Part shown: piece after piece, positions 1 through 64,000 of the stretch | Position numbering within the stretch: position 1 is the first letter of the stretch | How the letters are laid out: each line of letters starts with the position of its first letter | Virus record (IMG/VR): IMGVR_UViG_3300042889_001503 | Span: 208,438-272,437 of that record | Length of the DNA: 64,000 nucleotides | Strand: one strand, 5' to 3' | Notes under the pieces: generated by a model | The model's database searches: none | Seen by the model: only the letters and a program-made list of their open reading frames with translations | Told to the model about the DNA's origin: nothing | Made by a program: the position numbers and the translations under genes

Positions 1-524
1 ATCTTCCCATCATAGTTAATTGTTTTTCTATATGCTGTTGGAACGGTTGCTCCGGACGGTAACTTAATTGATTTTGGACCGAAGATACATCTGATTTCAA
101 CTACAACTACTTTATGTGTTTTTGATAGTTCTCGTTCTCTTACTTCAAGTAATCTCCACGTTGTTCTGTTAAGGTTCTCTTGTTGTAGAGAACAATTCAG
201 GTAAGTGAATGTTTTGAATAGAGTTTCTTTATCACAATTAAAGTCGGCCGCGGGAGCTAAATGACCTTTATCGTAAGGGTTTTTTTCGTAATCTTTAGCG
301 TCAGATGTTTTAATTGAATCACAAACATAAAAGTCCATCCCGGTTCTTGACGCAGTTCCATTTGGACATTGAACGGTGTAACGAATAAATTTAGGTTGTT
401 CCAACTTCTCTGAATATACAATCTCAAACATTGGTGTTTTAACCACAATACTATCTCTTAATACTTTTTGTGAAAATGATGTGAATGTGATTAGGGTAAT
501 TAATACTAATAAAATGTTTTTCAT
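1..524 (-). CDS. DNA/RNA non-specific endonuclease (NucA/EndoG family) with signal peptide; 3' end outside window
   Basis: Manual translation MKNILLVLITLITFTSFSQ...YDKGHLAPAADF...QENLNRTTWRLLE; DxGH His-Me motif. Absent from ORF track because no stop lies in the window (the track's 257..448 ORF is an off-frame shadow). Confidence 0.85.
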   Translation of the reverse strand, partial: MKNILLVLITLITFTSFSQKVLRDSIVVKTPMFEIVYSEKLEQPKFIRYTVQCPNGTASRTGMDFYVCDSIKTSDAKDYEKNPYDKGHLAPAADFNCDKETLFKTFTYLNCSLQQENLNRTTWRLLEVRERELSKTHKVVVVEIRCIFGPKSIKLPSGATVPTAYRKTINYDGK

Positions 525-537
525 AATAATGTTTTAC

Positions 538-578
538 TATAAATATCGTAACCATTATTTGTTTTTGTTATATTTATA
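538..578. promoter_or_regulatory. Back-to-back TATTTATA motifs (putative late promoters) driving divergent genes
   Basis: TATAAATA at 538-545 (TATTTATA on minus strand) and TATTTATA at 571-578, 5 nt before ATG 584. Confidence 0.55.
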
Positions 579-583
579 GAGGT

Positions 584-2176
584 ATGAAATTATTAGAAAG
601 TATAAAACAAATTATTACTGAGGCTTCAAAGAAAAAAATCTTAATGGATAAGATTGGTTTTAATGAGGATAATGCTGACCTATTAGATAAATTGTGTGGT
701 CCGTTATCGGTTTGGATGGCAAAAAAAATGATGGAGTTCCAACAATATAGTAGTGGAAGGTTGGGTAATCAAGTAAAAACGGGTTCTGAATTAATAGACC
801 AAATGAATAACAATGGTGTTTTAAGAATGAAACAGAGTGGTATCCAATCTATTATGGATTGGGTTCGGGTTGGTTTAAACGGTAATTTGGGCGAATATAA
901 AGATTTACCTTTTGTTGACTTGGTTTTACAGTCAAAAGAATGGCACGATAATTTGGAAATTGGACAGGGTGATATTAATTATAAAGAACAAAACCCAACT
1001 ATATTAGATTTCACTGATGAAAATGGAAATGGGTTTTATTGGGCTGATTTGAATACAAAAAACTCATCAGAAGAATGTAATAGAATGGGACATTGTGGAA
1101 GAAGTTCTTATGGATATCTTTATTCATTAAGACAAGTAATTCCGATTAACAACAAATATAAATTAAACAAATCAGTTCTAACTGCGGCAATTGGTGAGGA
1201 TGGTATTATGTATCAGTTGAAGGGTGTTAAGAACTCAAAACCAAAAGATGAATACCATCAATACATTCAACCGTTATTCTATGTGTTAGGTGGTGAAGGT
1301 GAAGAAGATGATTATCTAATTCAAGGTTTTGGAACGGAGTACGCATCTGAACAGGATTTTAAATTGTCTGACTTACCGGAACAAACAATCAAAGAATTGT
1401 ATCAAAATAGACCGGAGTTGTTCTCGTCAAGACCTATGCAACGATTGTTAGATAAGATGGGTATTATTGAAATGGAACCATTACCAACAGGATTCTCATT
1501 AGAAATTAAACCTGAGGATTTTGATGATTATGTTGATGGATGTACCTATCGTACTTATACTAATAGAACAACCGGAAAACAAACAAGAACAAGTATTTTT
1601 GTTGAAATAATGGCTGGTGATGCTTGGGATTTGTGGAATCAAGACGGTTACGAAGATTTTGGTAGTTATTTCCAATATACAGTAGACAAACCAACCGAAG
1701 AAAGATTGTGGGATATTGTTAGAAAAATGGCAGAAAGAGATGGTGTTGAATTAGATGAGGATTTAGATTTAGAAGATTCTATCAAACAAGTGGATGATGA
1801 TTGGGAAATAAGAAATGCTATTGGTGGTGCGATAAATGATGCTGACGCAAATGATTATGTAGATTTTCTACAGAAAGAAATTGAGTCGGCGTTAGAGTTT
1901 TATGGTAATGTATATGAATTTAATGACACCGGAGCCAAAATTCAAGTCGATTTAGCTAATTTAGTTGATATTGATGAAGGTTGGGTTGATGAAATATTTG
2001 AAAATCATATGAATAGGGATGGTAAGTATGATTTAGAAGGAATATTTAATGAATTATTATCTGAAAGTCATATTGATAAACCTGACTTTGACCCCGATGA
2101 CAGATGGTATCCATCACCTGATGATAGTGTTGTAAATGAAAATGTTAATTATAGATTAGATGATATAAGTATATGA
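584..2176 (+). CDS. Hypothetical protein, leader-bearing, acidic C-terminal half
   Basis: 530 aa ORF; MKLLESIKQIITEAS leader; ECNRMGHCG motif; D/E-rich C-terminus. Confidence 0.8.
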   Translation: MKLLESIKQIITEASKKKILMDKIGFNEDNADLLDKLCGPLSVWMAKKMMEFQQYSSGRLGNQVKTGSELIDQMNNNGVLRMKQSGIQSIMDWVRVGLNGNLGEYKDLPFVDLVLQSKEWHDNLEIGQGDINYKEQNPTILDFTDENGNGFYWADLNTKNSSEECNRMGHCGRSSYGYLYSLRQVIPINNKYKLNKSVLTAAIGEDGIMYQLKGVKNSKPKDEYHQYIQPLFYVLGGEGEEDDYLIQGFGTEYASEQDFKLSDLPEQTIKELYQNRPELFSSRPMQRLLDKMGIIEMEPLPTGFSLEIKPEDFDDYVDGCTYRTYTNRTTGKQTRTSIFVEIMAGDAWDLWNQDGYEDFGSYFQYTVDKPTEERLWDIVRKMAERDGVELDEDLDLEDSIKQVDDDWEIRNAIGGAINDADANDYVDFLQKEIESALEFYGNVYEFNDTGAKIQVDLANLVDIDEGWVDEIFENHMNRDGKYDLEGIFNELLSESHIDKPDFDPDDRWYPSPDDSVVNENVNYRLDDISI

Positions 2177-2883
2177 GTTTAAGTAAGGATTTAACAATTG
2201 TAATCCCCTGTAAAAATGAGGGATTAATCATAAAGAAAACTTTAGGATTGTTAAACTTGCAAAATAATATTAAAGGTGTAAATGTAATGGTTGCCGATTC
2301 TTCAACGGACGATGGATTCACACAGAAATGTATTCTTGGTTCATACCATACCAACATCAATGTAAAAATAGTTAAAGGGGGATTTCCGGCTGAAGCCAGA
2401 AACAATGGTGTCAAAAAGATAAAAACTCCTTATGTTTTATTTTTGGATGCCGACATATTCATCAACCAATATTGTTTATTAAATTGTATGGTTGAAGTTA
2501 TGAAAGAAAATGATTATCATTTGTCAACAACTAAAATGAGAACTGACGATGGTGATTACAATTATGTGTACAAATCATTTGATGTTATCCAATACTTAAC
2601 CAAATTCTCCACACCCTTTGCGGTTGGAGGATTTATGTTATTTAATTTAGAGGAATTCAATTCATTGGGAGGATTTAATCCGGATGACAAGTTCGCTGAG
2701 GATTATCATTTAAGTTCAAAAATAAAACCAAATAAGTTTTATGTGGCAAACAAAATTGTTTATACCACATCAAGACGATTCAAGAACAAAGGTTTATTCT
2801 ATATGGTTAAGATGATGATTAAATCTTGGTTTAATAGAAATAATGATGAGTTCTTCACAAAGGAACATAATTACTGGACATAA
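2173..2883 (+). CDS. Glycosyltransferase family 2
   Basis: IVIPCKNE, VADSSTD, ARNNG, LFLDAD, GGF...FAED GT-A motifs. Confidence 0.9.
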   Translation: MSLSKDLTIVIPCKNEGLIIKKTLGLLNLQNNIKGVNVMVADSSTDDGFTQKCILGSYHTNINVKIVKGGFPAEARNNGVKKIKTPYVLFLDADIFINQYCLLNCMVEVMKENDYHLSTTKMRTDDGDYNYVYKSFDVIQYLTKFSTPFAVGGFMLFNLEEFNSLGGFNPDDKFAEDYHLSSKIKPNKFYVANKIVYTTSRRFKNKGLFYMVKMMIKSWFNRNNDEFFTKEHNYWT

Positions 2884-3602
2884 TGAAATACAAAACAATA
2901 ATTCTATCAGACATTCACTTGGGTTCCAAATCAAGTAGAGCCAACGATGTTATAGAATTTCTTGAAAACAACACCACAGAGACATTAATATTAAATGGGG
3001 ATATCGTTGATGGTTGGGCACTCAAAAGAGGTGGTAAATGGACCGAAAGTCATACCAAAGTATTGAGAAAGATAATGAAGATGAGTGAGAAAGGTGTGAA
3101 TGTTATTTGGCTTAGAGGAAATCACGATGAGTTCCTAAAAGATTTCATTCCATTTCATTTATCCAATCTAACAATCACGGAGGATTATACCTTCACATCC
3201 ATAGATGGTCGTAAGATGTATGTGTTTCACGGAGATGTATTGGATGTATTCATTACCAAAGCAAAATTTTTAGCTCACATCGGTTCAATAGGTTATGATA
3301 TAGCATTATGGATGAATAGAGTTTACAACAAATATCGTGAGATGAGAGGGTTACCTTATTATTCCATCTCCAAAGATATTAAAAGTGGGGTTAAGAAAGC
3401 CGTTAATTTCATAAATGATTTTGAACATAACGCAATACTATTGGCTTACAAAAAAGGATGTGATGTTGCCGTATGTGGACACATTCATCAACCGGAGTTA
3501 AAAGACAATTATATGAATAGCGGGGATTGGTGTGAAAACTGTACCTCATTAGTGGAAACAAAAAAAGGAACGTGGAAAATAATAGAGTTTCACAAAAAAT
3601 AA
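2883..3602 (+). CDS. UDP-2,3-diacylglucosamine hydrolase-like metallophosphoesterase (LpxH/YbbF-like)
   Basis: SDIHLG, LNGDIVD, RGNHD, FHGD, CGHIH, NSGDWCE motifs. Confidence 0.85.
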   Translation: MKYKTIILSDIHLGSKSSRANDVIEFLENNTTETLILNGDIVDGWALKRGGKWTESHTKVLRKIMKMSEKGVNVIWLRGNHDEFLKDFIPFHLSNLTITEDYTFTSIDGRKMYVFHGDVLDVFITKAKFLAHIGSIGYDIALWMNRVYNKYREMRGLPYYSISKDIKSGVKKAVNFINDFEHNAILLAYKKGCDVAVCGHIHQPELKDNYMNSGDWCENCTSLVETKKGTWKIIEFHKK

Positions 3603-3603
3603 A

Positions 3604-3783
3604 ATGGAATATAAGATAAATACCGAAAATAAAACTATCACAATAACTGATAGTGCTGGAAGAGTTGATGAGATTAAATCATTGATGACTTTATTCCCTG
3701 ACTATACCCTAATTACAGGTATATTCAAGAAGGAATGTGTCTGTAATCCATCCAAAGGTGGTGACGGAATTTGTAAATGTTAA
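3604..3783 (+). CDS. Small hypothetical protein (Cys-rich C-terminus)
   Basis: Manual ORF of 59 aa MEYKINTENK...CVCNPSKGGDGICKC, followed by terminator. Confidence 0.55.
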   Translation: MEYKINTENKTITITDSAGRVDEIKSLMTLFPDYTLITGIFKKECVCNPSKGGDGICKC

Positions 3784-3790
3784 AAAAAAT

Positions 3791-3821
3791 AACCCTAAGA
3801 GTTGAATTCTTGGGGTTTTTT
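3791..3821 (+). terminator. Intrinsic terminator
   Basis: AACCCTAAGA/TCTTGGGGTT stem plus T-run. Confidence 0.7.
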
Positions 3822-3836
3822 ATTTATATTTGTGCT

Positions 3837-3983
3837 ATGGATAATTTAAAAAACTTTATAGTAAATAATAAATACGACTTTTTATCTTTAGGTTGTATAA
3901 TTTTAATGTTCTCTGTTAGTGCGGTATTTGCCATACCATCACTTGTTTTTCTTGTAATCGGAGTAAGTGAATCAAAAAATTAA
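3837..3983 (+). CDS. Small membrane protein
   Basis: MDNLKN start after TATATTTG box (3825-3832); hydrophobic stretch; track start 3777 overlaps the terminator. Confidence 0.6.
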   Translation: MDNLKNFIVNNKYDFLSLGCIILMFSVSAVFAIPSLVFLVIGVSESKN

Positions 3984-4498
3984 TGGGTAAGTTATTACCT
4001 GTACCATATCCCGGTCAATCTATGGATGAATACCGGGAACAATTAGTTAACTTCCAAAAGAATTATTGGAGTTTCTTAAAACCATCCAAAGGTGGAAGTA
4101 AGTTCATCCCTTTACCACCATTAACATTAATCAAAAAAACAAAAGAAATGAGTTCAAAAAAATTAAGCGAACACGTCGAACAAGAATTATTCGACAAAGA
4201 AAAAAGAGTTATACCAAGTGTTTCACCTGAATACAGAGTGAAATTAAACGAAGGAGTTGACCCTAAAAAAGTTATTAAAACAACACCTGTAATCCGTAAA
4301 GAATCTGTATTGGGGTCAGTTGAGGATAAACCGGTTAAAAAGAAAAAACCATACTACAGAAAAAAATACAACAAACCAAAACCTGTTGAGGTTGTGATTC
4401 CGGAATCAACTAACCCAAACACTTTTGTTAGAGGATTTGTAATTGGGGTTATTGTTGGTATTATATTAACATCAATTATTGAAACAATTATAAATTAA
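3983..4498 (+). CDS. Hypothetical protein with basic region and C-terminal TM helix
   Basis: 171 aa; KKKKPYYRKK; FVIGVIVGIILTSII. Confidence 0.65.
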   Translation: MGKLLPVPYPGQSMDEYREQLVNFQKNYWSFLKPSKGGSKFIPLPPLTLIKKTKEMSSKKLSEHVEQELFDKEKRVIPSVSPEYRVKLNEGVDPKKVIKTTPVIRKESVLGSVEDKPVKKKKPYYRKKYNKPKPVEVVIPESTNPNTFVRGFVIGVIVGIILTSIIETIIN

Positions 4499-4513
4499 AA
4501 AACTATTATTTGT

Positions 4514-4633
4514 ATGTGGTTCTATATTTTAATTGTAATATTTGTTGGTTTAGGTGTTGGGTCTTGGTTGTATATAATGTTTGAGTTATTTAGAAATATT
4601 GTTAGACGATTAAAAGAAAAAAAAGATGTTTAA
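4514..4633 (+). CDS. Small membrane protein
   Basis: Manual ORF of 39 aa MWFYILIVIFVGLGVGSWLY. Confidence 0.45.
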   Translation: MWFYILIVIFVGLGVGSWLYIMFELFRNIVRRLKEKKDV

Positions 4634-4943
4634 AGAGGGTGATAAGTATATCCACTTTACCAAGTATGGTGGGATAAATAAAGGTGTTGTTAGTGAATTT
4701 TTTAATACACATTGTATTGATACTAAAAACTGTGTTGCGTATGAAGTTCCCCACGTTAGAAATGAGAATGGAATTGTATTAAATCTTAGAGAAGATGGAC
4801 TTATTTATAAGATAACGCACGAATATTCGGAAGAAGAGTGTGAAAATATAAGAAAAGTTGGGAAATATTATCAAAATAGGAAACAAAACAAAATAGATGA
4901 ATATTTATCCGATGAAGATGTATTAATCTTCCCTAATCTATAA
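4626..4943 (+). CDS. Hypothetical protein
   Basis: 105 aa ORF in co-oriented block. Confidence 0.7.
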   Translation: MFKEGDKYIHFTKYGGINKGVVSEFFNTHCIDTKNCVAYEVPHVRNENGIVLNLREDGLIYKITHEYSEEECENIRKVGKYYQNRKQNKIDEYLSDEDVLIFPNL

Positions 4944-4958
4944 GTAATTCCAACAAAA

Positions 4959-5117
4959 ATGAAATTCATTGCACCTGTCGCAATTCTAGTGATTTTAGTG
5001 TCGCTAGCTCTTTATTTAGTAAAGAAAAAACCTAAACAAATTGTTTCAGAGGAAGTGGTTATTGAACCACCGGTGAAGAAGAAAAGAGTGTATAAAAAGA
5101 AAACAAAGAAGGTATAA
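4959..5117 (+). CDS. Small membrane-anchored basic protein
   Basis: Manual ORF of 52 aa MKFIAPVAILVILVSLALYL...KKKRVYKKKTKKV. Confidence 0.55.
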   Translation: MKFIAPVAILVILVSLALYLVKKKPKQIVSEEVVIEPPVKKKRVYKKKTKKV

Positions 5118-5195
5118 TGGTAACACCTGACCCTTCCGCACCACTACCGTTATTAATCGGTGTGATTTGTTTGTTTGTGATAATAGTGTTGAGAG

Positions 5196-5369
5196 ATGAG
5201 TTTAAAAAAGATAAAGATAAGAGTTAAATTATTATTTGTGTTCCTTGGATGGTGTGTATCAGATATCCGAGAGAACTACGGTGATATGAAATCTCGTTAT
5301 GTTTTGGAAACCGACCCTGAATTATTTGAACTTCAAGAATTTGTTAAAGAACTAATTAAGAAAAAATGA
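5196..5369 (+). CDS. Small hypothetical protein
   Basis: Manual ORF of 57 aa MSLKKIKIRVKLL. Confidence 0.45.
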   Translation: MSLKKIKIRVKLLFVFLGWCVSDIRENYGDMKSRYVLETDPELFELQEFVKELIKKK

Positions 5370-5480
5370 ATGATTGTGTAACTTTTTTGATGTCTGTTAC
5401 GTATAATAACTGACAATAAAGTTGATGAGATAATAAATAAAAAAAACTTTAAAAAAGTTTGGTAGTATTAAAAAAAGTGT

Positions 5481-5488
5481 TATCTTTG
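5481..5488 (+). promoter_or_regulatory. Bacteroidota-type sigmaA promoter -7 box
   Basis: TATCTTTG with upstream TTTG/TTGG near -33. Confidence 0.7.
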
Positions 5489-5494
5489 TCAAAC

Positions 5495-5673
5495 AAATAA
5501 GGAATAAAAGATTATGTCGAAAAAGAGGGGCGGAAACCCAAATACGTCGAAAGATGGTGACAAGGAATGTTAGGCAATCCTAAAACCTAACTGCTAAGAA
5601 TCAAGTGTTATGATTCGGGTTAACAACCTCAACTTATGGTGAAACAAAAAAAGGTTCCTTCGGGAACCTTTTT
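5495..5673 (+). ncRNA. Putative structured non-coding RNA of unknown family
   Basis: Own promoter and terminator; hairpins GGG-CGGAAA-CCC, CGTC-GAAA-GATG (5545-5556), GTTAGG/CCTAAC, GAATCA/TGATTC, GGTT/AACC; only a 19-aa ORF. Confidence 0.5.
5646..5673. terminator. Bidirectional intrinsic terminator with UUCG tetraloop
   Basis: AAAAAAAGGTTCC-TTCG-GGAACCTTTTT between convergent units. Confidence 0.85.
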
Positions 5674-6157
5674 AATTGGGCATATTTCTTGTAAACACAT
5701 CACCATATCTATCAACAATAATTGTTGGGGATTCGTTAACTCTAAATTTAAGATGGTTAGGGTGTTGAATTGATGTATTTATAATTATTTTAATCCTATT
5801 ATGTGTTCCATTTAACCACATATGATAATCAATACCCGCTACATTGTCGATAACATTAATTGAACATCTAACAACACATTCTTGCATTATTCTTCTTGCT
5901 GATTGTATTATTGTTGATTCTATATCCATTATAGAATCGTTAATTTCATCTGGGTCAACTCTTTGAAATGAACTACTAGAACCGACAGACTCCTGAGAAT
6001 GGGGGTTTTTATACAAGTTAATTAAACTATTTTCACTTCTATGTAATCTTCTAATAAAATCTTGTTCACCTAAGATATTATTTACAACAATTTCATATAT
6101 TAAAATTGGTTTTGGTTCTGTATATTCCCTTAATATCTGTCTAATTAATTCCTTCAT
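5672..6157 (-). CDS. Hypothetical protein, leader-bearing
   Basis: Probable start MKELIRQILREY just after TATTTAT on minus strand (6162-6168); track start 6196. Confidence 0.7.
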   Translation of the reverse strand: MKELIRQILREYTEPKPILIYEIVVNNILGEQDFIRRLHRSENSLINLYKNPHSQESVGSSSSFQRVDPDEINDSIMDIESTIIQSARRIMQECVVRCSINVIDNVAGIDYHMWLNGTHNRIKIIINTSIQHPNHLKFRVNESPTIIVDRYGDVFTRNMPN

Positions 6158-6261
6158 AGTAATAAATATATATTTTTTCAATAAATGCTTGTGCAATTAA
6201 AGTAAATGTGTTACTTTTGTCCTATCAAACTGAAACAATAACCTTAACACATACAGAAACT

Positions 6262-6375
6262 ATGAAAACAATTACCTTCACAATGCAAGAGATATGGGCG
6301 GCTTCTCGTCCATCTGTTCAAAAAAGTAAAAAAGCTTACAACAGAAAACCAAAACACAATAAAGATAAGTACTAA
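6262..6375 (+). CDS. Small basic protein, ArfA-like C-terminus
   Basis: Manual ORF of 37 aa MKTITFTMQEIWAASRPSVQKSKKAYNRKPKHNKDKY; own TACTTTTG promoter (6212-6219) and terminator. Confidence 0.6.
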   Translation: MKTITFTMQEIWAASRPSVQKSKKAYNRKPKHNKDKY

Positions 6376-6379
6376 TATC

Positions 6380-6404
6380 AAACCCATCTCCGGATGGGTT
6401 TTTT
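6380..6404 (+). terminator. Intrinsic terminator
   Basis: AAACCCATC-TCCG-GATGGGTTT plus T-run. Confidence 0.8.
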
Positions 6405-6527
6405 ATTTAACGAGAGTAAAAAGTTAAAATAATTACCTTCGTTTTATTTTGGGGAGTAAAAAATTGATAAAATTACCCTCGTAATATAAACGAGAGTAAT
6501 TTTTACCTTCTTGTTATATTTATAGAT

Positions 6528-6896
6528 ATGGATGTTAAAATTAGTGAGGGGAAGTTAGAGTTTTTAATGGATACTATCTTTGATGGTTTGGGTGTAGATG
6601 TCAATCGTCTATCACACAATTTCCAAGTAAGAATGAGTTATTTAGAATTTTTAGCTTCTGTAACAACAAGACGAGAAATGGTTGCTAAATATGATTTTGA
6701 GTGGAATTACATAATTGTGTTTGATGATAAGTTTTATGATTTGGTTAAACCTTGGGTTTCTCGGAAAGTTTATGATGTAATTAAAGAAGATTTAATTAAG
6801 AGAATTTTTAAGGTGTATACCAAGAAATATAAATCAATATATAAAGAGGAGCCTAAATCAATTAAATTTGTTGATAAGGATTTTAATAAAGTTTAA
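6528..6896 (+). CDS. Hypothetical protein, leader-like start
   Basis: MDVKISEGKL; TATTTATA at 6517-6524. Confidence 0.7.
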   Translation: MDVKISEGKLEFLMDTIFDGLGVDVNRLSHNFQVRMSYLEFLASVTTRREMVAKYDFEWNYIIVFDDKFYDLVKPWVSRKVYDVIKEDLIKRIFKVYTKKYKSIYKEEPKSIKFVDKDFNKV

Positions 6897-6906
6897 TAAA
6901 AAAAAG

Positions 6907-6934
6907 AAGGAAGTAGTTGTTACTTCCTTTTTTT
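6907..6934 (+). terminator. Intrinsic terminator
   Basis: AAGGAAGTA/TACTTCCTT stem plus T-run. Confidence 0.75.
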
Positions 6935-6951
6935 ATGCCTACTTTTGTCGA

Positions 6952-7443
6952 ATGGAAATGGACTTTACAAAATACTCGGTAGAAGAATTAAGAGAACTTC
7001 AAAACAAGATTGGTTATTATTTACAAACTCGTAATGATGATTTTGTTTATATCTGTGAGATTAGGTCGTATGGTAAAAATTGGGTGAATAAATACACCAA
7101 TGAACTTGCTGTGAATGATTTGTGTGCTGATTACGATGGTTATGATGGTATCGTGGATGTATATACAACCAATCCGGACGCTAACATTAGTAACTATGGT
7201 GAGGTTAATTACATTAAATCTGAGGACCAATACCGTAAGTGGAAACAGAGTGAGACATTAATCTCTCAGATAAAAAGTGCGGAAGATAAGTTGGCGAAAT
7301 GGAATGATAGAGATAACATCCCATTCCATTCAAGACCAACCTTTGCTCCGATGTGGACAGAACAAGATATCCTTGGGTGGAGAAATGAATTAGAAACAAT
7401 TGAGTGGGATTATGAAGAGCCCGTTTCAATTAAAAAAAAGTGA
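6952..7443 (+). CDS. Hypothetical protein
   Basis: Probable start MEMDFTK after TACTTTTG (6940-6947); track start 6868. Confidence 0.7.
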   Translation: MEMDFTKYSVEELRELQNKIGYYLQTRNDDFVYICEIRSYGKNWVNKYTNELAVNDLCADYDGYDGIVDVYTTNPDANISNYGEVNYIKSEDQYRKWKQSETLISQIKSAEDKLAKWNDRDNIPFHSRPTFAPMWTEQDILGWRNELETIEWDYEEPVSIKKK

Positions 7444-7859
7444 AGACGATTATGATGAATAACGATTCTTATACAGGAAATGAAATGGGTGATAAACCGA
7501 AAGAGTTGACTATGAAAGAGATTAACGAGAAATATGTTAATCGTATTATTGAGTCATTAGAGAATGACAAAGAACTTTGGGTGAGAGAAGTCATGTGTGG
7601 AATGGGAGGATGTTTTGTGGATTATTATAGTCCAAAATATTCAACTAAAGATGGAGGAACTTTACAATTCTCGGACAAGGAATATGCCAAAGCTCATATT
7701 GATGGGAGACCTGCTTGGGAAATTCCATTTTGGATGTATCATAACCCATTTAGTGACAAGTCAAGAAGATTAAGAAGAGCGATGGATGTAATGAGAGTAT
7801 ATCTTATTAACAAGAAAGACAACGAGTATAAAGATAAATTAAGTAAATCAATTGAATAA
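7440..7859 (+). CDS. Hypothetical protein
   Basis: 139 aa ORF overlapping neighbours. Confidence 0.65.
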   Translation: MKTIMMNNDSYTGNEMGDKPKELTMKEINEKYVNRIIESLENDKELWVREVMCGMGGCFVDYYSPKYSTKDGGTLQFSDKEYAKAHIDGRPAWEIPFWMYHNPFSDKSRRLRRAMDVMRVYLINKKDNEYKDKLSKSIE

Positions 7860-8061
7860 TATGTGGGTAGAAACTAAAATAGTGATGGATGGTGGTTACC
7901 AAGAGGCAATCATCTCACAAAATGAAACACAAAACGCAATTGTCTTAAATATTGTTGAGGTTGAAGAACCGGGTTCGGCAAGATTGTATATGTCTTATGA
8001 TGAGGCGTTAAGATTGGCAAATGAGTTAATAGATTTTGTAAGTAAAAACAGAGGGAAATAA
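7852..8061 (+). CDS. Hypothetical protein
   Basis: 69 aa, translationally coupled. Confidence 0.65.
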   Translation: MNNMWVETKIVMDGGYQEAIISQNETQNAIVLNIVEVEEPGSARLYMSYDEALRLANELIDFVSKNRGK

Positions 8062-8669
8062 TGGAAGGATACATTTATTTAGGGGAATATTACGATGTGA
8101 TTGGTAGACCTGTTGCTTTACCGGATAAAAAAATAGGGTTTTCTAAAGTTCCGGTTTCAAGAGAATATCAACTCAATAGAACTAAGTCTCCGATTGGATA
8201 TAGAGTTCTTGAAGTTTATAAGGTTGATAATATGAATAAGGTTGAAAAAATGTTACATTCCATATTGGATAGCCGTAGGTTAGTTGGGGAGTGGTTTAGA
8301 GATGATGAAGATACATTAACCGGTGACTTTATTAACTTTATGATTTCTTATGGTGGTGTAGTATCAAGTATTAGTGAGATTAAAGAATCAAAAGAATTTT
8401 TAGAATCTACTCCTGATACAAGATTAATTGATTTGGCAAACAAATTATGTAACGATACAATATTAATTAGAACTTATTTAGGTAATGACTATGAAGTGAC
8501 CCTTACAACGAAAGGCATGTTGGTATTCAATGGGGAGTCATTTGACACACCAAATAAGTTATACAATAATGGGGTGGTAAAGTTTGTTAAAGGTGTTAAA
8601 GGTGGTAGTGGAACAAATAACCTATCACAATTTAAATTTAAATTAACGGGTGAGCGTTTAAAAGATTAA
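8061..8669 (+). CDS. T5orf172/GIY-YIG-superfamily domain protein
   Basis: GYIYL...KKIGFSK...VEKMLHSIL...RLVGEWF. Confidence 0.7.
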   Translation: MEGYIYLGEYYDVIGRPVALPDKKIGFSKVPVSREYQLNRTKSPIGYRVLEVYKVDNMNKVEKMLHSILDSRRLVGEWFRDDEDTLTGDFINFMISYGGVVSSISEIKESKEFLESTPDTRLIDLANKLCNDTILIRTYLGNDYEVTLTTKGMLVFNGESFDTPNKLYNNGVVKFVKGVKGGSGTNNLSQFKFKLTGERLKD

Positions 8670-8671
8670 TT

Positions 8672-9007
8672 ATGGAAAAGAAATTAGGAAAGATTGAGTC
8701 AATAAGTTTTGGTCTTGGTGGTTATCAGGGAGCAATGATTGGTCTTCACGTTACATTAGGTAATGGAAGTTGGGGTGTTGGAGATTCAAGAGCCAATTGG
8801 GATGCGGAGCAAATAAAGTGGTCCGAACATAGCAAATGGACAGAAGAAGATAGAGACGGTTGGTATGCTGAAATTATGAGATATGTTTCATCGTTACTAA
8901 AAGACGCTAAGGTTAACTCAGTTGACCAATTAAAAGGAAAACCGGTTGAGGTAACCTTTGATGGTAATATGTTAAAGAGTTGGAGAATACTAACTGAAGT
9001 ATTATAG
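8672..9007 (+). CDS. Hypothetical phage protein
   Basis: 111 aa ORF. Confidence 0.7.
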   Translation: MEKKLGKIESISFGLGGYQGAMIGLHVTLGNGSWGVGDSRANWDAEQIKWSEHSKWTEEDRDGWYAEIMRYVSSLLKDAKVNSVDQLKGKPVEVTFDGNMLKSWRILTEVL

Positions 9008-9011
9008 TATT

Positions 9012-9221
9012 ATGGGGTGGAAATCAACAATTGATATTAGTCGTGAAGAAGCAATTAAATTAATTCAGTCAAAGATGTCTGATGAGGTTTTTAAGTCTAT
9101 GTTAAATAGAGATATTGAGTATATGATGGAAGATATGGGGTTTGGAGACAATCCGGATTGGGAATATTTTGGTCATAACTTCTTTGTTGTGAATGAAGTA
9201 AAGGAATATGAAAATGACTAA
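9012..9221 (+). CDS. Hypothetical protein
   Basis: 69 aa ORF. Confidence 0.65.
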   Translation: MGWKSTIDISREEAIKLIQSKMSDEVFKSMLNRDIEYMMEDMGFGDNPDWEYFGHNFFVVNEVKEYEND

Positions 9222-9408
9222 GTTTAACTACGCAAAGATAGAGACTCCGGATGGTGAACTTGTAGGGTATATTGCTATGGAGATTGACACAGAGAATGAA
9301 GTGGCGGTGTTAGATTATGTTGCAGATAATGGATACGTTTTAATCAAATCCACAAAGGAAGAATATGATGGTGCCGATGATGAATACACCGAAATTGAGA
9401 TAAGATAA
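9208..9408 (+). CDS. Hypothetical protein
   Basis: 66 aa ORF followed by terminator. Confidence 0.6.
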   Translation: MKMTKFNYAKIETPDGELVGYIAMEIDTENEVAVLDYVADNGYVLIKSTKEEYDGADDEYTEIEIR

Positions 9409-9412
9409 TAAT

Positions 9413-9438
9413 AACCCCCACAATGATTGGGGGTTTTT
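9413..9438 (+). terminator. Intrinsic terminator
   Basis: AACCCCCA/TGGGGGTT plus T-run. Confidence 0.8.
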
Positions 9439-9460
9439 AATTTATATGATATTTATTGTT

Positions 9461-9655
9461 ATGAAGTTAATTATAACAGAGTCACAATATGAAACCATCA
9501 ACGAGATGATTAAACTTAACATTAAGGTAGGTGATACCATTATGGGTGGAAAATTTAAGAACAAGAAGGTTGTTGTGAAGACAATCGACAAGAATGAAAA
9601 GGGGGATATTACAATAAACGGTAAACCATTGTTACGTTTTAGAATCATAGAATAA
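9461..9655 (+). CDS. Small SH3/KOW-like protein, leader-bearing
   Basis: MKLIITESQYETINEM...IKVGDTIMGGKFKNK; TATTTAT at 9450-9456. Confidence 0.7.
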   Translation: MKLIITESQYETINEMIKLNIKVGDTIMGGKFKNKKVVVKTIDKNEKGDITINGKPLLRFRIIE

Positions 9656-9984
9656 TGAAGATATTGATTAAAGAAGATAAAAGAGATAGAATTGCCAAAC
9701 GGTTATTAACTGAGGAATTCTCCGGAATGTATGAAGATGTTAATTATATGACAGATTCACGGGGGGAACACAAAACAATCGAATACCGTAATGGTGAAGG
9801 AATCATAATGATTTACGGTAATACTGATAATATTTTATATATCTGTGAAGATGTCACTCGTCCACTTAATCTACTTAGTTACACACCAAAACAACTTAAA
9901 GATGTTATTGGTGAATGGTTCTCAGAGTTTTTTGAATTACCGGTTCAATATATTCATCACGTAAATAAATCAGTGTTAAACTAA
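9655..9984 (+). CDS. Leader-bearing hypothetical protein (working name WF family)
   Basis: MKILIKEDK; C-terminal IGEWFSEFFELPV. Confidence 0.75.
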   Translation: MKILIKEDKRDRIAKRLLTEEFSGMYEDVNYMTDSRGEHKTIEYRNGEGIIMIYGNTDNILYICEDVTRPLNLLSYTPKQLKDVIGEWFSEFFELPVQYIHHVNKSVLN

Positions 9985-9985
9985 T

Positions 9986-10579
9986 ATGAAAGAGTTAATT
10001 AAAAAAATATTACGAGAGGAAGTTCAGAAGAGATTTACAAAATCTAATCAAAGTTTTGAGCGTCTTATTATTAAACAGATGGAGTCTTTAATATCCGAAA
10101 CAAATAGAGTTGTTGTCCCACCTGAAGAGAATTATGGAAACTTTAATGAGGAGTGGTGTAAAGGTGATAAAATTATTATGCAGGCAAGATACTTTTTCAG
10201 TAGTGAAGATAGTGATGAAGAAAAGTTTTTTGGTGGTGATTTATATGTTAATAAAGAAGAAATTGATTTTTTATCTCAAATGTTACAGGTTAGAAAACCC
10301 TATTTACTTAATGTAATTACCGAATGGTATGATGAGAAATACGCTACCAAGTTTGGTCAAGAAACCGGACACCCGGAATTGGAGATTGATGAGACTCACG
10401 AAACGGATAGTGACCATAAATGTTATAAAATGATTAATACTTCAAACCTAAGTAGAGAATATATGATTGATTATATTGATACAAATACATTATATAAACT
10501 TAGTGAATTGGAAAAACTACCTGATGATGAGTTAGAAAGAAAATACCGAAGTGTTTATAATATCCAATTAAATAAGTAA
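9986..10579 (+). CDS. Leader-bearing hypothetical protein (WF family)
   Basis: MKELIKKILREE; ITEWYDEKY. Confidence 0.75.
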   Translation: MKELIKKILREEVQKRFTKSNQSFERLIIKQMESLISETNRVVVPPEENYGNFNEEWCKGDKIIMQARYFFSSEDSDEEKFFGGDLYVNKEEIDFLSQMLQVRKPYLLNVITEWYDEKYATKFGQETGHPELEIDETHETDSDHKCYKMINTSNLSREYMIDYIDTNTLYKLSELEKLPDDELERKYRSVYNIQLNK

Positions 10580-10959
10580 TGAAAGTATTAATAACTGAGA
10601 GCAGATTAGAAAGTTTAATCATTGATTACTTAAATGATTCGTATTACCCTGATTATGGGTGGGCAAATCCTGATGTTTATCAAAAAGATGTTAAACAATA
10701 TGGTGATGTTCTTTTCTTTGTTGATGACCGAGAATCTTATATTTATTATGGTTGTAATGCAAACGCCGGTCCGGAAGATGAGTTCTTTGCGGGTTATGGT
10801 CATCTACATAATTATAAATGTCCTTTACTGTCAATATACCCCCTTATAACTCAAAGATTGGATTCTACTTTTGGTGACATATGGAAACCAATATTCAAGA
10901 AATGGTTTGAAGATAATACAGGGTTAGAGGTTACTCAATTAACAACAAATTTCATATAA
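10579..10959 (+). CDS. Leader-bearing hypothetical protein (WF family)
   Basis: MKVLITESR; FKKWFEDNTGLEV. Confidence 0.75.
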   Translation: MKVLITESRLESLIIDYLNDSYYPDYGWANPDVYQKDVKQYGDVLFFVDDRESYIYYGCNANAGPEDEFFAGYGHLHNYKCPLLSIYPLITQRLDSTFGDIWKPIFKKWFEDNTGLEVTQLTTNFI

Positions 10960-11258
10960 TGAAAGTATTAATAAAGGAAAGTAAGTATAATAATTTAATT
11001 GAGAACTATATCCTCAATGGTTATCCTGTAGTTAAAAACGTGACATTTACAACAAAGGATGTTTACTTGGCTAGTGGTAATAAAAGTGAGAGAAGAACAA
11101 TTCAAAGAAACATCATTAATGTTGGGTTTAGAGGAGGTGAGATGCAGAATAGTCCAACACGAACATTAAGAGAAATTAGAGCTGATATTAATCGTATGTT
11201 TGGTTTGGATATTGATATGTCAGGTTCACATTGGGGTATTGAGTATAAAATGTTGTAA
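10959..11258 (+). CDS. Leader-bearing hypothetical protein
   Basis: MKVLIKESK. Confidence 0.7.
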   Translation: MKVLIKESKYNNLIENYILNGYPVVKNVTFTTKDVYLASGNKSERRTIQRNIINVGFRGGEMQNSPTRTLREIRADINRMFGLDIDMSGSHWGIEYKML

Positions 11259-11260
11259 GT

Positions 11261-11590
11261 ATGAGAATAGTAATCACAGAAAATAAAAGAGATATGTTAT
11301 TTAGAGAGGAGTTTAAAAACCTGTTTAATAAATTAACTCCAACAAGAGCCGGACATACCGAGAACATTATCTACATATACTTTGATGAGGTATATGATGA
11401 TAATGCGGTTACAGGGTTGGTATATAGACCAAGTAATCGTCAATTAATTATATATCCGGATTACTTTATTAGTTTAAGAATGTTTGTTTCATCTGAAGAA
11501 GAACTAAAGGAAATGATAGGAATATGTTATGAGGAATTAACTGATAAAATAGTTAGATATTCTTGGATTTGGATAGATAATGAGTTATGA
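11261..11590 (+). CDS. Leader-bearing hypothetical protein (WF-like)
   Basis: MRIVITENK. Confidence 0.7.
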   Translation: MRIVITENKRDMLFREEFKNLFNKLTPTRAGHTENIIYIYFDEVYDDNAVTGLVYRPSNRQLIIYPDYFISLRMFVSSEEELKEMIGICYEELTDKIVRYSWIWIDNEL

Positions 11591-11916
11591 AAATATTAAT
11601 CACAGAAAATAAAAGATACCAATTAGCCTACAAGATATTAGACGATATTTTGAATGGATTGACTCGTGAGGACATTGATTTAAATAAGGATTCCGTATTT
11701 AGTAACCAACAAATAATATTCAGAGATAACAGCGATGACATTTTTATGTGGTGGTCCGAAAAATACGATTTATTGGAAGTTAATAAAGTTATGTGGGAAC
11801 CACTAAGATTGTTCTCATTCAGTGGAGAAGAACTTGAAAGAGTTATTCATTGGTGGGTTAAAAATAGATTAAGAATAGAACCGGAGGAGATTAATTTAAT
11901 TGGTGACTATTATTAA
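11587..11916 (+). CDS. Leader-bearing hypothetical protein (WF family)
   Basis: MKILITENK; IHWWVKNRLRI. Confidence 0.7.
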   Translation: MKILITENKRYQLAYKILDDILNGLTREDIDLNKDSVFSNQQIIFRDNSDDIFMWWSEKYDLLEVNKVMWEPLRLFSFSGEELERVIHWWVKNRLRIEPEEINLIGDYY

Positions 11917-11967
11917 ATGTCTTTTATTCTGAACAAAAACAATAATAATGTCCGTAATAACGGACAT

Positions 11968-12025
11968 TTACATTTATTCCTACGTAAAAGTGTTGCCAAT
12001 TACATTTATTCCTACGTAAAAGTGT
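11968..12025. repeat. 26-bp direct repeat, two copies (period 32)
   Basis: TTACATTTATTCCTACGTAAAAGTGT at 11968-11993 and 12000-12025; preceded by an AATGTCCGT/ACGGACATT hairpin. Confidence 0.9.
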
Positions 12026-12088
12026 AATCAACAAATATATTTCATTTGTATAACTCCACACAATGTGTAGTGGAACGCAAACAGAATA

Positions 12089-12367
12089 TTACTTCATATT
12101 CTTTAACACAGCCTCCAACATAGAGATAGATTCCTTATCTTTTTTTGATTTCACTGACTTAGAATTAAGATACTCCAACGACTCAACCATCTCCTGTTTT
12201 TTATCCATAGGTTTGAAAGGGGAGTTTGGAACATTAATAGACTGTTTAACAACTTGTGGTTGATAAACGGGAGGAGTCACGTTAGGGTATAACGTATTAT
12301 ATACCTTGATGGCATTATCGGACCCCTTAGTGGTTAGACGAATGATTAAGTATTTAAGTAGTTTCAT
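12089..12367 (-). CDS. Hypothetical protein
   Basis: 92 aa; TATCTTTG on minus strand at 12372-12379. Confidence 0.65.
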   Translation of the reverse strand: MKLLKYLIIRLTTKGSDNAIKVYNTLYPNVTPPVYQPQVVKQSINVPNSPFKPMDKKQEMVESLEYLNSKSVKSKKDKESISMLEAVLKNMK

Positions 12368-12415
12368 ATTTCAAAGATACAACATATTTTTTGTTCTCAC
12401 AAGATATTTATCACT

Positions 12416-12823
12416 ATGGACATACAGGAAAACGTATATAGAATTAAACAAATAATGACTGAAGGTAAGGACGCTTATGTCTCAAGAGCTCGTTCTGACC
12501 AAGAGTATGAGGAAGAATATCCAAAATGGAAAAAAACTATAATTAAACTTTTAGAGATGGAAATAGATTCAAAGGCAGAAATTAACAATGGTAAAATAAT
12601 AGTTTTGCTTAATGGGAAAAACCTTGACAAAAATCTAATTAAATATGATAAAATAAATGAAAGATTATGGTATGATTATTCCTTACAAGAAAATTTGGAA
12701 GGTTATATACCATACGGTTATTTATCAAGACATTTTAAATACGGACTTCAGGACTTCTTCAAAAAACATTTCCCGGACTATGGTGTTAGAGAACTAACGG
12801 CTGCGAGTTTAGTAAGTTACTAA
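12416..12823 (+). CDS. Leader-bearing hypothetical protein (WF family)
   Basis: MDIQENVYRIKQIMTEG; TATTTAT at 12405-12411. Confidence 0.75.
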   Translation: MDIQENVYRIKQIMTEGKDAYVSRARSDQEYEEEYPKWKKTIIKLLEMEIDSKAEINNGKIIVLLNGKNLDKNLIKYDKINERLWYDYSLQENLEGYIPYGYLSRHFKYGLQDFFKKHFPDYGVRELTAASLVSY

Positions 12824-12828
12824 TGAAA

Positions 12829-13230
12829 TTATTCCAATAAATGTTTAACATCGTTATAACTTTTATTGTTATCCATACAAAAATCATATAGTTTTATAAC
12901 ACTATCAATCTCGGGGTGTTTATTTTTAATCCATTCCATCATAACAATATTAAATTTGTCAGAAGGTAAAGATAACATAGGTGCAAGTAGGTTTGAGAAT
13001 CCGTAAATACCTTTGACAGTATAACCATCATTTATATATGTTACATTCTGACCGGTCCCAAATATTTTTTTCTTACGTCGTTTAATTCCGATAATTGATT
13101 GTTTCCCATAAGAAAATAAAAAATAACCATTCATACTGACAACCAATACTTCTTCCAACGAGGTTATCTCGTTAATTTTAGGATAGAATACACTAATGTA
13201 TTTGTCTATTATTTTAAGTTGGTCCAACAT
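12829..13230 (-). CDS. Hypothetical protein (WF-like C-terminus)
   Basis: 133 aa; MMEWIKNKHP. Confidence 0.65.
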   Translation of the reverse strand: MLDQLKIIDKYISVFYPKINEITSLEEVLVVSMNGYFLFSYGKQSIIGIKRRKKKIFGTGQNVTYINDGYTVKGIYGFSNLLAPMLSLPSDKFNIVMMEWIKNKHPEIDSVIKLYDFCMDNNKSYNDVKHLLE

Positions 13231-13508
13231 TACACTTTGAAGATAAATTCTTTAGACATATTCTTTTTACACTCAGTTCCGATTGGGAACATACCTTGAC
13301 TATTAGAAACATCTTCACAGTCAACAGCAAGCCAATCAGTAGTCATATGAACCATAAACTTTACTTGTTCCGGTTTCATAGGTTTGTTACAACAAACACA
13401 TCTCTCGGTGTGTCCATCCTTTTGTAATCTTTCGTTTTTATCGAAGTTAGGGCTGATGTATAGTTCGGTAGTGTTCATAATAATATCATTTAGATTACAA
13501 AGATACAA
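13230..13508 (-). CDS. Hypothetical Cys-containing protein
   Basis: RCVCCNKPM...FPIGTEC; real start probably the downstream MNTTEL, since TATCTTTG lies at 13498-13505 on minus strand. Confidence 0.65.
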   Translation of the reverse strand: MYLCNLNDIIMNTTELYISPNFDKNERLQKDGHTERCVCCNKPMKPEQVKFMVHMTTDWLAVDCEDVSNSQGMFPIGTECKKNMSKEFIFKV

Positions 13509-13520
13509 TTATATTTTTAT

Positions 13521-13549
13521 TTGACAAAATAACTTTCAATGATTATTAT
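13521..13549 (+). promoter_or_regulatory. Housekeeping-sigma-like promoter
   Basis: TTGACA-N17-TATTAT upstream of the Pth2 gene. Confidence 0.55.
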
Positions 13550-13555
13550 TGTTGT

Positions 13556-13804
13556 ATGAGAATTAAAGCGATATATAAGAAAAACTTAAAGATGAGTGAG
13601 GGTAAAGTGGCGGCACAGATTGCTCACGCAGTTAAGAATTTGGGAATAACACCGGTTGATAGTGATATCATAGTATTAAAGGTGTCAGATAAGAAGTTTG
13701 ATGAGTTAACATCACAGAATGATTGTTACATTCAAACAGATAAAGGTATGACCGAGGTGGAGTCGGGAACACAAACCGCGGCGGCGTGGATAGAAATACA
13801 ATAA
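13556..13804 (+). CDS. pth2: Peptidyl-tRNA hydrolase, Pth2 family (compact)
   Basis: NLKMSEGKVAAQIAHA and TDKGMTEVESGTQT motifs. Confidence 0.75.
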   Translation: MRIKAIYKKNLKMSEGKVAAQIAHAVKNLGITPVDSDIIVLKVSDKKFDELTSQNDCYIQTDKGMTEVESGTQTAAAWIEIQ

Positions 13805-14085
13805 TGATATTACCTGCTGACTACACAAAATTAACCCAACCACAAAGGAGGGAAGTTAGACTACAATATATCAAGGAACAGAATAATCTTTGTATGTATT
13901 GTGGTGAAACATTATATGAAGGCGCACCCGAAAGAATAACAAAAAAACCAATTACTTGGGGTTTATTTCCTCCGGGATTTTTAGACCACCCAATCCATCT
14001 TCAACATTGTCATAAGACTAATATGACTGAAGGTGCCGTCCATAGTTATTGTAATGCCGTTCTATGGCAATACGAGGGGAGATAA
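13804..14085 (+). CDS. Endonuclease VII-like His-Me finger protein
   Basis: CMYC...HLQHCH...GAVHSYCN; track start 13786. Confidence 0.6.
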   Translation: MILPADYTKLTQPQRREVRLQYIKEQNNLCMYCGETLYEGAPERITKKPITWGLFPPGFLDHPIHLQHCHKTNMTEGAVHSYCNAVLWQYEGR

Positions 14086-14094
14086 AATTAAACG

Positions 14095-14120
14095 AGGGAA
14101 AGTAATTTTTCCCTTTTTTT
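14095..14120 (+). terminator. Intrinsic terminator
   Basis: AGGGAAA/TTTCCCT plus T-run. Confidence 0.7.
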
Positions 14121-14133
14121 TATATTTATAGTT

Positions 14134-14904
14134 ATGAACTTACACGAAGATATACAAAGAATAAGACAAATGATGATTTCTGAGGAGATGGTCCAATCAG
14201 ATGCGTGGAAATCAATCAAAAAAACATTAGACATTCTTAAAAAGAAAAAGAAAGTTTTAATCTTAAGTTGTTCCAATAGATATAATTGGGATGAAAAAAA
14301 CCTTGACATACCAAAATCAAAGATGATTGCAATGTATCTTAACGATGAGTTAAAAGACTCAGTGTTAATTGATGTTTCCGAACTTAACATTGTTCCTTGT
14401 GAGGGGAATGTATCAAGAAAAGACGGGAACAGTTGTGGATTACTTAAATCTATGCTCAAAGATAAGAAAAAGAATCCATCCGGAGACCATAGATGTTGGG
14501 CAAGTTATAACAATCCAAAGGATGAGTTATGGAAGATATCCAAAGAGTTATTTGAGTCAGATGCTGTTGTATTCTTTAGTTCAATTAGATGGGGACAAAC
14601 CAATATGTTCTATCAGAATTTAATTGAGCGATTGACTTGGATTGAGAACAGACACGCAACATTGGGGGAATCAAATCTTGTTAAAGATATTGAGACAGGA
14701 TTCATTTGTGTTGGACAGAATTGGAATGGTGAGAACGTAACTGAAACACAGAAAGAAGTTCATAAGTTTTATGGATTCAAACCAAACAATGACTTGTATT
14801 GGAATTGGCAATATACCAAAGATGTGAATGATGAAACTCAAAAATCATATAAGGATTCACACAAGAAGTTTATTAAAGATACAAAATTACCTGAAGATAA
14901 ATAA
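14134..14904 (+). CDS. Flavodoxin-fold NAD(P)H-dependent FMN reductase-like protein, leader-bearing
   Basis: MNLHEDIQRIRQMMISEE leader; ILSCSNR, IVPCEGNVS, SDAVVFFSSIRWG, LIERL; TATTTATA at 14123-14130. Confidence 0.7.
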   Translation: MNLHEDIQRIRQMMISEEMVQSDAWKSIKKTLDILKKKKKVLILSCSNRYNWDEKNLDIPKSKMIAMYLNDELKDSVLIDVSELNIVPCEGNVSRKDGNSCGLLKSMLKDKKKNPSGDHRCWASYNNPKDELWKISKELFESDAVVFFSSIRWGQTNMFYQNLIERLTWIENRHATLGESNLVKDIETGFICVGQNWNGENVTETQKEVHKFYGFKPNNDLYWNWQYTKDVNDETQKSYKDSHKKFIKDTKLPEDK

Positions 14905-15629
14905 TGAACTTACGACATGACATAAAAAGAATATTAAGGGAAGAAACAAATAAAGATTTAACTTCGGTAATAGAAATGTTATTAGAGGGATTTGTTAATG
15001 ACCACAAAGACATTCTTTGTAAGGTTGAGGTTAAGCACCCGGACAAGAGAACCAAACTACCACATTCGGATAATGTTTATGAGAATTACAGAGCAACATT
15101 TTATTTAATTGCTCATAAAGGTGGGTATTCAACAACAAGAGCTCAATTGATGGATAACGTAATGAATGAGGTGTGGGATTTGGTATATAATTATACCGGA
15201 CAGAAATTAGATATGTTTACCAAACACGTAAAGAGTTGTGACGATATTATAAAAGAGAGTAAAGATAATAGTATTTCTGATATGATAAAAACTTTGGGGG
15301 TTTCTGATGCCATTAAGTATTTTGGGAATTACTACACAATTGAGCCATACTTAAAAGTGGTTGATAAAGTTAATTTTATTAAAGAAAAAGTTAGAGAATT
15401 AAGTGATGATGGTAGTGGTGTTGGTTTACACGAGATAAATGAAGAGCCACTTCATTATAGTGATGAAGATGGGGAGGAACATCAAATAGAATGGTTAGGA
15501 CTAACAAGTGTAGACATTAGTGTATATGAAGATGAGTATAGTGGTCATTTAAGGGACTATTATTCTAAGTATGAAAGTTTACCTGTGCAAATAATTGAGG
15601 AATTGGTTGAGATATTATTAAACCACTAA
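14904..15629 (+). CDS. Leader-bearing hypothetical protein (triplicated family)
   Basis: MNLRHDIKRILREE; LGVSDAIKYFG, HQIEW, YESLP shared with next two ORFs. Confidence 0.75.
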   Translation: MNLRHDIKRILREETNKDLTSVIEMLLEGFVNDHKDILCKVEVKHPDKRTKLPHSDNVYENYRATFYLIAHKGGYSTTRAQLMDNVMNEVWDLVYNYTGQKLDMFTKHVKSCDDIIKESKDNSISDMIKTLGVSDAIKYFGNYYTIEPYLKVVDKVNFIKEKVRELSDDGSGVGLHEINEEPLHYSDEDGEEHQIEWLGLTSVDISVYEDEYSGHLRDYYSKYESLPVQIIEELVEILLNH

Positions 15630-15632
15630 GAT

Positions 15633-16178
15633 ATGAATTTAAACGAGAACATACATAGAATCCATCAGATGATGGGTGTAGTGAGTGAAGATGTGAGTCC
15701 AAACACTGTTAAAACAATAATTGATATATTAGGTATTAGAGATGCTATTAATTATTATGGGGGTTATGAGAACCTTAAAAAATATCTAAATTTGGTTTAT
15801 GATAGGAAGAGTGGTAAATGGGTGCACGCGAGTACATTACAGACCAATCCTGTTGATTTAAATACTATTACATCAAGAGAAGATAAGATTGAGTTTATTA
15901 AGGATACAATTTTTACTCAATACTACGGATTGTTTACTTATGGAGATGAAGGTTGGGACGAGAGTGATTATTCTGTGTTAGAGAGTACTGAAACTTATGA
16001 AAAGGTAGCATTTACATACTATACTGATGAATTAAATGTAACAACATTTTATAGAAATGAGAATGGTGAGTTTTCATCTCAAACCGAAAATGATGACCAT
16101 AGTGAAACAATTAAATATGAGGATTTACCGGATGATATGATTAATAACGCATTTGAGTTTATAGCTAAAAAAATTTAA
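15633..16178 (+). CDS. Leader-bearing hypothetical protein (triplicated family)
   Basis: MNLNENIHRIHQMMG; LGIRDAINYYGGY, YEDLP. Confidence 0.75.
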   Translation: MNLNENIHRIHQMMGVVSEDVSPNTVKTIIDILGIRDAINYYGGYENLKKYLNLVYDRKSGKWVHASTLQTNPVDLNTITSREDKIEFIKDTIFTQYYGLFTYGDEGWDESDYSVLESTETYEKVAFTYYTDELNVTTFYRNENGEFSSQTENDDHSETIKYEDLPDDMINNAFEFIAKKI

Positions 16179-16180
16179 TT

Positions 16181-16639
16181 ATGAATTTAAACGAGAACAT
16201 ACATAGAATCCATCAGATGATGGGGATTATCAATGAGAATAAAGTGGTTGATGTTGTTCAAGAAATGGGGTTATACCAAGCCACTCGTTATTTTGGGGGT
16301 TATGACAAAGTTACAAAATTAATGGGGGATTATGTGTTCTCAAATGAAGAAATGATTGATTTTATTAGAGAGGCTATAAAACATTTAGCTTACAAACATA
16401 ATTCAACCGGGATATCTACGTATGAATTAAATATGAATTCTATTCCATATGGTTCTCCTGATGAGGAGTTACATCAAATTGAGTATTTCAACCCGGAGTA
16501 TGTTACCATAGATGTTTATGGTGGTGAAGAGTATGAAAGACACAGAAGTAGTTATACTGAACGATATGAGGATTTGGATGATAATACATTAGATGAGGTT
16601 TTCCTGTTTATGGTTGACGCAGTAGAACACTACAAATAG
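16181..16639 (+). CDS. Leader-bearing hypothetical protein (triplicated family)
   Basis: First 44 nt identical to ORF 15633; MGLYQATRYFGGY, HQIEY, YEDL. Confidence 0.75.
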   Translation: MNLNENIHRIHQMMGIINENKVVDVVQEMGLYQATRYFGGYDKVTKLMGDYVFSNEEMIDFIREAIKHLAYKHNSTGISTYELNMNSIPYGSPDEELHQIEYFNPEYVTIDVYGGEEYERHRSSYTERYEDLDDNTLDEVFLFMVDAVEHYK

Positions 16640-16641
16640 AT

Positions 16642-17055
16642 ATGAGTTTACAAGATACCATAAGAAGAATATTAAGAGAGGAATCCTATTCTCCGGCGAG
16701 TGATGAATATACTCCGGGGGAATATATTGTTCATAAATCAAATCCTATATGGAGAGACAACATAGAACTTACCGGATTACAAACATCGGTGGGGGAATGT
16801 TATCAATCACACGTCGGTGACGATGAAGAATGTAAACCATCCATATTTGCAACAGATTCATTAGATGAAAAAGATATGTTTGATTCCACATATGACGATG
16901 ACATTTGGATTATCAATACGGAATGTGCCGGGGTTACTTGGTATAAAGACAAACATTTTGATGGTGGATATTACAAACATCATATAGTTACATTCGAGAA
17001 CATATCACCGGACTGTCTTAGATTATTATATAAAGGAACGGGGAAAAGTTATTAA
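16642..17055 (+). CDS. Putative ADP-ribosyltransferase-fold protein, leader-bearing
   Basis: MSLQDTIRRILREE; VHKS...NIELTGL...IFAT...IWII...ENISPDCL pattern. Confidence 0.45.
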   Translation: MSLQDTIRRILREESYSPASDEYTPGEYIVHKSNPIWRDNIELTGLQTSVGECYQSHVGDDEECKPSIFATDSLDEKDMFDSTYDDDIWIINTECAGVTWYKDKHFDGGYYKHHIVTFENISPDCLRLLYKGTGKSY

Positions 17056-17116
17056 TGTATATTATAATATACAAAACACAATAAAAACGGGGATAATGTA
17101 TATTATAGTATACATT
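17056..17116. repeat. Pair of palindromic operator-like sites
   Basis: TGTATATTATAATATACA (perfect, 17056-17073) and AATGTATA-N6-TATACATT (17095-17116). Confidence 0.7.
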
Positions 17117-17123
17117 TAACACT

Positions 17124-17381
17124 ATGGAGGCAGTATTAAAAATAGTAGATAAGTTAATAGATAAATTCATATTACCTATGGATGATGATATTATGGAATA
17201 TCACATAACATCATATGATGATACAATAGAGATTACATTTTGGATGGCAGGAACCGAATCGGAAGTTGAGGAGGAGATTGTGGAAGAATGTTGGACCGTT
17301 TTAAGTACACTTGGTTCAATACCCTACAGATTTTTATTTAGATTCACTACAGAGGGGGACAATTTCTACGAATACTCATAA
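17124..17381 (+). CDS. Acidic hypothetical protein
   Basis: 85 aa ORF. Confidence 0.65.
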   Translation: MEAVLKIVDKLIDKFILPMDDDIMEYHITSYDDTIEITFWMAGTESEVEEEIVEECWTVLSTLGSIPYRFLFRFTTEGDNFYEYS

Positions 17382-17433
17382 TATAAGTCCTAAACCTTAT
17401 AAACCACTAATATAAGTCCTAAACCTTATAAAC
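17379..17433. repeat. 26-bp direct repeat, two copies (period 29)
   Basis: TAATATAAGTCCTAAACCTTATAAAC at 17379-17404 and 17408-17433. Confidence 0.9.
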
Positions 17434-17439
17434 GTGGGA

Positions 17440-17793
17440 TTAATCAATATGATATTTAGTGATATGATATCTACCACATTTATTACAATGCCAAGTAGTA
17501 TATACAACCTTTTCAACGTGTAGATTATATCTTTCCATAAACCAAGGGATAAAGATATCGTTTATATCATAACCACTTGTAACACCAAACATAGATACTA
17601 ATTGATTTGATATCTCCTCAGATAATTCAACTATTCCATTATCACGATTAAATGTGAAAGACATATCGTCACCACTATCTTTATAGATAATAAATCTATG
17701 ACCAACGGAATACTTCCTTAAGTTACCATAGTCCATATCCAACCATTTGGTAACGACATTTTTTCTCTTGTTCTCTGTGATTATTACTTTCAT
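17440..17793 (-). CDS. Leader-bearing hypothetical protein (WF family)
   Basis: MKVIITENK; FIPWFMERYNLHV; C-terminal CNKC. Confidence 0.75.
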   Translation of the reverse strand: MKVIITENKRKNVVTKWLDMDYGNLRKYSVGHRFIIYKDSGDDMSFTFNRDNGIVELSEEISNQLVSMFGVTSGYDINDIFIPWFMERYNLHVEKVVYTTWHCNKCGRYHITKYHID

Positions 17794-18095
17794 ATTTGTT
17801 CTACTCTATGACATTTCTTGGCTCTAAACCCAAACTTTTTATTACCCCAATCCAATAACAACTCACTAACTTCATCGTTATCAAATCCGAACATACTACG
17901 GATAAAATCCCATATTTCATTTAAAACATAGAATCCTTTTACTCTACTGTTGTAAAGCATTTTGAACATTCCCTTATCGGATATGAATACTCCTTCGTGT
18001 GAGGGGAATATCATCTTTTTTAAGTCGGGATATTCCTCTTCTAACCAATTAATGGCGAGACGGATTCGTTTGTTCTCTGTGATTATAATCTTCAT
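17790..18095 (-). CDS. Leader-bearing hypothetical protein (WF family)
   Basis: MKIIITENK; LLDWGNKKFGF; TATTTAT on minus strand at 18101-18107. Confidence 0.75.
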   Translation of the reverse strand: MKIIITENKRIRLAINWLEEEYPDLKKMIFPSHEGVFISDKGMFKMLYNSRVKGFYVLNEIWDFIRSMFGFDNDEVSELLLDWGNKKFGFRAKKCHRVEQI

Positions 18096-18165
18096 ATCAA
18101 ATAAATATCTAACAAAGATAAAACATTTTATTGATTATCCGGGGGGAATTATATATAATTAGAGT

Positions 18166-18342
18166 ATGGAAGAATTAACATTATTAGAAGCGTTATGTAT
18201 TGTGAGAACAGGTTTTGCCACAGAGGAGGAAAAACAACTTCTTTTTATGGCGGAAGATGTTATACAACAGGAAAGTAGAAGGTTACACTTAATATATAGA
18301 AAAGCGTTAATAGAAAACGAACTAAAACAAATAAATAAATAA
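18166..18342 (+). CDS. Small hypothetical protein
   Basis: Manual ORF of 58 aa MEELTLLEALCIVRTG. Confidence 0.55.
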   Translation: MEELTLLEALCIVRTGFATEEEKQLLFMAEDVIQQESRRLHLIYRKALIENELKQINK

Positions 18343-18346
18343 TACT

Positions 18347-18970
18347 ATGGAATTAATAGAATCGTTACAGTGGAGATATGCCACCAAGAAAATGAATGGG
18401 GACAAAATCCCACAAGATAAATTAGAAAGAATCTTAGAGGCGACAAGATTGGCTCCGAGTTCATATGGGTTAACACCGTATCAGGTAATCGTGGTGGAGG
18501 ACCAAGAATTAAAGGAGAGATTGGTGGGAGCTTGTTACGGACAAACTCAATTAAAGGATTCATCAGCTGTATTGGTATTTGCGGTGTGGGACGAGATTAC
18601 TGAATGGGCGGTGGAGAATTATATCAATGATATTGCAAACCAAAGAAATATCCCGGTAAATGTATTAGAGGATTTCAAAGGAATGATGATAGGGACAATC
18701 TCCAATATGACGGAGGAACAAAAACAAACGTGGGCTCAGAAACAAACGTATATAGGATTAGGATTCTCATTAGTAGCATCAGCAGTAGAAGGTGTGGATT
18801 CAACTCCAATGGAGGGATTCTTACCTAATAAAGTAGATGAGGTATTAGGATTAAGAGAATTAGGATTAAAGTCTACATTAGTTCTTACATTAGGATATAG
18901 AGATACAGAAGGAGATTCATTATCTACAATGAAGAAGATAAGAAGAGATAATCTATTCATCAGAAAATAA
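18347..18970 (+). CDS. NAD(P)H-dependent nitroreductase family protein
   Basis: WRYATKK, RLAPSSYG, DSTPMEGF, LTLGYR. Confidence 0.9.
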   Translation: MELIESLQWRYATKKMNGDKIPQDKLERILEATRLAPSSYGLTPYQVIVVEDQELKERLVGACYGQTQLKDSSAVLVFAVWDEITEWAVENYINDIANQRNIPVNVLEDFKGMMIGTISNMTEEQKQTWAQKQTYIGLGFSLVASAVEGVDSTPMEGFLPNKVDEVLGLRELGLKSTLVLTLGYRDTEGDSLSTMKKIRRDNLFIRK

Positions 18971-18981
18971 TAGATAGAAAG

Positions 18982-19010
18982 AACCTCACCAATTAAAGGT
19001 GGGGTTTTTT
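18982..19010 (+). terminator. Intrinsic terminator
   Basis: AACCTCACC/GGTGGGGTT plus T-run. Confidence 0.75.
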
Positions 19011-19019
19011 ATTATAAGA

Positions 19020-19800
19020 TAAAATACTAAACGATAAATCTATTCGTTCATAGTCCTACACTCCGTTCCGGAATTCACTCATAGTTTCATCCTTTACTAT
19101 TTTCTTATGTATAAGAAATCCATTTATTTATACACGTCAACTTCCATATGTATAAAAAACTCAATAATTTATACATAACAGTTTACAGTTTACTATAAAC
19201 AGTCAATAGTAAACAATCCCCCCACTTATACCGGGGGAACAGAGTTCCCCCCTCTGAAGAAGGGGACAATAAAGGGACACGATTAGTTATCCGGTATGGT
19301 GTTCATTATTAATGAATGTTCATTTGCAATGAACAATAAGATTAAATGAACATTGTAATGGATATTACGGTAACTTGTATTACGGTATCGATTAAAAAGT
19401 TATGTTTTGTATCAATACAGTCAGTTTTAAACTCACAAGAGTGATACGAAACATAAGTTTTAATGGTATTTTGTGTCTCTATGGTGTCCCATATATAAAT
19501 CATTTAGTTCGTCCATTGTAGGGTATTTAATTGTCCCCTAACGGTTCGTTGAAGTAATCTTCCTAACACCTAACGGTTCCCACGCATCATACACCATTAC
19601 TGACATTTATCGCTGGGAAACACCTATAGTAAAATAATTAGTCCTGAGAGTATCGTCAGGGGGAAAAAATTGACTTCTCACTATGCTGGAACACAATAAT
19701 GGTGGGAGAAAGTGGTAAACTAAGGTAAGTCTGTGGTATTAAAAGGGGGAAAAGGATTATCCCCAATGACGAAAGAGACTGACATTTTGTCAAAAACAAG
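19020..19800. other. Long structured intergenic region (candidate ncRNA or replication origin)
   Basis: No ORF of 60 aa or more; several inverted repeats and duplicated motifs. Confidence 0.45.
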
Positions 19801-19817
19801 AATTTTAACATAAAAAG

Positions 19818-19889
19818 TTATTAACAATTCCCCCTGACAGTGTTGATAAGTGGATTGTTGATAACTATATTTAGAAAAAGTTATTAACA
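19818..19889. promoter_or_regulatory. Cluster of four DnaA-box-like 9-mers
   Basis: TTATTAACA (19818, 19881) and TGTTGATAA (19841, 19856). Confidence 0.5.
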
Positions 19890-19892
19890 ATT

Positions 19893-20186
19893 ATGGTACC
19901 AAAACAATACTTAACCGGATTTACCCCTACTGTCAGTGTGTCAGGTGATACATATATAGTGGATTATGAGATAGGGGAATGTGTATACACCTATTCGAGG
20001 GTGGGGAAAAGAATAAAACAGGAGGTCCTTCAACTTATCAAATGTGATATGTGGAAGGTGATTACATTAATTAATGAGGACAACCAATTAGACGAGGGGG
20101 ATTATAGGGATATCAATATGGAAATCCGGAATCATTCCCTACGTTATGTGACTGAGTTTATAAATGGTCAGAGTCTTCATCTATAA
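19893..20186 (+). CDS. Hypothetical protein
   Basis: 97 aa ORF. Confidence 0.55.
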   Translation: MVPKQYLTGFTPTVSVSGDTYIVDYEIGECVYTYSRVGKRIKQEVLQLIKCDMWKVITLINEDNQLDEGDYRDINMEIRNHSLRYVTEFINGQSLHL

Positions 20187-20637
20187 TAGTTCTCTTCCAC
20201 CACTTCAGGAACTTGTTATCCGGAGAAAGGTGGGGGATGATAAGTTTGTCTATCAATATCATTATGATGGATAGAGAACCCATTACCATTAGGAAGATTA
20301 AAAATGTCAACATAGTTTATATTATTAAGAGTTACCGGTGATAATCACCGTCAATTAGTAAAGATACAAATAAATTATGACATTCTCAACAAAAGGGGGG
20401 ATTGTTTAATAATAATATTAAATAAAAAAAATAAACCCTTAGTGTGATTATGAGATTCGTAATAAAATGGGGGATTTATATAAAAAATATAAAGCAGGTT
20501 GGAGTCTACTCTTCCACCACTCGGTCCGCCCCCTGTCGGGTTGATTACCGATTCAGTGATACAAATATACGACTAATAATTTACACCACCAAACAAAACC
20601 GGGGATTATTTAATATTATTTCAATATATTTATCTGT

Positions 20638-21120
20638 ATGGCAAAAGAAGAAACACCAAAGGACATTACCCCAAAGAAAAGAAGGGGAATAGATATTGCA
20701 GTCAATGGACTAAGAAAGACATATCCATTTGTAATAGGGTATGAGGATGACCCGGGAGACCAATACGCAGCATCACACTACATTGATTTAATAATAGACC
20801 TACAGAAACTATCTGACTATATGGATGTTCCTGTTAATCCCTATTGGGTGAACTTCGCAAGTCATCCGGACTATAGAAGGATATACTCCTTATGGTCCTA
20901 CCTGAAGTTCCCCGAGGAAATTGAGGTTACATATGATAGAGACATATCAAACCATCCCGGATATAAATTGGGGAAGGATGTAATCTATCTACTTGAATCT
21001 ATATATGAATACATCCCCGAGGAATACAAACTGTTCTATGAGTTCACCTCTGAGTTTGCCCCCGACAAACCTATGACACTCCCCGTGACTCTAAAGGTTA
21101 ACGGATACATTATGACATAA
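20638..21120 (+). CDS. Hypothetical protein
   Basis: 160 aa; TATTTAT at 20627-20633. Confidence 0.65.
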   Translation: MAKEETPKDITPKKRRGIDIAVNGLRKTYPFVIGYEDDPGDQYAASHYIDLIIDLQKLSDYMDVPVNPYWVNFASHPDYRRIYSLWSYLKFPEEIEVTYDRDISNHPGYKLGKDVIYLLESIYEYIPEEYKLFYEFTSEFAPDKPMTLPVTLKVNGYIMT

Positions 21121-21125
21121 GGTCA

Positions 21126-21192
21126 TGTTCATAACCTGTTGATAACTTCTTATCATAAGTTATTAACAACTGTCACCCTGTCATGTTGATAA
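21126..21192. promoter_or_regulatory. Second cluster of four DnaA-box-like 9-mers
   Basis: TGTTCATAA 21126, TGTTGATAA 21137 and 21184, TTATTAACA 21160. Confidence 0.5.
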
Positions 21193-21214
21193 CTTTATTT
21201 GGATATATCGAATA

Positions 21215-21500
21215 CACTCCCTACCCCCCTATAATTACATAGGGGGTTTTTTTGACCCCTCCCCGGTAAACACCCCCCATACCCCCTCCCTTACTACCGT
21301 GGGGGTATCCCCCCTCCCCTCCCTCCCCCTATAATAGTCCAAATAGGGGGGATAATCCCTTCTGCAACGTCTAAGGGTAAAAAAAACTTTATATGAAAAT
21401 CGTTTTAAAATTTCTAAAAAAATTTTTGGGAAAAAATCCCCCCAATTAATGGGGTGTCCGGATAGTGAAAAAAAATTTTTGGAAAAATTTGGTGGGAATT
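21215..21500. repeat. Poly-C/poly-G island with G-quadruplex-type motif and A/T tracts
   Basis: CCCCCCTCCCCTCCCTCCCCC at 21309-21329; two CCCCCTAT...ATAGGGGG hairpins; AAAAAATTTTT tracts. Confidence 0.7.
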
Positions 21501-21532
21501 ATGGAATGTATTATCTTTGTAAAAAATAAGAT

Positions 21533-21781
21533 ATGGGAAAAGAAACGGTTGAGCAGGGGTTTGATAGAATATACGATTCAATGGATTTTACTGAATTTTG
21601 TTTTCCTTCATTTAAGTTGGGGGTTAAATGGGAACAAGAACAAAATGGTTTAACTATGGATGAGGGGATTGACTTTGGTAAGGAGTTATCTAAATGGGGT
21701 TACAATAAGGGTAATTCAATTGATGTTGAGATTTTGGTTAATGAGATACTTCCGGATTTATTCAAACAATTTAATAAATAA
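21533..21781 (+). CDS. Hypothetical protein
   Basis: 82 aa; TATCTTTG at 21512-21519. Confidence 0.65.
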   Translation: MGKETVEQGFDRIYDSMDFTEFCFPSFKLGVKWEQEQNGLTMDEGIDFGKELSKWGYNKGNSIDVEILVNEILPDLFKQFNK

Positions 21782-21784
21782 GAT

Positions 21785-22540
21785 ATGAGAAATATATTTT
21801 TAATCCCCACTTCAATGGAGAGTAGATTGTGGAGGGATTTGGATTCCAATAAATTGACGTTTGAAAATTTATCGAAACCCAATAGTAATGAATGTACCAA
21901 GTGTTCCAATGAGTATGTGTATATTACCTCTGATGAGAAATTTGTTAGAGATGAATATATAACTGATGGACTTGAGGTAATTAAGGCAACACCAAAGTTG
22001 GTTGATGCTCAAGGATTGGTTAATAGAAGAGAATGGAAGAAAATCGTTATGACCAATGACTTGGAATTAACTGAGAATGGTATTCAACAGATTGGGGATT
22101 TATTTTTCCGATGGTTTGTTTTGAATCCTACCTGTGAGGAAGTTGAGATTGGTAAAACCAATAAACTCCTTGATGTATATGAGGACAAGTGGGAAGTGAG
22201 ATATCACATTTACGATATACACGAGAAACCGAAAAAGAATTTCTATTGTGGGGATGAGGTTGACTATGGGGAACAGTGTGACTTTCAATGTGAGAGATGT
22301 GTTAATTGTACCGGAGTTGATTATGGATATCTTCCAAAGGAGGATTTGGGTTATACCACTAAGATTGGGATTAAGGTTGTCGATGGTATGGTTAGACCTC
22401 TTATGGTTCCAAAGAAATATTTTGGTGAAGTTGAACATATACATTATAGTTCGGTATTTGATTGGTTATCTAAAAAGGATTACCTATCTGATAAACGAGA
22501 AGATATACAGAGAGAGTTTGAACAATACTTAAATAAATAA
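21785..22540 (+). CDS. Hypothetical phage protein
   Basis: 251 aa; Cys cluster CDFQCERCVNC. Confidence 0.7.
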   Translation: MRNIFLIPTSMESRLWRDLDSNKLTFENLSKPNSNECTKCSNEYVYITSDEKFVRDEYITDGLEVIKATPKLVDAQGLVNRREWKKIVMTNDLELTENGIQQIGDLFFRWFVLNPTCEEVEIGKTNKLLDVYEDKWEVRYHIYDIHEKPKKNFYCGDEVDYGEQCDFQCERCVNCTGVDYGYLPKEDLGYTTKIGIKVVDGMVRPLMVPKKYFGEVEHIHYSSVFDWLSKKDYLSDKREDIQREFEQYLNK

Positions 22541-22549
22541 TATTGATAT

Positions 22550-22578
22550 ACCCCCGCTTATGTAGTTGGGGGTTTTTT
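22550..22578 (+). terminator. Intrinsic terminator
   Basis: ACCCCC/GGGGGT plus T-run. Confidence 0.65.
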
Positions 22579-22635
22579 ATTTGACATTGGGGATATAATT
22601 GATTATTCTTTAATTCCATAAGGTATATAACAATT

Positions 22636-23043
22636 ATGGTAAAAACAAAATCAATTTCGTTTCTCAAATACAATAGGTTTGAGTTCGGAGAACAAATCGT
22701 TAGTCAATTCGTGGTCTTTGAATGTAAGTGGCTATTCTCAATCATCTTCTTTTATTTTCATAAATCTCTTGGTAGTCAGGATAGGTTTCATACCCACGCT
22801 TTTAACGCGTGGTCTGTAAAACTGTTTGGGGGATATGATGAGCACATCTTGGATGACGAGGTTGGTGGGGAATATCATATTGTTAGACGTGAGAAGGTCT
22901 TGGTTTACTTCCCCCGGGATTCGTATCATCGGATATCTAATAGTGATGGATGTATGACGGTATTGTTCTCGGGTCCTTGGAAAAAGACTTGGAAGGAATA
23001 TGTTAATGGGGAAGTTGTTCACTACGGTTGGGGTCGGGAATGA
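22636..23043 (+). CDS. Cupin-like protein
   Basis: FHTHAF...GYDEH...DSYHRI metal-binding His pattern. Confidence 0.55.
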   Translation: MVKTKSISFLKYNRFEFGEQIVSQFVVFECKWLFSIIFFYFHKSLGSQDRFHTHAFNAWSVKLFGGYDEHILDDEVGGEYHIVRREKVLVYFPRDSYHRISNSDGCMTVLFSGPWKKTWKEYVNGEVVHYGWGRE

Positions 23044-23054
23044 CGGACCTCTGA

Positions 23055-23096
23055 CCACCCGAACTCCCTCCGGTCGTATTCAAATCCCCCCGCCCC
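23055..23096 (+). repeat. 42-bp dispersed GC-rich repeat, copy 1
   Basis: CCACCCGAACTCCCTCCGGTCG-TA-TTCAAATCCCCCCGCCCC. Confidence 0.9.
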
Positions 23097-23165
23097 CTTT
23101 TTTTGAAAAAATATTTGTTAATATAAACTTTTTATATTATCTTTGTGGTATTAAAATAAACTACT

Positions 23166-24242
23166 ATGATAAATCAGGAATTATTGGCTGAGGCAACAAA
23201 TAAATTTAAGACATCGAATGACGACATTAAGTTAGAGGGGAATATTATTGACCTATTGATGAAATGTTATATTAAGTATGACCCATCAAAGAGGGGGAAT
23301 ACTCTTCAGAAGTTGATTATCGAATATTTGGGTAAAGACGTTCTTACGATTCCGGCTACTTGGAACTGTGGGGACTTTGCGTTGGGTGTAGAATCATTCA
23401 AGGGGAATAAGTTATTGAGTAAGATTTTAAAGAAATTGGATTATATCATTGGGGAGACTAAGGTTAAGGATTCTAAATCTATGATAAAGATGAGAAATGA
23501 CATTATTCAAAGATTCTTTGAAATTGTTTCAACCTTCTATGAGATTAAGACATCTTATTTGAATGATAAGGGTTCCTACACAATTGGGAACATTAGGACA
23601 TATCAGAATTATCACAACTTGATTGTTTTATTGGTTGACTGTGAGGATTCGTTTAATTATAAACTTCTTTCAATTCCGAAGGAGGATTTAAAGGAGTTTA
23701 AGATGCACCACCAACACGGAACTAAGGAATCTAACAATGATACAAAGAACCCCCATTTATCGTTTCACGTTAAGAAGGGTTCTGATATTGAAGATAGTTT
23801 AAAGAAGTGGGAGTTACCGGGAGGTTTTGAGGGATTGAACAAGGTATGTAAGATTCAAAGTAGTAAAGTTCGTAGAAATAGTTCAAAGTTGACAAAGGAA
23901 CAATATGATTACATCATAAATGATGAGGTTAAGTTATTCTTTAGTGAACGTGGTTTTGAGGATTATGTAATTGACAATGAGATTGACATTATTCCGTATA
24001 TCTACAAGAAATTCCGTAACATTAAGAAAAGTTCATATAGTAGAGGGGAATCTTATTGGGAGAATGACATGGGTGAGGTTTTATTTTATTATCAGAACCG
24101 GTCTTACATTGTATATGATAGTGTACTTGAGGATATATCTGAAAAGTTTAATTTAACTTATAAGGATGTTATGAATTATCTATCCGTATATTTTGATTTG
24201 AGGTATCCTAATTTGAAACACTATCAGGTTTTGGAGAATTAG
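23166..24242 (+). CDS. Putative PD-(D/E)xK nuclease-like protein with C-terminal WF-like domain
   Basis: CGDFAL...YEIKTS; TATCTTTG at 23138-23145. Confidence 0.45.
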   Translation: MINQELLAEATNKFKTSNDDIKLEGNIIDLLMKCYIKYDPSKRGNTLQKLIIEYLGKDVLTIPATWNCGDFALGVESFKGNKLLSKILKKLDYIIGETKVKDSKSMIKMRNDIIQRFFEIVSTFYEIKTSYLNDKGSYTIGNIRTYQNYHNLIVLLVDCEDSFNYKLLSIPKEDLKEFKMHHQHGTKESNNDTKNPHLSFHVKKGSDIEDSLKKWELPGGFEGLNKVCKIQSSKVRRNSSKLTKEQYDYIINDEVKLFFSERGFEDYVIDNEIDIIPYIYKKFRNIKKSSYSRGESYWENDMGEVLFYYQNRSYIVYDSVLEDISEKFNLTYKDVMNYLSVYFDLRYPNLKHYQVLEN

Positions 24243-24250
24243 ATATATTG

Positions 24251-24282
24251 AACCCCCCGCTTTTATTGGTTGGGGGTTTTTT
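24251..24282 (+). terminator. Intrinsic terminator
   Basis: AACCCCC/GGGGGTT plus T-run. Confidence 0.65.
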
Positions 24283-24322
24283 ATTTGAAATTAATTGTTT
24301 ATACTTAAGAAAAAAAGTTATT

Positions 24323-24748
24323 ATGAAAAAGTTATTGTTATTATTTGCTCTGTTGTTGATGATTGGGTGTAATATGCCTGTTTATAAAACATATCACACA
24401 GATAAAATTTATTTAAGACAATTGGTGAATCGTGATGTTACGGAAACTCATACTTCGGGTTCGTTCTTTTTGATTGCCGGTTCGGTTAGTTCGGATAGTG
24501 AAACCCAAACTGTTATAAAAGTTATGGGTGAGGTTAATGGTGAATATCGTTTTATGCAATTTGATTTTACTAAAGCAAGAATCAAAATTGATAATAAGGT
24601 CACCACCCCATATATTGTTTTGAATTATGTGGACGATGAAAATAAATCAGTTGATTACTTATTGGAATACGATTACAACGTAAAGTCCGTTACCATTATT
24701 TGTCCGGAACAATATTTACCTGAGAAATTATTACCAATTCAAATATAG
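24323..24748 (+). CDS. Putative lipoprotein
   Basis: MKKLLLLFALLLMIGC lipobox-type signal; track start 24248 lies in the terminator. Confidence 0.65.
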   Translation: MKKLLLLFALLLMIGCNMPVYKTYHTDKIYLRQLVNRDVTETHTSGSFFLIAGSVSSDSETQTVIKVMGEVNGEYRFMQFDFTKARIKIDNKVTTPYIVLNYVDDENKSVDYLLEYDYNVKSVTIICPEQYLPEKLLPIQI

Positions 24749-24755
24749 AGATATT

Positions 24756-25205
24756 ATGGAAAACGAAGATAATATAATAAACCTTGCCAACTTTTATGAT
24801 GGACCTTATGGTGGTGTTCCATCTCGGATTGCAACACCTCAACCCACCTTTAATGAGTTCCCGGATAACAAGGAAATTGATGTCCCCGAAAAATTAAAGG
24901 ATGTTGTTAAGAAGATGTGTCCCGAGATTTTGAATATTGTTTCGGTTGGGTATAGAGAACAAACTGTTTATAACCCTATGAACTTTGAACCGGTATACAA
25001 GTATTTGGTTGGTGTTGATTTATATTTTGATAATCATAATGGAATGAAAAAAGGTAAACACGAATATAGTAAGGAAATTGATGATTATTTTAAAATGACA
25101 TACGGTAGTGAGATGGATTTTATATCCTTTCACGTTCAGTCATTTATCTTTCCCCCCGAGAAGACCACTAAGGACAAGTTCTTTGAGTTGTTTGGTAAGG
25201 TGTAA
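24756..25205 (+). CDS. Hypothetical protein
   Basis: 149 aa ORF. Confidence 0.65.
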   Translation: MENEDNIINLANFYDGPYGGVPSRIATPQPTFNEFPDNKEIDVPEKLKDVVKKMCPEILNIVSVGYREQTVYNPMNFEPVYKYLVGVDLYFDNHNGMKKGKHEYSKEIDDYFKMTYGSEMDFISFHVQSFIFPPEKTTKDKFFELFGKV

Positions 25206-25207
25206 CC

Positions 25208-25249
25208 CCACCCGAACTCCCTCCGGTCGATTTCAAATCCCCCCGCCCC
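25208..25249 (+). repeat. 42-bp dispersed GC-rich repeat, copy 2
   Basis: CCACCCGAACTCCCTCCGGTCG-AT-TTCAAATCCCCCCGCCCC; 2 differences from copy 1. Confidence 0.9.
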
Positions 25250-25292
25250 TTTTATTTTGGAGTTGGGGGATATTTATTATAAAAGATATATT

Positions 25293-25625
25293 ATGTTTTC
25301 AGCAGGTGGAGTTTATGTAATGGTAGCAGGAATCCTATTGGGATTAGCTGTTATAGGTGGGTCAGTTTATTATGTTAATAAAATGTTTGCTGATAACACT
25401 CAGGAAATATTGGTTCGGTTTATTTTATTAATATTCACCTCATTGGTTGCGTTATTTATTGTTGATAAGGTAATTGCTTGGCAGGTTAAACTATTGAGTG
25501 ATGAGCAGAATGGGCAATTATTTGATTTGATTAAAACATTGGTGTTAATGATATTCTCGTATTACTTTGGAACTAAAGAAGGAGTTGAAACCAATGGTGA
25601 CCAAAATAAGAAAGATAAAGAATGA
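25293..25625 (+). CDS. Small 3-TM membrane protein (holin-like topology)
   Basis: Three hydrophobic segments, FSYYFGTK end motif, charged tail; TATTTAT at 25271-25277. Confidence 0.5.
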   Translation: MFSAGGVYVMVAGILLGLAVIGGSVYYVNKMFADNTQEILVRFILLIFTSLVALFIVDKVIAWQVKLLSDEQNGQLFDLIKTLVLMIFSYYFGTKEGVETNGDQNKKDKE

Positions 25626-25927
25626 AAATTATTATAACAGAAGAACAGTATGGTAGAATGTTTAATTCCAAACTTTGGTTAAGACGTAACTATGATTTGG
25701 TTAAACAGGAGTTGAAGGCTACAATGGACTTCACCCGGGACCGTATCTGTGATAAAGATGAATTTGAAAATTTTGAATATTATTTCTTCTCCGTGTTTAT
25801 GGATTGCCTTCACCCTTATTATTATGAGGAAGAGAATTTTGATTATAAGGAATTTCAAACCACGTTAACTGATATGTTCTATGTTGAATGTACCGAGTTT
25901 TATTTTAACGGTAGAGAGAAATGTTAA
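25622..25927 (+). CDS. Leader-bearing hypothetical protein
   Basis: MKIIITEEQ; C-terminal half similar to ORF 26643. Confidence 0.75.
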   Translation: MKIIITEEQYGRMFNSKLWLRRNYDLVKQELKATMDFTRDRICDKDEFENFEYYFFSVFMDCLHPYYYEEENFDYKEFQTTLTDMFYVECTEFYFNGREKC

Positions 25928-25961
25928 CACCCCTTTTAAAGTTAAGGGATATTTATTTGAT

Positions 25962-26327
25962 ATGAGAATTATTATAACAGAAAGTAAATTTAAAAGTATG
26001 GTTACCAAAATGGTTGGGTATGATTTATCCCACCGTATTGAGATGATTACAAGTTGGGAGAATTTAACCGGTTCGGAAAAACATAATGTATTTGGTGATA
26101 ATAAATCTATTTTTGTTCAGTATCAAAACCATTATGGTCCGATGTATATATTTTCAAATTTTAAAGGACATAATTATTTGGCTCAAAATCAAAAAGGTAA
26201 ACTATGGTTTATTGTTGATACAAGTACTGGATACGAAATAGATTACTATGATTTTTTACAAATGCTTAATCTTGATATGACGGGTATTAGTTTAAGAAAA
26301 ATAATCGATGAATTTGCTGAAGAATGA
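25962..26327 (+). CDS. Leader-bearing hypothetical protein
   Basis: MRIIITESK after TATTTAT 25950-25956; track start 25881. Confidence 0.75.
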   Translation: MRIIITESKFKSMVTKMVGYDLSHRIEMITSWENLTGSEKHNVFGDNKSIFVQYQNHYGPMYIFSNFKGHNYLAQNQKGKLWFIVDTSTGYEIDYYDFLQMLNLDMTGISLRKIIDEFAEE

Positions 26328-26662
26328 AAATAATAATTACAGAAAGTAAAGTTGGGCAAGTAAAAAATTTAGTACAAGAAATTATTGATGATGAGTTAAA
26401 TAACTTACGTCAAGAGGCTGATGAAGAGTGGGGTTTGGGTGAAATGGATGAGATAAATGAGGTTGGTTCTGTTGAAAAGATTGTTGTTGATGAAATAAAA
26501 ACAACTGATGGTATTAGTGTTAATGTCAATCTTTATTTAAACACAGATAGAGAAGATTTTGAAATAATTTTACCAATGATTGAATATACTATTGAGCAAT
26601 GGATTCCTAATGCTAAAATTCATATAAACAAAATATATCTAAATGAAAATAATAATTACTGA
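26324..26662 (+). CDS. Leader-bearing acidic hypothetical protein
   Basis: MKIIITESK. Confidence 0.75.
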   Translation: MKIIITESKVGQVKNLVQEIIDDELNNLRQEADEEWGLGEMDEINEVGSVEKIVVDEIKTTDGISVNVNLYLNTDREDFEIILPMIEYTIEQWIPNAKIHINKIYLNENNNY

Positions 26663-26963
26663 GAGACAGAATAATTTATTGATGGAGGATTTACCCATTA
26701 GTCTTCGTAGACGAATTAATTATAATATTCTTAAAGACCATTTGGATTTTTCCATATTAGAATCCGTTAATCCTTGTGATTATAGTACATTAGGGGATTT
26801 TATTGGTGAGATGTGTGATATGATGGTTGTGGATTTTTTAGATGATTTTGAATATGATAGCGGTCTAAAAGTTAGTCCAAAAGATAAAGATGATTTTTAT
26901 TATTTTATGACTGATAATTTTGCTGATTACCTTCAAGAATTTTATGATAAACAATGTGCGTAA
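26643..26963 (+). CDS. Leader-bearing acidic hypothetical protein
   Basis: MKIIITERQNNLLMED. Confidence 0.75.
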   Translation: MKIIITERQNNLLMEDLPISLRRRINYNILKDHLDFSILESVNPCDYSTLGDFIGEMCDMMVVDFLDDFEYDSGLKVSPKDKDDFYYFMTDNFADYLQEFYDKQCA

Positions 26964-26991
26964 CCGATATATTTATATTAAAACAAATTAT

Positions 26992-27483
26992 ATGAAAAAA
27001 ATTGTAAGATTAACTGAAGGAGAGTTAACAAATTTAATAAAAAGAATATTAAAGGAGGATTCGACAAAAAATAATTGTCATAAAGAATATACAAACCCTG
27101 AATCCAATACAGACCCATACATATATAGAATGGGTCCGGAATGTATTTGGCAAACTAAAAGTGATAAAACAAAAAAACAAATAGGTAAAGAAATACCTGA
27201 TTGGATTTCATTATATAAAAATGAAAAGGCAAACCAAAAACTTGATAAATGGTTCCCAAACGCTAAATCGGATTGTTCAAAATGTAAAAATGGTGGTATT
27301 AAAAAAACCCCACCATCTGATTTAATTAAGAAAAAAGTTGATTTAGTTAAGGGTAAAATTGGTGAAAATAAATGTCCTAAAACCATAAATTGTATGCCGT
27401 CACCTAATGGTAAACCTAACCCTTGTGATGATTTTTTTATTAGTTACTGTATCAAATCAGGTAAGACTTCGGCAACATATTAA
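26992..27483 (+). CDS. Leader-bearing Cys-rich hypothetical protein
   Basis: MKKIVRLTEGEL...ILKED; TATTTATA at 26970-26977. Confidence 0.7.
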   Translation: MKKIVRLTEGELTNLIKRILKEDSTKNNCHKEYTNPESNTDPYIYRMGPECIWQTKSDKTKKQIGKEIPDWISLYKNEKANQKLDKWFPNAKSDCSKCKNGGIKKTPPSDLIKKKVDLVKGKIGENKCPKTINCMPSPNGKPNPCDDFFISYCIKSGKTSATY

Positions 27484-27488
27484 TAATT

Positions 27489-27950
27489 ATGAAAAAGAAA
27501 ATTATAAAATTAACGGAATCAGATTTAAAAAACATTGTGATGAGAATTATCAATGAACAATTTGATATGGACTACTACGACATTATTTTGGATTTATATA
27601 ACGAGGTTGGTCTTGAGGGTATGACTGATGAAGAAATTGAATATTTGAAAAGTGGCGGTGAGAGTAATGTCCCTGAAAGATTTTTGGGTGGAGACTTGGA
27701 TATTGATTCTGAGGAATCTGAAGATTTTGGTGGACTTGATAGATTCAAGGAAATTATGGACGGATACAATCATAAGATTGTGGATACCGCTCCCGACGGT
27801 AAGTTGAGAGTTGTCTTTAGAGAAAACCCTGAGATATTGGAAAGACTTGATGGTGTGGTTCCGGAATCATTAATAGAAGTTAGACAAGGACATATAATCA
27901 TTCTTGTTCCTGAAAATTGGACGGATGATATTTTCGGAGAAGAAATATAA
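27489..27950 (+). CDS. Leader-bearing acidic hypothetical protein
   Basis: MKKKIIKLTESDL...IINEQ. Confidence 0.75.
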   Translation: MKKKIIKLTESDLKNIVMRIINEQFDMDYYDIILDLYNEVGLEGMTDEEIEYLKSGGESNVPERFLGGDLDIDSEESEDFGGLDRFKEIMDGYNHKIVDTAPDGKLRVVFRENPEILERLDGVVPESLIEVRQGHIIILVPENWTDDIFGEEI

Positions 27951-27954
27951 TTTA

Positions 27955-27982
27955 AGACCCCACCTTGACAGTGGGGTTTTTT
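27955..27982 (+). terminator. Intrinsic terminator
   Basis: GACCCCAC/GTGGGGTT plus T-run. Confidence 0.7.
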
Positions 27983-28012
27983 ATTTCTATCTTTAGACAA
28001 AACTTAAACATT

Positions 28013-28195
28013 ATGTCAAAACATTATCAGGTAGATTATTATTTAATCTATGAAGGAGGGGGTAAAGCATCTCAATCAACAACACTAATTATGGAATCAG
28101 ACTCTGATTCGGAAGCAATTAGAAAAATTAAAGGTAAGAATAATTTAACATCCAATGTTAAAGAAATTCAAATAATTAAAATAAAAAAATCTTAA
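28013..28195 (+). CDS. Hypothetical protein
   Basis: Probable start MSKHYQV; track start 27965. Confidence 0.6.
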   Translation: MSKHYQVDYYLIYEGGGKASQSTTLIMESDSDSEAIRKIKGKNNLTSNVKEIQIIKIKKS

Positions 28196-28199
28196 CATT

Positions 28200-28484
28200 A
28201 TGTCAGAACAAACACCAAAAACAATTGCAGTATTCGCTACAGAATATTATGAAACATCAATCACCAGAGAACCGGTAGAATTAACCCTTGCAGATTATCC
28301 TGAATTGGAAGGTATGTCACAGGACGAAGCTATTAACTATGTTGAATTAAATGCTTCGGATATGGCATCAACAAATCCTGATATGTATGAATCATTGGAG
28401 GAAGAATTAAATGATATGGATATTCGTAGAGACAAAATCACGAATGAAACCCAAGAAATTAACGCGGTAGCTGAAATGTTTTAA
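28200..28484 (+). CDS. Acidic hypothetical protein
   Basis: 94 aa ORF. Confidence 0.7.
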   Translation: MSEQTPKTIAVFATEYYETSITREPVELTLADYPELEGMSQDEAINYVELNASDMASTNPDMYESLEEELNDMDIRRDKITNETQEINAVAEMF

Positions 28485-28489
28485 GAATT

Positions 28490-28523
28490 AAACCCCAATT
28501 ATTTATTTAGTTGGGGTTTTTTT
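28490..28523 (+). terminator. Intrinsic terminator
   Basis: AAACCCCAA/TTGGGGTTT plus T-run. Confidence 0.75.
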
Positions 28524-28537
28524 ATTATCTTTGTCAA

Positions 28538-28798
28538 ATGAAAAAGTTGGTATTCAAATATTTTGACACATTTTGTTACGGGGAACTAATTCCGGATGAG
28601 GGTGACTCTAATTGGATGAAACCATTTATTGAGTATAATGCGTTTGGATATTCAATTAACGAAAACTATCTATTTTATAATGGAGGTTTGATGGACGATG
28701 TTATGGGGATGTTTAGTGTCGGTAAAGCTGACTTTAGAGAATATTTAATGGAGTGGTTTCAAAATAGATATAATTTACCGGTATCAAATGTTGTGTAA
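28538..28798 (+). CDS. Hypothetical protein (WF family, no leader)
   Basis: LMEWFQNRYNLPV; TATCTTTG at 28526-28533. Confidence 0.7.
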   Translation: MKKLVFKYFDTFCYGELIPDEGDSNWMKPFIEYNAFGYSINENYLFYNGGLMDDVMGMFSVGKADFREYLMEWFQNRYNLPVSNVV

Positions 28799-28815
28799 TA
28801 AATAAAAATAAAAAA

Positions 28816-29094
28816 ATGAATGAGTTAACAGTTGCTGTAACGTGGAGACGAAAAGATAAAACAAATTATTTTGATATTAAATTCCCAAAGGACCAAGAGT
28901 TATTATCGGTTAAGGAATCAATAATGATGTTGGCTGCCGGTATGTCTATGTTAATTAAAGCCGGACACAAACGAGGAGATTTTAAAGATTACGAAATGTT
29001 TGAACACGTAATTGATTATATGAAAAGTGAGTTTGTTTCTACAGAATCATTTGAAGACGCTACTATCCAACCAAACACAATTAAGAGTGAGTAA
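28816..29094 (+). CDS. Hypothetical protein
   Basis: 92 aa ORF. Confidence 0.65.
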   Translation: MNELTVAVTWRRKDKTNYFDIKFPKDQELLSVKESIMMLAAGMSMLIKAGHKRGDFKDYEMFEHVIDYMKSEFVSTESFEDATIQPNTIKSE

Positions 29095-29347
29095 TAAAAG
29101 AGAACAAAACATTTTTAAATTTTTAGATATTACCTATGGTAGTTGTATATTATTTGAAAACGATACGTGTTACTATATTGCCGGTGTTTGTATCTATTAC
29201 AAAAGTTCTAAACAAGTTGGGTGGACAGGTGTTACTCATTTAGATTTAGTTAGAACTTTTGGTGAAGGAAGATACTACCCCCAACTAAACAAATGGTTCT
29301 CTGAGAAATATAATTTAGAAGTTATTAAAACCCCCATCTTTAATTAG
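29027..29347 (+). CDS. Hypothetical protein (WF family, no leader)
   Basis: LNKWFSEKYNLEV; start may be GTG at 29087. Confidence 0.6.
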   Translation: MSLFLQNHLKTLLSNQTQLRVSNKREQNIFKFLDITYGSCILFENDTCYYIAGVCIYYKSSKQVGWTGVTHLDLVRTFGEGRYYPQLNKWFSEKYNLEVIKTPIFN

Positions 29348-29367
29348 ATTGGGGGATATTTATTTAT

Positions 29368-30495
29368 ATGAATATTAAGATAAGTAAAAATCAATACGAT
29401 AAATTAAAAAAGAAAATACAATTGACAATTGATTTCCCAAAAGAAATCGTTGTTAGGTTTGGAGGTTTTAAACCCGACGACTATTACCAACCAACATTTG
29501 TGTATCTTGATGAAATGCCTGAAGATGATATTCTTAAACTAAAAGAGTTAAAAGATAGAAACGAGGGTTTAACCGTTAAACTTAATAATATTTACACAAA
29601 AGAAGAATTTGATTTCCCGTTGGAAATTATAAATTTCACTAAATCACGAGGTAATCCATACATATTTAAATCAGAATACGAAAAGATTGAATCCGAACTT
29701 GAATCCCACGAACTTATATTAAGTGCTGATTTATTAAAAAAATCAATTTCAAAATTTCCTCAATTTATGTTGAATACGTTATATGACCTATATCCAAATA
29801 ATATTGGTAAAAATAGTTTCATTGATGGTGATGGTATTTGTAATAGTGAAGATGGGTTGATAGATATTCCAAACACAAATGTTCCCGGACAAACTTGGTC
29901 AATCCTTAATTATTTTGATACCAATCCAATGGTTATCAAAAAACTTATTGAATGGTTTATGCACGGGGTATTTAATAATAATGAGACACCAAAGATAGTT
30001 TCTAACGAGAAATTTAAGGAATGGATTAAAAATAATTCATCCTCATTGTTTAAAGATGGTGAATACTTGGAGGAACTCGTTAACATTAATCTTAAATCAT
30101 ATAAGTCAGGGGTAAAAACCGAAAATTCGGCAATTAAAAAATTAACTGAATCACCATTTAATATTGATGGAAAAAACATTAAACAATATTGTTCAGGTTC
30201 AAAACAAGATAGAGTTGATGGTAAAGATATTGAAATAACGACTACTGAAGGTGTTCGTTATGCTCAGATTAAACCATTATCGGGGTATAAGGTTAATGAA
30301 ATTACAATAGAAAATAAAATTACAAAAGAATATGAGGTTAACACTTATCAAATGAAAAACTATAAGAGTAAACCAATTCAATATCTTATTTTCTCAAACG
30401 CAAAAAATATTTTAATATTTGAAAATAATAATTACAAAATTATTGGTACCGGTTTAGTAGTGTTTAAAAATCCACCATTATCTAATTTAGATTAA
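29368..30495 (+). CDS. Hypothetical protein, possible C-terminal PD-(D/E)xK-like nuclease domain
   Basis: MNIKISKNQ leader variant; DRVDGKDI...YAQIKP; TATTTAT at 29357-29363. Confidence 0.45.
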   Translation: MNIKISKNQYDKLKKKIQLTIDFPKEIVVRFGGFKPDDYYQPTFVYLDEMPEDDILKLKELKDRNEGLTVKLNNIYTKEEFDFPLEIINFTKSRGNPYIFKSEYEKIESELESHELILSADLLKKSISKFPQFMLNTLYDLYPNNIGKNSFIDGDGICNSEDGLIDIPNTNVPGQTWSILNYFDTNPMVIKKLIEWFMHGVFNNNETPKIVSNEKFKEWIKNNSSSLFKDGEYLEELVNINLKSYKSGVKTENSAIKKLTESPFNIDGKNIKQYCSGSKQDRVDGKDIEITTTEGVRYAQIKPLSGYKVNEITIENKITKEYEVNTYQMKNYKSKPIQYLIFSNAKNILIFENNNYKIIGTGLVVFKNPPLSNLD

Positions 30496-30496
30496 T

Positions 30497-30817
30497 ATGA
30501 GGGTTATAATTACAGAAGATAAAAGGGAACGTCTTATTGATAATTTTTTATCTGAGGAATATGGTGGATTAATCCGATATGAACCTAAAAACAGACCTGA
30601 CCTTATTTTTTTTGTAAAAGACACGGGAAAAGACCCTATAAAAAGAGATATTGTATTATTTTACAATAAAGATGACCAATATGCTTTTATTAATTGGAAT
30701 ATTGTGGATAGTATTAGAATGTTCACCGGTGATGAATGGGACTCAGAACAATTTGTTAAAAGATGGTTAAAGAAAACTTACGGGATTGACCCGATTAAAT
30801 TATACAACAATTTTTAA
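30497..30817 (+). CDS. Leader-bearing hypothetical protein (WF family)
   Basis: MRVIITEDK; VKRWLKKTYGI. Confidence 0.75.
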   Translation: MRVIITEDKRERLIDNFLSEEYGGLIRYEPKNRPDLIFFVKDTGKDPIKRDIVLFYNKDDQYAFINWNIVDSIRMFTGDEWDSEQFVKRWLKKTYGIDPIKLYNNF

Positions 30818-30818
30818 T

Positions 30819-31634
30819 ATGAACAAAAGATTAAAATACTTATCTCTTATTAAGAAATTAATTTCTTGCGAAAGTCGTGAGCAATTATCCGACACTATTA
30901 AAGAAATTAATGAATTTAATAAAGAATATTCTATTACCTCAACGTCGGAAGAATTTAAAAAATTTGAAATTGCTATTGCAGTAATGAGAGTTAAATTAAA
31001 ACGTAAACACGATATTATAGAAAACCAATTGAGGGGTCAAAAACAAAATAACAAGACTAATATGAAAATAGTAATTACAGAAAGACAAGAAGATTTATTA
31101 TTCAGTTTACTAACCGAAGGGGAAAACAAACCAACCAACCCAAAGTTATGGGCACAATGTCTTGCTTGGGCAAGGTCAAGATATAAAGTATGTCCAAGTG
31201 CGTATTGTAATGGAGCTGCTGCCAAACGATATAAATCAAAAGGTGGTGGATGGAGAAAAAATAAAAAATCCACTAATGAGGCATCAAGTCCAACACAACA
31301 AGCGGCGATTGCCATCAATATGAAGAAGAAAGGGGTTGAACCAAAGAACGAAAATGTTAATGAAGATTTGAAAAGATGGTTTAAGGAGAAGTGGGTTGAT
31401 GTAAGCAAAAAAGTTGACGGGAAACATCCACCCTGTGGAAGAAAGGACGCTGATGGTAAGTCATATCCAAAATGTCGTCCATCAAAAAAGGTTTCATCTG
31501 AAACACCTAAGGTGGCTTCATCATATGATAAAGATGAGAAGAAAGCGATGACACAACAAAAACGAAGAGCTGAAAAGAAAGACCCAAAAGTGGGAACAGG
31601 AAATAAACCAACAATGACACATTACGAAAAATGA
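30819..31634 (+). CDS. Multi-domain basic protein with internal leader (DUF5872-like C-terminal domain)
   Basis: Internal MKIVITERQ at 31062; KVCPSAY, QQAAIAINMKK and LKRWFKEKWVD...CGR...YPKCRP modules. Confidence 0.65.
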   Translation: MNKRLKYLSLIKKLISCESREQLSDTIKEINEFNKEYSITSTSEEFKKFEIAIAVMRVKLKRKHDIIENQLRGQKQNNKTNMKIVITERQEDLLFSLLTEGENKPTNPKLWAQCLAWARSRYKVCPSAYCNGAAAKRYKSKGGGWRKNKKSTNEASSPTQQAAIAINMKKKGVEPKNENVNEDLKRWFKEKWVDVSKKVDGKHPPCGRKDADGKSYPKCRPSKKVSSETPKVASSYDKDEKKAMTQQKRRAEKKDPKVGTGNKPTMTHYEK

Positions 31635-32002
31635 AAATAGTGATTACAGAATCTCAATACAACAAACTATTCAACGACTTAGACGATAGTTTTTTTGGAA
31701 CCGTAGAAGAAACCAACTTTGTTGTTGGTGACTTACTGACTGAGGCGGAATATCAGGGACGCAAAGTTCAACTTGGTAAAATTATGCAAGGGGATGTTAA
31801 AAAATTCAAAGTGTATGTTAAGAACGACAAAGGAAATGTTGTTAAGGTTAACTTTGGTTTTGGTGGTAAATCGGCAAAAGGAAAACGAATGGTTATCAAA
31901 AAAAATAATCCGGCTAGAAGAAAATCTTTTAGAGCAAGAATGAATTGTGATAGTCCGGGACCAAGATGGAAAGCAAGATACTGGGCTTGTAGAACTTGGT
32001 AA
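31631..32002 (+). CDS. Leader-bearing basic phage protein (DUF6321-like)
   Basis: MKIVITESQ...LTEAEYQGRKV...KVNFG...RRKSFRARMNC...ARYWAC. Confidence 0.65.
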   Translation: MKIVITESQYNKLFNDLDDSFFGTVEETNFVVGDLLTEAEYQGRKVQLGKIMQGDVKKFKVYVKNDKGNVVKVNFGFGGKSAKGKRMVIKKNNPARRKSFRARMNCDSPGPRWKARYWACRTW

Positions 32003-32003
32003 T

Positions 32004-32375
32004 ATGGATGTAAAAATTAAATACGATAAATTGTTTTCCACGTTTGAAAAAATGATGGAAGAGTATTCCAATTTGGACCACACCGAAAAATCTTACGATT
32101 CTTGGATTCAGGAAAAGGGTGGTTATATTGATTTGGATGTTATAAATTTTTATCGCGATATTGAAGAAGATTATGAAGATGATGATTGGGTTATGCAATA
32201 TCAAGATAGTTCAGGTGATGAAGGAAGAGATGAAGATTTACCAATATTAAGATATGGTGATGGTTATTCATTTAAATCTGAACAGTCAATGTTTGGGCAT
32301 CACTTTGATGAGTTATTAAAAGATTGGTTTGAAAAAGTATACGGGTATAATGTTAAAACAATTGAAAGGATATAA
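32004..32375 (+). CDS. Hypothetical protein (WF family)
   Basis: MDVKIK; LKDWFEKVYGYNV; track start 31947. Confidence 0.7.
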   Translation: MDVKIKYDKLFSTFEKMMEEYSNLDHTEKSYDSWIQEKGGYIDLDVINFYRDIEEDYEDDDWVMQYQDSSGDEGRDEDLPILRYGDGYSFKSEQSMFGHHFDELLKDWFEKVYGYNVKTIERI

Positions 32376-32767
32376 TGAATATAGAAGATGAAATAGTTCC
32401 CAAAATGATTACCAAGTATATGAATACTTTTGGTAATAAAAAAATAAATGAAATGACTTGTTCCGACACAAAGTATAACTTCAGTGTTCATATTGTTAAT
32501 TTGTATAAAGGTGAGGAACGTTGGAAGTTTGATGATAGTTGGAGAAATACATACGACTATGTTCTTGTTATTGATTCTGAGATTCCGGTCCCTAATAATA
32601 TCTGTGATGAGTATAAAGAAAAACATTTTAAGGATGAAAGAGCTTTAAAATACCCGTTATTGTGGGCGTTTGACACTGAAATGATAGATGATTTAAAATA
32701 TATGGGGGTTGATTTAACCTCTTGGTCATTTGGTAAAGCGGGGTTACATTTTAAAAATAGAGAATAG
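32375..32767 (+). CDS. Hypothetical protein
   Basis: 130 aa ORF. Confidence 0.65.
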   Translation: MNIEDEIVPKMITKYMNTFGNKKINEMTCSDTKYNFSVHIVNLYKGEERWKFDDSWRNTYDYVLVIDSEIPVPNNICDEYKEKHFKDERALKYPLLWAFDTEMIDDLKYMGVDLTSWSFGKAGLHFKNRE

Positions 32768-32792
32768 TGATACTTATTAGTAAATCATTATT

Positions 32793-32909
32793 ATGTCAAA
32801 ATCAAAAAAAATAGGGAAACCTAAAAAAAACAGAGTAAATGTTGTTAAGAAATTAAAGATAATGAATAAAAACAACGAAATCCTTTCAAGATTAAAATCT
32901 GAATTGTAA
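32793..32909 (+). CDS. Small basic protein
   Basis: Manual ORF of 38 aa MSKSKKIGKPKKNRVNVVKK. Confidence 0.5.
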   Translation: MSKSKKIGKPKKNRVNVVKKLKIMNKNNEILSRLKSEL

Positions 32910-32913
32910 AATT

Positions 32914-32941
32914 AACCCCATCCTAAACGGTGGGGTTTTTT
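32914..32941. terminator. Terminator between convergent genes
   Basis: AACCCCA/TGGGGTT plus T-run. Confidence 0.75.
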
Positions 32942-33645
32942 AATTTATCTTCCATCATCGAATATACCTTCTCCTTTAATTTTTTGGTGTCCTTAATTGT
33001 TAACCCGTCAACACTAACCTCATCTAAAAATACAACACGATTTATTCCCGGAGTTAACCCAAACAAACTTGAATGATGAAGACGTTTATCTGTGTCCAAC
33101 AATAACATTGGTTTAATAGGTGTTTGAGTTTCAATAGCAATTCTAAATGCTCCGTCAAAGAAATCACATAACGTATCATCCGTATCATTAAACTTACCTT
33201 CCGGAAATAAAAATATTGAAATCCCTTTTGAAATTTCTGATTTTAATTTTCTGATACTCTCAACACGACTACTTGACTCAGTCCGTTTAATTGTTATTAC
33301 ACAGGTTTTCCAAATGTAACCCAACAAAGGTATTGATGATGTTTCGTGTTGACCCAAAACTCTAAAAGGTTGATTGATACTCAACGCAATTGATGGTGCG
33401 TCCATATAGGATTTATGGTTTGAGATAAAAACATATTGTTTATTCTTATCGTGAGGTTTGTCGTAAATTATTTTGTGACGAATACCAATTAAGAAGAACC
33501 AAGATTTTGCCCACAGGTTAACCACCCGGTAATTCATATTGGTCCCTTTCATACCAAAAAATGAAAATACAAATATGATTGGTGATATCAATAACATTAT
33601 TAAGACAAATGTTATTAACGAATAAATTGTAAATATTTTTTTCAT
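32923..33645 (-). CDS. plsC: 1-acyl-sn-glycerol-3-phosphate acyltransferase (LPLAT)
   Basis: SNHKSYMD (HxxxxD), FPEG, N-terminal TM; probable start MKKIF. Confidence 0.85.
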   Translation of the reverse strand: MKKIFTIYSLITFVLIMLLISPIIFVFSFFGMKGTNMNYRVVNLWAKSWFFLIGIRHKIIYDKPHDKNKQYVFISNHKSYMDAPSIALSINQPFRVLGQHETSSIPLLGYIWKTCVITIKRTESSSRVESIRKLKSEISKGISIFLFPEGKFNDTDDTLCDFFDGAFRIAIETQTPIKPMLLLDTDKRLHHSSLFGLTPGINRVVFLDEVSVDGLTIKDTKKLKEKVYSMMEDKLKNPTV

Positions 33646-33646
33646 A

Positions 33647-35080
33647 TCAAATTTGTTTTCCATATTCAATAACGGTTTCAGTTTTTTCTTCTTGACGGTG
33701 ACCGCCAACATAAGTTCCACATACTTTATTACCATTATCAATCACGTCCTCAATTTGAGTCTCCCATCTAATATATAGAAGACTTGTTGATGGGTCGGTA
33801 TAATTTCCTGACATAGTTTTTTTTACACCGTTTTTAATCACACCATTAATTCTTCCTTTGTGGTGATATACATCTTCATAGGTTTCTTTAACACCTTCAC
33901 TAATAACGTCCTTTATTAAATCTGTTGGGACATCCCAATCACATTCAATGGTGTCCGTAATACCTTTGTTAATAATCTTATCAATTATGTTTTCACCAAC
34001 ATATTGACGTGGGGTGGAACTTCTCACACCATCTCTAACGACAAGATGTGATTCTAAAATAAGTTCTCTACCGCTAGTATCTAAAATCAGAAGAGCATTC
34101 TTTTTTTGTTTTGTTTCTTTTACACCATTTTTAAGTGCGTCTTCCATTTTATTATCAAAAAATTTCATCACATCAACGTGACTAGTTTCTTTAACACCAA
34201 TATCAATCACTTTATAAGCATCAACCCTAAGTTTTGACATATGATATTTAGTTTCCTTCACACCCTTATCAATTACTTCTTCACATAAAAATTGGAATTT
34301 ATCTCCCGATTTGGTTTCTTTCACACCTTCTTTAATGACACCATTAATCCAACTTTGATTTTCGTACTCACTATATTGAGTGTCTCTCACACCATTTTGA
34401 ATAACATCTTTAACGTCACCTCTAAATCCTTTATACTCGTAAATTTCTTTCACCCCATTTTGAATGATGTCGTTAATATCTCCAAGTTTTTTATCTGAAC
34501 TTCCGTTATCGGTATCTTTAACAAGGAATGGTCGATGGAAATGGAGGGGGTCAGTTTTCTTCACACCATTTTCAAGAGTACCCTCAACTGATAAGGTTCT
34601 TTTATCGCCCCAATAATCGGTGTTCTTCACCCCATTTTGAATGATATCGTCAACCCCAAGAAGAGTACGTCGTAATGTGCTATTAGTTTCTTTCACCCCA
34701 TTCTCAATGGTATCGTCAACGGACCAACACGTTTTCATATGAGCCATCTTAGTTTTATTTACACCATTTTCAAGAGTATCTTCAAATTGTTGTTTTCTAT
34801 CCCGGGCATCTCTAAAGAGTGTAACATAAGTTAACTCTTTATTTATAATATTGTCTTCCACCCATTTTGTGATGAGGTGTTGATTCTGAACGCAATCCAA
34901 CGAAGCGTAAGCAAAAACACTTTTAAAAAAGTTGTAATTATACCACAGAGTTTTATTCTCAGTTAATTCAATCACCCATTGTTTAGTCTCAGTAAAGATT
35001 AACCAAGTGGAATCATTGTGGGTGTAGGTATCCACACCTTCGGTAAATTCGTTGATTAGTTTATGTATAATTTTTTCCAT
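33647..35080 (-). CDS. Tandem-repeat protein, about 15-16 repeats of roughly 22 aa
   Basis: Recurring D(I/V)IxNGVK(E/K)T scaffold with variable linkers; N-terminal WF-like domain; TATCTTTG on minus strand at 35085-35092. Confidence 0.85.
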   Translation of the reverse strand: MEKIIHKLINEFTEGVDTYTHNDSTWLIFTETKQWVIELTENKTLWYNYNFFKSVFAYASLDCVQNQHLITKWVEDNIINKELTYVTLFRDARDRKQQFEDTLENGVNKTKMAHMKTCWSVDDTIENGVKETNSTLRRTLLGVDDIIQNGVKNTDYWGDKRTLSVEGTLENGVKKTDPLHFHRPFLVKDTDNGSSDKKLGDINDIIQNGVKEIYEYKGFRGDVKDVIQNGVRDTQYSEYENQSWINGVIKEGVKETKSGDKFQFLCEEVIDKGVKETKYHMSKLRVDAYKVIDIGVKETSHVDVMKFFDNKMEDALKNGVKETKQKKNALLILDTSGRELILESHLVVRDGVRSSTPRQYVGENIIDKIINKGITDTIECDWDVPTDLIKDVISEGVKETYEDVYHHKGRINGVIKNGVKKTMSGNYTDPSTSLLYIRWETQIEDVIDNGNKVCGTYVGGHRQEEKTETVIEYGKQI

Positions 35081-35136
35081 ACAACAAAGATACTAAAACT
35101 ATTTCTTATTATCTAATAATAATTTATATTTTTACA

Positions 35137-35433
35137 ATGAAGAAGTTGATTATTATCAGAAAAGTGTTTAAGGAATTATATCCTGAGTTAAAGGTGCTTG
35201 TCCGGTATAACCAAAAAAAGTATTTTGAAATCATTCTCAAAAATGTTAAAGGGTCTTATGTAGACGACACTTCATTTAAATATATGCTCACCATCCCGGG
35301 TTCTGAAAATATTGTAATTGAAGATTTTGTTAATTCTTTATTTGGGTATTGTTCCATTCTCAATGAGGATAATTGTATAATAAAGTATTTGGATAAAAAA
35401 GGTTCCCGAACAATCACTAAAATATTACAATAG
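35137..35433 (+). CDS. Hypothetical protein
   Basis: 98 aa ORF. Confidence 0.6.
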   Translation: MKKLIIIRKVFKELYPELKVLVRYNQKKYFEIILKNVKGSYVDDTSFKYMLTIPGSENIVIEDFVNSLFGYCSILNEDNCIIKYLDKKGSRTITKILQ

Positions 35434-35444
35434 ATTATTGATAG

Positions 35445-35651
35445 ATGAATAAATTTTATCTATACTTACCTATGGAAGAATCTAAAATAACAAGAACTAT
35501 TAAGTTCGTAGACAAAAAATGTGTTATGAAACCAATGGATGGAGAAACCGGTTTAACTGAAACTTGGAACACCCACCCAACCGTTGACAATCCAAGAGAT
35601 GTTTTTTTTAAACAAGAAGGAACCACATATTATTTAGTTTCATCTAAATAA
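35445..35651 (+). CDS. Hypothetical protein
   Basis: 68 aa ORF followed by terminator 35656-35681. Confidence 0.6.
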   Translation: MNKFYLYLPMEESKITRTIKFVDKKCVMKPMDGETGLTETWNTHPTVDNPRDVFFKQEGTTYYLVSSK

Positions 35652-35695
35652 TTCTAACCTCCGGTTAAACGGGGGTTTTTTAATTTAATGAAAAT

Positions 35696-36190
35696 ATGAA
35701 ATTTATTATTTGTTTATTGTTTTGTTTGGTTGGGTATTCACAGATTCCCAATAACATTATTATCGGAGATTCCCAAACTCCATACGTTGATAGAAACTCA
35801 AAAAAAGTAGAGAGGGTGGTTGGACTATGGAAAGGTGGGATTGCTGTCCCATACCTTACAAAAATGGTTCAGAGATATAAAGTTTCACCCAATGTCCAAA
35901 ATGTTTTTTTGTGTATTGGAACCAACGACTTATATGTGGATAAAGGAATTGATAAATTATTTAAGTCAATACGGATTACATTTCCAAATACCAAGATTTA
36001 TGTTATTCAGGGTTCTTGGGGTTGGGGTGGTGTTACTCACACCAAGTATGATAAGATTAAAAAATATTATAAACGATATCAAGAATTGGGTGGAACAATA
36101 ATTGGACCACCAATTGGTAAAGGTGACCCCCATTGTGATTGTCCTGTATATAAAGAAATCGGAAAAGTTATTGATAATATCTTGTTGTGA
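35696..36190 (+). CDS. SGNH/GDSL-like hydrolase with signal peptide
   Basis: IIGDSQ, IGTND, DPH; signal MKFIICLLFCLVGYSQ. Confidence 0.65.
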   Translation: MKFIICLLFCLVGYSQIPNNIIIGDSQTPYVDRNSKKVERVVGLWKGGIAVPYLTKMVQRYKVSPNVQNVFLCIGTNDLYVDKGIDKLFKSIRITFPNTKIYVIQGSWGWGGVTHTKYDKIKKYYKRYQELGGTIIGPPIGKGDPHCDCPVYKEIGKVIDNILL

Positions 36191-36203
36191 GATATTTATT
36201 GAT

Positions 36204-36596
36204 ATGAAAATTATAATAACTGAGAGTAAATTAAATCAAGCGGTCATTGATTACCTGAACGAGACATACGATACCAATAACATTGGTTGGACATATGGTA
36301 TTGATGATTGGGGTAATGAAGTGGACTACGCAATTGAATTTTATACTGACGATTATGATGAAGGTGATAATACTTTATTTAGATGGTATGGTGAAGATTA
36401 TTGGGATAGTGATGATGCTGATGGTTGGGGTGAACCATATCGTAGCGAATTAAAAAGTAAATCTCCTTTGTTAATATTTGAAAATGATGATGTTTTTATT
36501 GCTTTAAACGGTTATTTTGGTGATAAATGGAAACAACCATTTATTGATTGGTTTTGGGATAAATTCCACGTACCGGTTAAGACAATCAATAAGTAG
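36204..36596 (+). CDS. Leader-bearing acidic protein (WF family)
   Basis: MKIIITESK after TATTTAT 36193-36199; FIDWFWDKFHVPV. Confidence 0.75.
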   Translation: MKIIITESKLNQAVIDYLNETYDTNNIGWTYGIDDWGNEVDYAIEFYTDDYDEGDNTLFRWYGEDYWDSDDADGWGEPYRSELKSKSPLLIFENDDVFIALNGYFGDKWKQPFIDWFWDKFHVPVKTINK

Positions 36597-36677
36597 TGGA
36601 AAATAATTGATAAAATACCTCTTTTAGTGGAAAAAAACGCCATAAATGGTATAAAATTTGATATTTAATGGAAAACT

Positions 36678-36938
36678 ATGAAAAAAATTGTATTACTTTT
36701 AATGTTGGTTTTGTTAACTTCTTGTGAAGGTTATCAGACTATGGTTTACGCTTACGGTATTCGTCAAAGACCAGAACCACAACCAAGACCAAAACGAGTG
36801 TATCATTATTACACACCATACACTTATTATCCGGTAGTGACTCCGGTTTATGTTTATCCACGAAGATTTTCCGCACCATATTTTAATGTTAGAGGGAACA
36901 ACTTTGAACAACAACATCAGGGGGGAAGAAGACGTTAA
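36678..36938 (+). CDS. Putative Tyr/Pro-rich lipoprotein
   Basis: MKKIVLLLMLVLLTSC lipobox-type signal. Confidence 0.65.
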   Translation: MKKIVLLLMLVLLTSCEGYQTMVYAYGIRQRPEPQPRPKRVYHYYTPYTYYPVVTPVYVYPRRFSAPYFNVRGNNFEQQHQGGRRR

Positions 36939-37061
36939 TTTTTTTTAATCAATTTGGATTTTTATTTTTTTGAGATATTTATAAAAACTAGAGCATTATA
37001 TTACTAGTTTTTTTTATTAAATTTATTCTTATTATTAAGATAAAAATATCAAGACCCAAAT

Positions 37062-37085
37062 TCCCTCCTGTCCGGAGGGTTTTTT
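37062..37085 (+). terminator. Intrinsic terminator
   Basis: CCCTCC/GGAGGG plus T-run. Confidence 0.7.
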
Positions 37086-37107
37086 ATTTACACAGATATT
37101 TATAGTT

Positions 37108-38226
37108 ATGAAAATTAAGATTACCGAAACTCAATATAAAAATTTAGACGAAGCCGTTGGTGTCCCAACCAATATTATTTCCGTCTCCCAACAACTATAC
37201 GATAAGATGATGTTGGAACTTAGACCCAACGCCAATTTAAACGCTCAATTCCAAAAAACAATTACCTTAAAAGGTGATTTTCAAATTAACGAATATAAGT
37301 TTGACACAATAAAATTATCTTTTAATGTTCACGATTTGGATGATTATGAATTTGACGGTATAGAAAAACCTAAAGTGTTGTTAAATGGTATGACACACCA
37401 CGGGAAGGTTAAGATGAATGCTAAGTTTAATTATGAGGCAAACCAAAATATGAACAAAATTGAATTGTCAATTACTTTTGTTGTTGATAATGATGCGACA
37501 AGTCAAGACGTTATTGATGAGTTTAAGAAAGAACGAACATTAATGATTTCAAGTTTGGCTCACGAACTAAAACACGCTTATGATGAATCTGTTAACCCAA
37601 TAGTTCAAACACATAAAAGAGTTGATTATAATATTGGGACTCAAAGAAGATTTGGGAATATCCCACCGTTAAATAAATTATTAAATTATATGTATTTTGC
37701 TCACACCACAGAAAATTTGGTTAGAGCAACTGAAGTATATGCCGCGTTGGAAGAGAGTGGAATCACAAAGGAAGATTTTCTTAAATTTATCACAAACCAT
37801 AAAGTTTACGTTGCCTATAAAGATGGGATTAATTTAACTTACGAGGGATTAAAAGAAGATTTAAAGAATATTATTCCTCAAATTAAACAAACTTTTGACG
37901 ATAGTGGTATTAGTTATCCGGAGGACGCATCTGATGATGAGATGGTTGAAGTGACATTAGAGGTATTCTTTAAAACATTATTACAATGGAAAGCTGGTGG
38001 TATGAGAGATTTTTTAACCGATGATTTTATGGAAGAACTATTTGGATTCAGAGGTGCTAAACAAAGATATTTTGATAAGTATCTTAGTAAGATTACTCGA
38101 TTTGGTAACGACTACGAGAAATTCTTCAAATATGAGATTAATCAAACAAGAAACATTTGTCTTAAGATGACAAAAAAATTAAGTAAATTATATTCCTTAA
38201 TAAAAGACAAAAACCCCCAACAATAG
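37108..38226 (+). CDS. Leader-bearing protein with HExxH zinc-protease motif
   Basis: MKIKITETQYKNLDEA; LAHELKHAYD; TATTTATA at 37097-37104. Confidence 0.6.
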   Translation: MKIKITETQYKNLDEAVGVPTNIISVSQQLYDKMMLELRPNANLNAQFQKTITLKGDFQINEYKFDTIKLSFNVHDLDDYEFDGIEKPKVLLNGMTHHGKVKMNAKFNYEANQNMNKIELSITFVVDNDATSQDVIDEFKKERTLMISSLAHELKHAYDESVNPIVQTHKRVDYNIGTQRRFGNIPPLNKLLNYMYFAHTTENLVRATEVYAALEESGITKEDFLKFITNHKVYVAYKDGINLTYEGLKEDLKNIIPQIKQTFDDSGISYPEDASDDEMVEVTLEVFFKTLLQWKAGGMRDFLTDDFMEELFGFRGAKQRYFDKYLSKITRFGNDYEKFFKYEINQTRNICLKMTKKLSKLYSLIKDKNPQQ

Positions 38227-38240
38227 TTGAGGGTTTTTTT
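38211..38240. terminator. Terminator between convergent genes
   Basis: AAACCCCCAAC/GTTGAGGGTTT plus T-run. Confidence 0.7.
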
Positions 38241-38244
38241 ATTA

Positions 38245-38577
38245 TTAAGATTTAAATTTTTCTCCTTTAACTTTCACCCATTCCAAATCACCATCTAAAA
38301 TTAAGACATCACTATATGATGGGACATCTTTAGTGTTTTCCTCGGTGTGTTTATCATCATAATCATCCCCAATAGATGGGATAACTTTAACAAAATCAGA
38401 ACCTTCTTCGGTGATTGTTATTTTCCATTCACCATTATATAAAATAGTTCCTTTAGTCCCTAATGAAGTTTTAAACTTGATAGGTTTTCTCTCGGATGAG
38501 TAAGCCTCGACCTCATCAATAATTTGTCCGTCAATCTCAATTAAATCATCGGACGCTCCGTAAATCCTTGTTATCAT
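38245..38577 (-). CDS. Hypothetical phage protein
   Basis: 110 aa MITRIYGASDDLIEIDG. Confidence 0.7.
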   Translation of the reverse strand: MITRIYGASDDLIEIDGQIIDEVEAYSSERKPIKFKTSLGTKGTILYNGEWKITITEEGSDFVKVIPSIGDDYDDKHTEENTKDVPSYSDVLILDGDLEWVKVKGEKFKS

Positions 38578-38578
38578 A

Positions 38579-39313
38579 TTATCGTTTTAAGATTTCTTTA
38601 GAGTAAAATTCATCAAACCCAACCATCATTTCTGTCATAGATTTGTTTGTCTCTAATCCAACGATGTTATCAATTAAACCAAACTTTTTCGCCTCATCTG
38701 AGTTGAACCATTTGTCATTTCTTGATGACTCATACATCTCGTCAAATGTTTTCCCACAATTCTCCGCCAAGATTTTGAATAACATATAGTTATACTTCTC
38801 CGCCTCCAATTGGTTGATACGAGTGTCCTGAACATTTCCTTGTGTTCCGTGAGATACCATATGTGTCATAATTTTTGAGAAGATTAATGAACTTCTTTTT
38901 CCTTTGGCTCCTGACGATACTAATACGGAACCCATAGACGCACACATCCCAACATTTAATGTTGCAACATCCGGTTTGATGTAGTTCATAGTATCTCGGA
39001 TTCCAAGACCTGACAATACGGAACCTCCCGGAGTGTCAAGATACATACTGATATCTTTTTTATCTGTGGTTTCCAAGAAGATAAGTTGAGCTTGTATGAT
39101 AGATGCCATCTGACTCTCAACCGGTCCGGAAACCCAAATAATTCTGTCCATCATAAGTCGGGAGAAAATATCAAGTTGAGTTGCTCTCATCTCTCTTTCT
39201 TCCAAAATGTATGGAGTAACACTCTCGATGTGTTTTTGGTAGTAATCCAAATTAAGTCCTGAAATACCTCTGTCGCTCATCGCGAACTTTTGAAACTCTT
39301 TTCCGTAATTCAT
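38579..39313 (-). CDS. clpP: ATP-dependent Clp protease proteolytic subunit
   Basis: DIFSRLMMDRII, YLDTPGGSV, GMCASMGS (catalytic Ser), IMTH, AKKFGLID. Confidence 0.95.
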   Translation of the reverse strand: MNYGKEFQKFAMSDRGISGLNLDYYQKHIESVTPYILEEREMRATQLDIFSRLMMDRIIWVSGPVESQMASIIQAQLIFLETTDKKDISMYLDTPGGSVLSGLGIRDTMNYIKPDVATLNVGMCASMGSVLVSSGAKGKRSSLIFSKIMTHMVSHGTQGNVQDTRINQLEAEKYNYMLFKILAENCGKTFDEMYESSRNDKWFNSDEAKKFGLIDNIVGLETNKSMTEMMVGFDEFYSKEILKR

Positions 39314-39537
39314 TATGCTTTTTGTTTGGTTGGTACTAATGTTAATGCTTTTGCAACGGCAGCATCTTTGGACTTTAATCCTTTCTCAATAAGTTTTCCG
39401 TTTTTGTAGATTCGGAAATCATACGTCATTGAATACCCGTGTTTTTTTGTTGTATCTGGTTTTGACGTTGCTAACACATAAATGTCATTAAGACCCACTT
39501 TAACAACATACTTCCCTTTTGAACTTTGTTTTCCCAT
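39313..39537 (-). CDS. Small basic hypothetical protein
   Basis: Probable start MGKQSSKGK; TATCTTTG on minus strand at 39568-39575. Confidence 0.65.
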   Translation of the reverse strand: MGKQSSKGKYVVKVGLNDIYVLATSKPDTTKKHGYSMTYDFRIYKNGKLIEKGLKSKDAAVAKALTLVPTKQKA

Positions 39538-39636
39538 CTTTAAATGTTTTAGATTATTAATATTGGACAAAGATATACAAAAAATGTTATTACAACAACT
39601 TTTAATTAAAAATATTTTTATTATACTTGTGGTATT

Positions 39637-39870
39637 ATGGAGCAGAAAAAATTTGAAAAGATATTATATTCATTATATCCCGACCTTGAGGTTATGGACT
39701 ACACCTTGTTTGAGAGGTATGACGTTGGTGAGGATGGTCAATTTGAGAATAAAATGACTTCGGCAATTTTTGTTACGGTTAAAGGTGAGTTTCAAAGTAC
39801 CGGTGTTAGTATTGGTGAAGATATTAGTCGTATGGCAAATATTGAAGTTGTTGTAGATAAATTTGAATAA
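39637..39870 (+). CDS. Hypothetical protein
   Basis: 77 aa ORF. Confidence 0.65.
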   Translation: MEQKKFEKILYSLYPDLEVMDYTLFERYDVGEDGQFENKMTSAIFVTVKGEFQSTGVSIGEDISRMANIEVVVDKFE

Positions 39871-40290
39871 ATGGAGAAGAAACCGGATTTAGTTGTTTGG
39901 AGTGAAAAGGATGGTTACGACGCAAAATTAAAGTCGTATCCGACGAGTGCTGGTGGTCAAGGTTTTGACTTACCTAATGTTCCGTTGTTTAGAGAACAGT
40001 CATCAAAAAAGATGATGGATGTCTTTAACAGGGAACATCAAGAAATAAAAGAAAGGATTGAAAAGATGTATGATGAGTATAATACTTCCATTATGGTGTG
40101 GGAATCTAAAATTTCTTTTGAGCCGATAGTAGGAAAGTCATATTTTTTATATAACTTTGCAGGAGAATTAACATTATCTCTTATTGCACCCAATGAATGG
40201 AGACGAGGAGACGATTTTGTTGGTGAGTATTTATTAAATTCTGATAACAAATGGATAACAAAAAATCTTGCAAAGAATGTCCCTGGATAG
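39871..40290 (+). CDS. DUF2452-like protein
   Basis: YPTS, FEPIVGKSYFLY, LSLIAPNEW. Confidence 0.6.
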   Translation: MEKKPDLVVWSEKDGYDAKLKSYPTSAGGQGFDLPNVPLFREQSSKKMMDVFNREHQEIKERIEKMYDEYNTSIMVWESKISFEPIVGKSYFLYNFAGELTLSLIAPNEWRRGDDFVGEYLLNSDNKWITKNLAKNVPG

Positions 40291-40472
40291 TTAGGAATCA
40301 CTTTAACGATATGATTATCGGACATTCAATGAAACACGACAAGTCCCACAATTGTCATATGATACCTCCGGATAAAAGAGGTGGTCTGTGGGAAACAAAA
40401 GAAGAAACTAAATGTATTGGTAGAAAACAATTTGAAAAACAAAAAGAATATGAAAGCAACATTATCGTATAA
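40251..40472 (+). CDS. Small Cys/His metal-binding protein
   Basis: CKECPW...HNCHM...KCIG. Confidence 0.6.
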   Translation: MDNKKSCKECPWIVRNHFNDMIIGHSMKHDKSHNCHMIPPDKRGGLWETKEETKCIGRKQFEKQKEYESNIIV

Positions 40473-40698
40473 CTTAAACGACCCGGATGACAGAATGGCT
40501 CATATGAGAGCGGTTAAATCTTTGGATATGGCATCCGCATTATTTGAAATTACAAGAAACCTAAAAAAACAAGTTGAAAGAAAGTTTGAGAATGATGATA
40601 AAGAATATGACGAATTTGATGGTATCCAAGAGGTATTTGAAAGAATTTACGAAATATTGGGAGATAACAGTATAGATATAGATGAATTAATTAATTAA
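40450..40698 (+). CDS. Hypothetical protein
   Basis: Probable start MKATLSYNL; track start 40381. Confidence 0.65.
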   Translation: MKATLSYNLNDPDDRMAHMRAVKSLDMASALFEITRNLKKQVERKFENDDKEYDEFDGIQEVFERIYEILGDNSIDIDELIN

Positions 40699-40701
40699 GG
40701 T

Positions 40702-40905
40702 ATGGAACAAACAGAATTAGAATTTATGTTCTTTATGAAAGGAACATCAGGGTCATTTATGACAAACTTATTTAAAACCATAATGAATGCTGATATAGGT
40801 AATCAAGTAAAACTATCATTGGGATTCCCTAACGAAGTTGAGGTGGTTCGTAGATATCAAAACGAAGATGGTTATTGGCAAGAATTACAAAAAAAATTAG
40901 GGTAA
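40702..40905 (+). CDS. Hypothetical protein
   Basis: 67 aa ORF. Confidence 0.65.
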   Translation: MEQTELEFMFFMKGTSGSFMTNLFKTIMNADIGNQVKLSLGFPNEVEVVRRYQNEDGYWQELQKKLG

Positions 40906-40906
40906 T

Positions 40907-41293
40907 ATGAAAAAAAATACACGAATAGCGGTAATTGCTCACGACGGGAAAAAAGCGGATATGGTCGCCTTTATTATGAAGAGATTAGATTTCTTTAAAA
41001 AGGTTGATGTTATGGCAACAGGTACAACTGGAAAACATATTGAACACGCGGGACTTGATGTGAATTGTCTTAAATCAGGTCCTTTAGGTGGTGATGCTCA
41101 AATTGCTTCGTTAATATCTGATGGTAAAATAGACGCTGTTGTGTTTTTTATTGACCCATTAGGTCTTCATCCCCATCAGGTAGATGTGAATATGTTATTA
41201 CGAATTTGTAATGTTTATAATATACCATTGGCGACAAATTATTCCACAGCATCTTTAGTAATAAGTGGACTTAAAAAAAAATTAAAACTGTAA
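40907..41293 (+). CDS. mgsA: Methylglyoxal synthase
   Basis: IAVIAHDGKK, ATGTTG, SGPLGGDAQI, HPHQVDV, LLRICNV..IPLATN. Confidence 0.95.
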   Translation: MKKNTRIAVIAHDGKKADMVAFIMKRLDFFKKVDVMATGTTGKHIEHAGLDVNCLKSGPLGGDAQIASLISDGKIDAVVFFIDPLGLHPHQVDVNMLLRICNVYNIPLATNYSTASLVISGLKKKLKL

Positions 41294-41307
41294 CGTTAAA
41301 TTAAATT

Positions 41308-41760
41308 ATGAAAAAGTTAGTATTATTATTGTGTTTAGTATTGTCATCGTGTTATGTTCCTGAAGTTCACGAAGGACCAATAGATAACACCGGACCAATT
41401 ATCGTAAATCCCCCACCGGGTAGTGGAGGCGTTATCACAACACAAAGTTTGGTTGGTCAAACTTGGAAAATATTTTATTACCGAGTTGGTCCGATGGGAA
41501 CGGTTATGAGTGCGAATGACACGTTAATCTTTTTAACCTCATCGACTTACACTTATAACGGATATCAATCAACATACTACTTAACCCCAACCGGTTCCGG
41601 ATATAATTTAAGTTTGTATGAAACTCCTTGGGGTAATTTGAGTGGTTCAATATTATCAAACAATATAACTCAGGGACAAATATTGGGAACCAAGTTTGTG
41701 GACATCTCAACCGGGTCGTCAAATACCACTGAGTATTACTTGTGGATGAACAAAATATAA
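41308..41760 (+). CDS. Putative lipoprotein
   Basis: MKKLVLLLCLVLSSC lipobox-type signal. Confidence 0.7.
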   Translation: MKKLVLLLCLVLSSCYVPEVHEGPIDNTGPIIVNPPPGSGGVITTQSLVGQTWKIFYYRVGPMGTVMSANDTLIFLTSSTYTYNGYQSTYYLTPTGSGYNLSLYETPWGNLSGSILSNNITQGQILGTKFVDISTGSSNTTEYYLWMNKI

Positions 41761-41807
41761 CGATGTCTCCGACATTGATGTCGGGGACATATTAAAAAAA
41801 TAATAAA

Positions 41808-42362
41808 ATGGATAACGCAATTTACGAATACATAAAAAACGGAATAACTATTAATGGTAATCCAATTGATGGATATACTGTTTTCACAATCCCAACCCAA
41901 CATTTCAAAATTGATAATTTGGATGAATTAACGAAATGGACTTTTGAAAATGAGATTAGAAAACAGAAAGAACACGATGAATTAACTTCTGAGATATTCA
42001 AGGAAGTTCAAAAAGAAATTGACCAAGAGATTCTAAACCAATTACGTGGTGGTGAACCTAACCCGGATTTCATCCCAATGAATACGACTGATAGATTATT
42101 TCATAAATTTTTGGATGCTCCTGACCCCGATGCTGACCCGGACGTAATATGGGGTAAAAACCAATTTGTTAATATGTTATTAACCGATGATGACTTCTAC
42201 CAAAAGTGGGGTGAGAATTGTTGTGAAGAATTAACTTACGAAGAAAGATATAAATATTGGTTTTCACATAACTATGAAACCGGATTTGAATATACACCAA
42301 CTATTGAACCCGATTTTGATAATGATTATTTTGAACCAACACCAAAAAGAAAATTAAAATAA
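41808..42362 (+). CDS. Hypothetical protein with ThyA-insert-like motifs
   Basis: TDDDFYQKWGE and ELTYEERYKYW. Confidence 0.65.
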   Translation: MDNAIYEYIKNGITINGNPIDGYTVFTIPTQHFKIDNLDELTKWTFENEIRKQKEHDELTSEIFKEVQKEIDQEILNQLRGGEPNPDFIPMNTTDRLFHKFLDAPDPDADPDVIWGKNQFVNMLLTDDDFYQKWGENCCEELTYEERYKYWFSHNYETGFEYTPTIEPDFDNDYFEPTPKRKLK

Positions 42363-42363
42363 A

Positions 42364-43026
42364 ATGGAATTAAGTGTAATGGAAAGGTATGTTGCATTCA
42401 TTTGTAGTGAACTACCAAAAACAAGAAGAGTATTACTAACGCCACCACCTCCAATGGAAAACGGAGAGTATGGGTATAAGAGAATGAGTAAAGTCGGACC
42501 TCACGTTTATATGCCTGTGGAAATTGAGATTGTTGAAACATATACTCGTTCTGCTAAGTTGTGTGTCAAATTTGAGGATTATCAAATGAATGATATTTTC
42601 TATATGTCCCGTCATAAAGGACCGGATAAATTATTGGAGGAAATTGACAAGAAGATTGATAAGATTGTTAATAGAACCTTGATTGATGATGGAAGACAGG
42701 AGTGGGTTAGAGAACAATATAAAATCAAGAGTGATGATTTCCCGTTATTTAAACTTCGTCCGGGAGTTGAGGTTGATGTGTATGGTGATTTGTATAAGAG
42801 GTATCTTGTACATACTATTGAAGGTGTGAAAAATGGTTTTGATAGAATAAAAGGTTATTTAGATAATTGTTTAGTTGAGTTTGATGGTTCATATGAACAC
42901 TTCTCTAACCCATCATTCCAATATGGGTATAGACCTCATACACAAGAAGAATTTATTGAGAAGTTAAAAACCGACGAGGAGTTTAACAAAAAGTGGGGTG
43001 GTATGAGAAAAAATATTGTTGAGTAA
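42364..43026 (+). CDS. Hypothetical protein with ThyA-insert-like C-terminus
   Basis: TQEEFIEKLKTDEEFNKKWG. Confidence 0.7.
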   Translation: MELSVMERYVAFICSELPKTRRVLLTPPPPMENGEYGYKRMSKVGPHVYMPVEIEIVETYTRSAKLCVKFEDYQMNDIFYMSRHKGPDKLLEEIDKKIDKIVNRTLIDDGRQEWVREQYKIKSDDFPLFKLRPGVEVDVYGDLYKRYLVHTIEGVKNGFDRIKGYLDNCLVEFDGSYEHFSNPSFQYGYRPHTQEEFIEKLKTDEEFNKKWGGMRKNIVE

Positions 43027-43204
43027 TATGGAAATTAAAATAAGTAGTTTAGACCCAACCGGTGTATCAGATGAAATTTTCTCAACTGATACACATATAA
43101 AGTATTTTCGGTTTTTAGTTGAAATAGACGGAGTTAAATATATGTTAACCAAATTTGACTCTTACGTAATTGAAAATAATAACCCAAATAAAACTGAAGA
43201 GTAA
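43016..43204 (+). CDS. Hypothetical protein
   Basis: 62 aa ORF. Confidence 0.55.
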   Translation: MLSNMEIKISSLDPTGVSDEIFSTDTHIKYFRFLVEIDGVKYMLTKFDSYVIENNNPNKTEE

Positions 43205-43395
43205 TGTATATCATAGTTTGGAGAAATAGTCACCGGGAACCATTTATTGATGTGAATCATAGTCAATTTATGGAATCGTATTATAGTTACGAGGAGGCTA
43301 AGGCTGTTGCCGAAGAAATTGTTAAGAACGAAAGTGAGGGTGAACCAAGTCCTTGGTATTTTGATTATAAAATTTATGAAGAGGCAAATGGATAA
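43204..43395 (+). CDS. Hypothetical protein
   Basis: 63 aa ORF. Confidence 0.6.
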   Translation: MYIIVWRNSHREPFIDVNHSQFMESYYSYEEAKAVAEEIVKNESEGEPSPWYFDYKIYEEANG

Positions 43396-43561
43396 AAAAT
43401 TAGACATTAGTTGGAAATCTTATTCAAAAACCTTACCTTTGTCCAGAGAGATATATTTGGAAGTATTTGGTGAGCCAAAGACCCACGCAGAATGGGCGGA
43501 TAGTTTTAATAAAATAGGAAGAATAAACGGATTAATAATAAAACACACAAATGGCAACTAA
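43388..43561 (+). CDS. Hypothetical protein
   Basis: Probable start MDKKLD; track start 43307. Confidence 0.55.
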   Translation: MDKKLDISWKSYSKTLPLSREIYLEVFGEPKTHAEWADSFNKIGRINGLIIKHTNGN

Positions 43562-43868
43562 AAAAGAAAAGAAAGTTAGAGAAATAATTGATTTGGACCA
43601 CGATACCCTTATGGACTTGTGGGACAATGTTGGTTATAAAGGTGATAGTCACGAATTAAATGGTGAGACATATACTCACGTTGATAAAATAAACACATCG
43701 GATAAGTCCGACGGTGATTCTTGGGATTACATTATACAAAGAAAATCAGATGGGAAACATTTTAAATTTAATGTTTGGGATGCTGGTTCACATAATGGAT
43801 ATGTCTTTGAAGATAAGTTCTTAAAAGAAGTATTCCCTAAAACAGTTACAACAACCAAATATAAATAA
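43551..43868 (+). CDS. Hypothetical protein
   Basis: 105 aa ORF. Confidence 0.65.
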   Translation: MATKKEKKVREIIDLDHDTLMDLWDNVGYKGDSHELNGETYTHVDKINTSDKSDGDSWDYIIQRKSDGKHFKFNVWDAGSHNGYVFEDKFLKEVFPKTVTTTKYK

Positions 43869-43869
43869 A

Positions 43870-44373
43870 ATGGCGAAATACGATAATAAAAACAGAAAAC
43901 CCCACTTAGGATTACTAAATTTTGAGGGTGACACATTCAGAGCATACAAACTTGGTGTTTCTGATTACGTAATTGTGGATGACCACCACGAGATAATTGA
44001 ATTTACCAATACAAAAGGTATAATCTTTATTATGAATGGTGGTAAATCTTTAACAACAAGTTATGGTAGAACATATACCATCCCAAACGAACACGAGAAC
44101 GCAAGACCATCTGACGAACAATTAAGAAGTTTCTTGGGGTTGGCATCTTTGGAACAAGAAGAAGATGATTTGGAACTTTGGGAGTCCGTTCAATATAGAA
44201 TGGATGCAGAAGGTTTTGACTATTGTTTTGAGAGTTATAGTCATTGGGATGAAATCAAAGATGAAGAATTCCACCGGTTAAGAAAAGAGTTTTTAAGAAC
44301 GATGGAAGAACTGAGAAACTATATTGATAATAAAGTTGATGAAGGAAGACAAAAAGAGTGGGATGGGGAATAA
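43870..44373 (+). CDS. Hypothetical protein
   Basis: 167 aa ORF. Confidence 0.7.
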   Translation: MAKYDNKNRKPHLGLLNFEGDTFRAYKLGVSDYVIVDDHHEIIEFTNTKGIIFIMNGGKSLTTSYGRTYTIPNEHENARPSDEQLRSFLGLASLEQEEDDLELWESVQYRMDAEGFDYCFESYSHWDEIKDEEFHRLRKEFLRTMEELRNYIDNKVDEGRQKEWDGE

Positions 44374-44512
44374 TCCACAAGTAATTCACGATGAATTGTG
44401 GGACCATTACAGCGGGTTACCAAATCCGATGTGGTATCAACATATTACAGAATTAGAAGATGAAGAAGAAGATACAAGTGATAGTGATGATACTGAAGTT
44501 ACTACTGAATAA
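44363..44512 (+). CDS. Small acidic protein
   Basis: MGNNPQ...LWDHYSGLPNPMWY; track start 44324. Confidence 0.5.
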   Translation: MGNNPQVIHDELWDHYSGLPNPMWYQHITELEDEEEDTSDSDDTEVTTE

Positions 44513-44536
44513 AATAAAACAAAAAAGAAAAAGTAT

Positions 44537-44710
44537 ATGGGATTTATAGATAATCTTTACGCTGTGTATGAAAAAGTACCAGCACACGGGAGTAAAGAAC
44601 ATAATGTAATCTTGGCTCCTTTCAAAACTAAAGAAGAAGCAGAACAAAGCAGAATTAAATATGGTTATAACACCGATAATTATTACGTAGATATTTTGAA
44701 ATATGAATAA
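44537..44710 (+). CDS. Small hypothetical protein
   Basis: Manual ORF of 57 aa MGFIDNLYAVY. Confidence 0.5.
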   Translation: MGFIDNLYAVYEKVPAHGSKEHNVILAPFKTKEEAEQSRIKYGYNTDNYYVDILKYE

Positions 44711-45974
44711 ATTAGACAAAACATATCAGGACTTACTCCAAGACATTCTTGACAACGGAGTAGTAAAACAAGACAGAACAGGGACGGGAACAATCTCGGT
44801 ATTCGGAAGACAAATCAGACATAAAATGTCAGAAGGATTCCCATTACTTACAACCAAAAAAATGCCATTCAAAACAATCGTAACAGAACTTCTTTGGTTC
44901 TTAAGAGGTGATACCAACATTAAGTTTTTGGTTGATAATGGATGTAATATTTGGAATGGTGATGCTTATAAGAACTACATAAATAACCCAGCTTACAAAG
45001 CTGAATCTGTTGCCGATTTAATGGGTTCACAAGCAGGTCAATTGGTAAAATGCTCAACACAAGAAGAGTTCATCAACAAAATAAAGACAGATGATGAGTT
45101 TGCTAAGAAGTGGGGTGAATTGGGTCCAATTTACGGTAAGCAATGGAGAAATTGGGGGAGGTTTGAGTATGAAGGTTTCACCCAAGAAGGTAGCGAAACA
45201 TTAAATAACATAGATGTAAATTGGAAAATACCAACAGACCAAATCCAAAACCTAATCAACGACCTTAAAACAAATCCAGACTCAAGACGATTGATGGTTA
45301 ATGCTTGGAATGTTGGAGAACTGGACCAAATGGTTCTTCCACCTTGTCATTATGGATTTCAAGTTTATACAAGAGAGTTGAGTAATGAAGAACGATTAGA
45401 TTGGATGAGAGGTAATAAGTCTAAAGTAATCTTACCAATGAGAGACCCTAATATTGAGTTTTCTATGGATGAATGGTTTAGACCATACGGAGTTCCTAAA
45501 CGAGCAATCTCTTTAATGTGGAATCAACGTTCAGTAGATACATTCTTAGGATTACCATTCAACATTGCTTCTTATGGATTGTTATTAGAAATAATTGCAA
45601 AAGAAGTTAATATGGTTCCTGACCAGTTGATTGGGAATCTTGGTGATGTTCATTTATATTCAAATCATATTGAACAAGCCAAAGAACAAATTGGAAGAGA
45701 ATATACTCACCAAGAAAGAGATGAATTGTTACAACAAGAGATGGGTAGAGAAAGATATAATAAGGCGGTTGATGAATTGATGCCGTTCGGTGGGGGATTA
45801 AGTGGATATTATGAATTTTATAAAATTCCATATAGAACAAGAGAACCTTATCGATTACCAACATTAGTAATGGTTACTAACCCCGATTTAAAGTTTGATG
45901 AATATGTTTATGATAATTTAAAACTTGTAAACTATCAATCACATCCAACCATTAAAGCACCTTTAAGTAATTAA
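44703..45974 (+). CDS. thyA: Thymidylate synthase (ThyA type) with large in-frame insertions
   Basis: DRTGTGT, FPLLTTKK, ELLWFL, LGPIYG.QWR, MVLPPCH, QRSVD.FLG.PFN, GDVHLYSNH, IKAPLSN. Confidence 0.95.
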   Translation: MNKLDKTYQDLLQDILDNGVVKQDRTGTGTISVFGRQIRHKMSEGFPLLTTKKMPFKTIVTELLWFLRGDTNIKFLVDNGCNIWNGDAYKNYINNPAYKAESVADLMGSQAGQLVKCSTQEEFINKIKTDDEFAKKWGELGPIYGKQWRNWGRFEYEGFTQEGSETLNNIDVNWKIPTDQIQNLINDLKTNPDSRRLMVNAWNVGELDQMVLPPCHYGFQVYTRELSNEERLDWMRGNKSKVILPMRDPNIEFSMDEWFRPYGVPKRAISLMWNQRSVDTFLGLPFNIASYGLLLEIIAKEVNMVPDQLIGNLGDVHLYSNHIEQAKEQIGREYTHQERDELLQQEMGRERYNKAVDELMPFGGGLSGYYEFYKIPYRTREPYRLPTLVMVTNPDLKFDEYVYDNLKLVNYQSHPTIKAPLSN

Positions 45975-45976
45975 AA

Positions 45977-46213
45977 ATGTTAATACATATTCAGACACAG
46001 GAATTGGAAAAAGAGTTTATAAATCCGGTTAAAAATGGGTTTGTATTTCAACCGGCAATTGATTACCAAACAAATGCCATCCACGCACAATTTGAAGGGA
46101 AAGATGTTATCATCTTTAACTTCAAAAAGTATGGATGGTTTAACGATAACAGATTTAACACCTACAACCTATCATTAGGACCGGCAGGTATAACAATTGA
46201 AATACTATTATGA
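45977..46213 (+). CDS. Hypothetical protein
   Basis: 78 aa ORF. Confidence 0.65.
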   Translation: MLIHIQTQELEKEFINPVKNGFVFQPAIDYQTNAIHAQFEGKDVIIFNFKKYGWFNDNRFNTYNLSLGPAGITIEILL

Positions 46214-46416
46214 CTATAACACAAATAACGACACCTACTTTTGAATATGACGGTGAAAAATATAGTGTATTTATCCGAAGGTTTATAGATTTTAATGATT
46301 TTCAAAATTACTTGGAAAGAAAGGAAAAATTAGGTAAAACAAAATTATTCATTCATTCCATATTTACATTACCTGAACAAACAGAAATTTGGATTAAATA
46401 TCAAATACTATTATGA
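46210..46416 (+). CDS. Hypothetical protein
   Basis: 68 aa ORF. Confidence 0.6.
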   Translation: MTITQITTPTFEYDGEKYSVFIRRFIDFNDFQNYLERKEKLGKTKLFIHSIFTLPEQTEIWIKYQILL

Positions 46417-46631
46417 TAGTTAACGAAAAGGTGGATGATAAAGGTAGAGTTGTTGAAAAGAAAATAACAGGTTCTTACTATAATTCCATTTGGAGTTATA
46501 TCTATGACGATAAAAACCAAACCGTAACCCAAAAAAGAAGTGATTCACCTTTTTATAAAATTATTACGGATTTAATAAGTAAAACAAGTAAAATCGTTTG
46601 GAACGATGGTAAAGAAGAACAAATAATATGA
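46413..46631 (+). CDS. Hypothetical protein
   Basis: 72 aa ORF. Confidence 0.6.
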   Translation: MIVNEKVDDKGRVVEKKITGSYYNSIWSYIYDDKNQTVTQKRSDSPFYKIITDLISKTSKIVWNDGKEEQII

Positions 46632-46894
46632 AAAGTCCATTAACCGGAAAAGAAATGAAACTAATGTCGGAACCATCCACAATGGATTATAAAGGTAAGA
46701 CATACAATGTGATTCACCACCATTATCTGTGTGAATTAACAAATGAACAATTCACAACATCAGAGTTAGATGAAATGAATTTATTAGAACTAAACAAACA
46801 AGTTAAACTTGATTTTTTAGACCAATTCGAGGCAACTGAGGGGAAAATTAACATAGCAACCTTATACGAAGGTAAAGATAAACAAACAATATGA
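46628..46894 (+). CDS. MqsA/YgiT-type antitoxin N-terminal domain, stand-alone
   Basis: MKSPLTGKEM...YLCELTNEQFTTSELDEMNL; no HTH domain. Confidence 0.55.
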   Translation: MKSPLTGKEMKLMSEPSTMDYKGKTYNVIHHHYLCELTNEQFTTSELDEMNLLELNKQVKLDFLDQFEATEGKINIATLYEGKDKQTI

Positions 46895-47082
46895 AAGAAT
46901 CGACAGAATTTGAAATGATGAGGTCACTCCATACATTATGGGTGAAAGGGTTAATAACTTTTGAACAAGTTGAACTATTATTAATTCAAAATAACCAATT
47001 AGAACTAACATTCTTAAATAAGAATGAATTTATGGCAGAAACATTAGATGGAAAAACAAAATATAGACTCGGAGAACAATAA
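46891..47082 (+). CDS. Hypothetical protein
   Basis: 63 aa ORF. Confidence 0.55.
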   Translation: MKESTEFEMMRSLHTLWVKGLITFEQVELLLIQNNQLELTFLNKNEFMAETLDGKTKYRLGEQ

Positions 47083-47401
47083 TTACTTTAAGAAAAATAA
47101 AGTAAAAATTAATAAAATTGTTAAGGAATATGAAAATGCCACCACAAAAGAAGTTTGGGAAGGTGTAAGAGATAATTTTACCTTTGGGTTCATAGGAGCT
47201 ACCTTAGTAGTTTTCATAGCAACACGGACAGATATTGCAGTTTTAATGGGGTATATAATATATTACTTCTTTATGGGTAAGATTGTGAACCGACCAAAAT
47301 ACGTGACTGATTTGGGTAAGTTAATTGTATTCCCGATACCGTCAGCGTTGGGTGCATTTGCCGGATATAAATTAAGTTATGTTCTACTACATTTAATATA
47401 A
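47048..47401 (+). CDS. Membrane protein
   Basis: Three hydrophobic segments. Confidence 0.65.
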   Translation: MEKQNIDSENNNYFKKNKVKINKIVKEYENATTKEVWEGVRDNFTFGFIGATLVVFIATRTDIAVLMGYIIYYFFMGKIVNRPKYVTDLGKLIVFPIPSALGAFAGYKLSYVLLHLI

Positions 47402-47425
47402 AAAAAACCGACTGATGTCGGTTTT
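47401..47425. terminator. Terminator between convergent genes
   Basis: AAAACCGAC-TGAT-GTCGGTTTT. Confidence 0.75.
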
Positions 47426-47431
47426 GTTGTT

Positions 47432-48199
47432 TTAAGCCAAATTCAAATTAGCACTTGTCATAACTGAAGCTACTTTATCTTGATTATGTAAATTTGTACT
47501 TTTTCTATCGGAAATTGCTTGTTTAATTAATTCTTCATCAGATTTACCTGATTTAATACCTTCATCTAAACTTTTTGCAAATTTCTTAAAATATCCCGGA
47601 CCATTCCAGCAAGCGTATGAAAAGTGCATTAATAAACTATCATTAGCCTCAACACGTTTTTTAAGTTCAGGATTTGTAAAATAGTTTTTTGAATTAGTGT
47701 CATATTGATTTTTCATTATTTTAGCGGCTAAAGTTTTTAATGTATCCTCTAGTTGACCCCCTCTATAATAATGTTTCCAAGTTTTACAAAACTGTTGCAT
47801 ACCTAAGTCAGTTTTTTCTTTATCAATAATTCTAAAAAATTCCTTACCCTCAGGTGAACTTTCAATACTACCATTGTATCTGTCAAGACCAAACATAGTT
47901 TCTGTTGATACACCCATTCCTTTAGTTGAATGTCCACATTTAGGATTCCAGTAACCACCTTCAAATTCGTCAATCACTTTTTTGGTTACGTTTTCCCATT
48001 TAGAATCAACAGACCCTGAACTTAAATCAAATTTTCCAATTGCCGATTTTATTTTATTTCCAAAATCACCGGTTTTAAGCATATTAACAATTGTATCTGC
48101 CAAACCTTTAAGTGCGTCACCGGCTCCTTGTTCGTTAATATTATATAATGATTTAATATTGTTTTTTTCTTCTTCGGTTATTAATAATTTTTTTGACAT
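47432..48199 (-). CDS. GH108-like lysozyme, leader-bearing
   Basis: MSKKLLITEEEK...INEQ leader; VIDEFEGGYWNP...ETMFGLD. Confidence 0.6.
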   Translation of the reverse strand: MSKKLLITEEEKNNIKSLYNINEQGAGDALKGLADTIVNMLKTGDFGNKIKSAIGKFDLSSGSVDSKWENVTKKVIDEFEGGYWNPKCGHSTKGMGVSTETMFGLDRYNGSIESSPEGKEFFRIIDKEKTDLGMQQFCKTWKHYYRGGQLEDTLKTLAAKIMKNQYDTNSKNYFTNPELKKRVEANDSLLMHFSYACWNGPGYFKKFAKSLDEGIKSGKSDEELIKQAISDRKSTNLHNQDKVASVMTSANLNLA

Positions 48200-48216
48200 A
48201 TCAAATTTTCTTTTAT

Positions 48217-48248
48217 TATAAATACTAACATATTTTAATATATTTATA
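48217..48248. promoter_or_regulatory. Back-to-back TATTTATA motifs (putative late promoters)
   Basis: TATAAATA at 48217-48224 and TATTTATA at 48241-48248, 3 nt before ATG 48252. Confidence 0.55.
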
Positions 48249-48251
48249 AAT

Positions 48252-48641
48252 ATGAAAATAACGATTAAACATATTGATTCGGATGTCCCAAAAGAGAATT
48301 ATGAATTTTATAATGATTTTATCCAATATCTACAAAAATCTTATCCGTTAAAAAATAATATAATAATTAAGTTTGTTGGAAAAAGAGTTGGAGGTATGAC
48401 TACCGGACAAAGAAATACTCAAAATGAGTTAATAATATTATCTAAAGGTAGAATGAATAGGGACATTTTAAGAACACTTGCTCACGAATGGGTTCACGAA
48501 TATCAAAGAACCATTTTAAATCGAGACCAAGGTCCTGATATAGGTGGAAAGAATGAAGATGAAGCAAATTCTGAGTCAGGTTCGATAATTAAGAAATTTG
48601 AACAATCTCACCCTAAGGATGAGAAAAAAATGTATGAGTAA
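48252..48641 (+). CDS. HExxH metallopeptidase-like protein
   Basis: RTLAHEWVHEYQ...EDEAN. Confidence 0.6.
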   Translation: MKITIKHIDSDVPKENYEFYNDFIQYLQKSYPLKNNIIIKFVGKRVGGMTTGQRNTQNELIILSKGRMNRDILRTLAHEWVHEYQRTILNRDQGPDIGGKNEDEANSESGSIIKKFEQSHPKDEKKMYE

Positions 48642-49202
48642 TTACGTTCCTTTAATGTATACCCAATTTTTTTGATAATTTTTATTCTTTATACAGAATA
48701 ACGCATATCCGTTAACAATAGGTCTCCCGGTATTATAACATCCGCAAACTAAACCCCAATTTCCGTATCTACCGTATAATTGATTAAGTAATTTCATACT
48801 TGTCCGGATATTGAGTTCAATGTTATTTTTTAAATCCCCTTTTGATATTTTTTGTTTATGAATATAATTTGCTGTTGATGGCATAATTTGCATTGGTCCC
48901 ACAGCACCGGCAAATGAAGTTTGTCCGGGTTTATATTTCCAATCAAATGGTCCTTTATAGTGAGTTTCTAAATACGCAACATTAAAGGCGATGTATTTGG
49001 GTATTTTGTAAATATTGGAGTAGTGGTCAATTAACTCGTACATCTTTAACGGAGTTGGGGAACTCACATCCGAGTTCCCCAATTCTGAAAGTTCAATACT
49101 TAGTTTTTTTTCTACTTTATTGTTCATCAGTTTGAACGACATTGTTATAATCATTGTCGACAAAATCAGTGTCGTAAATAAGATAATTCCTCGTATTTTC
49201 AT
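48642..49202 (-). CDS. Lytic transglycosylase (SLT family) with N-terminal signal/anchor
   Basis: AYLET, GAVGPMQIMPSTA, CYNTG; probable start MKIRG. Confidence 0.85.
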   Translation of the reverse strand: MKIRGIILFTTLILSTMIITMSFKLMNNKVEKKLSIELSELGNSDVSSPTPLKMYELIDHYSNIYKIPKYIAFNVAYLETHYKGPFDWKYKPGQTSFAGAVGPMQIMPSTANYIHKQKISKGDLKNNIELNIRTSMKLLNQLYGRYGNWGLVCGCYNTGRPIVNGYALFCIKNKNYQKNWVYIKGT

Positions 49203-49207
49203 AGTTT

Positions 49208-49549
49208 TTATTTTATAGTTGATGTCGAAACAGGGTTGTTTTGACCCCATACGTTTTTGGCGTATAGTTTAAAAATTGTTTTACCAATTGAGTCTTGGTA
49301 TATACTATAATTACCTGTTTTTTTCTCAATAACGATTAAATGGTTATTTTCATCTATCGCAAGATTGACTTCTGACTTAACAATTGTTCTCACTTGAACC
49401 TTTGAAATCTTGTCTTTGTTTATCATTTGGTTATAAAATATCCCGATAAAGAACGACGCAGTTACAGAACATAAGATAATTCCGTAAATTGTTACACTTT
49501 TAAAAAAAGGTGTAATTTTTTCTTTTAAACTTTTTAGTTTTTCATTCAT
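49208..49549 (-). CDS. Membrane-anchored hypothetical protein
   Basis: Single TM segment near N-terminus. Confidence 0.65.
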   Translation of the reverse strand: MNEKLKSLKEKITPFFKSVTIYGIILCSVTASFFIGIFYNQMINKDKISKVQVRTIVKSEVNLAIDENNHLIVIEKKTGNYSIYQDSIGKTIFKLYAKNVWGQNNPVSTSTIK

Positions 49550-49634
49550 AATTTTTAATTTTTAATGTTTTGACAAAAATAAAGCTAAGAAACGAGTCCA
49601 CCAACTTTATTAACAAAAAGTTGTTAATATCTCA

Positions 49635-50060
49635 TTACGAGATACTAACAACTTCTAAATCAAAGATTAATTTTTTTCCTGCTAAAGGATGATTGGCGTC
49701 TAAAGTAACAGTTTCTTCGTTAACTGCAATTACTAGTACATTCACCGGTCCTTGAGGTCCATTACCTTGTAATGATTCACCAACTTGAATTCCTTCAGGA
49801 ACATTAGCTCTTGGAACTTCGTTAATAAACTCAGGTTTTGGTTCACCGTAAGAATCTTCAACAGAAAGCTCAATAGTTTTTTTATCACCTTCAACCATAT
49901 CGATTAAACCTGATTCAAATCCTTTAATAAGTTGTCCTAATCCTAACTCAACCTCTAATGGTTCACGACCTTCAGCGATTGATGTGTCAAAGATTGTTCC
50001 GTCTTCTAATCTTCCTGTGTAATGTACTTTTACTTTACTCGTTGTTTCTACTTTTTTCAT
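49635..50060 (-). CDS. FKBP-type peptidyl-prolyl isomerase (SlyD/FkpB-like)
   Basis: VKVHYTGRLEDGTIFD, GQLIKGFE, LDANHPLAGKKL. Confidence 0.95.
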   Translation of the reverse strand: MKKVETTSKVKVHYTGRLEDGTIFDTSIAEGREPLEVELGLGQLIKGFESGLIDMVEGDKKTIELSVEDSYGEPKPEFINEVPRANVPEGIQVGESLQGNGPQGPVNVLVIAVNEETVTLDANHPLAGKKLIFDLEVVSIS

Positions 50061-50181
50061 AAATTAAATGTTTTTGATAATAATAAGATTAATAAAAATA
50101 AAAATCAAACATTATTGATTAAAAAACAAATAATCACTATAATTATATTAATAATTAACCCCCAAAAACCCTTATAATCTT

Positions 50182-50376
50182 ATGTCAAACGAAGAACACG
50201 TTGAGGAAATGTACTATTTCGCTCACATTTCAGGAGTATTTAAAGAATTCTCAAATGAAGTAACTAAAATTAGAAATAATGACCCTAAAAAACATTTTTC
50301 GGAGGTTGTTGAAGACGTGTTTAATAAATTTGTTAACGGAGGATTAATTCAAAGTGATTTACACCTATTTATTTAA
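50182..50376 (+). CDS. Hypothetical protein
   Basis: 64 aa ORF. Confidence 0.6.
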   Translation: MSNEEHVEEMYYFAHISGVFKEFSNEVTKIRNNDPKKHFSEVVEDVFNKFVNGGLIQSDLHLFI

Positions 50377-50674
50377 CATCAATTGTTGATGTTAGGTTAA
50401 TATTTTCTTTTTTACCCATATATTTCCAACCTTCTAAGACCAAATGTTCCATTCCTACCGGAAATGACTCTAAACATAATTCAGGGTCGGTGGTGAGTAA
50501 CTTACAATCAACGGTAAAACATTTATTATTAGTAGAATATCGGATAAAATTGACTACAATGACGCTACCCACACCAAATAATAGTTCAAGGTCGTCTTTT
50601 AGGACAATATTTATAAAAAATTCAAAAGCTTTCTTCATATTATTAAATATAGGTGGAAAAATAGGTTTTTCCAA
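50369..50674 (-). CDS. Hypothetical protein
   Basis: 101 aa ORF. Confidence 0.55.
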   Translation of the reverse strand: MEKPIFPPIFNNMKKAFEFFINIVLKDDLELLFGVGSVIVVNFIRYSTNNKCFTVDCKLLTTDPELCLESFPVGMEHLVLEGWKYMGKKENINLTSTIDVK

Positions 50675-50724
50675 TTAACCATTTGATTTATATTAAATCA
50701 TTATTTATAATTAAAGAAAAAACT

Positions 50725-50973
50725 ATGTATTTAAATGTAATTTTAACGATTTTCGTGGTTGTCCAAGTTGCCACACTAGTATTAATCTATAAATGGTGGG
50801 ACAAATACGGAAGAAAACTATTCACATCATTTACTGATATGAAAAAAGGATTTTCAGATAACCCATTTGTTGGTCCCACGAGTAAAGGTCCAAACCCATT
50901 TGGAAATATTCCGGATATGAGTCAAATGATGAAACAATTTGAATCTATGACCAAAAATATGGGAAAAAAGTAA
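50725..50973 (+). CDS. Small membrane protein
   Basis: MYLNVILTIFVVV; TATTTATA at 50702-50709; terminator 50993-51028. Confidence 0.65.
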   Translation: MYLNVILTIFVVVQVATLVLIYKWWDKYGRKLFTSFTDMKKGFSDNPFVGPTSKGPNPFGNIPDMSQMMKQFESMTKNMGKK

Positions 50974-51067
50974 GTTATAACTGAGAAAAATAGAAAAAGG
51001 AGTTAGTTTTTTACTAATTCCTTTTTTTATTTGGAAAAATGTCTTATCTTTGTAAAAAATATTAAAA

Positions 51068-51703
51068 ATGGAGCCAGAAAAAGACATATTCGACGAATGG
51101 GCGGACGAAAGAAAAAAAGAATCGTGGATTATGAGAAAACTACGTTTTATTCCGGCATGGTGGGACCACGATGGTCAATATTACCATAAATACGTTAAAA
51201 TGGGTGTAAAAAACCTAATTTATTGGTTCCCAATCATATGGAAAGACAGAAATTGGGATAGTCATTACATCTTTGATATAATGAAACATAAATTATCGGG
51301 ACAAGCTGATTATATTGGACGTAGAGATTTACATACACGTGCACAAGAAGACGCAAAAAGAATGAGGTTATGTGTAAAATTGATGGGTTTGGTTCAAGAG
51401 GAGTTTTATTCTTCTGAATACTCCGATTTTCATAAAACCAAACATTGGTTTGAACCTGTTCCGGATAAACCAAATTTATCATCTTGGGAATCACGATTAT
51501 TAGAAGAAAATTTTGATGATTACTTCAAAAAATACCCATTAATTTACAAAAGAGTGTTAAATGGCGAGGGAGTATTTAATAGAGAAGGTCGTGAGGAAGA
51601 TAAACAAATCATTGCGATGAACATTGGACATATAAACCACGACAGAGCAAGAAAATTGTTATTCAAAGTGATGGAAGAAAATATCGAGAGATGGTGGGAT
51701 TAA
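51068..51703 (+). CDS. Hypothetical phage protein
   Basis: 211 aa; TATCTTTG at 51045-51052. Confidence 0.75.
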   Translation: MEPEKDIFDEWADERKKESWIMRKLRFIPAWWDHDGQYYHKYVKMGVKNLIYWFPIIWKDRNWDSHYIFDIMKHKLSGQADYIGRRDLHTRAQEDAKRMRLCVKLMGLVQEEFYSSEYSDFHKTKHWFEPVPDKPNLSSWESRLLEENFDDYFKKYPLIYKRVLNGEGVFNREGREEDKQIIAMNIGHINHDRARKLLFKVMEENIERWWD

Positions 51704-51704
51704 T

Positions 51705-51878
51705 ATGAGCACATTTGATGAAGTTTGGGATAAAGTTGCGGAAGAACTCCGAGGAAATCTAACTGTTGAGGAATATAAAGAGTTAATCACTCTTGAATAT
51801 GTATTAACTTGGGGTTATGGAAGTCCTGAAGACGATGAACGGTTTAAAGAATTAAGAATTAAAAAACACGGAGTGTAA
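51705..51878 (+). CDS. Small hypothetical protein
   Basis: Manual ORF MSTFDEVWDKV. Confidence 0.5.
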   Translation: MSTFDEVWDKVAEELRGNLTVEEYKELITLEYVLTWGYGSPEDDERFKELRIKKHGV

Positions 51879-52034
51879 TGAGTAACGAATTAATTTTTAC
51901 AATAGTATTTGGGTTAGCTTATTTGGGTGTAATAATTCTATGGGTAGAAGGGATTGATTATATGAAAAAAAATCATCCTGATTATAAAGGTGAAGATTTA
52001 TTTAACGAAGAAGAAGGTAAAGACGAAGAAAAAA

Positions 52035-52343
52035 ATGATTGAAGATACAAAAGGACATTCAACAAGACATAAGGCTAAAGAATATCCATTAACATATAAA
52101 AAAAATATGAAAAACTATGTAGTTGGAATTTTAAGTATGTATGAAAATGACTTAAAATTATTTAAAGTTGAAGCTGAAGACAAATATGAGGCTTTAAAAA
52201 AAGGGATGGTGGATTTTACTTCGGAAGAGTATAAAGAACACGAACTTGAATTCCAAAATGGTGCGATATGTCCCCCCAATTTTGAATCATTAACCGGATT
52301 TTATAATGTTGGAGATATAATGACAAATGTTATAGAAATATAA
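52035..52343 (+). CDS. Hypothetical protein
   Basis: Within track ORF 51990..52343; start uncertain. Confidence 0.55.
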   Translation: MIEDTKGHSTRHKAKEYPLTYKKNMKNYVVGILSMYENDLKLFKVEAEDKYEALKKGMVDFTSEEYKEHELEFQNGAICPPNFESLTGFYNVGDIMTNVIEI

Positions 52344-52377
52344 TATTTTTTATTATCTTTGTAAAAAAATAGAAATA

Positions 52378-53070
52378 ATGAGAGTTACATTTATAAGTGA
52401 TACACACAACAAACACAAACAAGTCACACAGGATTTACCTGGTGGAGATTTACTAGTGCATAGTGGAGATTTAACATCTATGGGTTACGAACACGAAATC
52501 AGAGAGTTCTGTAAGTGGTTTAATAACATAGAAGGTTATACTCACAAGGTATTCATCGCCGGAAACCACGATTGGGGTTTTCAAGATAACGTTGACAAGG
52601 TAAAAGAGATATTAGATTTCTACACCGGAATCACATATCTTCAAGATAGTGCATTGGTAATCAAAGTTGGGGATGAAAGAGAAGTAAAAATCTATGGTAG
52701 CCCTTGGCAACCTTGGTTTCACGATTGGGCATTCAACTTACAAAAAAATGGTATGACGTTGGCAGGTAAATGGGAAGGAATCCCTGATGATACTGACATC
52801 TTACTTACTCACGGACCAGCGTTCGGAATCTTAGACACTGTTGACGGTAGAAGATACGATAATTTAGGTTGTGAGTTATTATCTGAGAGATTAGAAAGAT
52901 TAAACGTTAAACTTCATAATGTTGGTCATATCCACACCGGATATGGTTACGTTAAAAAAGGGGACACACATCACTTTAACTCTGCGGTATTAGATGAGAG
53001 ATACATCTACACTCAAAAACCAATGACTGTTGATTGGAATCCGGATACAAACGAAGTAGAGTTTGTTTAA
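52378..53070 (+). CDS. Calcineurin-like metallophosphoesterase (MPPED2-like)
   Basis: SDTH, HSGD, AGNHD, YGSPWQP, LTHGP, GHIH; TATCTTTG at 52354-52361. Confidence 0.9.
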   Translation: MRVTFISDTHNKHKQVTQDLPGGDLLVHSGDLTSMGYEHEIREFCKWFNNIEGYTHKVFIAGNHDWGFQDNVDKVKEILDFYTGITYLQDSALVIKVGDEREVKIYGSPWQPWFHDWAFNLQKNGMTLAGKWEGIPDDTDILLTHGPAFGILDTVDGRRYDNLGCELLSERLERLNVKLHNVGHIHTGYGYVKKGDTHHFNSAVLDERYIYTQKPMTVDWNPDTNEVEFV

Positions 53071-53072
53071 TA

Positions 53073-53101
53073 AAAAACCCCCTTAATTGGGGGTTTATTT
53101 T
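53073..53101. terminator. Terminator between convergent genes
   Basis: AAACCCCC/GGGGGTTT. Confidence 0.75.
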
Positions 53102-53287
53102 TTAAGACATAATCTGTTGTAACTTATTCATTATACGACCCTGTTCTTCTTGGAGTTGTCTAATTTTCAGTAACTGATTTGAATTTAGGTCGATACTCTC
53201 ACCTTTAATTGAGGCGATTTCGTTAGACAGCTTATCAAAACTATAAGTTAATTGGCTGTACAATTGGGCTTTTTGGTCGTTGTTCAT
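53102..53287 (-). CDS. Small coiled-coil protein
   Basis: 61 aa ORF. Confidence 0.6.
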   Translation of the reverse strand: MNNDQKAQLYSQLTYSFDKLSNEIASIKGESIDLNSNQLLKIRQLQEEQGRIMNKLQQIMS

Positions 53288-53362
53288 ATCCCAATAATAA
53301 ATAAGTAAATTAAAAAGTAAAACATATTGATTTTTTATCTGAGTATAGTATATTTATTACCA

Positions 53363-53444
53363 ATGACGAGATACAAACTATACACGCCGAACAATTATAT
53401 TACTTAACAAGTAAGTCCCTATTTTATTTTAGGGACTTTTTTTT
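53363..53444 (+). promoter_or_regulatory. Leader peptide plus terminator (putative Asn-sensing attenuator)
   Basis: ORF MTRYKLYTPNNYIT (53363-53407); terminator AAGTCCCTA/TAGGGACTT plus T-run (53413-53444); competing ACTTA/TAAGT pairing. Confidence 0.55.
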
Positions 53445-53480
53445 GCCCATACGTAAACAATTAAAATTAAATATAAAACT

Positions 53481-54308
53481 ATGAAACAAACAAAAACTTA
53501 CCACGAATTGGTACAAAAAATGAGAACGTTCTTTGTAAACAAGAACTTTATTGAGGTTCCATCTCAATCACGATTATCTATTTTAGCTGCTTGCGAAAAT
53601 CCACATTCAGTTAAAACATTTGAATATGGAGGTGAAATTTGGCCGTTACCACAGACAGGACAAATGTGGTTGGAATATGAATTATTGAAAAATCCTGAAT
53701 GGGACGGTGTATTCTGTATATCAACATCATACAGAGAAGAGAAAAATCCAATCCCGGGTCGTCACGAATTAATCTTCCCAATGTTTGAATTTGAATCAAA
53801 AGGAACGATGGAAGATTTGGTTGCATTAGAACTTGAATTGTTACAATTCTTAGGATTTGATTCACCGGTTGAGGTAAACTATGAAGATGTGTGTAAAGAA
53901 TACGGTGGTGTATCCATTTTAGAGGACGAACACGAATCAAGAATGTGGAAAGAAAAAAGTGAGGTTATTTCATTACAAAACTTCCCAATTAGAACAAACC
54001 CATTTTGGAATATGAAACATAATTCAGATAACATCTTCAATAAGGTTGACGTAATCCTTTTTGGGCAAGAAACAATTGGTTCAGCTGAGAGAAGTTGTGA
54101 TGTTGTTAAGATGAGAGAGATGTTCTATACCATAGAAAATGGTGGTTACTCTCAGAAACTATTTGAATTATTTGGGAAAGATAGAGTTGAGAAAGAATTG
54201 GAAGAATTCTTATCTTTGGACTTCTTCCCACGTTTTGGTGCGGGGATTGGTCTAACAAGATTGGCGAGAGCTTACAATATAAATAAAGAATTAGTTGAGA
54301 CATATTAA
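53481..54308 (+). CDS. Class II aaRS catalytic-domain-only protein (AsnRS paralogue, asparagine synthetase AS-AR type)
   Basis: LPQTGQMWLE, STSYREE...RH...FPMFEFE (motif 2), ETIGSAERS, GAGIGLTRL (motif 3); no anticodon-binding domain. Confidence 0.8.
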   Translation: MKQTKTYHELVQKMRTFFVNKNFIEVPSQSRLSILAACENPHSVKTFEYGGEIWPLPQTGQMWLEYELLKNPEWDGVFCISTSYREEKNPIPGRHELIFPMFEFESKGTMEDLVALELELLQFLGFDSPVEVNYEDVCKEYGGVSILEDEHESRMWKEKSEVISLQNFPIRTNPFWNMKHNSDNIFNKVDVILFGQETIGSAERSCDVVKMREMFYTIENGGYSQKLFELFGKDRVEKELEEFLSLDFFPRFGAGIGLTRLARAYNINKELVETY

Positions 54309-54328
54309 AATGAATAGTATTTATTACT

Positions 54329-54526
54329 ATGAAGAAATTTTTAACATTTTTAATAATATGGATTGGTAGTAATTTGGCAGTACCTTTTTGGGTTGTTGGT
54401 CACGTTCATTTAAGTTTGAATATCTATAAAGATATTTATGAAATCTTGGCTTCTTGTGGTATGAACATATTAGTTTTGTTGGCTTTTTGGTTTGAATGGA
54501 AAAAAGAGAAAAAAAAAGAAAATTAA
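54329..54526 (+). CDS. Small membrane protein
   Basis: Two hydrophobic segments; TATTTAT at 54318-54324. Confidence 0.6.
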   Translation: MKKFLTFLIIWIGSNLAVPFWVVGHVHLSLNIYKDIYEILASCGMNILVLLAFWFEWKKEKKKEN

Positions 54527-54562
54527 TTTTGAAATGTCATAAAGATTATTTAATTTTGTCCT

Positions 54563-54742
54563 ATGAGTAAAGTAGTAAAAGAAATAGGGAAAAAATGGGA
54601 ACAAGTTTATGATGATATAGACGAGACGATTATTTGGAGATACGACACTTCAAAAAGCACATTTGGACCGTATGAGGTCGAAATAAAATATAAACGACCG
54701 GTGGTTAAAACCAAGAAGGTAATAAGGAAAGTCACAATATAG
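54563..54742 (+). CDS. Small hypothetical protein
   Basis: Manual ORF of 59 aa after TAATTTTG (54551-54558); terminator 54728-54753. Confidence 0.55.
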   Translation: MSKVVKEIGKKWEQVYDDIDETIIWRYDTSKSTFGPYEVEIKYKRPVVKTKKVIRKVTI

Positions 54743-54776
54743 TGACTTTTTTTGGTTTATAAAATATTTATGAATT

Positions 54777-55120
54777 ATGGAACAAACAAGAATGTCAGAA
54801 ATTAATCAACTATTTGAGGAAATTAAAAGTCAAACTAAATTGAAAGAAGTTAAACCTTTATTAGTTGAATTGGAAGAAATAATTACCAAAAAAGAGGAAT
54901 CAAATCAAAATAAAGTTATCCAACTACAACAGGAAATCAATCGACTTAGTCATCTGTAACATCCGGTGATAATTCTACACCAAAAACTAATAACTCCACA
55001 ACACCAAATTATAATAACTCCACAAGGAATCAGGTTGGGTATACCCATAATTCACAACTTCAGGGGTATAATAATCAAATTTCACCAATTATACCTAATT
55101 TTCACGGTTTACCAATATAA
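54777..55120 (+). pseudogene. Coiled-coil protein with apparently frameshifted Asn/Ser/Thr-rich tail
   Basis: ORF 54777-54959 stops; an adjacent frame is open from 54950 to TAA at 55118-55120. Confidence 0.35.
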
Positions 55121-55201
55121 CACAAAAAAAAATAAAAGAAATAGTTAATACAATTATTTGTTGATATTTATTAGTAACCAAATCTATAAAACACAACAAT
55201 T

Positions 55202-56323
55202 ATGAAAAACCTATCAAAAGAAGAATTATTAAGCCGTCTTGAGGCAATTAACAGAAGTAATGCTATTATTTATTTCGATTTATCGGGAATTATATTAGGT
55301 GTTAATGACATTTTTTTGGTGGCAATGGGGTATGGAATCGGTAATCACGATGAACTTATTGGTAAACACCATAGTACTTTTGTATGTGAAGAATATGCAA
55401 AGTCACCTGAATATGAAAAATTTTGGGACATATTAAGAAGTGGTAAGTACTACCAGGGAGAATTTGAAAGGAGAAGAAAAGATAGAAGTCTTATAAATCT
55501 TCAAGCGACTTATAATCCTATTTTTGATGATAGTGGTAAGATTACTAAAATAATGAAAATCGCTACTGACATTACGTCAATTGTTGATAGCAAGAAACAA
55601 ATAGACGCAATTAACCGAAGTACTGCTCTTATTAATTTTAATACAGATGGATTTATATTAGATGTAAATTCTATATTTTTAGAAACTATGGGGTATAAAC
55701 CCAACGAAAAAAATAATTTAATAGGGAAACATCACAGTGTTTTTGTAAGTTACGAGTATTCAAAGTCCGATGAGTATATTAAGTTTTGGGAAAATCTAAG
55801 AAAGGGTAAGTTTTTTGATGGAATATTTGAAAGAAGAAAAGTAGATGGTTCTATTGTTTATTTACAGGCATCTTATAATCCTGTGGTTGACAGTAAAGGA
55901 AATATTACTGAAGTAGTTAAAATTGCGACAGATATTACTGAGTCAGTAAATAATAAGAAAAAAATAAATGAACTTACGACTAATTTGACAATTGAGTTGG
56001 AAAACTCTCAAAAACTTAAACACTCAATTGAATTAGAAAAAAATGCCGCTCTGAATGATTTAGATGTAGTATTGAAAAAGAGTCAAAATGAGTTAATAAA
56101 AATAATTGTTAAATGTGCATTGGCTGTTATAGTTGGTGTTGGTATTGTGACAACTATGTTATATTGGGTGGCTATTGTGACAAATCAAGATACACAAATT
56201 ATTGGTTCAACTTGGTCAAATATGTTTAGTGTATTATTAACTAACGCATTTTCAATCGTTGGTACAATTATGGGAATTAAATACGCCACGCAGGATGGTA
56301 GTAATAAACCCTCAAGTAATTAA
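55202..56323 (+). CDS. Tandem PAS/PAC sensor fused to coiled coil and two C-terminal TM helices, no output domain
   Basis: Two AINRS...IGKHHS.FV...FW..LR.GK...F.RR.......LQA.YNP..D..G.I....KIATDIT repeats; TATTTAT at 55165-55171. Confidence 0.85.
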   Translation: MKNLSKEELLSRLEAINRSNAIIYFDLSGIILGVNDIFLVAMGYGIGNHDELIGKHHSTFVCEEYAKSPEYEKFWDILRSGKYYQGEFERRRKDRSLINLQATYNPIFDDSGKITKIMKIATDITSIVDSKKQIDAINRSTALINFNTDGFILDVNSIFLETMGYKPNEKNNLIGKHHSVFVSYEYSKSDEYIKFWENLRKGKFFDGIFERRKVDGSIVYLQASYNPVVDSKGNITEVVKIATDITESVNNKKKINELTTNLTIELENSQKLKHSIELEKNAALNDLDVVLKKSQNELIKIIVKCALAVIVGVGIVTTMLYWVAIVTNQDTQIIGSTWSNMFSVLLTNAFSIVGTIMGIKYATQDGSNKPSSN

Positions 56324-56349
56324 AATTTACCACAAATAACTAAAATTGA

Positions 56350-56398
56350 ATTGTCTTTGATATTTATATTAATAAACTAATTAAATATCAAAGACAAT
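56350..56398 (+). promoter_or_regulatory. Perfect 17-bp hairpin covering the endolysin initiation region, with TATTTATA in its 5' arm
   Basis: ATTGTCTTTGATATTTA (56350-56366) / TAAATATCAAAGACAAT (56382-56398); ATG at 56399. Confidence 0.8.
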
Positions 56399-57223
56399 AT
56401 GTTATTAAAAGTAGGGTCGAAAGGTGACGACGTAAAAAAACTACAAACAAAATTAGGGACAACCTCTGATGGTAATTTTGGTCCCGGTACCGAGAAATTG
56501 GTTAAAGAATGGCAAACCAAAAACGGATTAACTGCTGACGGAATAGTTGGTGAAGGAACTTGGAAAAAAATGTTTCCGGGTGAGATAATCAAAGAAGATG
56601 TTGTGATTCCAACAGGTGGTCCATTTAAATTAGAAAAATTAAAAGGACATATCCCTGAATCAGTAATTGCTCAGATTCCGGACACAGCAAAAAAATTCAA
56701 CATTACTAATCCATTAAGATTAGCTCACTTCTTAGCTCAATGTGGTCACGAATCAGGTGGATTCAAATCAGTGTCGGAAAACTTAAATTATTCAGCAAAA
56801 GGTTTAAAAGACACATTTAAAAAATATTTTATAAGTGAAGCTGCGGCAACACCTTACGCAAAAAACCCTGAAAAAATCGCATCAAAAGTATATGGTGGAA
56901 GAATGGGTAATGGTGATGAATCTACAAAGGAAGGTTATAAATTCAGAGGTAGAGGATATATCCAATTAACTGGTAAAGACAACTATAAAAATTTCACTAA
57001 ATTCATCGGAGAAGATTGTATTGGAAATCCTGATTTAGTTGCAACAAAATATCCGTTAGCGTCTGCGGCATTCTTCTTTGACTCAAATAAATTATGGTCT
57101 ATTTGTGATAAAGGCTCGGATGATGCTACGGTAACGTCGGTTACTAAAAGAGTAAATGGTGGAACCATTGGTTTACCTGACAGAATTAAACACTTTAAAG
57201 AATATTATAACTTATTAAAATAA
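56399..57223 (+). CDS. Endolysin: peptidoglycan-binding domain plus GH19 catalytic domain
   Basis: LKVGSKGDDV..LQ..L...DG.FG..T; RLAHFLAQCGHESG; RGRGYIQLTG; VTKRVNGG..GL.DR. Confidence 0.92.
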   Translation: MLLKVGSKGDDVKKLQTKLGTTSDGNFGPGTEKLVKEWQTKNGLTADGIVGEGTWKKMFPGEIIKEDVVIPTGGPFKLEKLKGHIPESVIAQIPDTAKKFNITNPLRLAHFLAQCGHESGGFKSVSENLNYSAKGLKDTFKKYFISEAAATPYAKNPEKIASKVYGGRMGNGDESTKEGYKFRGRGYIQLTGKDNYKNFTKFIGEDCIGNPDLVATKYPLASAAFFFDSNKLWSICDKGSDDATVTSVTKRVNGGTIGLPDRIKHFKEYYNLLK

Positions 57224-57266
57224 TTTTATATATTTACGGTATATTTATAATAAAAAACAATTAAAA

Positions 57267-58145
57267 ATGAATAAGAAATTAATTAAAGAAGACATTGCAA
57301 ATATGAAATACCTTTTTGGTTATAAACCGGGAAGAGTTATTTCTGAACAAGATATTGATTACACTACTGACGATTATTTAGATACTAACGACACTGAATT
57401 AGAAGAAAGTAACCCATTCAAAATTGGTGGGGGATTTGAAGATTACAATTTCCCTGATAAATTAAAAGATAGATTAAGTGACATTTATGATTTATTAGAT
57501 GAAGTAATGGAAGACCCGGATAACGACCCATCTGATTATTCAGATATGTATGATTTTGCGGGTGTAATAATTAGTCAAGTCTTAAATAAATTACGTGATG
57601 AATTTGGTGAGGATTTTGAAGAATACGAAGATGATGTTGATGATTATCTTAGAAATAATGAAGATGAAACAATATTTGATTTTTATAATAGTCGTTCAGG
57701 TTTTGACGATGAAGATGATGAAGATGAATTTGATGAGGATATGAATGAACAATATGACAACCAAAATGGTATGAATTGGGTTCAAAATACTACAATGGAT
57801 AGACAAAGTCCAATAGATGATGACAATGATGTTGAAGGGGGTGTGATATCAATCCTTAAAAAACATCGTTTACTTGATAACGTAGTAGAACCGGATGATG
57901 CAAGAATATTACTTAGAAATCAATCATCTGAAGTTGTTCAAAAGATTTTATCACTTTTACCTTCATTTACTGAATTAGGGTTTTTAGCGTTTATAAATTG
58001 TGAATCAGCAGATTTTTCTGATGTGGACATTTGTAGTTTACCTAACTTAGCTTTTATAAACTTAAATGGTACTGAAAATAATTTTGAAGAACAAGATTAT
58101 GAATGTGCTAACACAGAAGATTCACCTTTTTATTTCCTTGAATAG
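57267..58145 (+). CDS. Very acidic leader-bearing protein
   Basis: MNKKLIKEDIANMK...ISEQ; D/E-rich tracts; LRR-like C-terminal fragment; TATTTATA at 57242-57249. Confidence 0.75.
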   Translation: MNKKLIKEDIANMKYLFGYKPGRVISEQDIDYTTDDYLDTNDTELEESNPFKIGGGFEDYNFPDKLKDRLSDIYDLLDEVMEDPDNDPSDYSDMYDFAGVIISQVLNKLRDEFGEDFEEYEDDVDDYLRNNEDETIFDFYNSRSGFDDEDDEDEFDEDMNEQYDNQNGMNWVQNTTMDRQSPIDDDNDVEGGVISILKKHRLLDNVVEPDDARILLRNQSSEVVQKILSLLPSFTELGFLAFINCESADFSDVDICSLPNLAFINLNGTENNFEEQDYECANTEDSPFYFLE

Positions 58146-58158
58146 ATATTAAAAAAAT

Positions 58159-58184
58159 AAAACCCCCAATTTAGGGGGTTTTTT
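58159..58184. terminator. Terminator between convergent genes
   Basis: AAAACCCCC/GGGGGTTTT. Confidence 0.75.
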
Positions 58185-58186
58185 AT

Positions 58187-58879
58187 TTAAGATAAGTCTT
58201 TGGACATATTGATTGCAGCTTGTAAAGCCATTCCCATATCCTCAATTACTAATTTACCACGTTTCTTATATGGTATAACATAAGATATACCGGATTCTCT
58301 CATCCATTTTTTATCTAACTTGTCAGATTTACCATATAATTCAAGATACTTATATTCCCAACCAGCCCATTCCCACTCTTCGTAGTCTTCTTCTTTTGGT
58401 TTATAGTCGGCATCAAATAATCTATCCCCAATTTTAAATGTTTGACCTCCTCTGTGTGTATATCCGTGGTAACCAATTAGTTTATTATTATCGTCATATA
58501 CTTCAGCAACTCCGTGAGGATATTCCTCACAAACTTTCATTTTGTTTTGGTAATACCACCAACCACGTTCAATATCACCAACATATTCATCATCTTTGGT
58601 TAAAAATGAATTTGGTAAATGTTGTTCTCTTTTTAATTCTGGGGTATCTCCAAAATAATGAGAACCAATTTTTCCTCCGGTATATTTTTGTATAAAATAA
58701 ATACATTCCGGATTTATTAACCACCCATTTAAATCTCGGTGTGGAGTAATTCGGGACACTAGTTTTGTGAAACCTAAATTAATGTGAATTTTGTTTAATT
58801 TAGATTTTCCGGTATATTCAGGGTATTTTTCAAACTTTAATTTGATTTTCCCAATGTAGGGAGTTGTATTTTTTATCAT
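58187..58879 (-). CDS. Hypothetical protein
   Basis: Probable start MIKNTT; track start 58954. Confidence 0.7.
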   Translation of the reverse strand: MIKNTTPYIGKIKLKFEKYPEYTGKSKLNKIHINLGFTKLVSRITPHRDLNGWLINPECIYFIQKYTGGKIGSHYFGDTPELKREQHLPNSFLTKDDEYVGDIERGWWYYQNKMKVCEEYPHGVAEVYDDNNKLIGYHGYTHRGGQTFKIGDRLFDADYKPKEEDYEEWEWAGWEYKYLELYGKSDKLDKKWMRESGISYVIPYKKRGKLVIEDMGMALQAAINMSKDLS

Positions 58880-58927
58880 AATATAAAATTTTATGTAATG
58901 ATATGAAATTTCAAAGTATTTATCAAT

Positions 58928-59167
58928 ATGAAAATTAGAATAACTGAATCGCAAATAAAAAAAATCGAAGAAGGTATCTTTTGGGATGAGGAGAACTTAA
59001 ATGCGTTAAAAGGTATTACGGGAACCAAACAACAAAAAGAAGTCTTTAATGTTGAGGTAATAGAACCATTTTCAATAACATTGACGGATTCAATTCAATA
59101 TCATAGATTAGTTTATATATTAAGAACAAATGGTGTTAAATTTAAAGCTAAGGTTGATAAAATATGA
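58928..59167 (+). CDS. Leader-bearing hypothetical protein
   Basis: MKIRITESQIKKIEE; TATTTAT at 58917-58923. Confidence 0.7.
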   Translation: MKIRITESQIKKIEEGIFWDEENLNALKGITGTKQQKEVFNVEVIEPFSITLTDSIQYHRLVYILRTNGVKFKAKVDKI

Positions 59168-59622
59168 AACTAATAATTACAGAAAGTCAGTATAGAAAAA
59201 TAATCAAAGAAGATACTCAATTAGAATACACTAGTGAATTTTTGGATGGTGTTACGGTTGTTGTGGTATTTGAGGATGACCCATTATACGAACAAGTTAA
59301 AGGATACTTTGAGGAGTATGGGTTTGGGTTTATGGTTCCCGGTAAGAATTTAATCATTATTGATGGTGAAATATTAGTGGGACAACCGGACGCTAAAAGT
59401 GTTTTAAAATTTATTGAAGCTCACGAGGTTACCCACGTATTATTAAGTCACGATGGTCCAAGAGATGAGAAAGATGAGTTGGAGGCTGACTTGGGAGCTT
59501 ACCTATTATTACAAGATAAAGGATATTACGAATCAATCCGAACATTACTAGACCACTTCCAAGAAAGACACGGAGTTGAGTTTGATGAGAGTATGTTGGA
59601 CGATATAAAAAATAGAATGTAA
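59164..59622 (+). CDS. Leader-bearing HExxH metallopeptidase-like protein
   Basis: MKLIITESQYRKIIKED; IEAHEVTH...ELEAD. Confidence 0.65.
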   Translation: MKLIITESQYRKIIKEDTQLEYTSEFLDGVTVVVVFEDDPLYEQVKGYFEEYGFGFMVPGKNLIIIDGEILVGQPDAKSVLKFIEAHEVTHVLLSHDGPRDEKDELEADLGAYLLLQDKGYYESIRTLLDHFQERHGVEFDESMLDDIKNRM

Positions 59623-59634
59623 AAAAAAACAATT

Positions 59635-59889
59635 ATGACAGAAATAAATTACCCTTCAGAAAAAACGTATTTCATTGGATATAATGAAAACGATGATAAT
59701 GTTCATTATGGAATAATAGATGTTGACCAATGTATGGTGACAGGAAAAGAAACCGTTTATACAACAACAGTGGAACAGGAATATATTGACGAATTATTAG
59801 TTCATAATATAATATATGAAGATACTTTACCAAAATCGTTGGATTTACCTGAAGGTTTATCTGGATTGACTCACACTTTAACAATTTAA
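59635..59889 (+). CDS. Hypothetical protein
   Basis: 84 aa ORF. Confidence 0.6.
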   Translation: MTEINYPSEKTYFIGYNENDDNVHYGIIDVDQCMVTGKETVYTTTVEQEYIDELLVHNIIYEDTLPKSLDLPEGLSGLTHTLTI

Positions 59890-59898
59890 ACACAATAC

Positions 59899-60005
59899 CT
59901 GACAAAATAACAAACTAACCTGACATCTTGTCAGGTTTTTTGTTTTGGCACGATTTTGATAAAATGAGATTTGTGCTTGACACATTATAAATTAATATAT
60001 ATACT
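59899..60005 (+). promoter_or_regulatory. dnaK upstream region: TGACA-N3-TGTCA palindrome and TTGACA-N17-TATACT promoter
   Basis: AACCTGACATCTTGTCAGGTT inverted repeat; TTGACA at 59977-59982; TATACT at 60000-60005. Confidence 0.6.
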
Positions 60006-60025
60006 TTAACAAAACTTATTAAACT

Positions 60026-61894
60026 ATGGGAAAAATTATTGGAATTGACTTAGGAACAACTAACTCGTGTGTCTCTGTAATGGAGGGTAACGAACCGGTT
60101 GTAATAGCAAATTCAGAAGGTAAAAGAACAACACCTTCAATCATCGGTTTCATCAACGAAGGAGAAAGAAAAGTTGGTGACCCGGCAAAAAGACAGGCGG
60201 TAACCAACCCGACTAAAACAATATCATCAATTAAACGATTTATGGGTTCTACCTATGACGAGAGTAAAAACGAAATTGGGAAAGTTCCTTACTCTGTTGT
60301 AAACGAAGGTTCTCAACCAAGAGTTCAGATTGACGATAGAAAATACTCACCACAAGAATTGTCGGCAATCATCTTACAAAAGATGAAACAAACTGCCGAA
60401 GATTATTTAGGTGAATCAGTAACTGATGCGGTAATCACCGTCCCAGCTTACTTTAACGATGCCCAACGTCAGGCTACAAAAGAGGCGGGTGAAATTGCCG
60501 GATTAAATGTTCGTCGTATTATCAACGAACCAACCGCGGCGGCTCTTGCGTATGGACTTGACAAAAAAGGTGATAGTAAAATTGTTGTGTTTGACTGTGG
60601 AGGGGGAACTCACGACGTGTCTATTCTTGACTTAGGTGGTGGTGTATTTGAGGTATTATCTACCGATGGAGACACACATTTAGGAGGGGACGACTTTGAC
60701 AGAGTCATTATTGATTTCTTGGTTGAAGAATTTAAGAACGATAATGGTGGTTTAGACATCTCAAAAGATGCTATGGCATTACAAAGGTTAAGAGAAGGTG
60801 CTGAGAAAGCGAAGGTTGAATTATCTTCATCACCTCAGACAGAAATCAACTTACCTTATTTAAGTGCTGATGCTACCGGACCAAAACACTTGGTAAAAAC
60901 ATTAACAAGAGCGAAGTTTGAACAACTTGCGGCTGAGTTAATCAAAAGAACCATTGACCCTTGTAAAACGGCATTGAAAAACGCGAAACTTAAGGTTTCC
61001 GATATTGATGAGATTATCCTTGTTGGTGGAACAACAAGAATCCCGGCAATACAAGATGCGGTTAAGAAGTTCTTTGGTAAAGAACCATCAAAAGGTGTTA
61101 ATCCGGATGAGGTAGTTGCGTTAGGTGCGGCTATTCAAGGAGGTGTATTGGCTGGTGATGTGAAAGACGTGTTGTTATTAGACGTAACACCACTTTCATT
61201 AGGTATTGAAACAATGGGTGGTATTTTAACACGACTTATTGAGGCAAATACCACAATCCCAACCAAAAAGTCACAAGTGTTCTCAACAGCTGTTGATAAT
61301 CAACCTTCTGTAGAGATTCACGTCTTACAAGGAGAGAGACCAATGGCAAAAGACAACAGAACGATGGGTAGATTCCATTTAGATGGTTTACCACCATCAA
61401 TGAGAGGTGTTCCTCAAATTGAGGTAATCTTTGATATTGACGCGAATGGTATCATCAATGTATCTGCAGTTGACAAATCAACAAACAAAACACAATCAAT
61501 TAGAATTGAGGGTTCAACGGGATTATCTCAAGAGGATATTGAAAGAATGAAGGCTGAAGCTGAAGAAAATGCTGAAGCGGACAAAAAACTTAAAGAGGAT
61601 GTGGACACATTAAACTCCGCTGACAACCTGATATTCCAAACAGGTAAATCTTTAACGGATTTAGAGGATAAGATTTCTGAAGAACAAAAAACAGAAATAA
61701 CAACTCTTCTTGATACCTTGAAAGAATCTCATTCTAATAAAGATGTGGAAAATGTTAAAACGATTATGGAAGAACTTACCCAAAAGTTTCAAACCATCAC
61801 ACAGGAATTATACAATAGTGTAAATGAGAGTGAGACTCCGGAATCAGATATTAACGCTTCTGACGTAGAGTTTGAAGAAGTTAAACCTGAGTAA
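60026..61894 (+). CDS. dnaK: Hsp70 chaperone DnaK
   Basis: [57 protein letters not shown]. Confidence 0.98.
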
Positions 61895-61915
61895 CATTTT
61901 ACGATAATGTTTTTT

Positions 61916-61946
61916 AATCCCAATAATTTTTTTATTGGGATTTTTT
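61916..61946 (+). terminator. Intrinsic terminator
   Basis: AATCCCAATAA/TTATTGGGATT plus T-run. Confidence 0.75.
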
Positions 61947-61977
61947 GTTTATCTTTGTTCCATAAATAAATAATATT

Positions 61978-62388
61978 ATGAAAGGAATATTGAAAAAAAC
62001 GACAGGTGGTTTTTTTGTTTGGTATGATAAACCGGTTGATGAGGTTGCCACGGCATATGACTCACTTCCATTACATCCAAAGGCGACTGAAGGGTGGTCG
62101 GTAACGGAACGAGAAGATTTCTTCAAAAAATTTGTTGGTAAGACAATTGAATTTGAAATTGTTAATGAAACCATTACCGGTGAGTTTAGTTCTATGGGTG
62201 GTGGATATACAAATTACCAAGTTCAGTTAGCTAAACCAATTAAACCAAAATTTGATTGGGAATATTGGAAAAATAGATGTTTGGCTGCCGAACTTTTTAT
62301 TGAGAAAAGTCCTTGTGACCCGGATATATATCCAAAACAAATGGAGGCGTATAACGAATGGCAAAAATGGGTAGAAGATGAAAGGTAG
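61978..62388 (+). CDS. Hypothetical protein (N-terminal domain paralogous to next ORF)
   Basis: MKGILKK...LPLHP...IEF; TATCTTTG at 61950-61957. Confidence 0.7.
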   Translation: MKGILKKTTGGFFVWYDKPVDEVATAYDSLPLHPKATEGWSVTEREDFFKKFVGKTIEFEIVNETITGEFSSMGGGYTNYQVQLAKPIKPKFDWEYWKNRCLAAELFIEKSPCDPDIYPKQMEAYNEWQKWVEDER

Positions 62389-63175
62389 ATTAAAAAAAAT
62401 TGATGATAAGTGGGTTATTGAATACTCAGGTGTTTCATATAAAGGTGGTAATCCAAAACAATTAGGTAATTACACAAAAAAAGTTGAGAAAAAAACTTTA
62501 CCATTACATCCTAATTTTGTTACAATGACAGATTATGTTTGGGTTAAAGGTATTAAGGTTTACGATGGTGACGAGGTTGAATTTACTCAAGTATTAGTTA
62601 ATCCTATGGGAAGAGAAGTTGACCCGAATGATTTAGGTAAAAATCTCTCAAAATGTAAATGGTACGCTAAACCCTCTTTAGTAGAAAAAGAAGAACAAAA
62701 ACAACATCTAATTGATATGATGAAATCTGATGAAGAGTTGGGTTTGTATGATGAACCTAAACAAGAATTATCTAAAGATGAAATTGATAAGTTTTTTGTT
62801 GATATGATTTGTAATCCTAAACAAGAATTATCTGTAAGACTACAAAATTCATTAAAACAATTCAATCTAACTTTAGAAGAAGCAATGAATACAGAAACGT
62901 ACAAACTAAAACAAATTGGATTTGGAAACAGAAGTATTATTGAGTTGCAAAGTTTTAAATCTAAACAAGAAATTAAACTTGAGGATATCTTTAACGATGA
63001 GAAAAGAGAAGGAGCTAAAAGAGTAATTCATCAACATAAAGTTTTGAAAGGTTTGTATTTAATCAACCCTGTTCATTTGGAAATGACAAGTGATGGTCAC
63101 GGAGAATTTCCGGATGGTTATAAATTGACTCATAAAGGTATTCAATATATTATTAACCAATTAAATAAAGAATAA
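62378..63175 (+). CDS. Hypothetical protein
   Basis: MKGRLKK...LPLHP...VEF; repeated PKQE motifs. Confidence 0.7.
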   Translation: MKGRLKKIDDKWVIEYSGVSYKGGNPKQLGNYTKKVEKKTLPLHPNFVTMTDYVWVKGIKVYDGDEVEFTQVLVNPMGREVDPNDLGKNLSKCKWYAKPSLVEKEEQKQHLIDMMKSDEELGLYDEPKQELSKDEIDKFFVDMICNPKQELSVRLQNSLKQFNLTLEEAMNTETYKLKQIGFGNRSIIELQSFKSKQEIKLEDIFNDEKREGAKRVIHQHKVLKGLYLINPVHLEMTSDGHGEFPDGYKLTHKGIQYIINQLNKE

Positions 63176-63178
63176 AAA

Positions 63179-63595
63179 ATGAGCGAGAATAACAAACCAA
63201 GAGTGTATACTTCAGAAATCTTAAAAGATATGATATCAAAAATCACACCGGAAGAATTGGCGTTAACTGAGATTGAAATGATGAATATGGTTTATGAGGA
63301 TACCTACACCAATAAAGAAATTAGAACTTGGTGGTTAAACCAAACTGAGGAAAGAAGACGAAATATGGTTCGTGAATATTTCAAAGGTGGTAATAGTGAA
63401 AACATCAACACATTATACGGAATTATGCCGGAAGAAATGGAGGAAATGTATAACATTAATGTTGATGTTGTTATAATGGATTGGGAAGAAATCTTATTTG
63501 ATTTTATAGATTTTTACCCGTGTCAATTACCTGACGAATTATTTGAATGGTTAAAAGAAAATTACGAAATACCAAAGAAAAAAAATGGATTATAA
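63179..63595 (+). CDS. Hypothetical protein
   Basis: 138 aa ORF. Confidence 0.7.
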   Translation: MSENNKPRVYTSEILKDMISKITPEELALTEIEMMNMVYEDTYTNKEIRTWWLNQTEERRRNMVREYFKGGNSENINTLYGIMPEEMEEMYNINVDVVIMDWEEILFDFIDFYPCQLPDELFEWLKENYEIPKKKNGL

Positions 63596-63731
63596 TTATT
63601 GGCACAAACAAGTTATGATAAAGATGGGGATTCCTTTTACGGGATATCCGGTGATTATTGAGACGGAATGGGAAACTTTGGTGTTAAATAAAAATAATGG
63701 TAAATTTATAAGAAAAGATGGAAAAGATTAA
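63585..63731 (+). CDS. Small hypothetical protein
   Basis: Manual ORF of 48 aa MDYNYWHKQV. Confidence 0.45.
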   Translation: MDYNYWHKQVMIKMGIPFTGYPVIIETEWETLVLNKNNGKFIRKDGKD

Positions 63732-64000
63732 AGTTATATTTTTAGACATAGATGGAGTTCTTAATGTTTACTCCCACGACCACGATGAGTTTGGTAGTCA
63801 ATTTCAACCCCAATTCGTCAATAACCTTAAACGAGTTATTGAAGAAACCGGAGCCAAGATTGTAATATCATCAACTTGGAGATATGCGGGTCTTGATAGG
63901 ATGAAAGAAATGTGGGAAAAGAGAAACTTACCTGGTGAGGTGATTGATATCACAGAGGATTGTACTTACTTATTTAATGAAGGTTTATTTGAATGGTTAG
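63718..64000 (+). CDS. HAD-superfamily protein (RNA-repair-associated HAD-like); truncated by window
   Basis: MEKIKVIFLDIDGVLN...IIEETGAKIVISSTWR. Confidence 0.8.
   Translation, partial: MEKIKVIFLDIDGVLNVYSHDHDEFGSQFQPQFVNNLKRVIEETGAKIVISSTWRYAGLDRMKEMWEKRNLPGEVIDITEDCTYLFNEGLFEWL

What the first reader, a model, noticed from the sequence alone, without database searches (positions are those of the whole stretch)
33647..35080. Repeat protein with constant scaffold and hypervariable inserts (CRISPR-like 66-nt period, but translated)
Seen: after an N-terminal WF-like domain come about 15-16 units. Each has a conserved core of about 10 aa (D-x-I-x-N-G-V-K-E-T) and a completely variable segment of about 12 aa (KMAHMKTCWSV, NSTLRRTLLGV, DYWGDKRTLSV, YEYKGFRGDV, QYSEYENQSWI and so on), with a few longer inserts. 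The modal period is 22 aa = 66 nt, and DNA cores such as TTTCACACCATTTT recur. It has a host-type promoter, so it is probably expressed early. Inference: a modular binder (solenoid with variable surface loops) diversified by recombination between cores, perhaps to inhibit polymorphic host defence proteins. The repeat-plus-unique-spacer layout also raises the possibility that inserts are acquired.
Basis: partly seen in the sequence, partly recalled or inferred. Interest (0 to 1): 0.65.

Follow-up and report, generated by a model that had tools for sequence, protein, structure and literature searches.

The report
Phage protein with shuffled peptide-cassette array
A large aquatic phage carries a gene whose protein strings about 15 different short peptide "cassettes" between copies of one constant 12-residue motif. 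Near-identical phages carry different cassette sets, so the array is a real, rapidly reshuffled protein family of unknown function.

Summary
Window 33647..35080 (minus strand) is a 477-aa ORF with a folded 80-aa N-terminal domain and 15 units with a modal period of 22 aa. Each unit has a constant 12-aa motif, [VI][ED][DE][VTI][IL]x[ND]GVKET, and a segment of about 10 aa that differs from unit to unit.

The genome is a 272-kb T4-like phage, probably of Bacteroidota. The family is large (over 1,478 word-search hits; 528 clusters at 50% identity). It was found almost only on viral or metagenomic contigs and has no confident Pfam, NCBIfam, PHROG, PADLOC or PDB match.

The "variable" segments are not free-running. 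They are discrete cassettes from a shared vocabulary, each conserved across homologues (pN/pS about 0.2) and almost never repeated within one protein. Phages with 90-96% identical flanks differ by unit-sized gains, losses and swaps that join at the constant motifs. Among 102 pairs with at least 97% identical N-domains, only one pair has the same architecture.

A Bacteroidetes-type promoter, TTTG-N20-TAnnTTTG-N4-ATG, is conserved upstream. Neither AlphaFold2 nor ESMFold2 gives a confident fold for the array, so the solenoid idea has no support. Spacer-like acquisition also has no support.

Best reading: an early-expressed display of short peptide motifs, reshuffled by recombination. The function is inferred, not shown.

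The parts
33647..35080 (-). Whole gene (477 aa plus stop), protein P0001
   Evidence: The start MEKIIHKL is conserved in homologues. The identical protein is on record in the metagenome protein collection (P0002).
34841..35080 (-). N-terminal globular domain, aa 1-80 (helix, four strands, two helices). The end of its last helix (WVEDNIINK...) is the template of the repeated constant motif ('core 0').
   Evidence: AlphaFold2 pLDDT above 90 for residues 1-80. No clear PDB match: Foldseek best E 0.33, VIA best Z 5.0. It matches only small viral hypothetical proteins in BFVD (E 1e-5) and the ESM Atlas (TM 0.62-0.67, rmsd 1.7-1.9 over 77 residues). The profile finds 528 clusters, and the domain lies at the N-terminus in nearly all of the 150 listed. 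Register of core 0.
33716..34789 (-). Cassette array, about aa 98-455. It has 15 constant motifs ([VI][ED][DE][VTI][IL]x[ND]GVKET) alternating with 14 different cassettes. Most are about 10 aa; three are 20-25 aa.
   Evidence: Low-confidence structure, except a short hairpin at aa 332-341.
33650..33754 (-). Conserved C-terminal tail, aa 443-477 (last core NGNKVC, then GTYVGGHRQ...VIEYG)
   Evidence: Invariant and nearly invariant columns G450-G474 in alignments A1 and A2. More distant relatives (L009, L012) end differently.
35085..35092 (-). TATCTTTG, a Bacteroidetes-type -7 promoter element (TAnnTTTG), 4 nt upstream of the ATG
   Evidence: Sequence. The same element at the same distance is found in L004, L005, L016, L023 and L025-L027. 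The class TAnnTTTG-N3-5-ATG occurs 37 times in the genome against 20.4 +/- 3.2 in shuffles, and 12 of these precede ORFs of at least 40 codons.
35113..35116 (-). -33-like element. It reads TTAG here and TTTG in most relatives, 20 nt upstream of the -7 element.
   Evidence: My reading of the printed sequences.
32923..33645 (-). Co-oriented downstream PlsC-type acyltransferase. It is probably in the same transcription unit. It is kept only in close relatives, so it is not an obligatory partner.
   Evidence: PF01553, E 8.6e-19. It is present downstream in L025-L028 and the P0006 contig and absent next to the distant homologues. The exact start codon was not determined.

Best explanation
SHOWN. 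This is a real protein-coding gene of a 272-kb T4-like phage. The protein has three parts:
(a) an 80-aa globular N-terminal domain that belongs to a phage-only family of small proteins;
(b) an array in which a constant 12-aa motif alternates with short peptide cassettes; the motif copies the last two turns and cap of the N-domain's final helix, plus VKET;
(c) a short conserved C-terminal tail.

The cassettes come from a family-wide vocabulary. I found 253 clusters among 120 homologues, and 117 of them recur. Each cassette type is conserved in sequence, is under purifying selection, and occurs at most once per protein in nearly all cases. The arrays change by gain, loss and replacement of whole units, with junctions in the constant motifs. 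This fits homologous or unequal recombination between co-infecting phage genomes. As a result, almost every phage variant carries a different, roughly collinear subset.

INFERRED. The gene is read by the host RNA polymerase from a Bacteroidetes-type promoter, probably early in infection. The array is a flexible or weakly structured chain that displays many different short peptide motifs, each selected for its own interaction. The protein would then be a multivalent hub or decoy for host (or phage) proteins, with a repertoire retuned by recombination, plausibly in host takeover or counter-defence. The constant motif would serve both as a structural spacer (short capped helix) and as the recombination substrate.
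For: Gene and repeat.
Phage identity: Gp23 capsid protein and S77 prohead protease, in an IMG/VR record of 91% estimated completeness.
Family size and restriction: over 1,478 hits; 22 loci on viral contigs of 4.7-318 kb, ten of them over 80 kb; 528 clusters at 50% identity. The only hit among 185,579 species genomes is a phage-like contig in a Pseudarcicella MAG.
Cassette vocabulary and uniqueness: 1,261 units fall into 253 clusters, with 11 within-protein duplicates.
Conservation: pN/pS is about 0.2 in shared cassettes, similar to the N-domain.
Turnover: flanks are 90-96% identical yet cassettes are replaced. Indels are unit-sized. For pairs with at least 97% identical N-domains the mean Jaccard index is 0.35 and only 1 of 102 pairs has an identical architecture. 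Two different architectures come from one sample.
Order: 93% consistent, with 65 of 263 cassette pairs seen in both orders.
No silent cassette store in the genome and no reverse transcriptase.
Promoter.
Low-confidence fold of the array by two predictors and no fixed hydrophobic pattern in the variable positions.
Bacteroidota host context: PMC12619734.
Against: Low pLDDT may reflect a poor alignment, because shuffled cassettes cannot be aligned column-wise, rather than true disorder. The array is 33% hydrophobic and sits on the order/disorder boundary by charge and hydropathy (my calculation). The pN/pS estimate is biased downward because cassettes were paired only if at least 60% identical. 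Early timing is inferred from a promoter motif only. No interaction partner is known, and no cassette was matched to any known motif.
Confidence: 0.4

Rival explanations
1. Folded solenoid binder. Each 22-aa unit is one coil of a beta- or alpha/beta-solenoid. The constant motif forms the core and the cassettes are surface loops that bind polymorphic targets.
For: The 22-aa period is regular. Four conserved hydrophobic positions and an Asn-Gly pair occur per unit. Discrete longer units of 32 and 37-39 aa could be loop insertions. Tail length scales with core number (r = 0.92).
Against: AlphaFold2 with 60 homologues gives pLDDT 30-40 and no secondary structure across the array, while folding the N-domain well. 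ESMFold2 gives pLDDT below 50. All conserved hydrophobic positions lie within a 9-residue window, and the other 10-13 residues have no pattern. There is no Pfam repeat family match (LRR and others) at E below 0.1. The motif aligns with the end of a helix in the N-domain model.
Confidence: 0.2
2. Polyprotein or multi-core peptide precursor. The constant motifs are processing sites, for example V-K-E|T read as an [LIV]-x-E site of the phage's T4-type prohead protease, or a site for a host or ClpP-linked protease. The protein would be cut into about 15 different peptides of about 22 aa, serving as head-internal or injected peptides, or as signalling or toxic peptides.
For: The layout of constant flanks around variable cores matches multi-core precursors such as cyanobactin PatE (my knowledge). 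The array has no confidently predicted fold. The phage encodes an S77 prohead protease, and a ClpP gene lies 3-5 kb away in both close and distant relatives. T4 gp21 cuts after Glu in L/I-x-E (my knowledge).
Against: The conserved promoter is host-type rather than the late TATAAATA type used near head genes. The gene lies far from the head module (about 242 kb versus 28-33 kb). The N-terminus is an 80-aa folded domain with stand-alone paralogues, not a short capsid-targeting or leader peptide. No maturation enzymes were seen in the neighbours scanned against Pfam. Twelve conserved residues are far more than a cleavage site needs.
Confidence: 0.12
3. Virion fibre or whisker, analogous to fibritin. 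An N-terminal attachment domain would be followed by a segmented trimeric rod of variable length and a small C-terminal trimerisation domain.
For: The size (477 aa) and three-part layout resemble T4 fibritin (my knowledge). Unit gain and loss is common in fibres. Monomer predictors often fail on trimeric fibres.
Against: No heptad pattern and no Pfam fibre domains. The promoter is host-type. The gene lies in an accessory region of small genes, on the opposite strand. The N-domain family consists mostly of tiny stand-alone proteins. The trimer prediction gave no verdict and is not evidence either way.
Confidence: 0.05
4. An ordinary old repeat protein whose units simply diverged. The apparent shuffling would reflect only lineage-specific deletions, with no adaptive meaning.
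For: Order is 93% collinear. Cassettes are under purifying selection. Cassette sub-families indicate duplication and divergence.
Against: Architectures differ between phages with at least 97% identical N-domains and 90-96% identical flanks, and within one sample. Sixty-five cassette pairs occur in both orders. The vocabulary (117 recurring types) far exceeds any single array (at most 21). In distant pairs, shared cassettes have lower synonymous divergence than the N-domain, which suggests exchange between lineages.
Confidence: 0.15

Closest known systems
Multi-core RiPP precursors (e.g. cyanobactin PatE)
   Same: Conserved flanking sequences alternate with differing short cores in one translated precursor, and the cores are exchanged between alleles.
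   Different: No maturation protease, cyclase or recognition-element gene was seen in the neighbours scanned against Pfam. There are 15 units behind an 80-aa folded domain. The flanks are conserved at protein level, not nucleotide level. Processing is untested.
Tandem-repeat-generated disordered regions in Borg elements (PMC9879509)
   Same: A large extrachromosomal or viral genome carries in-frame repeats that evolve fast and give low-complexity or disordered protein segments proposed to carry short motifs.
   Different: According to that paper's abstract, Borg repeats are recently formed tandem direct DNA repeats. Here the DNA repeat is degenerate (TRF negative), every unit carries a different conserved cassette, and the family is old and widespread.
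Modular recognition arrays (C2H2 zinc fingers, TALE repeats, lamprey VLR leucine-rich-repeat cassettes)
   Same: A constant scaffold with variable residues per unit. Arrays change by unit gain, loss and swap. The repertoire is combinatorial.
   Different: No metal ligands. No Pfam match. No confident fold. Variation is between genomes in a population, not somatic, and there is no donor cassette store in the genome.
T4 fibritin (gpwac)
   Same: T4-like phage. Similar length. An N-terminal domain, a segmented middle with Gly-containing breaks and a small conserved C-terminus.
   Different: No coiled-coil heptads, no fibritin Pfam match, a host-type promoter and a non-structural neighbourhood.
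CRISPR arrays
   Same: A repeat/unique-segment layout with a period of about 66 nt.
   Different: The array is translated and under purifying selection at the protein level. The DNA repeats are only 63% identical. The 'spacers' are shared orthologous cassettes across hundreds of homologues. They have no matches elsewhere in the genome.

Membership tests
CRISPR array | Near-identical direct DNA repeats separated by unique non-coding spacers | tested here: not met
   TRF finds no tandem repeat in the gene. Cores are 63% identical at nt level and no exact copy of the quoted core exists. The region is one conserved ORF.
CRISPR array | Spacers derived from foreign or other DNA (acquisition) | tested here: not met
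   The variable segments match nothing else in the 272-kb genome beyond chance words of 10-14 nt. Across homologues they are conserved cassettes with pN/pS about 0.2. Host genomes were not searched.
Leucine-rich repeat and other Pfam solenoid repeat families | Match to a repeat-family profile | tested here: not met
   Pfam gives 0 families at E below 0.1 for P0001. Ten long homologues give only weak scattered hits, and a short Dodecin-helix match (28 bits in P0093, above that model's whole-protein cut-off, but no single stretch passed). NCBIfam gives 0.
Leucine-rich repeat and other Pfam solenoid repeat families | Confidently predicted or solved solenoid fold | tested here: inconclusive
   AlphaFold2 gives pLDDT 30-40 for the array and ESMFold2 below 50. 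The alignment of shuffled cassettes is poor, so a fold cannot be excluded.
RiPP multi-core precursor | Adjacent maturation enzymes (protease, cyclase or recognition-element protein) | tested here: not met
   The larger neighbours scanned against Pfam are a PlsC-type acyltransferase, ClpP (3.5 kb away), a weak GDSL-like hit and small unknown proteins. Not every small ORF was scanned. The acyltransferase is absent from distant relatives. The weak Foldseek resemblance of the N-domain to recognition-element proteins (TbiB1, E 0.5) is not significant.
RiPP multi-core precursor | Proteolytic release of core peptides | not testable with these tools
   Needs mass spectrometry of infected cells.
Diversity-generating retroelement target | Reverse transcriptase and template repeat in the genome | tested here: not met
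   No RVT_1 match in the genome, while the controls matched. Variation is by whole units, not point mutagenesis.
T4 fibritin / phage fibre | Fibre domain profile, late promoter, structural-module location | tested here: not met
   No Pfam hit. The conserved promoter is TAnnTTTG, not TATAAATA. The gene lies about 210 kb from the capsid gene.
T4 fibritin / phage fibre | Homotrimer | tested here: inconclusive
   Three copies of aa 300-477 were folded and the tool gave no verdict.
Phage small-protein family sharing the N-terminal domain (unnamed) | Same fold or profile as the N-domain | tested here: met
   Profile search: 528 clusters, with the domain N-terminal in nearly all of the 150 listed. 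BFVD hits at E 1e-5 to 0.03 to uncultured-phage proteins. Atlas clusters at TM 0.62-0.67, 96-100% viral. One paralogue in the same genome (window 28538..28798, E 7e-6).

The most novel reading that the evidence does not exclude
The protein is a phage-encoded combinatorial library of short linear peptide motifs. Each cassette would bind or mimic a different host protein, for example components of strain-specific defence systems. Recombination at the constant motifs would let the phage population reassort this repertoire quickly. That would be a bacterial-virus counterpart of the motif-rich disordered hub proteins of eukaryotic viruses, with a cassette exchange mechanism built into the repeat.
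Probability: 0.25. Interest if true: 0.85.

Novelty: new variant of a known kind. Interest (0 to 1): 0.62.

Why it matters
If the cassettes are individual interaction motifs, this family would show phages evolving host-interaction repertoires in a new way. They would reassort a shared vocabulary of about 10-residue peptides inside one early protein, rather than swapping whole genes or mutating a receptor-binding tip.

It would also supply more than 100 natural, selection-tested peptides to screen against proteins of freshwater and marine Bacteroidota, whose phage defence and takeover biology is little known.

Even without a function, the family is large, is unannotated in every library searched, and appears confined to a lineage of large aquatic phages. 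It is a clear case of unit-level recombination visible between near-identical genomes.

Tried and rejected
Searches that found nothing:
- Cultured-phage collection: blastn of the 3-kb region and tblastn of the protein gave no match. The tool may leave out records of the window's own genome.
- PHROGs gave only E above 0.02. PADLOC gave one weak hit (E 0.0027) with no qualifying stretch. Sequence search of the PDB gave one weak hit (E 0.035).
- ESM Atlas feature search gave no usable hit.
- tRNA scan of the window gave none.
- The literature search for the motif found nothing relevant.

Tools that gave no usable result:
- Homotrimer test of aa 300-477: no verdict, not evidence either way.

Ideas tested and dropped:
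- Neighbouring small proteins that start MKIIITE and end ...DWF...VKTI might share the N-domain fold. hhalign gives probability 0.3%, so this is not supported. Those two neighbour families are related to each other (95%).
- The acyltransferase as obligatory partner. Rejected, because it is absent next to distant homologues.
- A late promoter. A 7-of-8 TATAAAT motif lies about 40 nt upstream of the ATG in the window but is not conserved in relatives.
- The generic sigma-70 scan is uninformative: 17 sites against 15.8 expected.
- Antisense ORFs inside the gene (e.g. 34292..34498). They recur in relatives only as the mirror image of the repeat.
Full report
WHAT IS THERE

The finding's coordinates are exact, on the minus strand. 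Window 33647..35080 is a 477-aa ORF (protein P0001).

After a first segment of about 100 aa, the motif x-G-V-K-E-T recurs 15 times. The Gly lies at aa 106, 128, 150, 172, 209, 230, 252, 273, 295, 319, 351, 373, 396, 418 and 450. Spacings are 22 (modal), 21-24, 32 and 37 aa.

A six-frame scan of the whole genome finds this motif 11 times in this ORF and only twice elsewhere. The repeat is therefore far beyond chance.

It is a protein repeat rather than a DNA repeat:
- Tandem Repeats Finder reports nothing in the gene.
- The cores are 63% identical at nucleotide level, against 28% for the intervening parts.

THE GENOME

The window is the last 64 kb of a single 272,437-bp IMG/VR virus record with an estimated completeness of 91%.
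- It encodes a T4-type major capsid protein (PF07068, E 2e-65) and a T4-type prohead protease (PF03420).
- It has no NCLDV capsid match (that search also found nothing in its control genomes).
- The window also carries DnaK/Hsp70, thymidylate synthase, a PAS protein, a class-II aminoacyl-tRNA-synthetase-like protein and ClpP.

Large aquatic phages of 200-307 kb, with predicted Bacteroidota hosts and in some cases DnaK, were recently described as 'moraphages' (PMC12619734). I did not test whether this genome belongs to that lineage.

THE FAMILY

- The word-based search gave more than 1,478 hits of 280-784 aa. All are unnamed or 'hypothetical'.
- A profile of the N-terminal domain found 528 clusters at 50% identity among 1.84 billion representatives. 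The domain is N-terminal in nearly all of the 150 listed. Tail length tracks the number of cores (r = 0.92).
- Twenty-two loci lie on IMG/VR viral contigs of 4.7-318 kb, ten of them over 80 kb.
- The only hit among 185,579 species genomes is a short phage-like contig binned into a Pseudarcicella (Bacteroidota) MAG.
- Pfam and NCBIfam give nothing. PHROGs, PADLOC and PDB sequence searches give nothing significant.
- The cultured-phage collection has no match.

ANATOMY

(1) N-terminal domain, residues 1-80. It folds confidently (pLDDT above 90) as helix, four strands and two helices. It has no clear PDB counterpart: Foldseek best E 0.33 and VIA best Z 5.0. It superposes on small viral hypothetical proteins in BFVD (E 1e-5) and in three ESM Atlas clusters of 177-415 members that are 96-100% viral (TM 0.62-0.67, rmsd 1.7-1.9 Å over 77 residues). 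One stand-alone paralogue lies in the same genome at window 28538..28798. Others lie in locus L007.

(2) The constant motif is 12 residues, [VI][ED][DE][VTI][IL]x[ND]GVKET. It carries 1.7-4.3 bits per position, whereas the next 10 positions carry 0.2-0.7 bits. The end of the N-domain's last helix...WVEDNIINK-VKxT, is the same motif in the same register. The array therefore looks like serial copies of that helix end plus cap. I infer that each constant motif forms a short capped helix.

(3) The array itself is modelled at pLDDT 30-40 with no secondary structure, apart from one hairpin at aa 332-341. ESMFold2 also gave pLDDT below 50 for aa 300-477. Across 488 distinct 22-aa units, the variable positions are 23-43% hydrophobic with no fixed pattern.

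(4) A C-terminal tail of about 35 aa is conserved among the closer relatives.

The 'completely variable' segments are variable only within one protein. Across homologues they are discrete cassettes.
- I cut 120 homologues at the cores and obtained 1,261 units. These fall into 253 clusters at 60% identity, and 117 of them recur.
- The commonest clusters appear in 30-67 proteins with near-identical sequence.
- A cassette type almost never occurs twice in one protein: 11 duplicates among 1,261 units.
- Related cassette types exist (for example the KMAHMKTDWSV and KGFKMRTDWSI types). This fits origin by duplication and divergence inside the family.
- Shared cassettes have pN/pS of about 0.2, like the N-domain. 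This estimate is biased downward, because I paired only cassettes that were at least 60% identical.
- The variable DNA has no other copy in the genome. The motif occurs in no other ORF, so there is no silent cassette store. There is no reverse transcriptase.

Spacer-like acquisition, pilin-type cassette donation and DGR mutagenesis are therefore not supported.

TURNOVER

- Contigs whose flanks are 90-96% identical to the window (L025-L028) keep the same neighbours, including the downstream acyltransferase. They differ inside the gene by replacement, loss or gain of whole units, and the alignments break and resume at cores.
- At protein level the gaps are 20, 22, 23, 32, 39 and 59 aa.
- Among 83 full-length homologues, 102 pairs have at least 97% identical N-domains. 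Their mean cassette-set Jaccard index is 0.35, and only one pair has the same architecture.
- Two different architectures (P0006, P0007) come from a single sample, with the same upstream neighbours.
- Order is largely collinear (93% of co-occurring pairs in the majority order), but 65 of 263 pairs are seen in both orders.
- Some relatives carry two tandem genes with non-overlapping cassette sets (L009).

The simplest mechanism is homologous and unequal recombination at the constant motifs between co-infecting relatives. That is an inference from the junction positions.

EXPRESSION SIGNAL

- The generic sigma-70 scan is uninformative: 17 sites against 15.8 expected.
- Immediately upstream of the ATG lies TATCTTTG, which matches the Bacteroidetes -7 element TAnnTTTG (my knowledge of that consensus).
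- The same element at the same 4-nt distance occurs upstream of the homologues in L004, L005, L016, L023 and L025-L027. In most of them a TTTG lies 20 nt further upstream.
- The arrangement TAnnTTTG-N3-5-ATG occurs 37 times in the genome against 20.4 ± 3.2 in shuffles. It precedes a dozen ORFs, including the N-domain paralogue.
- The T4-type late motif TATAAATA lies instead upstream of large structural ORFs.
- The 7-of-8 late-like motif upstream of this gene is not conserved in relatives.

It also agrees with a Bacteroidota host. Early timing remains an inference, and I could not obtain read data.

HOW IT MOST LIKELY WORKS

Shown: the domain layout, the cassette vocabulary, purifying selection on cassettes, unit-wise turnover at the constant motifs, and a conserved host-type promoter.

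Inferred: the array is a flexible chain in which short capped helices space and present many different peptides of about 10 residues, each kept for its own interaction. The protein would be an early multivalent hub or decoy whose repertoire the phage population reassorts. I give this 0.4.

Rivals:
- Folded solenoid with variable loops, 0.2. It is not supported by two predictors, but the alignments are poor.
- Ordinary diverged repeat protein with no adaptive shuffling, 0.15. The rapid turnover argues against it.
- Precursor cleaved at the cores, 0.12. The phage has an S77 protease and a nearby ClpP, but the promoter, location and folded N-domain argue against it.
- Virion fibre, 0.05.

The trimer prediction returned no verdict and counts for nothing.

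COMPARISON WITH KNOWN SYSTEMS

The layout works like multi-core peptide precursors or modular recognition arrays. In its evolutionary behaviour it resembles the fast-evolving in-frame repeats of Borg elements (PMC9879509). It fails the membership tests I could run for CRISPR, Pfam repeat families, RiPP clusters, DGR targets and fibritin (see the membership table). It does belong to an unnamed phage-only family defined by the N-terminal domain.

NOVELTY AND SCORE

The protein family has no annotation in any library searched, and I found no paper describing it. The general kind, a mosaic tandem-repeat protein evolving by recombination, is known. What is unusual is the combination of four things:
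- a constant motif with a large shared vocabulary of conserved, non-redundant cassettes;
- no confidently predicted fold for the array;
- a host-type promoter;
- turnover visible between near-identical phages.

I rate it a new variant of a known kind, with interest 0.62. The most novel reading not excluded is a recombining library of host-targeting peptide motifs, at probability about 0.25.

Noticed in passing
window 38579..39313 (-): A phage-encoded ClpP protease (PF00574, E 3e-52) on the same strand as the repeat gene. A homologue lies within about 3-5 kb of the repeat gene in both close and distant relatives (L004, L009, L011, L012, L015-L017, L020, L022), although on different sides of it.
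   Followed up: partly
window 32923..33645 (-): A PlsC-type acyltransferase with an N-terminal hydrophobic segment lies directly downstream of the repeat gene. It is unusual cargo for a phage. It is kept in close relatives only.
   Followed up: partly
window 36201..36596 (+) and 31947..32375 (+): Two families of small acidic proteins that both end in ...DWF...VKTI. The first begins MKIIITE. They are related to each other (hhalign 95%) but not detectably to the N-domain (0.3%). Their C-terminal VKT(I) resembles the array's VKET core, and this is unexplained. The N-domain paralogue at 28538..28798 ends similarly (...EWFQNRYNLPVSNVV).
   Followed up: partly
whole genome, e.g. G000:C1:1532, 154892; window 3837, 6952, 12367, 28538, 35080: A class of about a dozen genes has TAnnTTTG 3-5 nt before the ATG. 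This is a Bacteroidetes-type promoter implying leaderless or near-leaderless mRNAs. There are 37 sites against 20 expected.
   Followed up: partly
window 32914..32937 and 35656..35677 (+): Two very similar terminator-like hairpins (AACC..GGGGTT followed by TTTTAATTTA). They bracket a 2.7-kb block that holds the minus-strand gene pair and two small plus-strand genes.
   Followed up: no
window 60026..61894, 44703..45974, 55202..56323, 53481..54308: Auxiliary genes: a full-length DnaK/Hsp70 (E 1e-254); a 423-aa thymidylate synthase whose Pfam match is split in two stretches, which suggests an insertion; a double-PAS protein; and a truncated class-II aminoacyl-tRNA-synthetase-like protein.
   Followed up: no
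L009 5977..7287 and 7284..8699 (also L010): Two tandem copies of the repeat gene in a distant relative. They overlap by 4 nt, and the cassette sets I extracted share no member.
   Followed up: partly
L029 (JAGNSI010000088.1, Pseudarcicella MAG): A 10.5-kb contig in a Bacteroidota MAG carries the start of a homologue and a large phage-like gene (57% identical to a 681-aa ORF at G000:C1:4350..6395). It is probably a phage contig binned with its host, which gives a weak host hint.
   Followed up: partly
P0213 (representative library): A 233-aa protein with two tandem copies of the N-domain. The first copy is preceded by an MKYIITENQ... helix like the one that starts the MKIIITE small-protein family. 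This suggests the N-terminal helix is a mobile module.
   Followed up: no

Follow-up and report, generated by a model that had tools for sequence, protein, structure and literature searches.

A candidate Asn-codon leader and terminator in front of an AsnRS-like gene in a lake-water jumbo phage

What controls a stripped-down asparaginyl-tRNA-synthetase-like gene that a jumbo phage places directly behind a tiny reading frame and a strong transcription stop signal? The window analysed here is a stretch of 64,000 nucleotides, the last 64 kb of a 272-kb virus contig from lake water (32% G+C). A sequence-only reading of it had proposed that a 14-codon ORF with tandem Asn codons, followed five nt after its stop by a terminator, senses shortage of Asn-tRNA and induces an asparagine synthetase of the AS-AR type, with ACTTA and TAAGT pairing to sequester the start of the terminator stem. 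Every sequence feature described in that reading is present in the DNA. The interpretation placed on these features is only partly supported: the Asn-codon leader and terminator hold up when related phages are compared, whereas the antiterminator, the enzyme assignment and the direction of control do not follow from the evidence.

A short ORF and a terminator in a divergent intergenic region

The locus is made up of the following parts, in window coordinates.

53075-53096 (no strand assigned): bidirectional terminator between the convergent phosphoesterase gene and the 61-aa ORF.
53102-53287 (minus): divergent 61-aa ORF with its own TATTTAT motif and no PHROG match.
53327-53357 (plus): promoter-like region, with TTGATT at 53327-53332 and the phage-wide motif TATATTTAT at 53349-53357; TATTTA ends 6 nt before the ATG, and a promoter scan finds TTGATT-16-TATATT.
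53363-53407 (plus): leaderless-type 14-codon leader ORF, MTRYKLYTPNNYIT plus stop (TAA at 53405-53407).
53390-53395 (plus): tandem Asn codons AAC AAT, 20-23 nt upstream of the stem.
53413-53444 (plus): intrinsic terminator, with a 9-bp, G+C-cored stem (53413-53421 / 53430-53438), an 8-nt loop (53422-53429) and a 3' arm that runs into eight T (53437-53444); folding energy -12.8 kcal/mol.
53445-53448 (plus): GCCC directly after the T-run.
53449-53480 (plus): A-rich 32-nt spacer with no promoter motif and no Shine-Dalgarno sequence.
53481-54308 (plus): 275-aa gene for a predicted AsnRS-type class II catalytic core without an anticodon-binding domain.

Because the upstream neighbour lies on the minus strand, a correction to the original context, the element sits in a divergent promoter region and needs its own promoter, and the hairpin cannot be the terminator of an upstream gene.

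On its own, the short ORF is unremarkable. Random short ORFs of this genome carry 6.6% Asn, the probability of at least two Asn in 13 codons is 0.21, and NN occurs in 4.9% of 3224 such ORFs. To ask whether the arrangement is nevertheless conserved upstream of homologues, a check that had been named in advance, we collected 259 loci, which gave 128 non-redundant upstream regions. Of these, 97 have a hairpin and T-run terminator within 140 nt upstream of the gene, with its 3' end, where measured, 16-56 nt before the start, and 89 have a short ORF ending at that hairpin. In 85 of the 97, a TATTTAT motif followed by an ATG is also present. The hairpins differ in sequence from family to family but all remain paired, and GCCC is conserved in most of the related loci. 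The module is confined to homologues at least 60% identical to the window's protein and occurs with none of 17 more distant ones; a scan with the distant homologue P0182 found no viral locus. Within the 272-kb genome, this is the only one of 71 terminator-like sites with the motif and a short ORF in front, and GCCC is likewise unique among the terminators of this genome.

Asn codons and an open frame up to the hairpin

The leader peptides fall into about 28 families that cannot be aligned with one another, although seven variants of the window's own peptide occur in relatives. In a first set of 20 representatives, Asn makes up 24.1% of in-frame codons, compared with 10.7% in shuffles (0 of 5000 reach the observed value), 5-6% in the other two frames and 6.4% in the window's proteins, and there are 15 NN pairs where 2.6 are expected. 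Lys is as composition predicts, and Tyr, His and Asp are not enriched, which argues against sensing of Q-tRNA through NAY codons. The enrichment was replicated on held-out families with the motif, where the Asn share is 20% against 11.3% in shuffles conditioned on an open frame (p about 0.001), with 8 NN pairs against 1.7 expected; Lys and Ile match the composition. Over all 28 families Asn accounts for 88 of 426 codons (21%), 24 families have at least two Asn and 13 have NN, and AAY triplets fall 88/25/24 in frames 0/1/2. The first 15 codons of 30 ordinary genes with the same start geometry have 6.9% Asn, indicating that the bias is codon-level, specific to Asn and specific to these leaders. 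A protein-binding triplet repeat of the TRAP type was set aside on reasoning alone, since AAY triplets that share the reading frame of the ATG point to translation rather than to protein binding. The signal is not uniform: one leader (L157) has no Asn at all, Asn codons peak 5-8 codons before the stop (at -36 to -19 relative to the stem) and are rare in the last four codons, and six families have NN exactly at the first stem bases (-3/0).

Two indirect arguments suggest that the ORF is translated. First, TATTTA(T) is strongly positioned in this phage, ending 5-6 nt before the ATG of about 27-30 ordinary genes and 15-19 nt before about 33 others, whereas only 3% of ORFs have a Shine-Dalgarno-like sequence and start regions are A-rich. 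This reads as a promoter element that produces leaderless or very short-leadered mRNAs in a Bacteroidota-like host, a host assignment that is itself an inference, with a neighbouring gene matching Flavobacterium phages; the leader ATG has exactly the leaderless geometry. Second, when the ORF is defined only by the motif and the first ATG, its stop lies at -16 to +15 nt from the first stem base in 54 of 58 unique leader peptides and none ends earlier, whereas shuffled leaders stop early in 59% of trials and at the stem in 30%. The remaining four peptides run through the hairpin, and in one such leader, L014, the ORF stops 6 nt before the ATG of the gene. Four metatranscriptomes were examined and hold only contigs of relatives, which break inside the leader and carry no information on starts, ends or strand, with DNA carry-over possible.

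To determine whether an alternative fold could compete with the terminator, we folded the leader plus 5' arm, without the 3' arm, in the 28 families. The mean energy is -3.4 kcal/mol, against -3.2 for shuffles, and in most of the families no base of the 5' arm is paired, whereas the terminators range from -6.6 to -14.4 kcal/mol, all but three at -10 or stronger. The ACTTA (53402-53406) and TAAGT (53412-53416) segments are indeed complementary, but the helix is worth only -0.6 kcal/mol and is not conserved, being lost in the leader designated L004; the best local helix is -1.8 kcal/mol, touches two stem bases at most and is also lost in L004. Thus, neither an antiterminator nor a pause hairpin of the trp/his type was found in any of the 28 leader families. 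A search of Rfam at a permissive threshold returned only sub-threshold chance matches.

The predicted enzyme and its tRNA-Asn neighbours

The 275-aa protein matches Pfam tRNA-synt_2 (6.5e-13) and aligns only to the catalytic part of AsnRS/AspRS, from about residue 140 of those enzymes, so that the N-terminal anticodon-binding OB domain is absent. No curated NCBIfam model comes near its cut-off: archaeal-type asparagine synthetase A (AS-AR; NF005053) scores 15.1 bits against 322, EpmA 19.9 against 286.9 and asnS 16.4 against 414. PHROG 29758, to which the family corresponds, carries 'unknown function'. A profile built from 45 diverse homologues finds PDB entries in the order AsnRS (4e-14), archaeal AspRS (2e-12), AS-AR (3p8t, 3.5e-6) and EpmA (7e-5), and the AF2 model (pLDDT 96) superposes best on AsnRS catalytic domains. 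The ATP- and amino-acid-binding residues of class II motifs 2 and 3 are conserved, with R85, E87, R94-H95, E103, E105, R204, R251 and R260 present in at least 37 of the 45 homologues, Q58 is invariant, and E65 of the stretch QxxQxxLE, which aligns with QSSQLYLE of AsnRS, is present in 39 of 45. When we sought an archaeal AS-AR sequence for a pocket comparison through NF005053, no control genome reached the cut-off, so the Asn-versus-Asp pocket argument rests on the AsnRS alignments alone. As judged from sequence and model, the protein is predicted to be a live adenylate-forming enzyme with an AsnRS-like pocket, nearer to AsnRS than to AS-AR or EpmA, and its assignment as an AS-AR or AsnA-type asparagine synthetase is not supported by any curated model.

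An independent link to tRNA-Asn comes from marine cyanophages. In Prochlorococcus phages P-SSM7, P-SSM2 and P-SSM5, the homologue (annotated 'tRNA ligase') is followed after about 10 nt by a tRNA-Asn(GUU) gene of 87-88 nt with a long variable arm, and the same is true of a separate marine contig, L088, whose tRNA-Asn is 85 nt; overall the tRNA gene lies 10-18 nt downstream. Of 72 further marine loci with enough downstream sequence, 66 have the same arrangement; in five of the other six ARAGORN finds a tRNA-like gene at the same position with an unclear or Lys anticodon call, and in one (L338) it finds none. These marine loci have no leader or terminator, whereas ARAGORN finds no tRNA in the 272-kb genome studied here, which speaks against a phage tRNA-Asn as the signal in this phage. 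Two clades thus tie the same enzyme to Asn decoding by different means, which argues strongly that the Asn codons of the freshwater leaders are no accident.

A ribosome as a possible antiterminator, and its closest relatives

The same layout recurs in dozens of related phages, so it is very probably a new, ribosome-operated switch tied to asparagine decoding. The specific explanation that we favor, although tentatively, is a terminator-only attenuator operated by the ribosome. In this view, the phage motif starts the transcript at, or 1-2 nt before, the AUG of the leader, and the AsnRS-like gene, 42 nt beyond the terminator and without a promoter of its own, is made only from transcripts that read through. 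In the absence of an alternative RNA fold, only the ribosome translating the leader could stop the hairpin from forming, by standing at or next to the 5' arm as the polymerase reaches the T-run, and the Asn codons would make its arrival time depend on the supply of charged tRNA-Asn. Quick Asn decoding would then give read-through and enzyme, and slow decoding termination, which is the opposite of induction by Asn shortage. Consistent with such a mechanism, in E. coli a stop codon 5 bp before terminator tR2 cuts termination from about 90% to under 10%, only when the ORF is translated; the effect fades with distance up to about 27 nt, and translational pausing or slowed elongation restores termination (PMC4824070). 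The leaders place their stop where that effect is strongest, and an ORF kept open right up to the hairpin fits a ribosome that must arrive there to prevent termination, so the anatomy favors this polarity over the one assumed in the sequence-only reading. The analysis itself establishes the conserved architecture, the frame-specific Asn enrichment, the frame kept open up to the hairpin, the absence of an antiterminator and the class of the enzyme, whereas the transcription start (by a host or a phage polymerase), translation of the ORF, the response to Asn, the catalytic activity of the enzyme (be it charging of tRNA, synthesis of Asn from Asp, ATP and ammonia, or transfer of Asn elsewhere) and, above all, the polarity are inferences.

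The polarity in particular is not settled. It is the reverse of every known cognate-codon leader and of every known aaRS control, and a supplier of Asn or Asn-tRNA that is switched off by Asn shortage makes little physiological sense. In addition, in E. coli the first ribosome rarely catches the polymerase within the first 100 nt (PMC4824070), and here the terminator lies only about 50-85 nt from the start, so that under either polarity a pause would be needed, for which T8 followed by GCCC is only a candidate. The coupling model also does not explain the scarcity of Asn in the last four codons, and in the six families with NN at the first stem bases a stalled ribosome would itself mask the hairpin.

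The same element with the polarity of the sequence-only reading is less likely but not excluded. A ribosome stalled at the Asn codons would stay parked within reach of the hairpin and block it, whereas in plenty it would finish at the stop codon and leave while the polymerase waits at a T8-GCCC pause, which the conserved GCCC could lengthen. This is the regulatory logic of known cognate-codon leaders and of aaRS genes such as pheST and the T-box genes, the cyanophage tRNA-Asn suggests that the enzyme serves Asn decoding, and the position of the Asn-codon peak is compatible with the E. coli observation that a ribosome up to about 27 nt from the hairpin can still repress termination (PMC4824070). 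However, there is no antiterminator, most Asn codons lie too far upstream to touch the stem, and a ribosome at a stop codon 5 bp from a terminator gives read-through in E. coli, so that the state of plenty would also be on. Nor would anything select for keeping the ORF open for 4-5 codons beyond the Asn cluster, as 54 of 58 leaders do.

Less likely still is a constitutive coupling device without Asn sensing, in which the mini-ORF only brings a ribosome to the hairpin to set a fixed, low read-through level and AAU/AAC codons are simply the best way to write a fast, unstructured, G-poor, non-slippery A-rich frame. The leaders are indeed 52% A and essentially unstructured, their peptide sequences are not conserved, one lacks Asn, and the L014-type leaders that cross the hairpin have few Asn. 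However, only Asn is enriched, about twofold, other leaderless-type genes do not share the bias, and it is hard to credit as coincidence that the gene controlled is an AsnRS relative whose cyanophage homologues sit beside tRNA-Asn. Finally, an independent tiny gene or small RNA with its own terminator, with the AsnRS-like gene read from an unrecognised promoter in the spacer, is very unlikely: promoter, short transcript and terminator do form a complete unit, and a weak below-threshold Rfam match to an sRNA family covers the hairpin, but the spacer lacks the phage's promoter motif and at 16-19 nt in some relatives is too short for a promoter, neither peptide nor RNA sequence is conserved between families while codon content and ORF end are, and the module travels only with this gene.

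A broader possibility, which we consider doubtful, is that phages carry a minimal AsnRS core that works with tRNA-Asn without reading the anticodon, which marine cyanophages pair with their own long-variable-arm tRNA-Asn and freshwater phages instead gate with a new kind of amino-acid sensor, a leaderless, terminator-only attenuator in which the ribosome is the antiterminator and ample Asn-tRNA, not shortage, switches the gene on. Leader-peptide attenuation is a textbook mechanism, known for a handful of amino acids, almost only in bacterial chromosomes, and always with competing RNA folds. What would be new here is an Asn-specific, leaderless, fold-free and phage-encoded version, widespread in lake viromes, where hundreds of contigs carry the arrangement in 28 independently diverged leader families. 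The suggestion that few such attenuators are known in phages is fair: literature searches found neither a described Asn leader peptide nor a characterised phage AsnRS-like enzyme, although absence from the literature searched is not proof. The locus also gives the first functional handle on a very large, unnamed viral protein family, with more than 8000 clusters at 90% identity, which two independent signals now tie to tRNA-Asn.

Among known systems, the element most resembles the pyrE (rph-pyrE) and pyrBI attenuators of enterobacteria, in which a single terminator hairpin lies directly after, or inside, a translated ORF, there is no antiterminator fold, a ribosome close behind the polymerase prevents termination, and the stop-to-hairpin distance of a few nt is critical (PMC4824070 and the pyrBI work cited there); the L014 leader ends just before the gene as the pyrBI leader does. 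In those attenuators, however, the variable is polymerase speed, set by UTP, whereas here a cognate-codon bias points to ribosome speed, set by Asn-tRNA, and the ORF is leaderless, much shorter, encoded by a phage and placed before an aaRS-like gene. The classical leader-peptide attenuators (trpL, hisL, pheL, thrL, leuL, and pheM before pheST, itself an aaRS operon) share a short ORF enriched in codons of one amino acid, followed by an intrinsic terminator and a gene concerned with that amino acid, but here there is no pause hairpin and no mutually exclusive antiterminator, the stop codon abuts the terminator, Asn is not among the described specificities, and the predicted polarity may be reversed. 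The polycysteine leaderless short ORFs of mycobacteria (Canestrari et al., 10.1101/834739) are likewise sensory mini-ORFs rich in codons of one amino acid that control downstream genes of its metabolism through ribosome pausing; there, the stalled ribosome opens a structure that hides the ribosome-binding site, which is translational control, whereas here the only structure is a terminator 42 nt before an unstructured start region. As for the enzyme, archaeal AS-AR, bacterial AsnA and EpmA (PoxA/GenX) are, like the phage protein, class II synthetase catalytic cores without an anticodon-binding domain and of similar size and fold, with AS-AR chains aligning at TM 0.68-0.70 by target length, but by sequence the phage family is nearer to AsnRS, its pocket motif is of the AsnRS type, and its cyanophage homologues are paired with a tRNA gene.

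A tRNA-Asn gene beside marine homologues, and the breadth of the enzyme family

Homologues of the enzyme in marine T4-like cyanophages are followed within 10-18 nt by an unusual tRNA-Asn(GUU), as observed at the following homologue loci and at 66 of 72 loci among L265-L344:

L260, 4784-4870, tRNA-Asn(GUU)
L261, 3292-3379, tRNA-Asn(GUU)
L262, 3265-3352, tRNA-Asn(GUU)
L088, 1411-1495, tRNA-Asn(GUU)

The tRNA is 83-94 nt long and has a long variable arm, a 3-bp D stem and, in P-SSM7 and P-SSM2, an 8-bp acceptor stem. The juxtaposition of an AsnRS core that lacks the anticodon domain with a class-II-shaped tRNA-Asn looks like a dedicated pair, although this is inferred from gene order and predicted tRNA shape alone. 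When ARAGORN was run on the jumbo-sized phage contig that contains the window (G000; 272,437 bp), which CheckV estimates to be 91% complete, no tRNA gene was found.

The enzyme family also occurs in giant-virus metagenome bins (the GVMAG contigs L096, L097, L099 and L100, with 23-26% G+C) and in a high-G+C phage contig (L094, 59% G+C), in each case without a leader or a tRNA neighbor. The family is far broader than the clade carrying the putative attenuator.

Sequence motifs at start codons and terminators

Across the whole phage genome, a motif, TATTTA(T), is located at two fixed distances from start codons: 5-6 nt for about 27-30 genes, implying leaderless mRNAs, and 15-19 nt for about 33 genes. 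Only 3% of ORFs have a Shine-Dalgarno-like sequence. Examples of the motif within the window are:

54318-54324, before ORF 54329-54526
near 53298-53304, minus strand, before ORF 53102-53287

Directly after the T8 run of the leader terminator is a GCCC sequence (53445-53448), which is found at the same place in most of the homologue loci L002-L081 and is conserved across many leader families, yet occurs at no other terminator of this AT-rich genome. It might set a pause at the end of the U-tract. We also note that, in the ORF list of the window, a 373-aa ORF (55202-56323) appears to have two internally repeated halves of about 125 aa and a hydrophobic C-terminus.

Variation in the region upstream of the gene

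A different clade of homologues (loci L048, L050, L052, L059, L063, L066 and L067) has another conserved upstream module, located about 60 nt before the gene start. It consists of a GATATATAC-like motif, a variable G+C hairpin, a run of about ten A, and TTTCT before the ATG, and there is neither a T-run terminator nor a leader ORF.

Among the loci that have the leader, there are variants (L014, L027, L130 and also L121) in which the leader ORF runs through the terminator hairpin, and these ORFs carry few Asn codons before the stem. In L014, the leader ORF stops 6 nt before the ATG of the AsnRS-like gene. The arrangement is reminiscent of that of pyrBI, with possible translational coupling.

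Follow-up and report, generated by a model that had tools for sequence, protein, structure and literature searches.

Our analysis suggests that a 373-aa protein encoded just upstream of the endolysin gene in a 64,000-nucleotide stretch of DNA from a large freshwater phage (the window) is a signal-responsive membrane effector within the phage lysis machinery, a reading that we judge slightly more probable than its negation. The protein, referred to here as the PAS-TM protein, joins two PAS domains through a stalk helix to a hairpin of two transmembrane (TM) helices. What is new here, on comparison of the sequences, is that this hairpin is shared between the fused PAS form and a phage-encoded kinase-receiver relay. 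Given that related phages drive the same membrane anchor by a kinase-receiver relay of their own, the timing of host lysis in these phages is probably coupled to an intracellular signal. A literature search found no link between PAS domains or phage two-component systems and holins or antiholins. The PAS-TM gene has more than 5000 metagenomic homologues, and the hairpin family is present at no fewer than 525 IMG/VR loci. The features of the locus are collected in Table 1.

Table 1. Features of the PAS-TM locus, with positions in the window
Feature	Position	Strand	Basis or remark
65-aa two-TM protein with KKEKKKEN tail	54329..54526	+	Holin-like, lineage-specific, upstream of the PAS-TM gene
Promoter-like motif TGATATTTAT (candidate)	55162..55171	+	Exact 10-mer, 31 nt 5' of the PAS-TM start
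Gene for the 373-aa PAS-PAS-stalk-TM hairpin protein	55202..56323	+	ORF; Pfam, PAS twice; AF2 model, pLDDT 85
N-terminal cap helix, aa 1-27	55202..55282	+	Nearly invariant
PAS1, aa 21-123	55262..55570	+	Pfam
PAS2, aa 142-244	55625..55933	+	Pfam
Stalk helix, aa 246-300, running on into TM1	55937..56101	+	AF2
TM1, aa 301-327	56102..56182	+	Kyte-Doolittle up to 2.56
Periplasmic loop, TM2 and membrane-proximal tail, aa 330-364, TQIIGSTWSNMFSVLLTNAFSIVGTIMGIKYATQ	56189..56293	+	Invariant family core
Perfect 17-nt inverted repeat, abutting the endolysin start codon	56350..56398	+	RNA fold -19.7 kcal/mol, z = -6.6
Endolysin, PG_binding_1 and GH19 (Glyco_hydro_19), soluble type	56399..57223	+	Pfam; phrog_181, 6.6e-67

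The reading frame starts with ATG and codes for 373 aa, and most of its parts agree with a preliminary description of this DNA, which had listed two PAS domains, a coiled coil of about 45 aa, and two hydrophobic helices with a short polar tail, and had seen no kinase, MCP, GGDEF or EAL output. Pfam returned PAS families only (PAS_3, 3e-23, 82 bits against a cut-off of 25.6; PAS_9, 2.5e-22, 79.5 bits against a cut-off of 27), with no kinase, MCP, HAMP, GGDEF or EAL domain; the protein has neither the MCPsignal nor the HAMP domain expected of an MCP or of Aer. Both PAS copies fold as PAS in the AF2 model, with pLDDT above 90. The model has a single unbroken helix at aa 246-326, comprising the stalk and TM1, followed by a loop (aa 327-331) and a second helix (aa 332-364), and hydropathy is strong at TM1 (aa ~301-327) and moderate at TM2 (aa ~341-359). 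The C-terminal tail after TM2, KYATQDGSNKPSSN, is short and polar, with two Lys and one Asp. The coiled coil survived in part: a long helix does lie in that region, but its heptad pattern is weak (hydrophobic at 7 of 16 a/d positions, scored by pattern), and given that the modeled helix is continuous from aa 246 to 326, we take the earlier "coiled coil" to be this long helix. The N-terminal cap, which includes a helix at aa 6-19 in the model, was 99% identical over 120 homologues, with a nonsynonymous-to-synonymous ratio of 0.09.

By their closest matches, the PAS domains are of the redox/oxygen-sensor type. The nearest PDB sequence to PAS1 was MmoS (3ewk, 6e-10) and that to PAS2 was the PAS domain of Aer (8dik, 2.6e-5), and the nearest structures were those of MmoS, DosP, NifL, FixL and LOV domains, with a Foldseek value of 9.6e-16 for the AF2 model against MmoS. 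MmoS, NifL, DosP and FixL, which gave the best structural matches (Foldseek E values of 1e-15 to 1e-12), likewise carry tandem PAS domains with a C-terminal signaling helix, but their outputs are kinases, phosphodiesterases or partner binding, whereas the signaling helix here runs straight into a membrane helix. In the FAD-binding PAS domains of the NifL/MmoS, AerC and Aer clusters, a Trp in Falpha is the primary FAD determinant, and secondary determinants are an Asn in the NifL and Aer clusters and a His in the Aer and AerC clusters (PMC10468136). The Falpha Trp is kept in both copies (W75 in PAS1 and W196 in PAS2, which align with Aer W70 and the MmoS Trp) and is conserved at 90% or more (alignment A1). 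H57 and H178 align with Aer H53, and C62 and S183 with Aer H58, the His meant in PMC10468136 being ambiguous. The position of the flavin-contacting Asn is Arg in both domains (R90 and R211), which makes the cofactor uncertain, and the domains are possibly flavin bound.

The Aer/AerC energy-taxis receptors, whose PAS domains bind FAD, resemble the window protein in the PAS_3 subfamily, the retained Falpha Trp, the presence of 8dik among the nearest PDB sequences and the order of PAS followed by TM hairpin, which recalls the N-terminal half of Aer. They differ in that the window protein lacks the HAMP and MCP signaling domains, has an unrelated TM hairpin, carries Arg in place of the flavin-contacting Asn and is encoded in a phage lysis cassette. 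The nearest cellular PAS pairs occur in multi-PAS MCPs (44-48% identity), a resemblance that accounts for the JGI label of the family, "methyl-accepting chemotaxis protein." The PAS domains of the fused form are equally similar to those of phage kinases (54-56%) and those of cellular MCPs (49-55%), which favors neither origin.

The preliminary description had proposed that the membrane segment is controlled by the PAS domains, and sensor control gained support from related phages in which the same TM-hairpin module forms the C-terminal end of a 225-aa protein without PAS domains. This protein is always encoded by the third gene of a relay operon, after a PAS histidine kinase (GAF-PAS-PAS-HATPase_c) and a single-domain receiver (Response_reg), and the operon usually has an endolysin beside it. 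In the kinase the N, G1 and G2 boxes are retained, and in the receiver the acceptor Asp and the Lys; both domains scored above cut-off in the operon of locus L130 (HATPase_c, 1.9e-14; Response_reg, 4.6e-8); a kinase with an ATP-binding domain and a receiver with an acceptor Asp are thus encoded together, as in a two-component system. Among 80 relay loci, the receiver was found in 76 (49 of the 49 with full flanks) and the kinase in 67 (47 of 49), and an endolysin lay within 3 kb in 45 and was not detected within that distance in 31. The relay operon is not in the window itself. The hairpin proteins of the two forms are 63% identical over 100 aa, and the second PAS domain of the relay kinase is 53% identical to PAS1 of the window. 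The fused and relay forms are mutually exclusive, never occurring together, and share one slot, between the AsnA-like/59-aa genes and GH19; at L183, L184 and L239, the 225-aa hairpin gene lies immediately 5' of the endolysin. Besides the relay form, a form of about 250 aa with one PAS domain (L005/L006) is a genuine variant. Among the apparent 144-aa variants without PAS, L007 proved to be spurious, produced by a stretch of N in its scaffold, and in L008 and L009 a T run has lost 1 nt, through sequencing error or a genuine frameshift, which splits the frame; most other short matches are contig-end fragments.

At the locus itself, the placement of the PAS-TM gene directly upstream of a GH19 endolysin held: the endolysin begins 75 nt downstream and has no signal or SAR segment. 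The exact 10-mer TGATATTTAT is common to the PAS-TM gene and the endolysin, at -37/-38, and has only 3 copies in the window (at 9447, 55162 and 56358), which makes a candidate promoter-like element of it. The 7-mer TATTTAT that it contains is not enriched overall in the window (64 copies versus 54 expected); it is strongly positional, with 12 of 39 plus-strand copies lying 10 to 13 nt before an ORF ATG, versus a random expectation of 0.3 and a maximum of 4 in 2000 trials. A scan for sigma-70 promoters and terminators found nothing above expectation near the PAS-TM gene. The inverted repeat at the endolysin start holds the promoter-like motif inside its left arm and is not conserved in L001 or L013. 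The gene for the 65-aa two-TM protein (TM segments at aa 4-24 and 36-56), with TATTTAT at -11, occurs only in the window lineage (L010, L011, L013 and L015) and is absent from L001 to L003, and its product matched no family in Pfam, PHROGs, NCBIfam or PADLOC. The window genome also has a homologue of HOL, a small two-TM family that is holin-like by topology and position only, ~11 kb away on the other strand. Short metatranscriptome contigs, derived mainly from relatives, overlap the PAS-TM gene and the endolysin; they include no transcript ends and are too fragmentary to prove transcription.

Synteny of the PAS-TM gene and an endolysin in relatives, which signal-gated lysis as first proposed would lead one to expect, is kept despite permuted gene order and nonhomologous endolysins. 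Within a 3-kb radius at 80 IMG/VR loci of the fused form, HOL was present in 63, an endolysin in 58 and both in 47. Many of the loci surveyed stem from one lake time series and are not independent. At the fused-form loci the genes stand in at least 8 orders and the endolysins match five reference types, and in at least 5 distinct contig backgrounds the PAS-TM gene has both an endolysin and a small two-TM gene as neighbors. In phages without PAS-TM, HOL alone adjoins GH19 and spanin-like genes (so called from topology and position only). We consider the PAS-TM gene to be accessory, given that it is absent beside the GH19 endolysin of related phages (L097). The small TM proteins that reside with it come from at least 3-4 unrelated families, a variety that speaks against holin-specific binding and in favor of either self-assembly or a host partner that is conserved; their identity falls to ~40%.

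No other part of the protein is constrained as strongly as the loop and TM2 (aa 330-364), which are under extreme purifying selection. This region was 100% identical among 120 homologues, with a synonymous value of 0.374 versus a nonsynonymous value of 0.011 (ratio of 0.03, versus 0.4-0.9 elsewhere), and its mean entropy was 0.15 bits when the fused and relay forms were taken together. TM2 is conserved on every helix face and is amphipathic, with nine polar or small residues in one half, and variability in TM1 is periodic at 100 degrees, leaving one face conserved and one variable. The idea that the TM segment belongs to the holins or antiholins was not borne out. Searches of Pfam, PHROGs, NCBIfam and PADLOC with the hairpin module and the whole protein gave no match to a holin, antiholin or other family outside PAS; the protein atlas returned only unnamed viral clusters for the C-terminal module, with scores of 0.71 or less, in the chance range; and Foldseek against BFVD found nothing holin-like of significance ("Holin [Proteus phage phiP4-3]," E = 0.074), the best match being a phage histidine kinase. 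Paralogy of the hairpin with HOL was rejected at the level of detectable homology (hhalign probability of 1.9% over 6 aligned columns, with a HOL profile built from 93 sequences). Like holins, the protein has at least one TM segment (two TM helices) and lies in a lysis cassette beside an endolysin; at 373, 250 and 225 aa, its forms fall outside the holin pattern of fewer than 150 aa with a charged C-terminal tail, and, unlike antiholins of the lambda and phage 21 type, it is not detectably a homologue or isoform of the cognate holin. The TM module was found only in viral contigs. GenBank phages gave no DNA match and no protein match to the hairpin module, their protein matches being limited to the PAS region in 3 records, and as far as these searches reach, the module is carried by no cultured phage.

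We propose that a phage sensory pathway would have the hairpin as its output and that in the window protein the sensor would be fused directly to this output. The PAS domains would sense a cue in the cytoplasm, such as redox or energy state, and the signal would travel along the stalk helix to TM1 and alter hairpin packing. The hairpins would assemble with one another, TM2 forming the core and TM1 the rim that faces the lipid, and once switched on may leak ions or depolarize the membrane. Depolarization is a trigger of holins and would here set off a separate canonical holin, which would release the soluble endolysin and make lysis time conditional on host physiology. Such a gated, self-assembling, membrane-depolarizing trigger appears more likely than a classical antiholin, with a brake (antiholin) polarity as the main alternative inside the same frame. 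The hairpin is probably not the main hole-former, because it is nearly always accompanied by a separate small two-TM protein that is a holin candidate.

Parts of this scheme have counterparts in known phages. The phage 21 proteins S21-68/S21-71 and the lambda proteins S105/S107 are, like the hairpin, two-TM, N-in/C-in membrane proteins, and in the pinholin TM2 has a small/polar stripe and lines a small depolarizing pore, with the state of TM1 controlling activity. No homology to them was detected, however; the protein has 373 aa here versus ~70, its regulation would come from a fused sensor and not from N-terminal charge or a dual start, and pore formation by the hairpin is something that we infer. 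Phage T4 (holin T, antiholins RI and RIII) resembles the proposed system in making lysis timing depend on a signal, by way of regulatory domains that are attached to the membrane proteins of its lysis cassette or act on them, and it provides a precedent for a lysis membrane protein with a large non-membrane domain. The T4 proteins have no sequence or fold relationship to the hairpin protein, and their signal is periplasmic (superinfection) and sensed by small dedicated proteins, whereas the input here would be cytoplasmic PAS domains or a kinase/receiver phosphorelay and the output a two-helix hairpin. VqmA-Phi of vibriophage VP882 is likewise a phage-encoded PAS sensor that ties a lysis decision to a small-molecule cue, but it is a soluble transcription factor at the lysis-lysogeny switch, unlike a membrane protein inside the lysis cassette.

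We considered whether the PAS-TM protein could itself be the holin and main hole-former, with an unusually large regulatory cytoplasmic domain and with the small two-TM neighbors acting as antiholins or accessory factors. Its position directly 5' of a soluble endolysin in the window, the same position of the hairpin gene at the three relay loci named above and the distance of HOL in the window lineage would all suit a holin, as would the polar stripe of an amphipathic TM2 that is far more conserved than the neighboring genes and the large regulatory domain of T4 holin T. Even so, we find this unlikely, given that the protein nearly always has a small holin-like neighbor bearing a charged tail, that cassettes of HOL, spanin-like genes and GH19 exist without the PAS-TM protein, that the gene is dispensed with beside the L097 endolysin and that no holin family matches it.

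A classical antiholin, in which the hairpin binds the holin and blocks its triggering until a PAS or relay signal frees it, would amount to signal-dependent lysis inhibition. The frequency of HOL close to the fused form and the joining of a cytoplasmic sensor to a TM segment are consistent with this role, and membrane-anchored regulators beside holins are a known pattern (lambda S107, phage 21 S71 and T4 RI/RIII). We regard it as improbable: the hairpin is not a detectable HOL paralogue, and partner families that are unrelated and so diverged are hard to square with invariant TM2 faces if these make holin-specific heterotypic contacts.

The invariance of TM2 on every face would also suit binding to a conserved host membrane protein, and the protein may have no lysis role at all, being instead a sensor or effector tethered to the membrane, whose target would be some conserved membrane component of the host (for instance in the respiratory chain, transport or superinfection exclusion) and which lies near lysis genes through the clustering of membrane and late genes. 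The relay loci with no endolysin detected within 3 kb and the lack of a functional annotation for the family would fit such a role, but proximity to endolysins and holin-like genes survives shuffled gene order and swapped endolysin types, both forms keep it, and neither PADLOC nor any other family source gave a match; we think this quite unlikely. A dominant-negative decoy role toward a host PAS chemoreceptor, the preliminary description having suggested a chemoreceptor decoy, draws on the multi-PAS MCP resemblance, the JGI label and the Aer-like domain order but is very improbable, given the missing HAMP and MCPsignal domains, a TM module confined to viral contigs and kept with lysis genes, a relay form without any PAS and probable hosts among the Bacteroidota, which as a rule lack flagellar chemotaxis.

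Collectively, our findings favor the signal-responsive effector, and we tentatively put forward a broader proposal: that a signal pathway of the phage's own, either fused PAS domains or a PAS kinase-receiver relay, with the hairpin as output, decides lysis time, as the first lysis clock under the control of canonical bacterial sensory domains, which would probably read host redox or energy state and be widespread in uncultured freshwater Bacteroidota phages. The hairpin family is abundant and has so far been unannotated or mislabeled as a chemotaxis protein, and its small, modular parts make it amenable to experiment; the hairpin module could serve synthetic biology as a compact membrane switch gated by a signal. 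Lysis timing ranks as the chief life-history trait of lytic phages, and its known regulators answer to holin concentration, membrane potential or superinfection. If our proposal is true, phages would read host physiology with canonical sensory modules when timing lysis, with consequences for burst size and, in lakes, for bloom and diel dynamics.

The PAS-TM protein carries two PAS domains by Pfam (PAS_3, 3e-23; PAS_9, 2.5e-22) and two hydrophobic helices, of which TM1 (aa ~301-327) is strong and TM2 (aa ~341-359) moderate in hydropathy, followed by a short polar tail. Pfam detected no output domain, in agreement with the preliminary description, and a PHROG search with the protein returned no match. 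The AlphaFold2 model (alignment of 40 sequences, pLDDT 85) contains a long stalk helix where that description placed a coiled coil; this stalk shows only a weak heptad pattern. Four K residues precede TM1, none lies in the loop and two follow TM2, a charge distribution that fits an N-in/C-in topology. The GH19 endolysin gene lies directly downstream, as first described, and no signal or SAR segment was found in its product. The closest solved sequences and structures to the PAS domains are MmoS, NifL, Aer, DosP, FixL and LOV-PAS. In PAS domains, the primary FAD determinant is a Trp on helix Falpha, and the secondary determinants vary with the cluster, His serving in Aer and AerC and Asn in NifL and Aer (PMC10468136). 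Both PAS domains of PAS-TM keep the Falpha Trp (W75 and W196), Arg occupies the flavin Asn position and one His aligns; flavin binding appears plausible.

Features of the window and its relatives (nucleotide positions in the window unless a locus or aa is given)
Feature	Position	Strand	Context or basis
PAS-TM ORF, 373 aa	55202-56323	+	ORF call
N-cap helix	PAS-TM aa 6-19		AlphaFold2
PAS1	PAS-TM aa 21-123		AlphaFold2
Linker helix	PAS-TM aa 125-140		AlphaFold2
PAS2	PAS-TM aa 142-244		AlphaFold2
Stalk + TM1, single unbroken helix	PAS-TM aa 246-326		AlphaFold2
Loop	PAS-TM aa 327-331		AlphaFold2
Second helix	PAS-TM aa 332-364		AlphaFold2
Endolysin, PG_binding_1 + GH19	56399-57223		Next gene after PAS-TM; Pfam, PHROGs
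Inverted repeat	56350-56398		Ends one base ahead of endolysin ATG
65-aa two-TM protein, KKEKKKEN tail	54329-54526		Upstream of PAS-TM gene, between AsnA-like and 59-aa genes
AsnA-like/class-II aminoacyl-tRNA-synthetase-like protein	53481-54308		tRNA-synt_2; phrog_29758 at 1.8e-96
122-aa membrane protein	25257-25625		
SLT lytic transglycosylase domain enzyme	48642-49250	-	3e-13
Thymidylate synthase	44703-45974		Pfam
Tad6 (type I Thoeris inhibitor) homologue	58187-58954	-	8e-13
DnaK/HSP70-like protein	60026-61894	+	phrog_22485
ATATTTAT-preceded genes	Starts 584, 6528, 12416, 14134, 20638, 29368, 37108, 48252, 54329, 54777, 58928	+	
TTATCTTTGT motifs	Upstream of 23166, 51068, 52378, 61978		Fit to TAnnTTTG
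HOL homologue, window genome	L173:4761-4979	-	66% identical to L001 HOL
Split PAS-TM genes	L008:370-1475; L009:329-1434		227-aa + 140-aa ORFs

The family is large, with more than 5000 metagenomic homologues, and after clustering at 50% two or three representatives remain, one with two PAS domains, one with a single PAS domain and, as the third, P0372, which matches PAS-TM aa 149-325. The top 120 homologues are 84-98% identical, many of them labeled 'methyl-accepting chemotaxis protein' by JGI, and among cellular proteins multi-PAS MCPs come closest (44-48% identity). Over 120 homologues the loop and TM2 (aa 330-364) are 100% invariant, while identity is ~99% in the N-cap and 86-90% in the PAS domains. 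Codon analysis of 51 distinct PAS-TM genes, expressed as the fraction of sequence pairs differing per codon, gave 0.374 for synonymous versus 0.011 for non-synonymous differences in the loop and TM2 (ratio 0.03); selection, and not recent spread, thus accounts for the invariance. The corresponding values were 0.370 and 0.032 (ratio 0.09) for the N-cap (aa 1-27) and 0.23-0.31 and 0.13-0.23 (ratio 0.4-0.9) for PAS1, linker, PAS2, stalk and TM1. TM2 is also amphipathic, with S339, N340, S343, T347, N348, S351, G354, T355 and G358 on one helix half. The two split genes arise from the same loss of one nucleotide in a run of T (GTTTAC to GTTAC), seen in two samples of one study; this may be an artefact of sequencing, mark a pseudogene or form a frameshift site.

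Neighbours were counted within 3 kb of the PAS-TM gene in 80 IMG/VR loci, and the proposed linkage to lysis genes recurred in these relatives. An endolysin was present in 58 of the 80 (29/39 with full flanks), HOL, one family of small two-TM proteins, in 63 (30/39) and both in 47 (22/39), in loci that are phylogenetically non-independent, many being from one lake time series, and with soft absences, detection being by BLAST against a handful of references. At least eight gene orders and five endolysin reference types were represented. Syntenic megaphage contigs have a TM plus coiled-coil (i-spanin-like) gene, PAS-TM, a lipoprotein (o-spanin-like) gene and PGB-GH19; unrelated ~100 kb contigs with giant ORFs have PAS-TM, a 74-aa two-TM gene, a short GH19 and spanin-like genes; and further orders are endolysin-PAS-TM-HOL and PAS-TM-HOL followed by a PG_binding_1 endolysin with a different catalytic domain.

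In HOL (93 distinct sequences) the N-terminus is amphipathic, there are two TM segments and the tail is highly charged; the family matched no described one. Given that HOL often adjoins spanin-like genes and GH19 without PAS-TM, and that GH19 endolysins occur without PAS-TM in related phages, HOL is likely the core holin, to which PAS-TM is an accessory within the lysis cassette. In the window genome HOL is not adjacent to PAS-TM; its homologue lies ~3.7 kb past the window end and ~11 kb downstream of the PAS-TM/endolysin pair, and the lysis cassette is therefore dispersed in this lineage. The 65-aa two-TM protein is holin-like by topology, had no family match and is encoded only in the window lineage, being absent in L001-L003. 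The 122-aa membrane protein shares 43% identity with a multi-TM protein of 107 aa encoded within the lysis cassettes of L008, L021, L050 and L051. The latter protein weakly matches the LydA holin in Pfam (Phage_holin_3_3, E = 0.02), and the two may form a second holin-like family, unlinked in the window genome. The gene for a second peptidoglycan-degrading enzyme, with the SLT domain, lies 6 kb upstream and on the other strand; this enzyme could be a virion-associated or accessory lysin.

The hairpin also occurs in a second wiring. In L130 and its relatives it closes a 225-aa protein without a PAS domain, which is 63% identical to PAS-TM over 100 aa and has the identical invariant loop and TM2. 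Its gene is the last of an operon, preceded by genes for a histidine kinase (GAF-PAS-PAS-HATPase_c) with intact N, G1 and G2 boxes and a 143-aa Response_reg receiver with intact acceptor Asp motif and conserved Lys. The second PAS of the kinase is 53% identical to PAS1 of the window, N-cap included. Among the best 80 of at least 525 IMG/VR relatives (57-100% identical), a receiver lay within 3 kb in 76 (49/49 with full flanks), a kinase in 67 (47/49) and an endolysin in 45 (31/49), the limits on independence and on absences being those given for the PAS-TM loci. No kinase, receiver or GAF sequence was found in the window or in any of 89 fused-form loci. Where HOL was not detected, another small two-TM protein adjoins the endolysin (57 aa in L239, 70 aa in L183/L184). 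In megaphage-like lineages both forms share the slot between the AsnA-like/59-aa genes and GH19, and the AsnA-like gene is conserved beside either. The 225-aa protein is modeled as a small helical head, a ~148-residue helix running into TM1, a 5-residue loop and TM2. The two forms stand in a Rosetta-stone relationship, and a PAS-based sensory pathway would have the hairpin as its output, connected either through fusion or through phosphorelay. With both forms taken together, TM1 variability has a 100-degree periodicity, with one face conserved and one variable, and in TM2 every face is conserved (mean entropy 0.15 bits).

Over the window as a whole, TATTTAT shows no enrichment. It is nonetheless a real gene-start signal, given that 12 of the 39 copies on the plus strand are found 10-13 nt 5' of an ORF ATG versus 0.3 expected at random. 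The placement of ATATTTAT, exactly 10-13 nt ahead of the ATG in about 12 plus-strand genes (12/39 motif copies), implies a putative phage promoter class giving nearly leaderless mRNAs. The PAS-TM and endolysin genes have in common an exact TGATATTTAT at -37/-38. The left arm of the perfect inverted repeat (17-nt arms ATTGTCTTTGATATTTA and TAAATATCAAAGACAAT, 15-nt spacer) includes this promoter-like TGATATTTAT; as RNA the repeat folds at -19.7 kcal/mol (z = -6.6), and it might block translation of the endolysin from read-through transcripts or serve as an operator. Relatives L001 and L013 lack the repeat.

Other window genes are preceded by TATCTTTG, which fits TAnnTTTG, the Bacteroidota -7 promoter consensus, and the TTATCTTTGT motifs suggest host-polymerase, perhaps early, promoters and a Bacteroidota host. 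Of four MAG contigs with PAS-TM, two belong to Lake Mendota bins assigned to Flavobacteriales and Saprospira, and RNA runs with fragments of the window are freshwater; we infer a probable freshwater host within Bacteroidota. The window (GC ~31%) covers the final 64 kb of a 272-kb IMG/VR contig, a syntenic relative is on a 464-kb contig, and the HSP70-like protein shares 67% identity with its counterpart in an uncultured huge phage of 635 kb (LR745206). The Tad6 and HSP70-like genes lie just downstream of the lysis genes, and a cREC_REC gene of L001 is absent from the window. The window thymidylate synthase has 423 aa versus 280 in L001, and its Pfam domain is split in two stretches, which implies an apparent in-frame insertion of ~140 aa (an intein or other insert?).

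Our observations concern the architecture of PAS-TM, its constraint pattern, its association with lysis genes and its two alternative wirings, and every functional statement is drawn from sequence, models and synteny. Holins fire on depolarisation. We propose that the PAS domains, or the phosphorylated receiver, would alter the stalk helix and thereby hairpin packing, and that the hairpins would form homo-oligomers with TM2 in the core, which we favor because TM2 is constrained on all faces, TM1 has a free face and the partner holin-like proteins are diverse or unrelated. Once switched on, such oligomers would depolarise the membrane, and this would set off the separate holin. The logic resembles that of T4 lysis inhibition and of pinholin/antiholin pairs. 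We give lower weight to PAS-TM acting as an antiholin or as the holin proper; the preliminary description had proposed a holin/antiholin-like hairpin, and by sequence it fails the tests both for described holin families and for an antiholin that is a holin paralogue. Lower weight also goes to a role outside lysis. PAS-TM failed the sequence-family test for an MCP as well. None of the papers in the library searched describes PAS- or two-component-controlled lysis proteins, and no GenBank phage record carried the hairpin module. We classify PAS-TM as a putative lysis-timing regulator in which both the type of input and the membrane module are new.
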